Assembly: GCF_000007985.2 (NCBI RefSeq)
Contig: NC_002939.5
Location: 1,560,001-1,592,000, forward strand
Direction of reading: 5' to 3'
From: Geobacter sulfurreducens PCA
Lineage (GTDB): Bacteria; Desulfobacterota; Desulfuromonadia; Geobacterales; Geobacteraceae
Length of the DNA: 32,000 bases
Shown: positions 1-32,000 of the stretch, one piece after another
How positions within the stretch are numbered: the stretch's first letter is position 1
Layout: each line of letters starts with the position of its first letter
Program-made: the position numbers and the translations under genes
The notes under the pieces: model-generated
The model's database searches: none
The model's input: the letters and a program-made list of their open reading frames with translations, nothing else
Told to the model about the DNA's origin: nothing

Positions 1-1040
1 TCACGGTGTTCCTTTTTGTGCGAACCGTGCGCGCCGGTCAGGCTCGATCAGCCGAGATGGCCCGCATTCAGGGGCGCATCGACGGTCTCTCCGCCGATGC
101 GGTCAGGCTCCGGGAAGAGCTCGACCGGACCGAGGCTGAGCTGGAAAAGCGGCTGGGAACATTCGATCCTCTGCGGGTCAGCGATATTCTGCGCGAAATT
201 GACCGCGCCGCGGAGGTGAGGGGGGAATTGGCCCGGATAGAGAGTGCCCTTGGGGTCCTTCCGCCACTGGAGAGCATAAGGAGCCAGGAGGTTGAGCTGG
301 CCCGGGAACTGGCCGTGACCCGTGAAGGCATGGAGACTCTTATCGGGCGGGGCTTCCCGGTCATGTCCCCCCGTGAGTACGCTGAGGCCGAGGAGAAGAT
401 GCGGCGGCTGGAGAGCGAGGTGGCCGAAAAAGAAAGACTCTGCCTCGCCAAGGAGCAGGAATTGGCGGTTATGCGCCGGGGGAGCCTTAACCTGGAGGCC
501 ATTGCGGAAGAGGACGAGGAACTGAAGTCCCGCGAAACCCGCCTTGTGCGTCGGGTGGAGGCGCTACGGCTCGCGGTCGACCTCCTGCGCGAGACCCTTG
601 ACGAGTATCGGGCCACTTATCTGTCGCGCCTCGGCAGCGAGATCAACGGAAAGCTGTACAATCTCACTGCCGGCAGATACCGCGAGGCGATTCTGGATGA
701 CGGTTTTGCGCTGTCCATCGGCGTCGAAGGGACTCCTCGCCCGGTGGGCGCCCTGAGCTGCGGCGCCCAGGATCAGGCCTATCTCGCCACTCGGCTCGCT
801 CTTGGCGGAATCCTTTCCCGTAGCCGAAAATTGCCTTTTCTTCTCGACGACCCTTTGGTACATTTCGACGAAGAGCGCAGGGCCGCGGCTCTGGCGGCGC
901 TTAACGTCGCAGCCTCCGATCACCAGGTAATCCTCCTGGTCCACGATGAACGCTACCTGAAGGCACGGGGGGCGGATCTCTGGCACCGGGTCAAGATCGA
1001 CACGAAAGGACAGCAGGATGGACAGCTGCATCTTCTGTAA
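1..1040 (+). CDS. AAA/SMC-like ATPase (YhaN/SbcC-type), C-terminal part; 5' end lies outside the window
   Basis: The frame of ORF 6..1040 is open to the window edge. A long Glu/Arg/Leu-rich coiled-coil segment is followed by an ABC-signature-like 'LSCGAQDQAYLATRLAL' and a Walker B/D-loop-like 'PFLLDDPLVHFDEER'. Stop TAA at 1038-1040. Confidence 0.7.
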   Translation, partial: TVFLFVRTVRAGQARSAEMARIQGRIDGLSADAVRLREELDRTEAELEKRLGTFDPLRVSDILREIDRAAEVRGELARIESALGVLPPLESIRSQEVELARELAVTREGMETLIGRGFPVMSPREYAEAEEKMRRLESEVAEKERLCLAKEQELAVMRRGSLNLEAIAEEDEELKSRETRLVRRVEALRLAVDLLRETLDEYRATYLSRLGSEINGKLYNLTAGRYREAILDDGFALSIGVEGTPRPVGALSCGAQDQAYLATRLALGGILSRSRKLPFLLDDPLVHFDEERRAAALAALNVAASDHQVILLVHDERYLKARGADLWHRVKIDTKGQQDGQLHLL

Positions 1041-1362
1041 GATTGTCGACGGGACGATCCCCGCGAAAAAAGTATATGAAGATGAGGATATGGTCGCCAT
1101 TGAAGATATCAATCCCGTGGCCCCCCATCACCTTCTCCTGATACCGAAAAAGCACGTGGTCAATGCCCTTGACCTTACCCCGGAGGATGACCGGCTCGTG
1201 GGCCGCGTGTTCCGTGTTGCCGCGGAAATCGCCCGCCAGCGTGGCGTCGACGAGCGGGGCTTCAGGATTGTTCAGAATTCCAATGCCGACGCCGGGCAGT
1301 CGGTCTTCCACATTCACTTTCATCTTCTGGCCGGCCGCCACCTGGGATGGCCGCCGGGATAG
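1018..1362 (+). CDS. HIT (histidine triad) family nucleotide hydrolase
   Basis: 114 aa with N-terminal 'CIFCKIV' and the histidine triad 'HIHFHLL'. Overlaps the upstream gene by 23 nt, suggesting coupled translation. Confidence 0.9.
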   Translation: MDSCIFCKIVDGTIPAKKVYEDEDMVAIEDINPVAPHHLLLIPKKHVVNALDLTPEDDRLVGRVFRVAAEIARQRGVDERGFRIVQNSNADAGQSVFHIHFHLLAGRHLGWPPG

Positions 1363-1386
1363 CGTTCCACGAGAGGGGGACAATTG

Positions 1387-1950
1387 ATGAAAAGCATAAT
1401 GGTGCTGCTCCTTGTCGCTGTTCTGGTCCAGCCGGCCTTGGGTGAGACCTACCGATGGATAGATGAGCGGGGAACCGTGAATTTCACTGAGGATCCAGGC
1501 AAGGTCCCCAAAAAGTTCCGCAAGAAGATGACGGTCATCTCCGATCCCGGTTCCGTGGCGCCCGAGTTTACCGAATCGGTGGAGGAGGGCGCACAGCTGA
1601 AGGCGCCGGCGGAAGGGCAGGGTACTCCGTCGCAGGGGACGTCCGAGCCGCAGGAAAAACAGGCTCAGCAGCCCGAGAAAGTGAAAAAGCCGGTTTACGG
1701 CGGCAAGTCGGAGGACGTCTGGAAGGCTGAATTCGGCAGGCTCAGGAACGATATTCAACTCTACGAGAATGAACTCGCCGACCGGAAGGCAAAGCTGGCC
1801 AATCCCACCAAAATGAGCCGCGGCGAATACCTGGGAACTCAGACTGAAGTGAAGCGGATCGAGGAAAAACTGGCTGGACTCAGGGAGAAACTTGCGATTC
1901 TGAAAGAGAGCGCCGCCAAGGCGGGGGTCCCGTTGGAGTTGCGTAAATAG
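1387..1950 (+). CDS. DUF4124-like secreted protein with C-terminal coiled coil
   Basis: Signal peptide 'MKSIMVLLLVAVLVQPALG' and the DUF4124-type motif 'YRWIDERGTVNFTEDP'. ATG at 1387 follows the purine-rich 'gagaggggga'; the ORF track begins one codon earlier at TTG 1384. Confidence 0.75.
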   Translation: MKSIMVLLLVAVLVQPALGETYRWIDERGTVNFTEDPGKVPKKFRKKMTVISDPGSVAPEFTESVEEGAQLKAPAEGQGTPSQGTSEPQEKQAQQPEKVKKPVYGGKSEDVWKAEFGRLRNDIQLYENELADRKAKLANPTKMSRGEYLGTQTEVKRIEEKLAGLREKLAILKESAAKAGVPLELRK

Positions 1951-1995
1951 ACAACCCACGCCCAGGCCCGTGTGGTGACAGTTACTTCATATTAG

Positions 1996-2026
1996 AAAAG
2001 CCCGGAGATACTGCCTCCGGGCTTTT
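1996..2026. terminator. Bidirectional rho-independent terminator
   Basis: Perfect 12-bp stem AAAAGCCCGGAG (1996-2007) / CTCCGGGCTTTT (2015-2026) with a 7-nt loop. The A-run and T-run give a U-tract on either strand. Confidence 0.85.
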
Positions 2027-2423
2027 CACTGTAATTGACGTTCAGCGGGGATGCTTTCCCATATCCGTCGGTGAAAGCCGTTGCTACGCTGCGATGAACG
2101 CTCTTTGGCGACCGTTCGTTGCGGGCTGAAGCTCGTGCTTCCCCTTTTTGTGGCGGTTGCGACGCGCCTGACGGATGAGAGATACACGCAAGGCGCCATT
2201 CCCTGAACGCCAATTAGTTTCTTGCTCCGGGACAGCCGTATACCGCTGGACCCTCTGACCTTGTGAACAGATTCCCCCGGGGAAACGTTTCAGGCTTGCC
2301 CATCGCTGCGGCCATGCTCATCACGCCTGGACCCGGATGCGTAAATGATTTGATTATCCGTCAGGTCCCTCAACCGGTCAGTACCTGCTTCCCAGAGCAA
2401 TTTTCAAAGACCTTTTAGTATGA

Positions 2424-2451
2424 ATTGTAAACGCCTTCTCTGGGCTGTCAA
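2424..2451 (-). promoter_or_regulatory. Near-consensus sigma70 promoter on the minus strand with no annotated gene downstream
   Basis: The minus strand reads TTGACA (2451-2446), a 16-nt spacer, then TACAAT (2429-2424). It points toward the terminator at 2026-1996. Confidence 0.5.
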
Positions 2452-2541
2452 GTCGGAGGGCGATAAAAATTTATTCAAGTATATCAAGGTGATATAGGCA
2501 TGGTTTATCGTGAGGGAATGCTGTTGCCGGTGGCGCGTCAA

Positions 2542-2570
2542 TTGACAGTACACCCCCCGTCTGATAGGTT
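2542..2570 (+). promoter_or_regulatory. Candidate sigma70 promoter of lgt
   Basis: TTGACA (2542-2547), 17-nt spacer, TAGGTT (2565-2570), about 30 nt upstream of the lgt ATG. Confidence 0.45.
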
Positions 2571-2599
2571 AGGTGAACTTCGAATTCAAGAGGAGCGAC

Positions 2600-3382
2600 A
2601 TGCAGTTCCCGCATATTGACCCGGTCTTTTTCCGTCTCGGGCATCTGGAGTTCCGTTGGTATGGCCTGATGTACATCCTCGGGTTCATCGCCGCCTACTT
2701 TATTGTCAGGCGCGCTGCCGGCCGTCGCGGTCTCGCCCTGACCCAGGACGACGTTGCCGATGTGATCTTCTCGCTGGCGATCGGCGTTATCCTCGGCGGC
2801 CGTCTGGGATACATTCTCTTCTATAACCTGTCCTACTACCTCTCCCACCCGCTCAAGCTGTTCGCCGTGTGGGAGGGAGGCATGTCGTTTCACGGCGGTC
2901 TCCTGGGCGTGATCCTGGCAGGTGTGTACGTGGCACGGCAAAAGAAAATCGGCTTTCCGGTGCTGGCCGACATCTGTGCGCCGGCGGCACCCGTGGGGTT
3001 GGGGCTCGGCAGGCTCGGCAATTTCATCAACGGTGAGCTTTACGGCAGGGTGACCGACGTGCCGTGGGGAATTATTTTCCCCGGTGGCGGCGGAGTGCCC
3101 CGGCATCCGTCGCAACTTTACGAAGCGGTGCTGGAGGGGCCGGTGCTCTTTCTGATCCTGATGGCTGTGGGGAGGCGGGAACGTCCGGCTGGCGTGGTGT
3201 TCTGGACCTTCATTGCGTTCTATGGCTTGTTCCGGTTCCTGGTTGAGTTTTTCCGGGAGCCCGACGCCCAGCTGGGGCTTCTTGCCGGACCCTTTTCCAT
3301 GGGGCAGTTGCTAAGTTTTCCCATGTTTCTTCTGGGGTTGACCATGGCCGTCCTTGTTTCACGTAGAAAGGTCGGACCATAG
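2600..3382 (+). CDS. lgt: Prolipoprotein (phosphatidylglycerol) diacylglyceryl transferase
   Basis: The N-terminus 'MQFPHIDPVFFRLGHLEFRWYGLMYILGF' and the polytopic membrane profile with 'HPSQLYEA' are typical Lgt. SD 'AAGAGGAG' precedes ATG 2600; the ORF track's GTG 2573 is probably too early. Confidence 0.93.
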   Translation: MQFPHIDPVFFRLGHLEFRWYGLMYILGFIAAYFIVRRAAGRRGLALTQDDVADVIFSLAIGVILGGRLGYILFYNLSYYLSHPLKLFAVWEGGMSFHGGLLGVILAGVYVARQKKIGFPVLADICAPAAPVGLGLGRLGNFINGELYGRVTDVPWGIIFPGGGGVPRHPSQLYEAVLEGPVLFLILMAVGRRERPAGVVFWTFIAFYGLFRFLVEFFREPDAQLGLLAGPFSMGQLLSFPMFLLGLTMAVLVSRRKVGP

Positions 3383-3390
3383 GCCAGAAG

Positions 3391-3840
3391 TCATTTGGGC
3401 AGGGGGGGGAAAGAGGTGCGCAGGCATTTCGTCATCTCGAGCACGTTGCCGTCGGCAATCTTGGTGTAGCGAACCGTGTCCATGAGCGACTTGATGATGA
3501 AGATGCCCCGGCCCCGATCCTCCAGGGTGTCGAAGTCGGGAGCCGGGATCGTGTTGATGTCGAATCCCTGCCCTGAATCGTAAACCCGGATCATCAGATC
3601 CTGGTCCGATATATTGATGTAGATGTGGACCATCTTGTCGGGATCGCCGGCATTCGCGTGTTTGATGGCATTGACCATGGCCTCGGTGAGGACGAGGTTG
3701 ATATGGTATGCCAGCGTTTCCCGATCGCCGTCGTAGCGGTCCAGCTCCTTGGCAATGTCCTCGCCGATCCTTCCGATGAGGCTCAGGTAGCGCGTCTGGT
3801 TCGGTACCTTGATGTCGACCTCGATCTCGTTTTTGTCCAT
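3391..3840 (-). CDS. Anti-sigma regulatory factor / Ser-Thr protein kinase (RsbW/SpoIIAB-like, HATPase_c)
   Basis: N-box 'EAMVNAIKHA', 'DSGQGFD' and 'GRGIFIIKSLMD'. AGGAG lies 8 nt upstream of ATG 3840; the alternative GTG start is at 3849. Lies directly downstream of the STAS gene. Confidence 0.85.
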   Translation of the reverse strand: MDKNEIEVDIKVPNQTRYLSLIGRIGEDIAKELDRYDGDRETLAYHINLVLTEAMVNAIKHANAGDPDKMVHIYINISDQDLMIRVYDSGQGFDINTIPAPDFDTLEDRGRGIFIIKSLMDTVRYTKIADGNVLEMTKCLRTSFPPLPK

Positions 3841-3851
3841 CCCGCTCACTC

Positions 3852-4187
3852 CTAGAAGTTTTCCACCGCTTCCGCCGTAGAGCCGAATATTTCAAATACC
3901 CGGTGGAGCCGGGTCAACTCGAACATGGATTTGACCTGGGGCTGGAGACTGGCAAGTTTAAGGCTCCCCTGGTGGGAGATTGCGTTCTTGAAGCCGGATA
4001 CCAGGGCACCCAGCCCCGAGCTGTCGATGAACCGTACTTCGTTCAGGTCCACGAGGATGTTCTTCGTTCCCGACGTGAAAAGCTCCTGCATCTTTGTCTT
4101 GAGGTCGCCGGAGTTATGGGCGTCGAGCCGTTCTTCGCGCACGAATATGATGAGAATGTCGTTTTTCGTCTCGATTTTCAGATTCAT
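3852..4187 (-). CDS. STAS-domain anti-sigma-factor antagonist (RsbV/SpoIIAA-like)
   Basis: 'VRFIDSSGLGALV' carries the conserved phosphorylatable Ser context. AAGGAG lies 6 nt before ATG 4187, giving 'MNLKIETKND...'. Confidence 0.88.
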   Translation of the reverse strand: MNLKIETKNDILIIFVREERLDAHNSGDLKTKMQELFTSGTKNILVDLNEVRFIDSSGLGALVSGFKNAISHQGSLKLASLQPQVKSMFELTRLHRVFEIFGSTAEAVENF

Positions 4188-4293
4188 GGTCCGCTCCTTA
4201 CTATATGAGTCCTTCATTCTGAAAGACCTGTATGGTTATCTTCTGAAGTATCTTACACCAATTAGTCATCCCCTGCTTGCATTTTCATGAAAT

Positions 4294-7200
4294 TCACCCT
4301 TCCAGGATCTTGAGGACAACCATGGAGATGTCGTCGTCGATGACGGTACCGCCGCTGAATGATTCAACCTCGGCGAGGATGACGTCGATGATTTCGTCGC
4401 TCCTTCTGTCGCTCGTGGCTGACAGGAGCGTACAGAGCCTTGAGGACCCGAAAAATTCCCCATCAGGATTCCGAGCCTCCGTAATGCCGTCGGTGTAGAG
4501 AAGAACCACATCGCCGGGCTGGAGCTCAATCTGCTTCTCTTCGAATTCAACCCTGCGCTTCACTCCCAAGATGAGCCCCTCGGCGTCGAGCTCCATGCAT
4601 GCGGTTTGACCGTTGCGGAAAATCAGCGGAGGGTTGTGCCCGGCATTCGCGTAGGAAAGCAGACGACGACGGGTGTCGTAGCGGATGTAGAACATGGTGA
4701 TGAAGAGTTCCGCGCCTGAGAGATCGTCGTGAAGAAGCTCGTTGAGGGTTTCGAGGATTTCGCCGACGCTGCGGTCGGAACGCGCCTGGGCGCGCAGGAC
4801 GCTGCGGGTTTCAGCCATGATGAGGGCTGCGCCGACGCTGTGACCGGAGACGTCGGCAATGACCATGTCCGCCCCGGACTCGCCATGCTGGAAATAGTCG
4901 TAATAGTCTCCTCCAACGTGGGTGGCCGGCTTGCACCGGCCCGCCACGGCCATGCCGGGGGAGAGTCGGCGGGGCCGAGGGGAGCAGCGAGAGCTGGATC
5001 TGCTTGGCGATTTCCATCTCCTTGACTACGCGCGCATTCTCTAGAAGGATGCGCTCCTTCTCTTCCCGCTCGCGCTCCTTCGCTTCCATTTCCGTGACGA
5101 TTTTTACCGCCTGGGCCAACTGGCCGGCAAGGCTCTCCAGAAGGTTCAGGAAGGGCTCGTTGAACAGGCCGACGATGGTTCTGGAGAAGACGGACAGGAT
5201 CCCGAAGGGGGGTTCCCCTTTGCGGGAGATGGGAATGTGGGCAAAGGACTTGATCCCTTCCTTCTGCATCAGTTCCCTGGTAAGCGGCTTGGTCATGTAC
5301 TGGGTGTCGTTCACGAACTGAAGCCGATTGCTCAGAAACGCCTCGCCGATGTAGGTTTCGATCTCCGGCTCCCAATCTTTTCCGGCGATGCCGGCAATCC
5401 CCTTGCCGCTGTAGCTTCTGACCCGCAACACTCCCTTTTCGTCCACCAGCCGAATGACGGCAAGATCGAGCTTGAACTCCTTCAAGAGCAGGTTGAGGAG
5501 ATCATCCATGATGATCTGCAGGTCAAGGGTCCGGTTCATGATCTCGGAGGCCCGGAGTCGTACATAGAGCGCTTCGCGGCTTTCGGCCAGGGATGCCTGG
5601 ACGGTGCTGAATATGTCGTAGACCGGTTCCATGCGCGAACCGAGATCCGACAGATAGCTCTCCACGATGGCCCCCGCTGCGGCTGCCCCCACGGAGCCGG
5701 CGAGGGTCTTTTCCGTGAACCGTTTCAGCTTGGGCAGCTCGAACTCCGAGACCCCTCCCTGGGCGTCGATCTCGCGCGAGCCCACGTACTCGGTGATTGC
5801 CGCGTGGGCCTGCTGGTCGCCGATGAACTTTGACATGAGATTAACGAACTGCATGATGGTCACGGGCTTCGACATCCGCTTGGTTTCCCAGGGGACGCCG
5901 TTTTTCCGTGCCGTGAATACGTCGACGAACTTTCGCACCTGCTCTTTTTCCCGGTCCTTCTGGCGAAGGACGATGGACAGGGTCAGGTATCCCCCGACAT
6001 TGAAAAGGAGGCTCCAGAAGAGGGAATGGGTCCAGATGTCGAACCCTGCGAGGCCGAAGAGCTCCGTCGGCTTGAGCAGGGTTATGCCGAAGGGGCCCTG
6101 GTCGAGAATTGCGCGGGGAAGCCATCCGGATATGATGATGGACGGCAGGAGAAGGGTATAGAACCAGAAAATGAAGCCAAGGACGATGCCGGTCAGGGCG
6201 CCGGATTTGTTCCCCCTGCGCCAGTAGAGTCCTCCCAGGAGAGCGGGGCCGAACTGTGCCGCGGCAGCGAAGGAAATGAGCCCCATGTTCACGAGCATGA
6301 ACGTTTCGCCAACTACGGTCTGATAGATATAGCCGAGAAAAACCACGACAAAGATGCAGAGTCGCTTCAGGTTGATGAGCATGGTGGGAAACCAGGGGCG
6401 AGGCTTGAGTTTCACCACGATGGGCATCAGGAGGTGGTTGAGGAACATGGTGGAGATGGCGACCGACTCCACGATGATCATGCCTGCGGTTGCCGAAAAA
6501 CCTCCCAGAAAGGCCAGGAGGGCCAGCCAGGAGTGGCCGGTCTGGAGAGGAAGGGTAAGTACGAAGAAGTCGGCGCCCAGGACGCCGCCGGTCTGGAGTA
6601 TCCCCCCCAGCGCGATGGGCATCACAAAGAGGTTTATCAGGAACATGTAGGCGGGGAAGAGCCACATGGCCTTCTTGATATGCTCCTCGTCCGAGTTCTC
6701 GATGACCATTACGTGGAACTGGCGGGGGAGGAGCATGATGGCACCCATGGAAAGGTAGAGCGTCGTGAACCAGCGAGCGTGGGAGGTTGTGGAGGAGCCC
6801 CCAATGGTGGTCAGATTGTCCAGCAGGTGGCCCTGGGCATCGATGCGGGCGAAGATGTCGCCGAAACCGTTGAACATTCCGTAGGTCACGTAGATGCCCA
6901 CAGCCATGAAGGCCACGAGCTTGACGATGGACTCTACGGCAATTGCGGCGACCAGTCCCTCGTGGCGTTCGGTGGAAACCAGCTTGCGGGCGCCGAAGAT
7001 GACGCTGAAGGCGCTCAGGATCACCGCGGCAAAAAAGTTGGTGTGGAGCGAAACCGGGTAGTTGGTGTGCAGAAGCGGGAGTTGGACGTAAGGGTAGCCG
7101 CAGATGATGTCGAAGGTGGTTGAGACCGCCTTGAGCTGGAGTGCTATATAGGGCATGATCCCTACGATGGCGATGACCGTAACCACAGCGCCGAGCCACT

Positions 7201-7543
7201 GGGATTTCCCATAGCGGGAGCTGATGAAGTCGGCGATGGACGTGATGTTGTTTTCCTTGCAGATCCGCACGATCTTGCGCAGAAAAAACCACCAGGAAAA
7301 AGCGACCAGCGTGGGCCCCAGGTAGACGAGCAGGAAGTCGATTCCCGTGGTCGCGGCCTTGCCGACGCTGCCGTAGAACGTCCAGGACGTGTGATAGACG
7401 GCAATGGAAAGGGCGTAGACCAGAGGATTGGCAATAACGCTCCGGCCCTCTTCCTTTTTCTTGTCGGCGTAGTACGCCACCGTGAAGAGGAAGACAATGT
7501 AGAGCAGCGATATGCCGACCACCAGTTCGATGCTGAGGATCAA
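4294..7543 (-). pseudogene. Sodium:solute-symporter-like (SLC5/SSS) membrane domain fused to GAF and PP2C/SpoIIE phosphatase (RsbU-like); reading frame broken by a 1-nt indel
   Basis: ORF 4811..7543 carries the SSS membrane domain, a linker, a GAF-like region and a coiled coil ending '...AKQIQLSLLPSAPPTLP', followed by 48 aa of Arg-rich out-of-frame tail. ORF 4294..4953 is a complete SpoIIE/PP2C domain beginning 'MAVAGRCKPATHVGGDYYDY'. Removing one base of the G5 run at 4957-4961 joins them as 'LLPSAPPTLPGMAVAGR...'. Confidence 0.8.
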
Positions 7544-7797
7544 CGGTGATCTCCTTCGTCGTGGTCGTCATCGGGAAGATCAATGGCCTTGGTGAAGAGG
7601 TAGATGACGAAGATGGAAACCACCCACCCGGCCTGGAAATAGAGGTACAGCTGCGGAATGTTGAATATCCGCCACGGTTTGTTGAATATCTGGGTGAAGG
7701 GGTAATTCATCATGATGATCCCCAGCACAAAGAAGATCACCCATGATTCCCTGAGTCGCAACCGCTTGAGGATGGCGCCGTTCAGCTTTTTCCACAT
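7540..7797 (-). CDS. Small two-TM membrane protein, possibly a DUF4212-like symporter small subunit
   Basis: 85 aa with two hydrophobic helices and an acidic tail. Its stop overlaps the SSS gene start by 4 nt (ATGA). It occupies the position where SSS small subunits are typically encoded. The family assignment rests on weak similarity only. Confidence 0.55.
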   Translation of the reverse strand: MWKKLNGAILKRLRLRESWVIFFVLGIIMMNYPFTQIFNKPWRIFNIPQLYLYFQAGWVVSIFVIYLFTKAIDLPDDDHDEGDHR

Positions 7798-9365
7798 GGC
7801 AGCAGCTCCAGTCCGTGGAGCACCTTGTCAACCATGGCTGACGCGGTGTCCGACGTGTCGATGCACAGGAGGTTTCCCTCCTGGTCCGAGGGGGGATCGA
7901 ATTCGTCTTTTTGCCGGAGGTAGACCTCCCAAGTCCCGTCCGAGGGCTCGCTCCTGTCTTTCTGTCGCGAGTTGAGCCGGCTGCGGATTGTCGGCTCGGG
8001 GCAGACCGCATGCAGGATGACGAACGTCGCGCCGGCGTCCCGTGCCAAAGCCCCGAACCGTTCCCGGTCGGCGCGCCGGCGGAAGGTGGCATCCACAACG
8101 ATGCTGCGGCCGCCCTCCAGGGCTACCCGCGCCCGGCGTTCCAGTTCCCCGTATGTCAGCAGCGAGAATCGGTCCGTATAAATCCCTGCGCCGTAATCTT
8201 GGTCCGGCCGCTCCGTGGAGCGTAGTCCCGCAAGCTCCTTTCTTACCACATCGGAGGAGGCGATTTCCAGCCCCAGGTCCAGGGAGAGCTCCCGTGACAG
8301 ACGGCTTTTTCCTGTGCCGGTTAGTCCGCAGGTAATGAAAAGGGTTGGCGGAAGTCCCTGCCTCACCGCATAGCCCCGTGCCAGGCGAAAGTACCGGGAT
8401 GCCCGTGCCGCGGCTGCCTGTTTTTCGTTTTCCGGTATCTGCGGATCAGAGAGCCGCATGCTCTCCACTTTACCCCGGACAAAGGCCCGATACACCTTGT
8501 AGAAGTCGATCATTTCAACGACGCTCGCATCGTTGGTGATCCGCGTGTACTCGTCCAGGAAAGCGGCTCCCAGATCAGGTCGGAGGACGAAGTCGAAATC
8601 CATGAGCAGGAAGGCGATGTCTGCCGCAGTGTCGCCGTAGCGGAACCGATTGTTGAACTCGATGCAGTCGAAAATGCAGACGCGGCCGTCGGCGCCGAGG
8701 CAGATATTTTCCATGTGAATATCGCCGTTGCCGTCGCGGATGCGGCCGTCCCCGACCCGCGCGGCAAAGAGGTCGACCCGCTCCGCCATGAATCGTTCGA
8801 CCCATCCTCTGATGAAGTCGTGATCCCCCGCGCTCAGAGTGATGCCGCAGTAAGGGCGAGTCTGCTGGAAGTTCTCCACCCAGTTGGCATTGATAGTGGC
8901 GAGGTCGCCGAACGCATCTATTTCAGAGCTGTGTTCCGCCTCCAGGTGAAAGGTGCCGACAACGCGCGCCACAGCCCGGATCTCCGGCTCTCCGGCCAGG
9001 CCGGCCGAAAGCAGCCGGTCGAGCATGCGGTCCGCCGGCAGCCGCTTCATTTTGACCGCGTGATCGATGACCTGTCCTTCGCCGACGAACGCGGCTCCGG
9101 CCGGAGTATCACGCACCTCTGCCACGCCGAGATAGATGTCAGGGCAGAGCCTGCGGTTGAGGCGAACCTCCTCTTCGCAGTAGAAACGGCGCCGATCCGG
9201 GGTTGAAAAGTTGAGGAAGCCGAAGTCTACGGGTTTTTTTACCTTGTAGGCGAAGTTGTCGGTGAGAAAGATGTAGGAGACGTGGGTCTGGACCAACTCC
9301 ACGGAGCCGGTCGGATCCGGGTAGGCGGAAGGCTTCAGCAGTGACCGAACGTGGTGTTGTTCCAT
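7782..9365 (-). CDS. Bifunctional phosphotransferase (APH-like kinase fold) / P-loop kinase (AAA_33-like) protein
   Basis: The N-terminal half has an APH-type catalytic loop 'NGDIHMENI' and 'IFDCIEF'. The C-terminal half has the Walker A 'GLTGTGKSRLS'. Overlaps the next gene by 16 nt. Confidence 0.8.
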   Translation of the reverse strand: MEQHHVRSLLKPSAYPDPTGSVELVQTHVSYIFLTDNFAYKVKKPVDFGFLNFSTPDRRRFYCEEEVRLNRRLCPDIYLGVAEVRDTPAGAAFVGEGQVIDHAVKMKRLPADRMLDRLLSAGLAGEPEIRAVARVVGTFHLEAEHSSEIDAFGDLATINANWVENFQQTRPYCGITLSAGDHDFIRGWVERFMAERVDLFAARVGDGRIRDGNGDIHMENICLGADGRVCIFDCIEFNNRFRYGDTAADIAFLLMDFDFVLRPDLGAAFLDEYTRITNDASVVEMIDFYKVYRAFVRGKVESMRLSDPQIPENEKQAAAARASRYFRLARGYAVRQGLPPTLFITCGLTGTGKSRLSRELSLDLGLEIASSDVVRKELAGLRSTERPDQDYGAGIYTDRFSLLTYGELERRARVALEGGRSIVVDATFRRRADRERFGALARDAGATFVILHAVCPEPTIRSRLNSRQKDRSEPSDGTWEVYLRQKDEFDPPSDQEGNLLCIDTSDTASAMVDKVLHGLELLPCGKS

Positions 9366-9446
9366 ACCGCTTCCATGGGAAGAAAAGTTATGTCAACAGT
9401 ACCACAAACCCCGGTCGGTGCAAGGTTCCGGAGCCCAGAGAAACAT

Positions 9447-9475
9447 TTGACGGTGTGGGGTTAATGTGCTAGCTT
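9447..9475 (+). promoter_or_regulatory. Candidate sigma70 promoter of the TPR/ABC operon
   Basis: TTGACG (9447-9452), 17-nt spacer, TAGCTT (9470-9475). This would give a leader of about 170 nt. Confidence 0.35.
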
Positions 9476-9647
9476 TCTTCCAAGGTTGCAGGCATGTTTC
9501 CTCCGGTGTCGACTGTCTTTAGGACGGTGCGGATCACGACTTCAGGATCATTCCACGACAACGGAATCCATTGTGTGGCGAGTGGGGCTTCGGCTGCCTC
9601 CGTCCATCGTCGCGTGCCCGCGACCGACCGTCACGGCAGGTGTCTCC

Positions 9648-11369
9648 ATGAATACGACAACCGTTGCAGCGCTCTTGACCCTTTTTCTTGTTATTCCCGG
9701 CTGCGCTACCAGTGGAGCGGTAGGAGCGCTGCCCGTCAATGAGGCGAGTTTCAAGCCGACTGTTGACATTGCCGGGTCGCGCGCCCTGTATATTTTCGCC
9801 AGGGCGCGGCTGCAGCTGCTGGAAGGGGACGTGGACGGAGCCCTGACGCTGCTCAACGGTGCCATCGAAGCAGATCCGGGCTCAGCATATCTCCACACTG
9901 CGGTTGCTGAGATCTACATGAAGACGGGGCGGGCCGAAGACGCACTCAAGGCGTGTGAAAATGCCATCAGGCTCGATCCTTCGTACCGTCAGGCCCGACT
10001 GCTGGCCGGTGCCATTCTGGCCAGTCTCAAGCGCGATAGAGATGCGGTTCCCCATCTGGAAAAGGCTATCGAGCTCGATCCGTCTCGGGAAGAGGCCTAC
10101 ATTCATCTGGCCGTATCCTACCTGAAGCTGTTCGAGTACGAGAAGGCGGTAAATACGCTCAAGTCCCTCGTTAAGGTCAAGCCCGAATCATCCCTCGGTT
10201 ACTATTACCTGGGCAAGGCTTACGACCAGATGAAGCTCCAGAAGGAGGCCGCCAACTATTACAAGAAGGCCATTGAACTGAAGCCGGACTTTGAGCAGGC
10301 CATCATCGAATTGGGGATCGTCCAGGAGGGAATGGGGCTCCACGATGAGGCCGTCGCTACCTATAAGAGCCTGCTGGATATCAATCCTTACAATCTGAAC
10401 GTCCTGCAGCATCTGGTTCAGATTTACCTGCAGCAGCAGGAGTATGATGAGGCGCTTCCCCTCCTCAAGGGACTCAAGGAAAAGGGGATCGGCGGGTTGG
10501 AGACGTCACGCAAGATCGGTCTCATCTACATGGAGAGCGAGCGGTACGACGAGGCAATCGCCGAATTCCGGGACATTCTGGAGCGTGAGCCCAATGCCCT
10601 GCAAGTCCGCTTCTATCTGGCGACCGCCTTCGAGGAAAAGGAAGAGTACGACCGGGCGCTCGAAGAGTTCGGCCGGATACCTCCCGGCTCCTTCAACTAT
10701 TTCGAGGCCGTCGGGCACATGGCGTTCATCCACAAGGATATGGGGAATCCCGAAAAGGGGATTGCCGTCCTGAAGGATGCCATCGCCGCATACCCGAGCC
10801 ATCTGGAGCTTCACCTCTATCTGGCTGGTCTGTACGAGTCTCTTGATCACTACACCGAGGGCTTGGCGGTGCTGAAGGCGGTGGAAGGGGATTTCGGGGG
10901 CGATCCGCGCCTGCACTTCCGCATGGGCACCCTTTACGACAAGATGGGGAACAAGGATGAGTCCATCGCCCGGATGAAAAAGGTGCTGACCATCGCGCCG
11001 GATGATGCCCAGGCGCTGAACTACCTGGGGTATACCTATGCGGAGCTCGGCATAAAATTGGACGAGGCGTTGCAGTATCTCAGAAAGGCGGTTGAACTCC
11101 GCCCCAACGATGGTTTCATCCTCGACAGCCTCGGCTGGGTCTATTTCAAGCTGAAGCGTTATGATGAAGCCGTGCCGCTCCTGGAACGAGCGACAAAGCT
11201 TGTGGACGACGATCTCACCATTATGGAGCATCTGGCCGACGCCTATGCGGCCCGGCGCGAGCATCGCAAGGCCCTTGAACTCTACCGGAAGATCCTGGAA
11301 ACGGAGCCCGGCCGCAAGGATATCATCGAGAAGAAGCGCAAGGTCAGGGGGGAGAGCCAGGAAAAATGA
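9648..11369 (+). CDS. TPR-repeat lipoprotein
   Basis: ATG 9648 gives 'MNTTTVAALLTLFLVIPGC' (lipobox), followed by many 34-aa TPR repeats (A..Y...G....A...Y.KAIELDP pattern). The TTG 9486 extension in the ORF track is not protein-like. Confidence 0.85.
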   Translation: MNTTTVAALLTLFLVIPGCATSGAVGALPVNEASFKPTVDIAGSRALYIFARARLQLLEGDVDGALTLLNGAIEADPGSAYLHTAVAEIYMKTGRAEDALKACENAIRLDPSYRQARLLAGAILASLKRDRDAVPHLEKAIELDPSREEAYIHLAVSYLKLFEYEKAVNTLKSLVKVKPESSLGYYYLGKAYDQMKLQKEAANYYKKAIELKPDFEQAIIELGIVQEGMGLHDEAVATYKSLLDINPYNLNVLQHLVQIYLQQQEYDEALPLLKGLKEKGIGGLETSRKIGLIYMESERYDEAIAEFRDILEREPNALQVRFYLATAFEEKEEYDRALEEFGRIPPGSFNYFEAVGHMAFIHKDMGNPEKGIAVLKDAIAAYPSHLELHLYLAGLYESLDHYTEGLAVLKAVEGDFGGDPRLHFRMGTLYDKMGNKDESIARMKKVLTIAPDDAQALNYLGYTYAELGIKLDEALQYLRKAVELRPNDGFILDSLGWVYFKLKRYDEAVPLLERATKLVDDDLTIMEHLADAYAARREHRKALELYRKILETEPGRKDIIEKKRKVRGESQEK

Positions 11370-12982
11370 CGTTCCGGTGGATCGGCTGCCTTCTTGCCCT
11401 GCTGTTGATCGTATCGTGCAGCGGCGAAGACCGCGCGAGAGCCCCTGCCGTGCGCGGACCGGGTACGCCCGCTTACGGTGACGCCATCGTGGTGGGTACC
11501 ATTGGCGAACCGTCGAACTTGCTTCCTCTGCTGGCGTCCGACTCGGCATCCCACGAGGTGGCGGGCAATATCTTCAACGGCCTTGTCCGTTACGACAAGA
11601 ACCTGAACCTGGAGGGGGAACTGGCCGAGTCGTGGCAGGTTTCTCCCGACGGCCTCACCATCACTTTCCATCTCCGCAAGGGGGTGAAATGGCACGACGG
11701 CGTGGAGTTCACCTCCCGTGACGTGCTCTACACCTACCGGGTGACGGTGGATCCGAAGACCCCCACTGCGTACGCCGAGGATTTCAAGCAGGTCAAGACC
11801 GCCGAGGCACCCGATCCCTACACCTTTCGCGTCACCTATGCCAAGCCGTTCGCCCCTGCGTTGGCCTCCTGGGGGATGGGAATTCTCCCGGCTCACCTGC
11901 TGGAAGGGAAGGACATCACCAAGAGTGAACTCTCCCGTCGTCCCGTCGGAACCGGGCCCTACCGGTTCAAGGAATGGGTCGCCGGTCAGAAGATCGTCCT
12001 CGAATCCAATCACGACTACTACGAGGGCCGCCCGTACATTGACCGTTACATCTACCGGATCATCCCCGACAATTCCACCATGTACCTGGAACTCAAGGCA
12101 GGCGGCGTGGACCTGATGGGACTCTCGCCGGTCCAGTATGCCCGGCAGACGGATACCCCCGAGTTTCGTTCCCGCTTCGCCAAGTACCGCTATCCGGCCT
12201 CGGCCTACACCTACCTGGGGTACAATCTGAAAAATCCGCTTTTTGCCGATCGTCGCGTGCGCCAGGCCATTGCCCATGCCCTCAGCAAGGACGAGATCAT
12301 TCACGGTGTGCTCCTGGGGCTCGGCCAGGTGGCGGTGGGCCCCTTCAAGCCGGGGACCTGGGCCTACAATCCCACGGTGCGCGACCCGGGCTATGACCCG
12401 GTGCGGGCGAGGCAACTGCTTGCCGAGGCGGGGTGGCGCGCAACCGGGCCCGACGGCATCCTGATGAAGGACGGCAAGCCGCTGAGCTTCACCATTCTGA
12501 CGAACCAGGGCAATGACCAGCGGCTCAAGACCGCCCAGATCATCCAGCGCCGGCTGCGCAAGGTCGGGATCGACGTGAAGATCCGGGTGCTGGAGTGGGC
12601 GTCTCTCCTGACCAATTTCATCGACAAGCGGAATTTCGATGCCCTCATCATGGGGTGGACGATCCCCCAGGATCCCGATCTCTTCGATGTCTGGCATTCG
12701 AGCAAGACCGGTCCCAAGGAACTGAATTTCGTCGGCTTCAAAAACGATGAGGTGGACCGCCTGATCGAGGAGGGGCGCCGCACTTTCGACCAGGAGAAGC
12801 GCAGGCGCTGCTACTGGCGCATCCAGGAGATTCTGGCCGAGGAGCAGCCCTACACCTTTTTGTACGTCCCCGATGCCCTGCCGGCGGTGAGCGCCCGGTT
12901 CAGGGGAATCGAGCCCGCGCCGGCCGGCATCATGTACAACTTCATCCGTTGGTACGTGCCGAAAGAAGAGCAGGTGCACTAA
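11366..12982 (+). CDS. ABC transporter substrate-binding protein, family 5 (Opp/Dpp/Nik-type)
   Basis: Lipoprotein signal 'LLLIVSC', and length and sequence pattern typical of SBP_bac_5. Its start overlaps the TPR gene stop (ATGA). Confidence 0.9.
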
Positions 12983-12983
12983 C

Positions 12984-13964
12984 ATGGCCGCCTACATCTT
13001 CAAGCGACTCCTGGCAATGATCCCGTTGCTGTTCGGGATCACCCTCATTACCTTCGTGGTGATCCGGCTCGCCCCCGGGGAGCCGGTGGAGGCGATGACC
13101 GCCATGAGCCCCAAGATCACCGCCGAAACCCGCGAGCGGCTCCGGGAGTTCTACGGACTCGACAAGCCGCTCCATGAGCAGTACGTTTCCTGGGTCGGCC
13201 GCATCGTTAAGCTCGACTTCGGCCGCTCCTTCGCCCCGGACAACCGGCCGGTGACCGACAAGATCGCCGAGAGAATACCGGTGACCCTCTCCCTGAACAT
13301 CATTGCGCTGATCCTTGAATTCGGTCTCGCCATCCCCATCGGTATCTTTGCCGCCACACACCGGGACACGATCTATGACAAGGGAATAACCCTCTTCGTC
13401 TTTCTCGGGTTCGCCGTGCCGACCTTCTGGCTGGCGCTGCTGCTGATGTATTTTTTCGGGGTGAAACTGGGGTGGCTTCCCATTTCGGGGCTCCACTCCC
13501 TGGGGAGCGAGAACCTTTCACCCCTGGCATGGTTCGCGGATATGGTAAAGCACTTGGTGCTGCCCGTGTTCGTGGCCACTTTCGGCAGTCTGGCGGGGCT
13601 GTCGCGCTATATGCGCTCGAACATGCTGGAGGTGATCCGCCAGGACTATATCACCACGGCCCGGGCCAAGGGGTTGTCCGAGCGTGTGGTCATTTACCGC
13701 CACGCCCTGCGCAACGCACTGCTGCCCGTCATCACGCTTCTGGGTTTTTCCCTGCCGGGGCTCATCGGAGGGAGTGTCATCTTCGAGACGATTTTCGCCA
13801 TCCCGGGCATGGGACAGCTCTTCTACCAAGGGGTCATGGCCCGCGACTATCCGCTTGTCATGGGGATTCTCGTCATCGGCGCGTTCCTTACGCTCATCGG
13901 TAACCTGCTGGCCGATGTCTGCTATGCCATGGCCGATCCGCGCATCCGGCACGGAAGGGGGTAG
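12984..13964 (+). CDS. ABC transporter permease (DppB/OppB-like)
   Basis: '[32 protein letters not shown]' is the canonical OppB/DppB N-terminus, and the EAA-loop region '[12 protein letters not shown]' is present. Confidence 0.92.
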
Positions 13965-13967
13965 GGG

Positions 13968-14816
13968 ATGGCCTACCGCGACAGCTGGTTCCATACGGTC
14001 TTCTGGAAACGTTTCCGGCGCAACCGTTTCGCCCTGGCCGGCGGCGTGGTTGTGGTGGTGCTCTTTGCCATCTCGTTCCTGGCTCCCTACATCGCCCCCT
14101 GGGACCCGGACGCCATCGACGCCTACCGCGTTCTGCTCCCGCCGTCGGCCGAACACTGGTTCGGGACCGACGAACTGGGGCGGGACGTCTTTACCCGTGT
14201 CATCTACGGAGCCAGGATCTCGCTCAAGGTGGGATTCGTATCAGTAGGCATCGCCGTGGTTATCGGCACGGTGCTCGGTCTCGTCTCCGGATTCTACGGC
14301 GGGCTTGTCGATACGATTATCATGCGGTTCGTGGACATCATGCTCTGCTTCCCCACGTTTTTTCTCATCCTCGCGGTGATCGCCTTTCTGGAGCCGTCTA
14401 TCTGGTACATTATGGCCATCATCGGCCTCACGGGCTGGATGGGAGTGGCCCGGCTCGTGCGGGCCGAGGTCCTGTCGCTGCGGGAGCGTGATTTCGTGCT
14501 GGCTGCCCGCGCCCTCGGCGCATCGGATGTGCGGATACTGCTCCGCCATGTCCTGCCAAACGCCGTATCGCCGGTCCTGGTGTCCGCCACCCTTGGTGTG
14601 GCCGGCGCAATTCTCACCGAATCGGCTCTGTCTTTTCTCGGCATCGGGGTCCAGCCCCCCACGCCGAGCTGGGGTAACATCCTCACCTCCGGCAAGGACT
14701 ACATCGAGTTCGCCTGGTGGCTTTCGCTGTTCCCCGGCGGAGCCATCCTGGTGACCGTTCTGGCCTACAATCTGTTGGGCGAGGGAATCAGGGACGCCCT
14801 TGACCCGCGGGTCTGA
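13968..14816 (+). CDS. ABC transporter permease (DppC/OppC-like)
   Basis: 'HWFGTDELGRDVFTRVIYGARISL' and 'FVLAARALGAS' are hallmarks of OppC/DppC. Confidence 0.92.
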   Translation: MAYRDSWFHTVFWKRFRRNRFALAGGVVVVVLFAISFLAPYIAPWDPDAIDAYRVLLPPSAEHWFGTDELGRDVFTRVIYGARISLKVGFVSVGIAVVIGTVLGLVSGFYGGLVDTIIMRFVDIMLCFPTFFLILAVIAFLEPSIWYIMAIIGLTGWMGVARLVRAEVLSLRERDFVLAARALGASDVRILLRHVLPNAVSPVLVSATLGVAGAILTESALSFLGIGVQPPTPSWGNILTSGKDYIEFAWWLSLFPGGAILVTVLAYNLLGEGIRDALDPRV

Positions 14817-14842
14817 TCTTTTACACAAGCAAAGGTGGTTGC

Positions 14843-15367
14843 ATGACAACATACTATTCACCGGCCGCCGAGCTCGAAGGCGAGCTCGTCATTGATAAGG
14901 CCGATTTCGTCATCGCTTCGGTGGAGGACGAGATCCGTGCCGACAACCTCTGCCGCAAGCTTCTCTCGCGGTTCTACTTTTCCCTGCTCGAACAGGGAGT
15001 TGATCCCCGGGAAGCCACGCTGCTCGCCAGCGGGGCCGACCATTTCGTTCGCGATTTCGTCATAGGGTTCATGCATCGCAGTCTCTTCGACGATCAACCG
15101 GGCATCGTCCGTCGGTTCGGGGGCAACTGGTACATCGTTCATACGGTGGAACCCTCCGTCGGGGAGCTGGCGATCCACCTGGCAGGCGTGCGGGCTTTCT
15201 ACCGGTTCCTGCTGGAGCGGGACTTGCTGGACGGACCTTTTTTTGAGGAAATAGACCGCGAGTGCTCTGATCTTCCTTATTATGAAGAGCGGATCAAGGC
15301 ATTCTGGGCCATCGAAGGGGACGGTTATCTCGCCTGGGAGCGGGAGTGCTCGTTGAAACAGTGGTGA
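14843..15367 (+). CDS. Hypothetical cytoplasmic protein
   Basis: 174-aa ORF with coding-like composition and an ATG preceded by 'aaaggtgg'. I recognise no domain. Confidence 0.55.
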   Translation: MTTYYSPAAELEGELVIDKADFVIASVEDEIRADNLCRKLLSRFYFSLLEQGVDPREATLLASGADHFVRDFVIGFMHRSLFDDQPGIVRRFGGNWYIVHTVEPSVGELAIHLAGVRAFYRFLLERDLLDGPFFEEIDRECSDLPYYEERIKAFWAIEGDGYLAWERECSLKQW

Positions 15368-15381
15368 ACGGATCAAGGAGG

Positions 15382-16182
15382 ATGGCTATGAAGTTGGCGA
15401 AATGGTTGCTTGGACCGCTGGCGGCACTGGGTATCCTTGCCGGTTGTGCCACGAGCATGACCGACATCAAGGGTTTCAACATGATCTCCATCGAGCAGGA
15501 GAAGGAATTGGGCAACAAGTTTGCCGTGGAGATCGAAAAGCAGCAGCAACCCGTGAACGACCCGGAGGTCCAGCGTTACGTGGACAAGGTAGGCAAGCGG
15601 TTGCTGTCCGGTGCCCGGGCAGTGGAATTCGACTACGTCTTCAAGGTGGTGAAGGATGACAGCGTCAATGCGTTCGCCATCCCCGGCGGACGTGTGTATG
15701 TGCACACGGGCCTGCTGAAGGCGGCTGACAACGAAACGGAGCTGGCCGGCGTCCTGGCCCACGAGATCAACCATGCGGTCGCCCGTCACGGCACTAGGCA
15801 GATGACTCAGGAGTATGGCTATTCTCTGGTCCTTTCCCTTGTCCTGGGGGACAACCCCAACATGTTGGCGCAGCTGGCCGGCCAACTCTTCGGCAAGGCG
15901 GGTATGATGTCATACAGCCGGGAATACGAAAACCAGGCAGATTTCCTCGGCGTGGAGACCATGTACAAGGCCGGATATAACCCCAACGGCCTGACGAGCT
16001 TTTTCCAGAAGCTGAACGCGATGGACGGCGGTACCCAGAGTAACGTGGCCCGGTTCTTTTCGACCCATCCCCTTACGTCGGAGCGGATTCAACGGGTGCA
16101 GGCCGAGATCGCCAAGCTTCCTCCCCAGCGCTATCTGACGGACGAGACGGAATTCAAGAAAATAAAGGGGCGGCTCAAGTAA
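15382..16182 (+). CDS. M48-family zinc metallopeptidase lipoprotein
   Basis: AAGGAGG SD before ATG 15382, lipobox 'LAGC', and the HExxH motif 'HEINHAVARH' with a downstream 'E..AD' region. Confidence 0.88.
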   Translation: MAMKLAKWLLGPLAALGILAGCATSMTDIKGFNMISIEQEKELGNKFAVEIEKQQQPVNDPEVQRYVDKVGKRLLSGARAVEFDYVFKVVKDDSVNAFAIPGGRVYVHTGLLKAADNETELAGVLAHEINHAVARHGTRQMTQEYGYSLVLSLVLGDNPNMLAQLAGQLFGKAGMMSYSREYENQADFLGVETMYKAGYNPNGLTSFFQKLNAMDGGTQSNVARFFSTHPLTSERIQRVQAEIAKLPPQRYLTDETEFKKIKGRLK

Positions 16183-16184
16183 CC

Positions 16185-17063
16185 ATGGACACCGATTGGA
16201 GTAATCTCGCCGTCAGACTTGAACGTCTGCTCGAACGGTTTGAACGGATCATTGACCGCCATGATCCGGTTCTTCCCCGGGATCCGGCCTTTTTCGACGG
16301 AGCCATTGCCTTCCGCTGGCGCCGGTCGGGTGAACAAGGCACGTTCGAGCCGGTGACGCATCCCCATCTTCCCGATCCTGCCGATCTGGTTGGCATTGAT
16401 CTGGTCCGCGAGGACTTGATCCGGAATACCGCCCAGTTCATGGACGGCTACCCCGCCAACAACGTCTTGCTGTGGGGGGAGCGGGGCACCGGCAAATCGA
16501 CCTGCGTCAAGGGAATGCTCCGGCTGTTTGCGGACCGTGGACTGCGGCTCGTGGAGGTCCAGCGGGACGATCTGATGAGCCTGCCGGCTCTCATTGCAGC
16601 CCTGAGATCGGTGCCGCGGCGCTTCATCCTTTTCTGTGACGATCTCTCGTTCGGCGAAGGGGAGGGAGGATACCGGGAGCTCAAGGCTCTTCTTGAAGGC
16701 AGCATCGAGGCAAAGCCGACGAATATCCTGTTCTATGCCACCTCTAACCGTCGCCACCTGCTTCCCGAGCGGATGGAGGATAATCTCAGCAGCGAGATCC
16801 ACCCCGAAGAGGCCGTGTCCGAAAAGCTCTCCTTGGCCGACCGGTTCGGCATGGCGCTGGGGTTCTATCCGTTCAGCCAGGACGTATATCTGTCCATCGT
16901 TGAGCGATATGCGGAAAAATTCGCTCTTCCCATGGAGCGGGAGGCGCTCCGGAAAGAAGCGCATCTGTGGGCCATGTACCGTGGAAGCCGGTCGGGACGC
17001 TCTGCCCGTCAGTTTATCGATGATCTTGCCGGGCGGCTCGGTGTCAGGCTCAACGATCGTTGA
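16185..17063 (+). CDS. DUF815-family P-loop ATPase
   Basis: Walker A 'LLWGERGTGKST' and Walker B 'FILFCDDLSF', with size (~290 aa) and layout typical of DUF815. Confidence 0.8.
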   Translation: MDTDWSNLAVRLERLLERFERIIDRHDPVLPRDPAFFDGAIAFRWRRSGEQGTFEPVTHPHLPDPADLVGIDLVREDLIRNTAQFMDGYPANNVLLWGERGTGKSTCVKGMLRLFADRGLRLVEVQRDDLMSLPALIAALRSVPRRFILFCDDLSFGEGEGGYRELKALLEGSIEAKPTNILFYATSNRRHLLPERMEDNLSSEIHPEEAVSEKLSLADRFGMALGFYPFSQDVYLSIVERYAEKFALPMEREALRKEAHLWAMYRGSRSGRSARQFIDDLAGRLGVRLNDR

Positions 17064-17137
17064 TGGCTACATGCGGAGCAACGGTCCATGGGTACAACAG
17101 TAGTGCGAAGCAATGATACGATGCTGGAGGAAGAGGC

Positions 17138-17179
17138 ATGAGTCAGCCCGGTCCCGACGTGGATCGCCCCCCCTGTTGA
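17138..17179 (+). other. 13-codon ORF (MSQPGPDVDRPPC-TGA) in the same frame as hgcA; either a uORF or a Sec-containing N-terminal extension
   Basis: GGAGG (17126-17130) lies 7 nt before ATG 17138. TGA at 17177-17179 is in frame with GTG 17222 and no other stop lies between. A hairpin begins immediately after the TGA. Confidence 0.4.
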
Positions 17180-17221
17180 GGTCCAAAGACGCCTGCGGTC
17201 AGCGGGACCATTAACGAAAAT

Positions 17222-18241
17222 GTGCCGGGTTTTCTTCGTTGGCTCGATACCCCGGCGGGGCGCGTGCCGGTCATCTCCACGCAACTGGCGATGCGCGATA
17301 CCCTCGGAGCCTGGCAGGCACGCTGGGGTATCGGACGCATGTCGTACTTGGTGCCGCCCGGTCTGTACGCCATTGGCGCTCCCGGCCCCGGGACCCCGGT
17401 GGTGGTCACTGCCAACTACAAGATGAGCTACGATAGTGTCCGGTGGGAGCTGGCCGGCAGAGACATCTGGCTTCTGGTTCTGGAAACCCACGGCATTAAT
17501 GTCTGGTGCGCCGCCGGCAAGGGGACCTTCGGCACCGATGAGATCGTCAAGCGAGTCGGCCTCACCAGTTTGTCGCGGATAGTGAATCACCGCACGCTGC
17601 TGCTGCCAATGCTGGGGGCTCCCGGTGTGGCTGCCCATCTGGTGCGACAGCGCACTGGCTTTAAGGTCAGGTATGCCACTATCCGGGCCGCAGACCTGCC
17701 GGCATATCTGGATAACGGCATGATCGCGACGTCTGCCATGCGGCAGCTCACGTTCACAACTGTCGAACGGCTTGTTCTCACCCCCATCGAGCTGGTTGCC
17801 GCCTGTAAATGGGGGCTGCCTGTCATGGCTCTGATTGTGCTGGCCGCGGGATTTTCGGATGGGGCATTCTCTCCAGAGAGGGCGGTTCCCGCGGCTATCG
17901 CCTGGGGGGCGACGATCGCGACCGGAGCCGTTGGCGCTCCACTTCTGCTGCCATGGCTTCCCGGCCGAAGCTTTGCTGTGAAGGGGGCCTCGCTCGGCCT
18001 GCTGCTCGCGGCTCTCCTTGTCTGGTCCGGGCGCGGCATGGTCTCTCTTCACGAGGTCGCAGCGCTCTTTTTCATTACCCCCGCTGTCTGCTCATTCCTC
18101 GCCCTGACGTTTACCGGAAGTACGCCCTTTACCTCGCGTTCGGGTGTCAAGAAGGAGATGCGGGTCGCCCTTCCCGTCATGACCGCCGCGCTCGTGGCAG
18201 GGCTCACGTCATGGCTGTTCGGCAGTTTCCTGTTATCTTGA
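17222..18241 (+). CDS. hgcA: Mercury methylation corrinoid protein HgcA
   Basis: The diagnostic cap-helix motif 'GINVWCAAGKGTFGT' is present in an N-terminal corrinoid-binding domain, followed by a C-terminal multi-TM domain and then hgcB. The GTG 17222 start has no SD, so the true start may be ATG 17138 (see findings). Confidence 0.9.
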   Translation: MPGFLRWLDTPAGRVPVISTQLAMRDTLGAWQARWGIGRMSYLVPPGLYAIGAPGPGTPVVVTANYKMSYDSVRWELAGRDIWLLVLETHGINVWCAAGKGTFGTDEIVKRVGLTSLSRIVNHRTLLLPMLGAPGVAAHLVRQRTGFKVRYATIRAADLPAYLDNGMIATSAMRQLTFTTVERLVLTPIELVAACKWGLPVMALIVLAAGFSDGAFSPERAVPAAIAWGATIATGAVGAPLLLPWLPGRSFAVKGASLGLLLAALLVWSGRGMVSLHEVAALFFITPAVCSFLALTFTGSTPFTSRSGVKKEMRVALPVMTAALVAGLTSWLFGSFLLS

Positions 18242-18253
18242 CCGGGAGGTAGC

Positions 18254-18538
18254 ATGATCGGTTTCCAGTATCTTGCCAATGTCGCCACCCTGGAGTTTAT
18301 CGGAGAGAAATGCGTTGGTTGCGGCATGTGTGTTGAGGTTTGCCCGCATCAGGTATTTCGTTTGGAAGGCTCAAAGGCGGAGGTTGTCGCACGTGACGAC
18401 TGCATGGAGTGCGGGGCCTGCGCGGTGAATTGCCCTGCAAGTGCGATCCGTGTGGATGCCGGGGTAGGCTGCGCATCGGGGATGATCAATGAGTGGCTGG
18501 CCGGTGTTGTCGGTAGCAGGGGGGGCAGGTGCTGCTGA
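18254..18538 (+). CDS. hgcB: Mercury methylation ferredoxin HgcB (2x[4Fe-4S])
   Basis: 'CVGCGMCVEVCP' and 'CMECGACAVNCP' (the hgcB signature C(M/I)ECGA), plus the C-terminal vicinal 'CC'. GGGAGG SD lies before ATG 18254. Confidence 0.92.
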   Translation: MIGFQYLANVATLEFIGEKCVGCGMCVEVCPHQVFRLEGSKAEVVARDDCMECGACAVNCPASAIRVDAGVGCASGMINEWLAGVVGSRGGRCC

Positions 18539-18562
18539 TCCATCTTGGGTGGAATTTCGTGA

Positions 18563-18591
18563 TTGACATGGCAATGTGGGGCTGATAATTA
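18563..18591 (+). promoter_or_regulatory. Sigma70 promoter of the carbonic anhydrase gene
   Basis: TTGACA (18563-18568), 17-nt spacer, TAATTA (18586-18591). Confidence 0.55.
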
Positions 18592-18607
18592 ATGATTACA
18601 AATCATT
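18591..18607. promoter_or_regulatory. Perfect 7-3-7 inverted repeat (candidate operator) overlapping the -10/+1 region
   Basis: AATGATT-ACA-AATCATT starts at the last base of the -10 hexamer. Confidence 0.4.
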
Positions 18608-18627
18608 GCATCCAGGGAGGGAGCGGC

Positions 18628-19329
18628 ATGAAGAACAGAAGTTCCATGGTCAGAGGGATGTTTTTGGGCGCCGGCGCGGTGGCTATCTCCGCTGTTCTGG
18701 CATTCGGATCCGGTGGCGTGGGCGTAACGGCGGACGAGGCTCTGCAACAGCTCATGGACGGCAACAAGCGGTATGTGGCGGGGCAGATGAAAACGTGCAG
18801 CGCCAGCGACACCGCCAAGCGCGAATCATTGGCCAAGGGGCAAAAACCTTACGCGATAATTCTTTCGTGCTCAGACTCTCGTGTTCCGCCCGAGATTATT
18901 TTTGATAAAACCATGGGTGAAATATTTGTGGTTCGCGTGGCGGGTAACATTCCCGACCCGGTCGTCCTTGGCAGCATCGAGTATGCGGCTGAACATATCG
19001 GATCGCCCCTTGTCATGGTCCTCGGACATGAGCGCTGTGGTGCGGTGACTGCCACCGTTGAGGCCAAGGGAAAGGCGGAGGGCAATATCGGATCCATTGT
19101 CAAGACCATTGCTCCTGCCGCCGCAAAAGCCCTTAAGGAAGGAAAAGGCAAGTCGAAGGCTGAAGTTGTTGAGGCCGCTACCGATGCTAATCTCGATCTC
19201 GTTGCTGCCAGTCTGACCAAAAAATCGCCCGTTATCCGGCACCTCGTCAAGGAAGGTACGTTGAAGATCGTGAAGGCCAAATACGATCTTGATGACGGAA
19301 CGGTTGTCCTCATGGATGGCAAGAAATAA
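18628..19329 (+). CDS. Beta-class carbonic anhydrase with N-terminal signal peptide
   Basis: 'SCSDSRVPPE' and 'GHERCGAV' are the zinc-ligand motifs of beta-CA. Signal-like 'MKNRSSMVRGMFLGAGAVAISAVLAFG'. GGGAGGGAG SD lies before ATG 18628. Confidence 0.9.
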   Translation: MKNRSSMVRGMFLGAGAVAISAVLAFGSGGVGVTADEALQQLMDGNKRYVAGQMKTCSASDTAKRESLAKGQKPYAIILSCSDSRVPPEIIFDKTMGEIFVVRVAGNIPDPVVLGSIEYAAEHIGSPLVMVLGHERCGAVTATVEAKGKAEGNIGSIVKTIAPAAAKALKEGKGKSKAEVVEAATDANLDLVAASLTKKSPVIRHLVKEGTLKIVKAKYDLDDGTVVLMDGKK

Positions 19330-19357
19330 CAGCTCTCCTCAGATGGAGGGAATGTAC

Positions 19358-19385
19358 AAAAAAGCCCGCTTCGGCGGGCTTTTTT
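19358..19385. terminator. Bidirectional rho-independent terminator between convergent genes
   Basis: AAAAAAGCCCGC (19358-19369), TTCG loop, GCGGGCTTTTTT (19374-19385). Confidence 0.9.
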
Positions 19386-19412
19386 GTGTACGGATGCTGC
19401 TTAGGGACTCGT

Positions 19413-21377
19413 TCAGCTCTTCAATGCTTCCTGTACTCGTGCGATCAGTTGATCAGGCTTGACCGGTTTGGCGATGAAATTGATATCTTCGGCCAGGAAA
19501 CCCTTGCTGCCGATGATGTCCTTGGTGTAGCCGCTGATGAAGAGGGCTTTGATAGCTGGTTGGATTCGTTTCATTTCCTCGAAGGCAACCTGGCCGTTCT
19601 TGCCGGGCATCACCACGTCGAGCAGGACGAGATCGATCTTGTTGACGGACTCGGCAAATTTTTTGACCGCGTCGTTTCCATCGGCTGCTTCAATTACCTC
19701 GTAACCGTTACGTTCGAGCACGTGACGGGAAAGCTTTCTGACCGCTTTGTCGTCCTCCGCCAGCAGGACGGTTTCCCTGTTCCCCTTTGCCACGATCGGT
19801 GGTGCTTCCTCTTCATGTCTCGCCGTCAATGCCACGATCGGAAGATAGATGCGGAAGGTGGTGCCGGCGCCCGGTTCGGAATCAACGGTGACGAACCCTT
19901 CATGTTGTCGCACGATGCCATATACCATCGACAGGCCGAGACCAGTGCCTTTTCCAACCTCCTTTGTTGTGAAGAAGGGGTCGAAAATCCGCTCTTTTGT
20001 CTCCTGGTCCATGCCAAGGCCCGTGTCGCTGACGGTCAGAACGGCATAACGTCCCGGCCGGCACTGTTCCAGCGAACTGAAGGAATTTTCGTTCAGAACC
20101 GTCGCATCGGTCGTCAGCGTGAGAGTCCCTCCTGACGGCATGGCATCGCGGGCATTGGTTACGAGATTCATGAGTATCTGGTCTATTTGTCCTGAATCCA
20201 CATGGCAGACGAGAGGTTCGTTGAAGAGAGATACCTTGAACTCCACATCCTCGCTCACGAGGCGGGCCAGAAGTTTCTCGATACTCTGGATGATCCCGTT
20301 CAAATCAGTGGGGAGGGGCGTGATAACCTGTTTGCGGCCAAAGGCCAGCAGCCGTTTTACCAGCGTCGTGGCGCGATCGGCAGCGTTAAGTATCTGGTCC
20401 ACATAAATCTGGTAGGGGTTATCTTTGTTCAGACTGCGCTGCAGGAGCGTGCCGAAGCCGACGATAGCCGTAAGGATATTGTTGAAGTCGTGGGCCACCC
20501 CTCCTGCAAGGGTACCGATTGCTTCCATCTTCTGGGCGTGACGCAGCTCTTCGGCCAGCAGTTCTTTCTCCGCTTCGCGCTTTTTAAGCGTCTCCGCCAT
20601 ATGGTTGAAGGCATTGGCCAGACGTCCGATTTCGTGATTGCGCTCGACCTTTACCGGGACGAAAGCGCCACCCTGCTCCAATGCCTTAATGCCGACAGTG
20701 AGTCGGTCGAGCGGATTGGTGATCCGGCGTACCACAAGATACGTGAGAATGGTGCTCAATACCAGGAATCCGCCGGTAAGGGTGCTGCAGATGAGCAAAA
20801 GCGTGTCGAGACGTCGCTTGAGGGGGTGTTTGTCCACAATGATACGGGCATACCCCAGGATCTTTTCCTTGCCCTGCGCCTCGTGTCCTAGGATCAGCGC
20901 ATCGGTGCTCTGGAACGGAGCGATGGAGACGATCGGCGCCCAGAACTCGAAAAGCTCGGCTTCCTCGAAGGTGTGGGGGACTCTACTTGAGCGTGTATCG
21001 CTGAAATGCACACTCCAGTTGGGTATTTTCCTTTCCGGAGTCTTGAGCATCTTTTCATGGGCCTGCTCCCTGATGGGGGTGCCGGCTGCTGAAATGACCG
21101 AGACGAAAAGTACCCCATCATGCTGCAGAATGCCCTCCACCGGGTCTTTGAGTAGTTCGCCGTTCTCCGCAAAGACGCCCAGCCGGGCGTTGTGGGCCAG
21201 GAGGCGTGCGAGAATCTGACCCTCATGGGTGACGTTTTCCCGAAGTATGCGTCGCTGCTGCTGGTAAAACAGAACGGTGAACGATATGGATATAACGGCG
21301 ATCGTTGATGCAAAGAGGAGGAAAAACCTGAGACCAAGACTGTCGTGCCGTTGTTTTAGCGTGTCGTGCATGCCCAT
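19413..21377 (-). CDS. Hybrid sensor histidine kinase / response regulator (periplasmic sensor, HAMP, HisKA, HATPase_c, REC)
   Basis: Two TM segments flank a sensor region of about 170 aa. HAMP 'RRITNPLDRL', H-box 'GGVAHDFNNILT', N/G boxes 'LVTNARDAM' and 'GTGLGLSMV', and a C-terminal receiver 'VLLAEDD...DLVLLDVVMPG'. Confidence 0.9.
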   Translation of the reverse strand: MGMHDTLKQRHDSLGLRFFLLFASTIAVISISFTVLFYQQQRRILRENVTHEGQILARLLAHNARLGVFAENGELLKDPVEGILQHDGVLFVSVISAAGTPIREQAHEKMLKTPERKIPNWSVHFSDTRSSRVPHTFEEAELFEFWAPIVSIAPFQSTDALILGHEAQGKEKILGYARIIVDKHPLKRRLDTLLLICSTLTGGFLVLSTILTYLVVRRITNPLDRLTVGIKALEQGGAFVPVKVERNHEIGRLANAFNHMAETLKKREAEKELLAEELRHAQKMEAIGTLAGGVAHDFNNILTAIVGFGTLLQRSLNKDNPYQIYVDQILNAADRATTLVKRLLAFGRKQVITPLPTDLNGIIQSIEKLLARLVSEDVEFKVSLFNEPLVCHVDSGQIDQILMNLVTNARDAMPSGGTLTLTTDATVLNENSFSSLEQCRPGRYAVLTVSDTGLGMDQETKERIFDPFFTTKEVGKGTGLGLSMVYGIVRQHEGFVTVDSEPGAGTTFRIYLPIVALTARHEEEAPPIVAKGNRETVLLAEDDKAVRKLSRHVLERNGYEVIEAADGNDAVKKFAESVNKIDLVLLDVVMPGKNGQVAFEEMKRIQPAIKALFISGYTKDIIGSKGFLAEDINFIAKPVKPDQLIARVQEALKS

Positions 21378-21385
21378 GGTCTCTC

Positions 21386-22279
21386 CTATCGAATTACCCT
21401 GGCCCTTCCCAGGGCCTCTTCGGATAGTGTCAGACCGAGTTTACGCGCAACTTTCGCATTAACCGTCATGACCATGCTGCGGGGTTCGACTCGCTGGACC
21501 TGCTCCACCGGAGCACCCGACAGTATTCGCCTGATCAGGTCCCCGCCTTGCCTCCCCAGGTCGTAGGGGTCGATGTCGAGCGCCATGATGGCGCCCATCT
21601 GCACGTACTTGTCTGAAAACGTCAGAATGGGAATTCTGTTGGTGAGTGAGAAAAGGAGGAGAAATTCTATGCTTTCGGGAGTCACCACCGTGGTGTCGGG
21701 AAGCATCCAGATAGCGTCCACTTCCCCCTTCAGTCCTTCCGCCACCGGGACCACATCACGGGCAGAGCGGAGTTCACGGGCGACCGGCTCGATCCCCATC
21801 GAGCGGGCCGCGGCCTGGGCCTTGCGCGCAAGCACGCCGGACCGGGAGGGATTGTAGGGAATTCCTATTTTCCTCAGTCGCGGCATGAGGCTCTGCAGTG
21901 CCGCCAGTTGCCGTTCGGGCGGGACGTTCATGCTGACGCCGGTCAGGTTGTCGCCGGCGGTGAGGGTGTTCTGGGGATCGAGAACCATCAGGTAGACGAT
22001 GGGGGTGTCCTTGACCCGCTTTACCCTGGTCAGGGCCTCTGCCCCGATCGCCAGAATCACGTCCGGGCGCTCGTCGCGCACCATTCGCGCCACATCGACC
22101 CCTTCCATTTCCGAGATAACGACCCTTTTGATGGTCCCGCTCACAACGCTTCTCACCCCCCGGAGAGCCTCTTCATAGGGGGCTACTCTCACGCTCTGAA
22201 GCACGAAAACCTTCTGGGCCGCATTACAGGGCTCGGTCAAAAGGATGATTGCGAGAATGAGAAGAATTATTCTGGTCAT
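21386..22279 (-). CDS. Periplasmic ABC_sub_bind (PF04392/COG2984-like) substrate-binding protein with no cognate permease or ATPase nearby
   Basis: Signal peptide 'MTRIILLILAIILLTEPCNA' and a type-I periplasmic binding fold pattern. Lies 8 nt upstream of the kinase gene on the same strand. Confidence 0.75.
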   Translation of the reverse strand: MTRIILLILAIILLTEPCNAAQKVFVLQSVRVAPYEEALRGVRSVVSGTIKRVVISEMEGVDVARMVRDERPDVILAIGAEALTRVKRVKDTPIVYLMVLDPQNTLTAGDNLTGVSMNVPPERQLAALQSLMPRLRKIGIPYNPSRSGVLARKAQAAARSMGIEPVARELRSARDVVPVAEGLKGEVDAIWMLPDTTVVTPESIEFLLLFSLTNRIPILTFSDKYVQMGAIMALDIDPYDLGRQGGDLIRRILSGAPVEQVQRVEPRSMVMTVNAKVARKLGLTLSEEALGRARVIR

Positions 22280-22798
22280 GTGGTTCTAGTAGACAAAAAG
22301 TAATGATTCTGTTAGGTTGAGCGACGCAGAGCAATATGGTGTATACTGTGACTTGCCCAGCACCCAGTGCTTCGATAACGTGTTGGCCATCTGTATGGGG
22401 CCTCCGGGGCAAACGTCAAAGACGCAGCAGTTCAAAGGCTGCGTGTGTCATTTGTTTGACAATGTTTTTGCGCAGATTCAATGCGCCAGACTCTCATTTG
22501 ATACCGATATCTGTGAGGTCTTAAGAGGTATACCCCCTGGCTGAACAGTCCGCATGGAGTTATTTTGCCATTTCAGTGCCATTTTGCGTAAAAAATGCAG
22601 TAATCGATCAATTTTGTACCACATGGTGAGGTGATAAGCCAGTAATTTTGAATTGTTATTAATCTTATGATTTCTGCTGATGACAGCGGATACGACGGCA
22701 GATGGCCGCCGAGCCTGGATCGGAATTTTTTTTGCATAGCTGAAACCGCAAAGCGCGATACCAGGTAACGCATATCCCGTTCCAGGGCTGGGGGGCGG

Positions 22799-24721
22799 AT
22801 GGACATTCGACTTATTGAGAACAGAAGACGAAACCTTACTCCCGTGATCGGATTGCTCGGCCTCTCGGTACTGCTTGCCCCGACAGGCTTTAGAGGGTAC
22901 GCCTGGGCCCAGGCCGACGAGGAGATGAGAGTCCTCGAGATGTTTTACGAGGACAAGGAACTGGTTGTGACCCCCACCCGGGACCCCAAGCCCGTCTCTC
23001 AGGTGGCCGAAAACATTACCGTCATTACCGCCAAAGAAATCAGGAACCTGAATGCCCATACCCTGGCAGACGTTCTGGTCACCATAACCGGTGTCCAGCA
23101 AGACTGGCGGGGTGGTCCCGGCAGTCTCGCCTTCCCCGGTATCCAGGGGTCGAACCCCAATCAGGTACTCGTTCTGATCGATGGGGTCTCGCAGACCAGT
23201 ACCTCTTCAAACTTTGCCGATGTGGGCGCTATCCCGGTGCAGAATATCGAGCGGGTCGAGATCATCAAAGGACCAGCCTCCACCTCCTGGGGGTCGTCCC
23301 TTGGCGGCATCATCAACGTCATCACCAAGTCCCCCGAGGAGAACAGGGCCGCGGCCGGCATGGTGTCGGCGTCTCTGGGTGAGCGGTTCACCGGCGACTA
23401 CCGGGGCGAACTCACCGGCACGGTGGGATCGTTCGGCTATTATCTCTCGGGCGGCAAGCTCCACTCCGACGGACTCCTTCCCCACAACAGCGTTGATACC
23501 GACCGGGCATATCTGAAGCTGACCCACCAGTTGCCCGACGGCGGAGATCTACGCTTCTCTCTCGGCTACAGCGCCGGCGACCGCGGCGACCAAATGGACC
23601 CCGTTGCTCGAACGTCCTATGACAATACGTTCGACAATCTGTTGACGACGCTCTCAATCTCGCTCCCCCTTACCGAGCGGATCGACTGGGACCTTTCGCT
23701 CCGCTCCCAGTGGCTGGAATATGACCAGTTTCGCAATGGTCTCGACACCGGACTCGTTGATGCCTCGCTGCTGGATGACCGTTCCTTCGGAGCCACAACC
23801 AAGCTTGTCTGGCGTACCGGTGACCACAGCCTGACTGTCGGGGCGGAGTTTGACAGGGGTGATTTCAGGCTGGAACAGGAGAGCTCTGGAATTGGACGGT
23901 CTTCTGTCCGTTCACATATTGCAAAATCGGCAATCTTTGCCAACGACACCATTGTGTTTGGGCCTTTGACCATAACCCCGGGCATCCGTTTTGATCACAC
24001 GACCACCAATGGGGACTTTCTGAGCCCCAGTCTTGGGGTGACCTGGGGCATTGGTGAACATACGGTGCTACGTGGCGCATTGGCGAGGGGGTTCACGGTC
24101 CCTCCCGTTATTTACACTGTCGGTGATGGCTTTGCCCTGGCCCCTAACCCCGACCTTAAGATGGAAAAGGTTCTTTCCTGGCAGGCAGGCTTCGAGACAT
24201 CGCTCCTGCGCTACCTGTGGCTCAAGTCTACTTTTTTTCTGCATGATGTTTCTGATGCTGTTGTTGCTACCATTTTGTCAGATGGGCAGTTTCGGTATGA
24301 AAATCGAGAAAAGCAGCGCCGACAGGGTATGGAGATCGAGGTCAAGACCATTCCTTTTATGTACACTACGCTGGGAGCCGGTTATACCTTTGTGGATTCG
24401 AAAGATCGGAACACGCATCAGCGAATACCCTCGGCGGCTCGGCAGACGGTCAATACAACCATACAGTTCGATGACTTAAAGGGTACAAGGGCGAACCTTG
24501 TGGGGCGCTACATCTGGTGGAATGCTCCTGATTTCATCCAAGGTAGCTATACCTCAATGGTCTGGGATCTGAATGTTGCCCGAAATATCTATCGTGATGA
24601 ACGTTACAGTGTGGAGTTGTTCCTAGCTGGCCGCAATCTGTTTAATGGTTCACAGTATGTTGACGCCACCCTCAAAAACCCCTGCCGCTGGTTCGAGGGA
24701 GGGATACGGTTCGATTTTTGA
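22799..24721 (+). CDS. TonB-dependent outer-membrane receptor
   Basis: Signal peptide ending 'AWA/QADE'. Plug motifs 'ELVVTPTR', 'ITVITAKEI' and 'IERVEIIKGPASTSWG', then beta-barrel repeats and a C-terminal 'GGIRFDF' with terminal Phe. Confidence 0.9.
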   Translation: MDIRLIENRRRNLTPVIGLLGLSVLLAPTGFRGYAWAQADEEMRVLEMFYEDKELVVTPTRDPKPVSQVAENITVITAKEIRNLNAHTLADVLVTITGVQQDWRGGPGSLAFPGIQGSNPNQVLVLIDGVSQTSTSSNFADVGAIPVQNIERVEIIKGPASTSWGSSLGGIINVITKSPEENRAAAGMVSASLGERFTGDYRGELTGTVGSFGYYLSGGKLHSDGLLPHNSVDTDRAYLKLTHQLPDGGDLRFSLGYSAGDRGDQMDPVARTSYDNTFDNLLTTLSISLPLTERIDWDLSLRSQWLEYDQFRNGLDTGLVDASLLDDRSFGATTKLVWRTGDHSLTVGAEFDRGDFRLEQESSGIGRSSVRSHIAKSAIFANDTIVFGPLTITPGIRFDHTTTNGDFLSPSLGVTWGIGEHTVLRGALARGFTVPPVIYTVGDGFALAPNPDLKMEKVLSWQAGFETSLLRYLWLKSTFFLHDVSDAVVATILSDGQFRYENREKQRRQGMEIEVKTIPFMYTTLGAGYTFVDSKDRNTHQRIPSAARQTVNTTIQFDDLKGTRANLVGRYIWWNAPDFIQGSYTSMVWDLNVARNIYRDERYSVELFLAGRNLFNGSQYVDATLKNPCRWFEGGIRFDF

Positions 24722-24849
24722 TAATGTGTGGTAATTTAGGGAGTGCTACTCGTATGTTATTGAAAATTATTTGTTGACATGCTGGTGTGTTTACAATTAC
24801 TTTTGCTCAAAGCGCCGTGCTACTATCCAGGAGGGAGGAGTCAACAGAC

Positions 24850-24951
24850 ATGAAAAAGTCATCTCGCATTGCCGTCCTCAACGCAGGATCAGTCAAGAAC
24901 CCGAACCAACCCGGATATATTTGTATCATCATCTTCGGGAGAACAGTGTAG
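24850..24951 (+). CDS. 33-aa candidate RiPP precursor peptide (MKKSSRIAVLNAGSVKNPNQPGYICIIIFGRTV)
   Basis: Below the ORF-track size cutoff. Strong SD AGGAGGGAGGAG (24829-24840) lies 9 nt before ATG 24850, with stop TAG at 24949-24951. A terminator hairpin and then an RRE-rSAM/SPASM gene follow on the same strand. Confidence 0.6.
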   Translation: MKKSSRIAVLNAGSVKNPNQPGYICIIIFGRTV

Positions 24952-24977
24952 TTGAGAGTCAAGCCTTGATTCACTGG

Positions 24978-25005
24978 AAAAAGGGGAGAGCAATCTCCCC
25001 TTTTT
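24978..25005 (+). terminator. Intrinsic terminator/attenuator between peptide ORF and radical SAM gene
   Basis: AAAAAGGGGAGA (24978-24989), GCAA tetraloop, TCTCCCCTTTTT (24994-25005), then a further CTTTT. Confidence 0.85.
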
Positions 25006-25069
25006 CTTTTGGTGAACCCGTGCCGTCCCACAGCATTGTTGGCGGCGAAATTGCCCAATGAGGTGATTC

Positions 25070-26401
25070 ATGGTCTTATCGCGCCATGTGATTATTACTC
25101 CCTGCCCGGACCGGCCGGGCACGTCCATCCTGTTTTCCGCCAAGCGAGGAGCGCTCATCCTGGTGGATGATGAGTTGCTTGCTGCCATCGGTGCCGGAGG
25201 GCTCGACGCCGACGAGGAGCAGACCCTGGCCGAACTGGGGTTTCTCGTGCCCGATCACGACAGTGAGCAGCAGGAAATGTGCTCCTTTGTTGATGAAAGC
25301 AACCGTGCGAGCCGATCGTTTGCCGCCCTGATCATCCTGAACCTGAGCTGCAACCTGGCCTGCTCTTACTGTTTCGAGGGAAACAGGAGGGGCGCGCATT
25401 TCATGGACGACGACACGGCGGATCGCCTGGTGGCCTATCTCGTTTCAGGGCCCGTTGCCGAGGGGAGATCGCTGTCGCTCAGGTTCTACGGCGGCGAACC
25501 GCTCCTGAGCGTCCCCACCATACGGCGTATTGCCCGTCCCTTGAAGAAAGTGATGGATGCCCGAGGCCTGTCCTTCAGTTTCTCCCTGACCACCAACGGA
25601 ACGCTCCTGACCCGGGAACTGGTAGAGGAACTCATCCCCTTGGGTCTTGTCGGTGCAACGGTTACTCTCGACGGTCCTCCGGATATCCATGATGCGGCCC
25701 GGCCGTTTGTGGGAGGGGAGGGGAGTTTTTCCGTCATTTTCGCCAACCTCAAGGCCGTTGCGGATCTCATAGCCCTGGAGATCGGTGGCAACTTCACTCC
25801 CGAAACCTACCGGGAATATCCGCGCCTCTTCGATCTGCTCGTGGCAGAGGGCCTCGGTCCGGAGCGGCTCGCTCTCGTTCGGTTCAACGCGGTCATGTCG
25901 GCGGGAGAGAATCGGGCACTCCCCGAGTTTACGGGGGGGTGCGCGTCGGTGAATGAACCCTGGCTCAAGGATGCCACCCTTTTTATCCGTGAGGAGCTGC
26001 TGCGCCGAGGATTCCCCGCACCGGGGCTTTCACCTCATTACTGCGCCATTGAGGCTGAGGACTCACTCATTGTGAACCATGATGGGACCTTCTACCGCTG
26101 TCCCGCCTTTATCGGCATTGAAGGGCTTGCGGCGGGCAGTCTTGATGACGGCCTGTCTGATCATGCCGCCAGCCATGGCCTTGGGGCCTGGAAGAACGAG
26201 GAATGCCTGAGCTGCGCCTATCTGCCCCTCTGCTTCGGTGGCTGTCGCTATTATGGTTACCTGGAGCATGGCAGGATCGACCGCGTGTCCTGTGGCCGAG
26301 ATTTGTTCGATGCTATTGTGGGGCCGTTTCTCGCCCTTGAGGTGAAATACCGCCACCAGCCGGGCGAGGATGCCTCCGATACGGACGGCGACTCGGATTG
26401 A
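25070..26401 (+). CDS. Radical SAM / SPASM-domain peptide-modifying enzyme with N-terminal RRE (PqqD-like) domain
   Basis: rSAM motif 'CNLACSYC' (CxxxCxxC) and 'GGEPLL'. SPASM motifs 'C...DGTFYRC' (Gx4C) and 'CLSCAYLPLCFGGC' (Cx2Cx5Cx3C) plus a trailing Cys. The ~80-aa N-terminal 'ILFSAKRGALILVDDELLAAI...LAELGFLV' resembles a peptide-recognition element. GAGGTGA SD lies before ATG 25070. Confidence 0.88.
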   Translation: MVLSRHVIITPCPDRPGTSILFSAKRGALILVDDELLAAIGAGGLDADEEQTLAELGFLVPDHDSEQQEMCSFVDESNRASRSFAALIILNLSCNLACSYCFEGNRRGAHFMDDDTADRLVAYLVSGPVAEGRSLSLRFYGGEPLLSVPTIRRIARPLKKVMDARGLSFSFSLTTNGTLLTRELVEELIPLGLVGATVTLDGPPDIHDAARPFVGGEGSFSVIFANLKAVADLIALEIGGNFTPETYREYPRLFDLLVAEGLGPERLALVRFNAVMSAGENRALPEFTGGCASVNEPWLKDATLFIREELLRRGFPAPGLSPHYCAIEAEDSLIVNHDGTFYRCPAFIGIEGLAAGSLDDGLSDHAASHGLGAWKNEECLSCAYLPLCFGGCRYYGYLEHGRIDRVSCGRDLFDAIVGPFLALEVKYRHQPGEDASDTDGDSD

Positions 26402-26461
26402 GGTGATTCGGGTCTGAGCGTGTGGAACGTGTAACGACCACTGCTTTTTTGCTGGAGTCTG

Positions 26462-26689
26462 TCACTTGGTCGGGCGCGGCCGGTTTGTTTCGTCCGGGCC
26501 GACGATGCGGATGCTGATCCTGCGGATTAGGTGTTCGATTTGTGCGAGCTTTTCCTCGTATTGCTGGAGAAAGTAGGCGCGTTTGTCTCCCTGATGGAAT
26601 GTCGTGCCGTCCCGCAGCATGGCAATTCTGGTTTTGGCAACTTCTTTCATGATTTCGAGAACTTCCCGTGCGTCGGCCATGGGCGTCAC
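26462..26689 (-). CDS. Small hypothetical protein (helical)
   Basis: 75-aa ORF 15 nt downstream of the PHP gene on the same strand. No recognisable domain. The start is ambiguous: GTG 26689 or ATG 26680. Confidence 0.45.
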   Translation of the reverse strand: MTPMADAREVLEIMKEVAKTRIAMLRDGTTFHQGDKRAYFLQQYEEKLAQIEHLIRRISIRIVGPDETNRPRPTK

Positions 26690-26704
26690 CCGTGATGCCG
26701 GTTG

Positions 26705-27571
26705 TCAGGCGTGGGAGTGTTTTCGTTGCGCTGCCAGTTCTTTTACTTTTTCCGCCAAGCTGTGGGCAACGGCAAGACCGCCGCGGCCGCGCCCCAGCTC
26801 CACGTCGTCCTCGAAGCCGTGGAAGTCGGATCCTCCCGTCATCAGCAGCCCGAATTCCTCGGCGAGGCGTTCGAGGTAGAGCATGTCGTCCTTGAAGCAG
26901 AGGTTGTTGAACACTTCGAGTCCGTCAAGCCCCAGCTGCGCCAGTTGTTCGACAACCTGTCGCAACCGGCGCCGGTCATCGGTAATGGTCGGGGGGTGCG
27001 CTAACACCGACACGCCGCCAATGCGGCGGATTTCGGCAATTGCCTCGCCGGCCGGCATGTAACGCTTCGGTACGTTACAGGGGATCAGATAGCGCCGAAA
27101 GGCGTCTTCCATGTCCCGCGCATACCCATTATCGACCAGTACGCGGCCGATATGAGGCCGACCCACGGCGCCGCCGGCCATGGAAAGGACCTCATCATAG
27201 GAAAGGGGCGCCTTGCGGGAGTGGAGCAGCCGGCGGTTGATCTTTTCGAGGATCGCCTTGCCCCGGTTGTCGCGCGCGGACCTGAAGCCGGCGAGTTTAT
27301 CGCGAAAGGCTGGATCGTGGTGATCAATGCAGTAGCCGAGAATGTGCAGGTCGCTGAAGCGTCCCAGTTCAACGGAAAGCTCCACGGCGGGGATGACGTC
27401 GACGCCGAGCCGCACGCCTTCCGCCACGGCCTCGTCAATGCCGTCAACGGCATCGTGATCGGCAATGGCGAGCGATGCCAGCCCTCGCTCGGCGGCCATG
27501 GCGACCAGGACGGCCGGGGCAAGAACTCCGTCGGAATGGTATGAGTGAACGTGAAGATCGATCAGTTTCAT
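26705..27571 (-). CDS. PHP-domain phosphoesterase (TrpH/YciV-like)
   Basis: 'MKLIDLHVHSYHSDG', 'IADHD' and 'LAHP...GGSDFHG' are PHP metal-binding motifs. Confidence 0.88.
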   Translation of the reverse strand: MKLIDLHVHSYHSDGVLAPAVLVAMAAERGLASLAIADHDAVDGIDEAVAEGVRLGVDVIPAVELSVELGRFSDLHILGYCIDHHDPAFRDKLAGFRSARDNRGKAILEKINRRLLHSRKAPLSYDEVLSMAGGAVGRPHIGRVLVDNGYARDMEDAFRRYLIPCNVPKRYMPAGEAIAEIRRIGGVSVLAHPPTITDDRRRLRQVVEQLAQLGLDGLEVFNNLCFKDDMLYLERLAEEFGLLMTGGSDFHGFEDDVELGRGRGGLAVAHSLAEKVKELAAQRKHSHA

Positions 27572-27659
27572 GGTGTGTTACCCTCTCTGTCAACTAAACC
27601 ACGCCATGACAGCCTTGGCAAGGGACTAATGTATACATGGGAGTGTTTTCACATTGACG

Positions 27660-27688
27660 TTGCCATGATTGGTCCATTCCGATAGAAT
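27660..27688 (+). promoter_or_regulatory. Candidate sigma70 promoter for the small membrane protein / nth operon
   Basis: TTGCCA (27660-27665), 17-nt spacer, TAGAAT (27683-27688). Confidence 0.45.
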
Positions 27689-27734
27689 GCCCGGTTGCAG
27701 GCTGGGCCAGGCATGGAGGGAAAGGGAGATTTTA

Positions 27735-27965
27735 ATGGTCAAGGATAAGGGGATCGCTCTGGCGGTCGTGGCGATGGGGCTGTATGTGCTCGGCGGGGTG
27801 TTGACGTTTGCAGGGCTGTACCTGATCGGGTTCATGGAAGGCCGTGATTTCTTCGGATGGGGAGACGGAAGAACCCTTGGGTATCTCTTTTTCTGCGTGG
27901 GAATATCGCTGTCGATCCTGGGTGTACTTCTGATGCGCATCTTCAGGAACCGGGGATTTTCATGA
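27735..27965 (+). CDS. Small two-TM membrane protein
   Basis: 'MVKDKGIALAVVAMGLYVLGGVLTFAGLYLIGF...' with a second TM 'LGYLFFCVGISLSILGVLLM'. GGAGGGAAAGGGAG lies upstream of ATG 27735. Its stop overlaps the nth start (ATGA). Confidence 0.6.
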   Translation: MVKDKGIALAVVAMGLYVLGGVLTFAGLYLIGFMEGRDFFGWGDGRTLGYLFFCVGISLSILGVLLMRIFRNRGFS

Positions 27966-28618
27966 AAGAAAGCGATATCCACGTCGTCATGGCCGGCTTG
28001 GCTGAGGCCGTGAAACAGTGGCCGTCCCCCGCCGTTACCATCGTTTCGCAGCGGGAGGGCAATCCCTTCAAGGTCCTCGTCTCCTGCATCCTGTCGCTGC
28101 GCACCCAGGACCGGACTACCGGACCGGCATCGGAGCGTCTCTTCGCTCTGGCGGATACACCCGCCGCAATGGTGCGTTTGTCAAAGGACGACATCGAGAA
28201 GGCTATCTATCCTGTGGGTTTTTACCACACCAAGGCTGAACAGATCCTCGAAATCTGCCGTGTTCTTCTGGAACGGTACGACGGCGGAGTTCCCGATGAA
28301 CTCGATGAGCTTCTCGCATTCAAGGGGGTCGGGCGCAAAACGGCAAACTTGGTGATCACTCTCGGTTTCGGGAAGCCGGGAATCTGCGTCGACACCCACG
28401 TCCACCGAATCTGCAACCGCTGGGGATACATCAGGACCAAGACTCCTGAGCAAACGGAGTTTTCTCTGCGTCGTATCCTTCCGCATCGCTATTGGCTGGT
28501 CATTAACGACTACCTTGTTACCTTTGGCCAGAATCACTGCACTCCCGTTTCCCCCCGCTGTTCAACTTGTGTCCTTGCCCAATGGTGCGACTGCGTAGGG
28601 GTTGCGAAGCATCGATAG
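27962..28618 (+). CDS. nth: Endonuclease III family DNA glycosylase/lyase (HhH-GPD, [4Fe-4S])
   Basis: HhH 'FKGVGRKTANLV' with the catalytic Lys, 'VDTHVHR' Asp, and the Fe-S loop 'CTPVSPRCSTCVLAQWC' (Cx6Cx2Cx5C). Confidence 0.88.
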   Translation: MKESDIHVVMAGLAEAVKQWPSPAVTIVSQREGNPFKVLVSCILSLRTQDRTTGPASERLFALADTPAAMVRLSKDDIEKAIYPVGFYHTKAEQILEICRVLLERYDGGVPDELDELLAFKGVGRKTANLVITLGFGKPGICVDTHVHRICNRWGYIRTKTPEQTEFSLRRILPHRYWLVINDYLVTFGQNHCTPVSPRCSTCVLAQWCDCVGVAKHR

Positions 28619-28795
28619 TGCCGCGGAGCCGGTAATGTACGAAAATCATTTGCCGATGGAAACATTTAACGGTATCTTTTTTTCAGTTTGATGTGCCGTA
28701 TTTTTTAAACTGGACTATTGTCTCGGCGCACAAGAGCATGTACTATTGTGAACCATCCGTGACAGTGTTTTATCATGCGAACCAGGAGGCATTAT

Positions 28796-29662
28796 ATGCT
28801 GAGAAAAGTCGGTTTCTTGGGGTTGGGTACGGTCGGGCGGCACATGGCTGCCAACCTCTTGAAGGGGAATTACGAACTGGCGGTTTATGATTCTGACCCG
28901 GCAGCGGTTGCTGATCTGGCGGCCCTGGGCGCCACGGGAGCAGCCACGCCCCGTGAGGTTGCCAAGGGAAGGGATATCGTCATCCACATCCGTCCCGAGA
29001 AAGAGCGGCTTCGTCCCGACATCTACGGTCCTGACGGGATTTTCGCGGGTATTGACCCCGGCACGATCCTTGTCGACATGGGAACCCACTCTCTGACGAG
29101 CACCATGGAGATGGCCGATGAGGCCGCCAAGCATCGCGTCATGTTCCTTGACGCGCCGGTGTGGGGAACCAAGGAGCATGCCGCCAACGGCCTGTTGACC
29201 ATCCTGGCGGGAGGGGATCCCTCGCTGGTCGGGCGCTGCCGCGAACTGTTCTCCTTCTTTGGGCTGAATATCATCCATGTGGGAAGCATCGGAGACGCTA
29301 CCCGGATGAAGTTTGTGGTGAACCTGGTCCAGGCCGAACTCATGCAAGCCCTTGCCGAGTCCATCGTGTTCGGAGAGAAGCTTGGATTTACCGCTGACCG
29401 GATTCTTGAAGTGCTCGATTCGGGCGGAGTGGCCTCGCCCCTCTTCCACTCAAAGGGGCGCAGCATTGCCCGTGGTGATTTCACCCGGAATCTGGCCCTT
29501 AAATACGTGCACGAACAACTGGAGCTGGTGCTGGAAAAGGCTGAAAAACTGGGTCTGGAACTGCCGGCAGCCAAGGTGGCCTGCGCCACCTATGAGCAGG
29601 GCGTCAAGGACGGGCGGGGTGAGGAAGACTTCTCTTCGGTCGTGAAGGTGCTCAGAAAATAA
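28796..29662 (+). CDS. NAD(P)-dependent oxidoreductase, 3-hydroxyisobutyrate dehydrogenase / 6-PGDH-NAD-binding family
   Basis: Rossmann motif 'VGFLGLGTVGRHMAANL' and 'DAPVWGT'. AGGAGG SD lies before ATG 28796. Confidence 0.85.
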   Translation: MLRKVGFLGLGTVGRHMAANLLKGNYELAVYDSDPAAVADLAALGATGAATPREVAKGRDIVIHIRPEKERLRPDIYGPDGIFAGIDPGTILVDMGTHSLTSTMEMADEAAKHRVMFLDAPVWGTKEHAANGLLTILAGGDPSLVGRCRELFSFFGLNIIHVGSIGDATRMKFVVNLVQAELMQALAESIVFGEKLGFTADRILEVLDSGGVASPLFHSKGRSIARGDFTRNLALKYVHEQLELVLEKAEKLGLELPAAKVACATYEQGVKDGRGEEDFSSVVKVLRK

Positions 29663-29697
29663 CAGCATTTCCGGAAAGCTGCATTGTCGATGTTCCC

Positions 29698-29731
29698 AAA
29701 AGGGGGGGCCGTTCAGACGGCTCCCCCTTTT
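29698..29731. terminator. Bidirectional hairpin terminator; the rlmD-like stop codon lies in its loop
   Basis: 14-bp stem 29698-29711 / 29718-29731 with one G-U pair and loop TTCAGA. Flanked by an A-run and a T-run. Confidence 0.75.
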
Positions 29732-31200
29732 GCCTTGTGGCTGGCCCGGGGACGGCTGCGCTCTTTGGCCGGCGACTCAAGCCGGTCATTGCGCGGCAAC
29801 TTCTTGACAAGCAAGGCTATGTTCTCCACGTGGGGGGTCTGGGGGAACATGTCGACGGGTTGCACCCGGAGGGTGGCATACCCCAGGCCGGCGAGGATGT
29901 CCAGGTCGCGGGCGAGGGTGGCAGGGGCGCAGGAAACGTAGACTATCCGCGCAGGTCCGGCTGCGGCGACTTTATTGAGAACGCCAGCGTCACATCCCTT
30001 TCGCGGTGGATTGAGTACGACCAGGTCAAGACGTTCACCCTCCTCCACGAGTTCCTCAATCAGTTCGGCTGCATCACCCGCCTCGAAGCTGCAGTTGTGG
30101 ATGCGGTTCAGCCGGGCGTTGCTTTCGGCGTCGTTTACCGCCGCTTCCACAACTTCAATGCCGTGAACCTCGCGGGCCGTGCCCGCGAGAAAGAGTGCGA
30201 TGCCACCGATGCCGCAGTAAAGATCGACAACGGACTCCTTGCCGGTCAGGCTGCTCCATTGGCGGACCGTCTCGTATATGATCCGGGCCCCGCCGCTGTT
30301 TACCTGAAAGAAGGACCGGGGTGAAATGGTGAAGCGGATGCCGCCCAACTCCTCCGTAAGGGCATGCTGGCGGGTCAGAAAGTAGTCCCGCTGTCCGAGG
30401 ATGACATTCCCCTCCGATGAGTTGACGTTCTGAACAACTACCTCGACCTGGGGGACGCTCTGCTGCAGGTGCTTCGCCAGGTGGTGGATTTCATTGTAGT
30501 TGCGCTCGACCGTGACAAACACCGCCATGGCCGTGCCCGTCCGTTCCGAAATCCGTACCACCAGATAACGGAGAAGGCCGCTTCCGGTCCGCGGATTGTA
30601 GACCTGGACCTTGCACTTGGCGATTCCCTCCTTCACGGCTGTAACGACTCGGTTGATAAGAGGATGATGGAGGGGGCATGTGCCGATATCCATGACCTGA
30701 TGGCTGTTGCGTCGGTAAATGCCGATCACCGGGCGGCGGAACGTCCCAGAAACCACCAGTTTCGCCGAGTTGCGATAGTGAAGCTGATTGGGGGAGGGAA
30801 GTGTCGCCAGCACCTCCGCAGCGCCCAACGTCTGGTAGCGGCGGATCTGACGCTCGGTGAAGGTGCGCTTCCAGTTTAGCTGGTCCGGATAATGCATAAC
30901 GATCAGCGGACAGCCGTCGCAACTGCCGGCCCTTTTACAGGAGGGCTGTGCAAGTCTTGCCCGCGATGGGGTGAGCACCTCGACCGCTTCTGCGTGGAGG
31001 TGCCTTTTGCCCACGTGGGTAAGGCGAGCCCGCACCCGTTCATCAGGTAAAGCCCCTATCACATGGACGTTGGTACCGTCATGGGTGCCGATACCGTTTC
31101 CATCCTCGTCGAGGGCGGTAACGGCAAGCTCGATCAGATCACCTCGTTTGGAGGAGGGGCCGGCTGCGAGTACGGTTTTGGGAGATCGTTTTTTATTCAT
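29713..31200 (-). CDS. rlmD: 23S rRNA (uracil-C5)-methyltransferase, RlmD/RumA family (TRAM + Fe-S + SAM MTase)
   Basis: TRAM 'GDLIELAVTALDEDGNGIG', Cys cluster 'CKRAGSCDGCPL', SAM motif 'VVDLYCGIGGIAL' and the catalytic 'VYVSCAPATLARD'. ATG 31200 places the TRAM domain at the usual distance from the N-terminus; the ORF track's TTG 31317 is probably too early. Confidence 0.85.
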   Translation of the reverse strand: MNKKRSPKTVLAAGPSSKRGDLIELAVTALDEDGNGIGTHDGTNVHVIGALPDERVRARLTHVGKRHLHAEAVEVLTPSRARLAQPSCKRAGSCDGCPLIVMHYPDQLNWKRTFTERQIRRYQTLGAAEVLATLPSPNQLHYRNSAKLVVSGTFRRPVIGIYRRNSHQVMDIGTCPLHHPLINRVVTAVKEGIAKCKVQVYNPRTGSGLLRYLVVRISERTGTAMAVFVTVERNYNEIHHLAKHLQQSVPQVEVVVQNVNSSEGNVILGQRDYFLTRQHALTEELGGIRFTISPRSFFQVNSGGARIIYETVRQWSSLTGKESVVDLYCGIGGIALFLAGTAREVHGIEVVEAAVNDAESNARLNRIHNCSFEAGDAAELIEELVEEGERLDLVVLNPPRKGCDAGVLNKVAAAGPARIVYVSCAPATLARDLDILAGLGYATLRVQPVDMFPQTPHVENIALLVKKLPRNDRLESPAKERSRPRASHKAKGGAV

Positions 31201-31207
31201 GGCTTCA

Positions 31208-31236
31208 GTTAAACAGGAATCTTCAGGGATTGTCAA
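31208..31236 (-). promoter_or_regulatory. Candidate promoter placing the TSS at or next to the rlmD ATG (leaderless)
   Basis: The minus strand reads TTGACA (31236-31231), a 17-nt spacer, TTTAAC (31213-31208), then 7 nt to ATG 31200. There is no SD. Confidence 0.4.
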
Positions 31237-31346
31237 TGACTCAGGCCGGTGGATGAACAGTGGTTTGAGTTGCATCCTGAGAAGAATTTTACTAATATTT
31301 TCAATTTTTCCATGCAACGGCTAGCAGTTCAGGGGGCATCTGAGAC

Positions 31347-32000
31347 ATGGTCGAGCTTTACTTGCATCTGCTAACTACCGGCATGATCAGGGATTTCATC
31401 GTTGCGGTGAATATCCTGCTCTTTGTCGTCACACTCGGTCTTTTCCTGACCCTTTTGTTTCACAAGGTTTACGTGGAGAGGCGCACCCGCCGCCTTGCTG
31501 CTCTCAAGGAGCGGTATCTCGAAGAGCTGACGCACAAATGCTATGAACCAACCCTTGCGATCCCGAAGCCGACCACGGCACTGGAGTACGATGCTCTTGG
31601 CGCCGTGTTTGCCACGATGCTCGTGAACGTCTCCGGCGCCATGGCCGCCAGCGTGCGATGCTTCATCCGCGAACTGGGCATTGATGCCTATTACCGGGCT
31701 CGCGTCCGGTCCCGCTCGTGGGTGAAGAGGTATGTGGCGGTCGAGAAACTCGGCTATTTCGGCTTTCCCGAGCTGAAGCCCCTGTTTCGTTCACTGCTCG
31801 ATACCGAGAGGGATACGCGGATCATTCCCAAGCTCGTCTGGGCTCTCAGCGTGATTGCCGACCGTGACGACGTGCCATTCATCAATCGCGTCCTGAAAGA
31901 TCCCCTGTTCATGTCAGCCAAGTTCAACGAATATATTTACACGAATATTATTCGTGCGTTCCGTGAGCGGGATCAGGAGCAGGAACTGCTGGAACTGTTC
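31347..32000 (+). CDS. Membrane-anchored HEAT-repeat protein, N-terminal part (continues beyond window)
   Basis: Not in the ORF track because it has no stop. ATG 31347 is preceded by an in-frame TGA, and 218 codons stay open to the window end. One TM 'FIVAVNILLFVVTLGLFLTLLF' is followed by HEAT/PBS-lyase-like repeats ('VKRYVAVEKLGYFGFPELKPLFRSLLD...'). Confidence 0.6.
   Translation, partial: MVELYLHLLTTGMIRDFIVAVNILLFVVTLGLFLTLLFHKVYVERRTRRLAALKERYLEELTHKCYEPTLAIPKPTTALEYDALGAVFATMLVNVSGAMAASVRCFIRELGIDAYYRARVRSRSWVKRYVAVEKLGYFGFPELKPLFRSLLDTERDTRIIPKLVWALSVIADRDDVPFINRVLKDPLFMSAKFNEYIYTNIIRAFRERDQEQELLELF

Follow-up and report, generated by a model that had tools for sequence, protein, structure and literature searches.

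Where does hgcA begin in this stretch of DNA, and how is the TGA triplet read that stands in frame shortly before the GTG codon at which the open reading frame of the gene is called? HgcA is the enzyme producing neurotoxic methylmercury, and the answer decides what the N-terminus of this enzyme looks like. The window, that is the whole stretch of 32,000 nucleotides that was analysed, was compared with homologous loci from other genomes. From this comparison it is very probable that hgcA starts at ATG 17138, 84 bases before GTG 17222 of the ORF track, and that UGA 17177-17179 is a selenocysteine codon. A preliminary description of this DNA had proposed that HgcA carries an N-terminal extension with the motif Pro-Cys-Sec-Gly; both the alternation with Cys among relatives and the conservation of the peptide support this proposal.

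With selenocysteine (Sec) written as Cys, the extended HgcA scores 447.2 bits against the NCBIfam model NF040863 HgcA_corrinoid, for which the curated equivalog cut-off is 275 bits. In the cap helix, the motif N(V/I)WCA(A/G)GK, which includes the Co-ligand Cys, is present as GINVWCAAGKGTFG, and its residues do not vary in the alignments. The partner gene is located directly downstream.

18254 to 18538, plus strand: hgcB, the partner ferredoxin, 123.6 bits against NF040864 HgcB_ferredoxin (cut-off 99)

HgcB ends in ...GGRCC, i.e. in Cys-Cys, and its GVGC motif carries Cys, not Sec.

The frame reads MSQPGPDVDRPPC-TGA(17177-17179)-GPKTPAVSGTINEN-V(GTG 17222)PGFLRW... and runs into the 339-aa HgcA ORF at 17222..18241. 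The residues from ATG 17138 to the TGA are M-S-Q-P-G-P-D-V-D-R-P-P-C and those between the TGA and GTG 17222 are G-P-K-T-P-A-V-S-G-T-I-N-E-N. The upstream in-frame stop is TGA 17114-17116. Between this stop and ATG 17138 there is no ATG, GTG or TTG, so the extension can start nowhere but at ATG 17138. Three features had been pointed out at the outset: an ideal Shine-Dalgarno sequence (GGAGG, 7-nt spacer) ahead of ATG 17138, the lack of one ahead of GTG 17222, and a TGA that is the single stop from ATG 17138 to the HgcA body. All of them were found again in the sequence at the same coordinates. The letters before the GTG are ...ACCATTAACGAAAAT-GTG, with no Shine-Dalgarno-like sequence among them. 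The closest relative (L081) keeps the GGAG...ATG arrangement. A promoter and terminator scan around hgcA gave nothing above chance. The features of the 5' part of the gene are as follows.

17126 to 17130, plus strand: Shine-Dalgarno sequence GGAGG, read in the sequence, 7 nt before the hgcA start
17138 to 17140, plus strand: probable hgcA start codon ATG, the sole ATG, GTG or TTG between the upstream in-frame stop and the predicted Sec codon
17138 to 18241, plus strand: probable full-length hgcA coding sequence with stop codon, 367 residues including Sec14; the ORF track gives only 17222 to 18241
17174 to 17176, plus strand: TGT codon of Cys13, first residue of the predicted Cys-Sec pair, Cys in 16 of 17 close TGA loci
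17177 to 17179, plus strand: in-frame TGA, predicted to be read as Sec14 in a P-C-U-G-P motif, aligned with TGC or TGT in 40 loci and with TGA in 24 others
17180 to 17221, plus strand: predicted coding segment GPKTPAVSGTINEN, from the Sec codon to the GTG formerly taken as the start, with conserved residues in 17 loci

The last of these segments is made as protein only if the UGA is decoded.

A protein search returned thousands of HgcA homologues, and these fall into two length classes, a short one of about 322-349 aa and a long one of about 373-402 aa. In a 21-sequence alignment the D-K-P-P-C-C-G-P of every long homologue aligned falls exactly on R-P-P-C-TGA-G-P of the window, and the spacing from PPCCGP to V-P-G-F is 14 residues in the long homologues and in the window. 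An 82-sequence protein alignment gives a conservation of at least 90% for each of the residues C13, C14, G15 and P16. At the level of DNA, a set of 80 hgcA loci from one-per-species genomes (best match 63% identity) was assembled, which with the window makes 81, and the aligned codon was read in the hgcA frame about 110 residues before the cap-helix Cys. Cys-TGA was found at this codon in 25 loci, the window included, and Cys-TGC or Cys-TGT in 40 loci; 15 loci have no scorable Cys-Cys or Cys-TGA motif. The preliminary description had asked whether the TGA aligns with Cys codons in relatives, and it does so with TGC and TGT in the same PPC-C-GP context. The residue before the TGA, residue 13, is Cys in all but one of the 17 close TGA loci, the exception being a Ser in L018, and is a nearly invariant Cys in the Cys-form homologues. 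The closest relatives, with 87% and 83% protein identity, have kept the TGA, the hairpin that follows it and an upstream in-frame start.

How well the peptide is conserved before and after the TGA was examined in the subtype to which the window belongs, comprising 17 loci, 16 with C-TGA-G-P and the one with S-TGA-G-P. Downstream of the TGA, the residues G+1, P+2, A+6, G+9, I+11 and P+16 are invariant in the 17 loci, and the third codon positions show 2-4 different bases. Upstream, P-3, P-2 and C-1 are likewise conserved residues with wobble variation. The pattern that emerges is (P)PC before the TGA and GP..A..G.I.E.VPGF after it. This pattern of substitutions shows that the peptide is under purifying selection on both sides of the TGA. 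It also answers a second check proposed at the outset, whether the extension is conserved at the protein level, with wobble positions that vary on either side of the TGA in the 17 loci. Eleven of these closest TGA loci lack any ATG, GTG or TTG from the TGA up to VPGF, and therefore the conserved downstream peptide can be obtained only by decoding the TGA. Two loci have no start codon for 45 codons after the TGA. The divergent starts chosen by gene callers in this region (MPAISAQ..., MPAVSGK..., MGGEITEK...) are truncation artefacts.

Decoding of UGA as selenocysteine in bacteria would call for a hairpin just after the codon, and one candidate is located there.

17192 to 17206, plus strand: predicted SECIS hairpin, stem CCUGC/GCGGG (17192-17196 with 17202-17206), loop GGUCA (17197-17201), from RNAalifold

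In the window this stem has 5 bp including one U.G pair and begins 12 nt after the UGA, and the loop begins 18 nt after the UGA, in keeping with the earlier remark that a GGU lies about 18-20 nt after the UGA. The 17 TGA loci were aligned without gaps over 63 columns (alignment A2). RNAalifold applied to A2 gave a single helix, columns 18-23 with 29-34, which corresponds to the window hairpin. Most relatives have a helix of 17 nt (columns 18-34) that begins 11 nt after the UGA. In its 7-pair version, 94% of the cells in A2 pair, compared with 43-77% after a shift of the 3' partners by 1-3 columns, and none of 500 shuffles matched the observed pairing or covariation score. The pair 19-33 occurs as U-A, C-G, A-U, G-C and U-G, which includes four Watson-Crick types. 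The first base of the loop is an invariant G (column 25). The hairpin goes together with the TGA. Over the same columns, pairing reaches 97% in the TGA loci, whose local hairpins have energies of -8 to -15 kcal/mol; in the six closest Cys-form loci it is 53%, and most of these have no hairpin there. These comparisons point to 17192-17206 as the predicted SelB-dependent SECIS element of hgcA.

The hairpin in the window is the weakest of its group, with its 5 bp, one of them U.G, and -8.1 kcal/mol. The closest relatives keep a CC(C)GC-GGUCA-GCGGG hairpin, with C-G in place of the U.G of the window at 17194. Folding of the window sequence alone does no better than chance: for 17174-17235 the minimum free energy is -18.5 kcal/mol, and shuffled sequences average -15.9 (z = -0.85). 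The lone sequence therefore proves nothing; significance comes only through the relatives, where it is strong. The minimum-free-energy fold of 17174-17235 uses a different, non-conserved GGUCC/GGACC stem. Two alternative hairpins had been suggested earlier, and both exist in the sequence. The first, GGTCC 17180-17184 with GGACC 17205-17209, was rejected as a functional hairpin, its 3' arm GGACC occurring only in the window and in one other locus (L001). The second, 17192-17206, held up, as it is conserved, covaries and is lost in Cys loci.

A second subgroup of TGA loci has the motif C-UGA-P (L020, L029, L033, L036, L037, L040, L042 and L074) and an unrelated hairpin of 6-7 bp. This hairpin has a 4-nt loop and stands at the same distance from the UGA as the hairpin of the Geobacter type.

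A bacterial SECIS element is described as a stem-loop that directly follows the UGA, has its apical loop some 16-37 nt from that codon and carries a G among the first loop bases. The window hairpin agrees with this description, having its loop 18 nt after the UGA and an invariant loop G. In fdhF the minimal element is reportedly an upper stem-loop of 17 nt that lies 11 nt downstream of the UGA; the hgcA helix of most relatives equals it in length (17 nt) and in distance (11 nt; 12 in the window). The hgcA hairpin and the E. coli fdhF SECIS are both short hairpins just after the UGA, inside the coding sequence, with a loop that opens with G (GGU). They differ in that no bulged U was identified in the hgcA hairpin, its loop is 3 or 5 nt, and the two have no sequence homology. 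A search of Rfam with the whole window at the gathering threshold, and with 17000-17400 at E <= 10, gave two chance-level sRNA matches and no bacterial SECIS family; Rfam is not known to contain a bacterial SECIS model.

The genes for selenocysteine decoding were looked for in the window and otherwise taken from the literature on G. sulfurreducens. A tRNA scan of the 32 kb found no tRNA genes, hence no tRNA-Sec, and Pfam annotation of 20 ORFs in the window found no sel gene. G. sulfurreducens is credited with SelD and 8 selenoproteins by Zhang et al. (2006; PMC1794560), whose list does not include HgcA. The preprint by Haft (10.1101/2022.07.06.499078) reports that the Sec machinery is encoded in all 20 species examined, G. 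sulfurreducens included.

Could the TGA be a stop after all? The 13 codons from ATG 17138 to TGA 17177 might form a regulatory upstream ORF that ends at the TGA, with HgcA made by initiation or reinitiation at GTG 17222. This GTG is a legal start that is used by ORF and gene callers, a short-form HgcA of strain ND132 was active in E. coli lysate, and the hairpin of the single sequence is not significant. However, the 14 codons from the TGA to GTG 17222 are conserved as protein while their wobble positions vary, and 11 of 17 TGA loci offer no start codon in that stretch. The Val codon itself is GTG in just 2 of the 17 loci and in the window has no Shine-Dalgarno sequence, in homologues one uninterrupted ORF has Cys where the window has the TGA, and the presence of the hairpin is tied to that of the TGA. 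An upstream ORF is thus very unlikely. The same low probability is given to a dual output in this species, whereby a long Sec form would be made with selenium and, when selenium is scarce, a short functional HgcA would be made from GTG 17222. The window does have GTG at the Val+15 codon, unlike most relatives, and in lysate the short form has catalytic activity, but nothing resembling a Shine-Dalgarno sequence precedes this GTG and it is not kept as a start in relatives.

A further reading is that the UGA is decoded not as Sec but as a standard amino acid such as Trp or Cys, by near-cognate or suppressor decoding. In its favour, no report of direct chemical evidence for selenium was found in the literature, and the Sec machinery of the organism is known from published work. 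It is nevertheless more improbable still than a dual output: the UGA-linked hairpin at the canonical distance with G as its first loop base is the signature of SelB-dependent decoding, G. sulfurreducens is a documented user of Sec, and the position alternates specifically with Cys, which is typical of Sec sites. There is next to no likelihood that the TGA arose as a nonsense mutation or a sequencing error, or stands there by coincidence, with an upstream frame that means nothing. The prior chance of such an arrangement being in frame is 1 in 3, but TGA stands at this codon, behind a conserved (P)PC, in 24 independent loci from different species, and the closest relatives keep it as well, by which this explanation is refuted.

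Selenocysteine at codon 14, then, is the preferred reading, and it is not a new one. In the preprint Haft described an extension at the HgcA N-terminus that had gone unrecognised and that contains an invariant PCUGP motif, present in 20 of 20 short HgcAs, and printed the extension of GSU1440 from G. sulfurreducens PCA as MSQPGPDVDRPPCU-GPKTPAVSGTINENVPGFLRWLDTPAGR. A start at ATG 17138 yields the same extension, and the window is identical to the printed one residue for residue; therefore the window is almost certainly the GSU1440 locus and the finding was already known. The window has PPC-U-GP in its N-terminal extension and a full length of 367 aa, the selenoprotein form being 363-400 aa. 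Gene, motif, position and interpretation are the same as those of the selenoprotein form described by Haft, with no difference in substance. The preprint has also been cited elsewhere as Haft & Gwadz, J Bacteriol 2023; 205:e00259-22. According to the preprint, reference data for predicting such selenoproteins were added to the NCBI pipeline PGAP, and a 2026 review (PMC13188914) lists NF040863 as a 'CU' selenoprotein family. For the Sec codon of HgcA, the observation is confirmed and the interpretation supported, and both were published for GSU1440 in 2022/2023. A text search of the preprint found 'SECIS' 4 times, 0 of them in the HgcA section. The comparative support for the hairpin is therefore a modest addition and not a new finding. 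The value of the present work is that a real recoding event was rediscovered from raw sequence and that the SECIS hairpin received independent comparative support.

How would the codon be decoded? Translation would initiate at ATG 17138. When the ribosome reaches the UGA, the hairpin 17192-17206 would be bound by SelB-GTP-Sec-tRNA(Sec), as in the established bacterial Sec pathway. Sec would be inserted at codon 14 instead of termination, and translation would run on into the corrinoid-binding domain. The product would be a 367-residue HgcA with the N-terminal tail MSQPGPDVDRPP-C-U-GP.... Taken by itself, the decoding of this UGA as Sec is highly probable on the comparative evidence.

The Cys-Sec pair, on a tail that would be flexible, precedes the folded domain, whose first strand comes about 15 residues later. 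In the AlphaFold model of a Cys-form homologue (P0017; mean pLDDT 79.6), residues 1-49 including PPCCGP have pLDDT below 50, order begins at VPGF, and there are strands at 64-70 and 73-78. The low pLDDT of the PPCCGP region suggests that the Cys-Sec pair is carried on a flexible tail of the corrinoid domain. It may be that the tail acts as a thiolate/selenolate arm that captures Hg(II) and passes it to the methyl-corrinoid site. In the Haft preprint the CU pair was read as a heavy-metal ligand that echoes the CC of HgcB. By analogy with the Cys-Cys of HgcB and with the other CU and CC proteins described there, the most likely role of the tail would be to bind Hg(II) and deliver it to the methyl-cobalamin site. 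Vicinal Cys-Cys or Cys-Sec pairs like that of the HgcA tail occur at the C-terminus of HgcB and of MerA (CC), in NmerA, and as CU in MerT and in SaoB, SaoC and SaoL. In these proteins, as in HgcA, where disorder of the tail is predicted, the motif is on a flexible terminal segment beside a metal-handling active site. However, none of them is homologous to the HgcA tail, and the likeness is one of motif and presumed chemistry only.

The chemistry of Cys-Sec as a strong Hg(II) ligand is plausible, again by analogy, and the chances that the tail serves as an Hg(II) ligand in HgcA are about even. That it is the physiological entry point of Hg(II) into the enzyme is a more doubtful proposal. His-tagged HgcA of Pseudodesulfovibrio mercurii ND132, with C93 numbered as in the short annotation, gave a methylation-active E. 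coli lysate. From this numbering we infer that the construct lacked the extension. If the construct was short, the tail is therefore not essential for catalysis in vitro, and the activity of the lysate weighs against an essential role of the tail. A search of the literature found no report of selenium measured in HgcA, and this was counted against the Sec reading.

A Cys-Sec pair at the N-terminus of HgcA would be an exceptionally strong Hg(II) ligand and would tie selenium availability to mercury methylation. The significance of Sec in HgcA was already stated by Haft (2022 preprint; Haft & Gwadz 2023). If the tail is the entry point for Hg(II), the selenium supply and the state of hgcA, whether Sec, Cys or without a tail, would set natural rates of methylmercury production, and constructs made from the old annotated start would lack the native Hg-acceptor site. 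A Cys-Sec N-terminus also means that most HgcA entries in databases, and possibly the constructs used in biochemistry too, are N-terminally truncated. The covarying minimal SECIS predicted for hgcA of the Geobacter type is now defined, with a length of 17 nt, a distance of 11-12 nt from the UGA and G as first loop base, as is the distinct one of the C-U-P type, and both could help to correct the annotation of truncated hgcA genes in metagenomes.

The surroundings of the gene are also conserved. Upstream of hgcA and hgcB are genes for an M48 peptidase and a DUF815 ATPase, and downstream are genes for a beta-type carbonic anhydrase and a hybrid histidine kinase. The gene order around hgcA is the same in the closest relatives.

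The gene calls for hgcA genes of the Sec type place the start codon falsely, and the false start differs by species, so that the predicted proteins begin with MPAISAQ, MSSRLTA, MPIVSTD, MPAVSGK or MGGEITEK.

Sec-type hgcA genes with a false start
P0002, protein database entry
P0003, protein database entry
P0004, protein database entry
P0008, protein database entry
P0015, protein database entry
17222 (+), GTG in the window

In the predicted structure two N-terminal beta-strands are modelled with high confidence, and some of the false starts cut them off. HgcA proteins listed in public databases with a length of about 320-350 aa should be regarded as truncated.

The length of the tail that precedes the Cys-Sec pair varies. 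There are 13 residues before the pair in the window compared to 30-45 in most relatives. In the 83%-identical relative (loci L084 and L085) a CTG (L084:1366, L085:853) aligns with the window ATG at 17138, and the open frame reaches in-frame ATGs 12-22 codons further upstream. The corresponding stretch upstream of ATG 17138 is closed in the window by the TGA at 17114-17116. The tail length is therefore evolutionarily labile. The window SECIS hairpin (-8.1 kcal/mol) is the weakest among the 17 compared because it has a U.G pair at position 17194, where the closest relatives (L081, L084 and L085) have C-G.

Cys-Cys forms of hgcA (n=40) outnumber the Cys-Sec forms (n=24, plus the window) among the fetched loci L001-L080, which were ranked by similarity with one genome per species; 15 loci had no scorable CC or CU motif. 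In contrast, it has been stated that "most" HgcA proteins are selenoproteins (Haft, 10.1101/2022.07.06.499078). Sampling may be the cause of this difference.

A second class of hgcA was observed in eight loci from Desulfobacterales/Syntrophobacter-like MAGs, in which Cys-UGA-Pro replaces Cys-UGA-Gly-Pro.

TGA positions of the Cys-UGA-Pro class
L020:1035
L029:4037
L033:4010
L036:1178
L037:4037
L040:3959
L042:267
L074:4010

These loci have their own hairpin of 6-7 bp with a 4-nt loop, located about 16 nt past the UGA (for example GGCUC-AGUU-GAGCC and GGCCC-GGCA-GGGCC), and compensatory changes are seen among the class members. This hairpin is unrelated to that of Cys-UGA-Gly-Pro hgcA. At a single locus, L018:3995-4033, Ser and not Cys precedes the TGA (PPS-UGA-GP). 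L018 has instead a CCC motif 12 codons 5' of this site and keeps the SECIS hairpin; its metal-binding residues are laid out in a variant pattern.

The GVG-C position of the window HgcB (18254-18538) is Cys and not Sec. Sec occupies this position in about 6% of HgcBs (Haft, 10.1101/2022.07.06.499078), and no TGA was found there in the 31 fetched loci with an HgcB recognised by pattern.

Three sizeable window ORFs, 6-1040 (+), 991-1959 (-) and 14843-15367 (+), had no Pfam match at E <= 1e-5. ORFs 6-1040 and 991-1959 are encoded on opposite strands and overlap each other, so probably no more than one of the two is real.

The gene order around hgcAB is the same in the closest relatives L081 and L084.

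Gene order, window 15346-19329
M48 peptidase
DUF815 AAA-type ATPase
hgcA (+)
hgcB (+)
beta-carbonic anhydrase
hybrid histidine kinase, convergent

Follow-up and report, generated by a model that had tools for sequence, protein, structure and literature searches.

The closest described counterpart of the locus analysed here is the geopeptide system, which is represented by two curated models, TIGR04229 for the precursor peptide and TIGR04280 for the radical SAM (rSAM) maturase. We found no experimental description in the literature on geopeptide, TIGR04280, TIGR04229 or combinations of Geobacter with RiPP, rSAM and TonB, and no searchable text links geopeptides to a TonB receptor, binding protein or kinase. 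The sole Geobacter rSAM peptide maturase that the literature search turned up, SbtM, belongs to a different family. In Geobacter-type organisms, SbtM converts Cys or Sec to a thio(seleno)oxazole (PMC9204691).

Geobacter sulfurreducens, a model organism amenable to genetics, has a genome that names a geopeptide maturase and lists no geopeptide. We analysed a 32,000-nucleotide stretch of G. sulfurreducens DNA (the window, numbered from its first nucleotide) and located the missing substrate gene, which makes an in-silico-only rSAM RiPP family directly testable. This location is what is new: the enzyme and precursor families, TIGR04280 and TIGR04229, are already curated and the enzyme is already named, so that a preliminary description of this DNA, which called the cassette uncharacterised and found its peptide to match none of the families, overstated the novelty. 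We read the locus as the G. sulfurreducens copy of the geopeptide RiPP system and assign this reading, including the proposed mechanism as a whole, a probability of about 0.55.

The precursor peptide gene

The substrate gene is a small ORF on the forward strand, preceded by its ribosome-binding site.

24829–24840, forward strand: Shine-Dalgarno (SD) sequence AGGAGGGAGGAG, 9 nt before the precursor ATG, identical in the related loci L081 and L084
24850–24951, forward strand: precursor peptide gene, 33 aa plus stop, ATG at 24850, translation MKKSSRIAVLNAGSVKNPNQPGYICIIIFGRTV

A 96-aa ORF with a TTG start (24771–25061) lies in a different frame and masks the precursor ORF. The exact 33-aa peptide is absent from a collection of 15 billion proteins and is unannotated in every source searched. 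It is composed of a leader motif (IAVLNAG), a Pro-containing linker, a single Cys (Cys25) and the tail IIIFGRTV. In the precursor frame pN/pS is 0.07–0.19, versus 0.8–3.3 in the other frames, which indicates that purifying selection acts on the precursor reading frame specifically.

Approximately 75 loci with an orthologous enzyme have a small ORF at the equivalent place upstream and of equivalent build, with a strong SD, a leader h-x-V-L-x-x-G, a linker, a Cys motif and a tail of 8–11 residues. These relatives were found by an alignment-based scan of genome contigs, a single-protein scan having given none, and the loci span Geobacteraceae, Desulfuromonadales, Desulfobulbales, Nitrospirota and others. 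A GGAGG-type SD lies upstream of nearly all 75 family peptides. The leader motif, h-x-(V/I)-L-x-x-G, is a family feature that we infer from 70 relatives, and the window peptide satisfies it with IAVLNAG. The proposal that the small ORF is a precursor gene is thus borne out by peptide-level conservation beside orthologous enzymes.

The models score the window peptide poorly. TIGR04229 (cutoff 30 bits) gives no match to it even at E ≤ 10; the Geotalea peptide reaches 40.5 bits with this model and most other relatives fall under the cutoff. With a profile of 70 peptides that carry an adjacent Cys-Cys (CC) the window peptide ranks 6 of 319 and scores 3.7 bits, or 5.3 bits once the peptides of L085 and L086 are added; these scores are nonsignificant and we do not claim score-based homology to the CC peptides. 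A pattern of the common build, made from the distant relatives, fits 65/70 of them, and the precursor frame is its only match among the 314 small ORFs of the window. The peptides of L085 and L086 act as a bridge and rank first with the CC-peptide profile. Because neither the profile nor TIGR04229 gives a significant score, homology of the window peptide rests on position, build and these intermediates. We consider it very probable that the 33-codon ORF is a real precursor gene and that the enzyme downstream is a geopeptide-family maturase.

Adjacent Cys residues are found in the core of 68 of the 70 distant peptides. The window core reads YIC, and a single Cys is also present in L081, L084, L085 and L086. 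Judged from these sequences, the single Cys is a departure of the G. sulfurreducens clade from a near-universal CC motif. The tails are alike, with IFGRTV, PLARLYA and FWVRYY in the single-Cys group versus PFRYV, PLRS and FWTYYR in CC peptides. The cores are otherwise highly variable across the family, and Cys is the only residue class that is always retained. Aromatic residues are abundant in many tails and unconserved in a polar-tail subgroup, where the Cys is conserved, and the family peptides share no conserved acidic acceptor residue. With one Cys only, this natural variant limits the choice of residue on which the chemistry could depend.

The maturase and its chemistry

The maturase gene follows on the same strand with an SD of its own.

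25060–25066, forward strand: maturase SD GAGGTGA, recognised by sequence and conserved in L081 and L084
25070–26401, forward strand: geopeptide rSAM maturase, 443 aa, ATG at 25070, full-length match to TIGR04280

Residues 1–428 of the maturase align to positions 1–428 of the 428 in NCBIfam TIGR04280, with a score of 677.2 bits (cutoff 400). Two G. sulfurreducens entries, AAR34820.1 and ADI84285.1, have exactly this sequence, and they and related proteins already bear the name geopeptide radical SAM maturase at NCBI. The CxxxCxxC of the rSAM core is formed by C94, C98 and C101. The SPASM pattern (TIGR04085, 48.5 bits, cutoff 27) comprises C325-x13-G339-x4-C344, then C379-x2-C382-x5-C388-x3-C392, then C408, with C291 in addition. 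The rSAM core and full seven-Cys SPASM domain reported earlier are both found, and their motif residues, together with C291, are invariant in a family alignment of 29 sequences.

The nearest scored families are CefB, TIGR04463, PapB, nif11, QhpD, CcpM and the SCIFF maturase. The CefB, PapB, nif11 and QhpD models give 114–140 bits, and the PapB, SCIFF/CteB, CcpM, QhpD and RumMC models give 63–129 bits against cutoffs of 340–720, which places the enzyme outside these families. The anSME model TIGR03942 gives 62.9 bits against a cutoff of 349, so the maturase is not a member, and clustering with anSME, which would have spoken against a peptide-modifying enzyme, is not seen. By these profile scores the maturase sits with RiPP maturases.

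The AlphaFold model of the maturase (pLDDT 88) has CteB as its best PDB match, with a TM-score of 0.67–0.71 over 439–466 columns, end to end. The N-terminal domain, residues 1–80, is predicted to have a β3-α3 layout with pLDDT above 89. When this domain was searched in isolation, the top PDB matches were the RRE proteins TbiB1, TigE and CteB (E 0.06–0.4, TM 0.37–0.54). A domain resembling PqqD or an RRE had been proposed here: the model weakly confirms an RRE-like domain, and neither Pfam PqqD nor a PDB sequence search gave a match.

A thioether is the most likely chemistry, given that CteB, PapB and QhpD are the nearest relatives, and we place this assignment slightly short of even odds. One auxiliary cluster of CteB has an open site. 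Ligation of the substrate Cys as in CteB is not assured for the window enzyme, because its eight conserved Cys might suffice to fill every ligand site of both auxiliary clusters. The clusters of anSME are fully ligated, and the invariance of all eight SPASM-region Cys, as in anSME, would suit other outcomes: conversion of the Cys to formylglycine or to a thio-oxazole-type heterocycle, a C–C or C–O link of the tail aromatics, or epimerised residues. Also consistent with these are the close fold neighbours anSME, ChlB, TigE and SuiB, the aromatic-rich tails that are common in the family and the precedent of SbtM (PMC9204691). However, the anSME model reaches just 63 bits, the families nearest by score are maturases of Cys-rich peptides, and the polar-tail subgroup conserves the Cys and not the aromatics. 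We find these other chemistries rather doubtful and retain the thioether as the preferred assignment.

A receptor, a binding protein and a kinase accompany the pair

Three further genes upstream of the precursor belong to the comparison.

19413–21377, reverse strand: hybrid sensor histidine kinase, assigned from Pfam domains and hydropathy
21386–22279, reverse strand: periplasmic PF04392 (ABC_sub_bind) binding protein, Pfam 122 bits, signal-like N-terminus
22799–24721, forward strand: TonB-dependent outer-membrane receptor, 640 aa, assigned from Pfam and NCBIfam, Plug and barrel, BtuB-sized, without a signalling extension

The predicted kinase starts with a transmembrane (TM) helix at 13–39, a periplasmic domain of ~150 aa and a second TM helix at 190–216, followed by HAMP, HisKA, HATPase and receiver domains, and its core gives scores with the TorS and LuxQ models. 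In some loci an NtrC-type regulator adjoins the kinase. The closest solved structures to the binding protein are 3LKV and 3LFT. No ABC permease or ATPase accompanies the binding protein, and no permease family recurs in the 92 loci compared. The best family scores of the receptor are with siderophore, B12 and heme receptor models. An Opp/Dpp-type transporter 8–13 kb upstream was considered as a part of the module and rejected, since it is not conserved with it.

Over the 92 loci, four protein families alone recur: the rSAM enzyme, the TonB-dependent receptor, the PF04392 binding protein and the histidine kinase. Where a locus has 5 kb or more of sequence on each flank, a receptor homologue is always present (36/36), its strand and its side of the module varying. 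A kinase homologue adjoins the module in 59 of the 92 loci (31 of the 36 with long flanks) and the binding protein recurs in 56, often abutting the kinase and receptor genes. All three partners are present in 31/36 long loci, in at least six gene orders, and their genes frequently abut or overlap. No exporter, protease or leader peptidase, or inner-membrane importer recurs with the module in the 92 loci. The distance matrices of the rSAM enzyme, receptor and binding protein are correlated (Mantel r 0.40–0.69, p = 0.001), a co-divergence that can be explained by co-inheritance alone. Trichlorobacter ammonificans has two full modules side by side, each with its own receptor, binding protein and kinase, and each groups with loci of equal core type.

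Comparative genomics therefore strongly bears out the earlier suggestion that these neighbours belong with the peptide: the precursor/maturase pair and these three neighbours make up a module that is conserved and whose members co-diverge. The three probably belong to the system functionally. That they recognise the peptide product itself is a more tentative proposal, with a chance not quite as good as that of a coin toss. The strict partnership, which survives rearrangement, gives a falsifiable idea of the purpose of the product, and hints at Gram-negative anaerobes sensing a peptide through a TonB-dependent gate.

The modified Cys peptide might instead be a secreted metal chelator, its metal complex imported by the TonB receptor and sensed by the binding protein and kinase, like methanobactin/MbnT or a siderophore. 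The dedicated receptor is the most constant partner, it scores best with siderophore, B12 and heme receptor models, and the conserved feature of the core is Cys or CC, all of which would fit a metallophore. Against it, neither a Fur box nor a riboswitch lies near the module, no inner-membrane metal importer is conserved, and the lone thiol of the G. sulfurreducens clade is by itself a poor chelator, its sulfur being less free for metal if held in a thioether. We judge this role unlikely.

We consider it quite unlikely that the three partners serve regulation only. They would then detect some external compound that has nothing to do with the peptide and govern the peptide-rSAM operon, whose product would work intracellularly, for instance as a peptide-derived redox cofactor of the PQQ or mycofactocin kind. 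The module resembles the pqq and mft clusters in lacking a conserved exporter or protease, some loci have the NtrC-type regulator beside the kinase, and two cofactor-making enzymes, PqqE and MftC, are of the SPASM type, PqqE also figuring low down among the fold matches. However, the recurring families include neither a dependent dehydrogenase nor any other enzyme that would use a cofactor, the cores vary widely, which cofactor precursors do not, and the peptide genes lack an upstream sigma-54 promoter. An unrelated ligand is also hard to explain because, in the genome with two side-by-side modules, the private receptor, binding protein and kinase of each track the peptide core type. The peptide product is the preferred, if tentative, ligand of its module.

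Candidate signals for transcription and termination

Three candidate elements lie around the precursor and the binding-protein gene.

22566–22581, reverse strand: tentative sigma-54-type -24/-12 element TGGCACTGAAATGGCA, 287 nt upstream of the binding-protein start
24774–24779 and 24792–24797, forward strand: promoter-like pair TTGACA-N12-TACAAT, recognised by sequence and not called by the promoter scan
24976–25010, forward strand: intrinsic terminator between precursor and maturase, found by terminator scan, with an upstream A-run, the hairpin GGGGAGA-GCAA-TCTCCCC at 24983–25000, then TTTTTCTTTT

The promoter-like hexamers and their 12-nt spacing are identical in L081, L084, L085 and L086. 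Their function is uncertain because a spacing of 12 nt is illegal for sigma-70, and the promoter scan of the forward strand found no sigma-70 promoter with legal spacing, in keeping with the doubt already expressed about this promoter. The sigma-54-type element is the sole match in the window, where 0.05 are expected by chance, and L085 and L086 share it at the equivalent position. No peptide gene (0/67) is preceded by a strict sigma-54 motif, and a loose motif was as frequent as in controls. An iron (Fur) link was considered and rejected; the best Fur-box match, 14/19, lies inside the start of the binding-protein CDS and the rest are at background. An Rfam search of the 32 kb gave no riboswitch and no other RNA family.

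The terminator is predicted to fold with -30 kcal/mol over 79 nt (z = -3.3), and none of 200 shuffles was equally stable. L081 and L084 retain it in full, and L085 and L086 have a similar one. A terminator-like site lies between peptide and enzyme in 49/75 family loci versus 1/75 control stretches, so that the order of precursor, terminator and rSAM/SPASM maturase with its RRE-like domain, first proposed for this locus, is family-wide. The two hexamers, the SD, the small ORF, the longer ORF masking it, the terminator and the maturase SD all lie where they had been described.

It is very improbable that the small ORF is not a gene, being instead part of a 5′ leader or a leader-peptide attenuator that merely regulates the rSAM gene, as its lack of annotation in all sources searched, the terminator directly 3′ of it and its lack of a significant profile score might suggest, in view of the codon-level purifying selection specific to its frame, the strong conserved SD upstream, the common peptide build in ~75 loci of several phyla and the annotation of relatives as 'geopeptide' by NCBI (e.g., WP_012648279.1).

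Proposed mechanism

We propose that the terminator would yield an excess of precursor mRNA, with read-through supplying the enzyme. The leader strand I-A-V-L-N-A-G may dock on the RRE-like N-terminal domain of the maturase. The rSAM/SPASM enzyme would then abstract hydrogen from a core residue and join this residue to the sulfur of the conserved Cys, giving an intramolecular thioether ring, of sactionine or ranthionine type, within the C-terminal 10–12 residues. The mature peptide, a fragment of it or a metal complex would reach the outside and may re-enter across the outer membrane via the cognate TonB receptor. In the periplasm the binding protein would capture it and signal its presence to the kinase, as in LuxP-LuxQ and TorT-TorS. 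Given such uptake, binding and reporting, the product would act as a self-produced signal or a scavenged ligand.

Generalised to the family, geopeptides would be rSAM-cross-linked ligands that the cell makes for a trans-envelope circuit of its own, and each variant would have a co-evolving receptor, PF04392 protein and kinase to itself; this wider proposal is speculative and the odds are against it. If true, it would represent TonB-gated peptide signalling, or signalling plus scavenging, of a kind not yet described and widespread in anaerobic Desulfuromonadia, Desulfobulbia and Nitrospirota, and the G. sulfurreducens form would show that one Cys suffices for modification.

Comparison with known systems

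Methanobactin/MbnT and PQQ/PqqU resemble the module in pairing a product of peptide origin with a TonB-dependent receptor of its own, through gene adjacency or joint use. They differ in their enzymes, since there are no MbnB/C or Pqq enzymes here, and the module is without an inner-membrane importer. With 43 bits against a cutoff of 1200, the window receptor falls outside the PqqU family.

LuxP-LuxQ and TorT-TorS share the placement of a periplasmic binding-protein gene beside that of a kinase with a periplasmic domain between two TM helices, without an ABC permease. Here, however, the binding protein belongs to the PF04392 fold family, its interaction with the kinase is putative and the system always includes a TonB receptor in the outer membrane.

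Among characterised families, PapB (a ranthipeptide maturase) and QhpD are some of the best scoring, at 129 and 114 bits, and both make bridges from Cys sulfur to carbon. Their cutoffs, 340 and 453, lie far above these scores, and their substrates use Asp/Glu acceptors at fixed spacing, whereas the peptides of the present family conserve no such residue.

CteB of the SCIFF system (PDB 5WGG, 5WHY) is the closest solved structure, both by sequence profile (2e-32) and by fold (TM 0.67–0.71). It shares the predicted three-domain layout and a Cys-containing substrate, and forms a thioether. The two enzymes have ~21% identity, however, the SCIFF maturase model gives 91 bits (cutoff 425), and SCIFF peptides have six Cys versus one in the window peptide. 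To our knowledge, the SCIFF gene neighbourhood is without a TonB receptor, binding protein and kinase.

The geopeptide system itself is the nearest. The window precursor departs from it in falling outside TIGR04229 and in having one Cys where the family has CC. In other respects the locus follows the geopeptide arrangement: the enzyme matches TIGR04280 above its cutoff and over the full length, the maturase gene directly follows the precursor gene, which has its SD, in the same orientation, and the leader motif and tail length agree.

A conserved small gene ahead of the maturase gene

The preliminary description proposed an uncharacterised RiPP cassette at 24774-26401. All of its features, the hexamers, Shine-Dalgarno (SD), ORF, masking 96-aa ORF, hairpin and maturase motifs, lie where it placed them, and the finding is real and right in outline. 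The SD of the small ORF was read from the sequence, its product was obtained by translation and the hairpin was found by a terminator scan.

Features of the precursor-maturase region
19413-21377, minus strand: histidine kinase
21386-22279, minus strand: PF04392 binding protein
22566-22581, minus strand: sigma-54-type -24/-12 element TGGCACTGAAATGGCA, 287 nt upstream of the binding-protein/kinase operon
22799-24721, plus strand: TonB-dependent receptor
24771-25061: 96-aa TTG ORF, in another frame, overlapping the 33-codon ORF
24774-24779 and 24792-24797: TTGACA and TACAAT, 12 nt between them
24829-24840, plus strand: SD AGGAGGGAGGAG, 9 nt 5' of the ATG at 24850
24850-24951, plus strand: precursor ORF, 33 codons, product MKKSSRIAVLNAGSVKNPNQPGYICIIIFGRTV
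24983-25000, plus strand: hairpin GGGGAGA-GCAA-TCTCCCC, then TTTTTCTTTT
25060-25066, plus strand: maturase SD GAGGTGA, ahead of the 443-aa ORF at 25070-26401

The small ORF is kept beside orthologous radical SAM (rSAM) genes, as the cassette proposal would have it. In the closest related loci, L081 and L084 (enzymes 96% and 88% identical), substitutions in the 33-codon frame are mostly synonymous or conservative, with pN/pS of 0.07–0.19 versus 0.8–3.3 in the other two frames, and the SD and terminator are identical to those of the window. L085 and L086 (enzyme 58% identical) hold 41-aa ORFs at the same place, ending ...ILVLDEGNAKSPYPKYCMVPLARLYA and ...IFVLDEGNAKSPHPKAYCTGFWVRYY. About 70 more distant loci, ten from Nitrospirota, Desulfuromonadales, Desulfobulbales and Geotalea genomes and the remainder metagenomic, have a small ORF ahead of the enzyme gene, nearly always with a GGAGG-type SD. 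The distant peptides share a common build, in which the leader motif h-x-(V/I)-L-(D/E/K)-x-G is followed by 7–19 variable residues that frequently include G-P, and then by Cys-Cys and an 8–11-residue tail. The pattern derived from them matches 65 of these 70 peptides and, among 314 small ORFs in the window, only the precursor frame. Selection, closer relatives, distant relatives and this chance control together indicate that the 33-codon ORF is a genuine gene, and a non-coding leader is very improbable. The exact 33-aa sequence was not found in a collection of 15 billion proteins; thus, no pipeline has called this gene.

Assignment to the geopeptide system

The maturase matches NCBIfam TIGR04280, 'geopeptide radical SAM maturase', from end to end (677 bits, cutoff 400) and is identical to AAR34820.1 and ADI84285.1 from Geobacter sulfurreducens, both given this name by NCBI; the window DNA is therefore from that species. 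The family is already named, and the earlier claim of novelty was overstated. The next-best NCBIfam models (90–140 bits) are all rSAM/SPASM peptide maturases (CefB, TIGR04463, PapB, nif11, Clo7bot, QhpD, CcpM and the SCIFF maturase), and the anSME model gives 63 bits (cutoff 349). Since all of these scores are far under the cutoffs, the maturase lies outside every characterised maturase family. On the enzyme side, the sequence places the locus in the geopeptide system. The enzyme has the rSAM motif C94-x3-C98-x2-C101 and a complete SPASM domain (C325-x13-G-x4-C344, C379-x2-C382-x5-C388-x3-C392, C408), plus C291, and all of these motif residues, C291 included, are invariant in 29 relatives. The nearest solved structure is the thioether-forming CteB (sequence-profile E 2e-32); by fold, an AlphaFold model of the maturase (pLDDT 88) compares with CteB at TM 0.67–0.71 across 439–466 columns. 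The RRE-like N-terminal domain of the preliminary description is plausible: the first 80 residues are predicted to form three strands plus helices and, for the isolated domain model, RRE proteins come first (TbiB1, TigE, CteB), but these matches are weak (E 0.06–0.4) and Pfam PqqD does not match the region.

On the precursor side, the curated 22-position model TIGR04229 'geopeptide' scores the Geotalea peptide, annotated by NCBI as 'geopeptide' (WP_012648279.1), at 40.5 bits and does not match the window peptide at all. Against our own profile, built from the distant peptides with adjacent Cys-Cys, the top ranks go to L085 and L086, and the window peptide reaches 3.7–5.3 bits; by score, homology of the window peptide to the family is weak. 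Of the 70 aligned distant peptides, 68 have Cys-Cys; L136 departs from this with CTC, and a separate Lys-rich peptide from L130 has CVC. The clade of G. sulfurreducens, G. anodireducens and G. soli, together with the relatives at 58% enzyme identity, has a single Cys (YIC, YMC, YC or AYC). With this clade beside the Cys-Cys relatives, one Cys is therefore the only residue class constant in the core. The window precursor is best classed as a divergent geopeptide variant, which fails TIGR04229 and is without Cys-Cys.

Some precursors are more elaborate. Those of L010, L097, L105, L130, L135 and L138 have an N-terminal RI(T/S)VKKK motif and, between it and the Cys core, long repeats rich in Lys, Ala and Thr (KKKATKKK...); these precursors reach 50–105 aa. 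L120 (6582-6909) and L127 (21-276) have two candidate precursor ORFs 5' of one maturase gene, near-identical copies in L127.

Terminator and promoter-like elements

The 79-nt terminator stretch has a folding energy of -30 kcal/mol (z = -3.3). A hairpin with a T-run separates the peptide and enzyme genes in 49/75 loci, versus 1/75 control stretches of equal length within the enzyme gene. Thus, the order of precursor, terminator and maturase, recognised in the preliminary description, is a family trait. A promoter scan of the window gave the enzyme gene no promoter of its own. We infer some read-through of the terminator, which would set the precursor:enzyme ratio.

Upstream of the peptide, the hexamers and their 12-nt spacing are kept in the window, L081, L084, L085 and L086 as TTGAC(A/T)-N12-TA(C/G)A(A/C)T, and persist even where the enzyme is only 58% identical. 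This element may be a regulator site overlapping a promoter rather than a -35/-10 pair. The sigma-54-type element is the sole match within the window, where chance predicts 0.05, and it recurs at the same relative position in L085 and L086; the window version of the module encodes no enhancer-binding protein. A further motif, TAGCA(G/A)A-N~14-TTGTC(T/C)A, is placed between divergent receptor and peptide genes in L004, L007, L106, L110, L121, L124, L136, L139, L140, L141, L151, L154, L155 and L169. Its reverse complement resembles a promoter of the receptor/binding-protein/kinase operon, with a -35 T(G/A)GACA and an extended -10 TGCTAGA.

A conserved five-part module

We surveyed the neighbourhoods of 92 loci by tblastn with the window proteins and by an unbiased clustering of every ORF up to 7 kb away, and both agree. 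The recurrent protein families number four, namely the rSAM enzyme in 86 loci, the TonB-dependent receptor in 71, the histidine kinase in 59 and the PF04392 binding protein in 56; in the clustering no other family is present in more than five loci, and no exporter, peptidase, ABC permease/ATPase or dependent enzyme is recurrent. Where at least 5 kb is available on both sides (n=36), the receptor is present in 36/36 loci and all three partners in 31/36, in at least six different orders and orientations, and the partner genes often abut or overlap. The genes flanking the module vary even among close relatives. Thus, the precursor and TIGR04280 maturase, with a terminator between them, lie within a conserved five-part module.

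The window binding protein has a signal peptide. In the window kinase, two TM segments enclose a periplasmic domain of ~150 residues, and HAMP, HisKA, HATPase and receiver domains come after them; a non-hybrid kinase with an NtrC-type sigma-54 activator occurs in some loci. The distance matrices of enzyme, receptor and binding protein correlate (Mantel r 0.40–0.69, p = 0.001), which may reflect co-inheritance alone. Trichlorobacter ammonificans (L169, OW150024.1, 973-14878) has two complete adjacent modules, neither of which shares its receptor, binding protein or kinase with the other. Their peptides are MKKQRLSVLAEGTCPFLGGVDAVCCYAAVMSLR and MSEELVVLSEGEETVQGCCKGAQSAKL, one with a hydrophobic and the other with a polar tail, and within each module the enzyme, receptor and binding protein are most closely related to those of loci of the same core type.

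Other genes in the window were also considered. A 75-aa ORF (26462-26689, minus strand), convergent with the maturase gene and without a Pfam match, appears among the called genes of L081, L082 and L084 with a length of 72 aa; it is absent from L085 and L086 and so is not part of the module. An Opp/Dpp-type ABC importer (11366-14816, plus strand; SBP_bac_5 binding protein and two permeases), 8–13 kb upstream, was rejected as a module component, not being conserved with it at other loci. A 910-aa ORF (4811-7543, minus strand) combines sodium:solute symporter and GAF domains.

Proposed mechanism and comparison with known systems

We propose that a leader strand would bind the maturase N-terminal domain, and that the enzyme would join the conserved Cys to a tail carbon as a thioether. 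We suggest a thioether because the nearest families and structure are thioether formers and Cys is the only constant core residue. One weak point is the acceptor, as no such residue is conserved among the family peptides; in addition, all eight auxiliary-cluster Cys are conserved, so that an open site of the CteB kind cannot be taken for granted. Non-thioether chemistry is somewhat unlikely. The product would be recognised by the receptor, binding protein and kinase encoded with it. That it is instead a metallophore is unlikely, with neither a Fur box nor a riboswitch found. The lack of a conserved exporter or peptidase weakens our proposal; an intracellular product, only regulated by the sensor set, is distinctly unlikely.

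We found no paper on geopeptides, TIGR04280 or TIGR04229, and none that links a TonB receptor, binding protein and kinase to an rSAM RiPP. The Geobacter-type enzyme SbtM (PMC9204691) is also an rSAM peptide maturase but falls in another family than the window maturase. Two points are new here, a precursor with a single Cys that had gone unannotated in a model organism, and evidence that the receptor/binding-protein/kinase module is strictly conserved. The manner of recognition that we propose is likened to LuxP-LuxQ and TorT-TorS, from which the geopeptide circuit would differ by its TonB gate.
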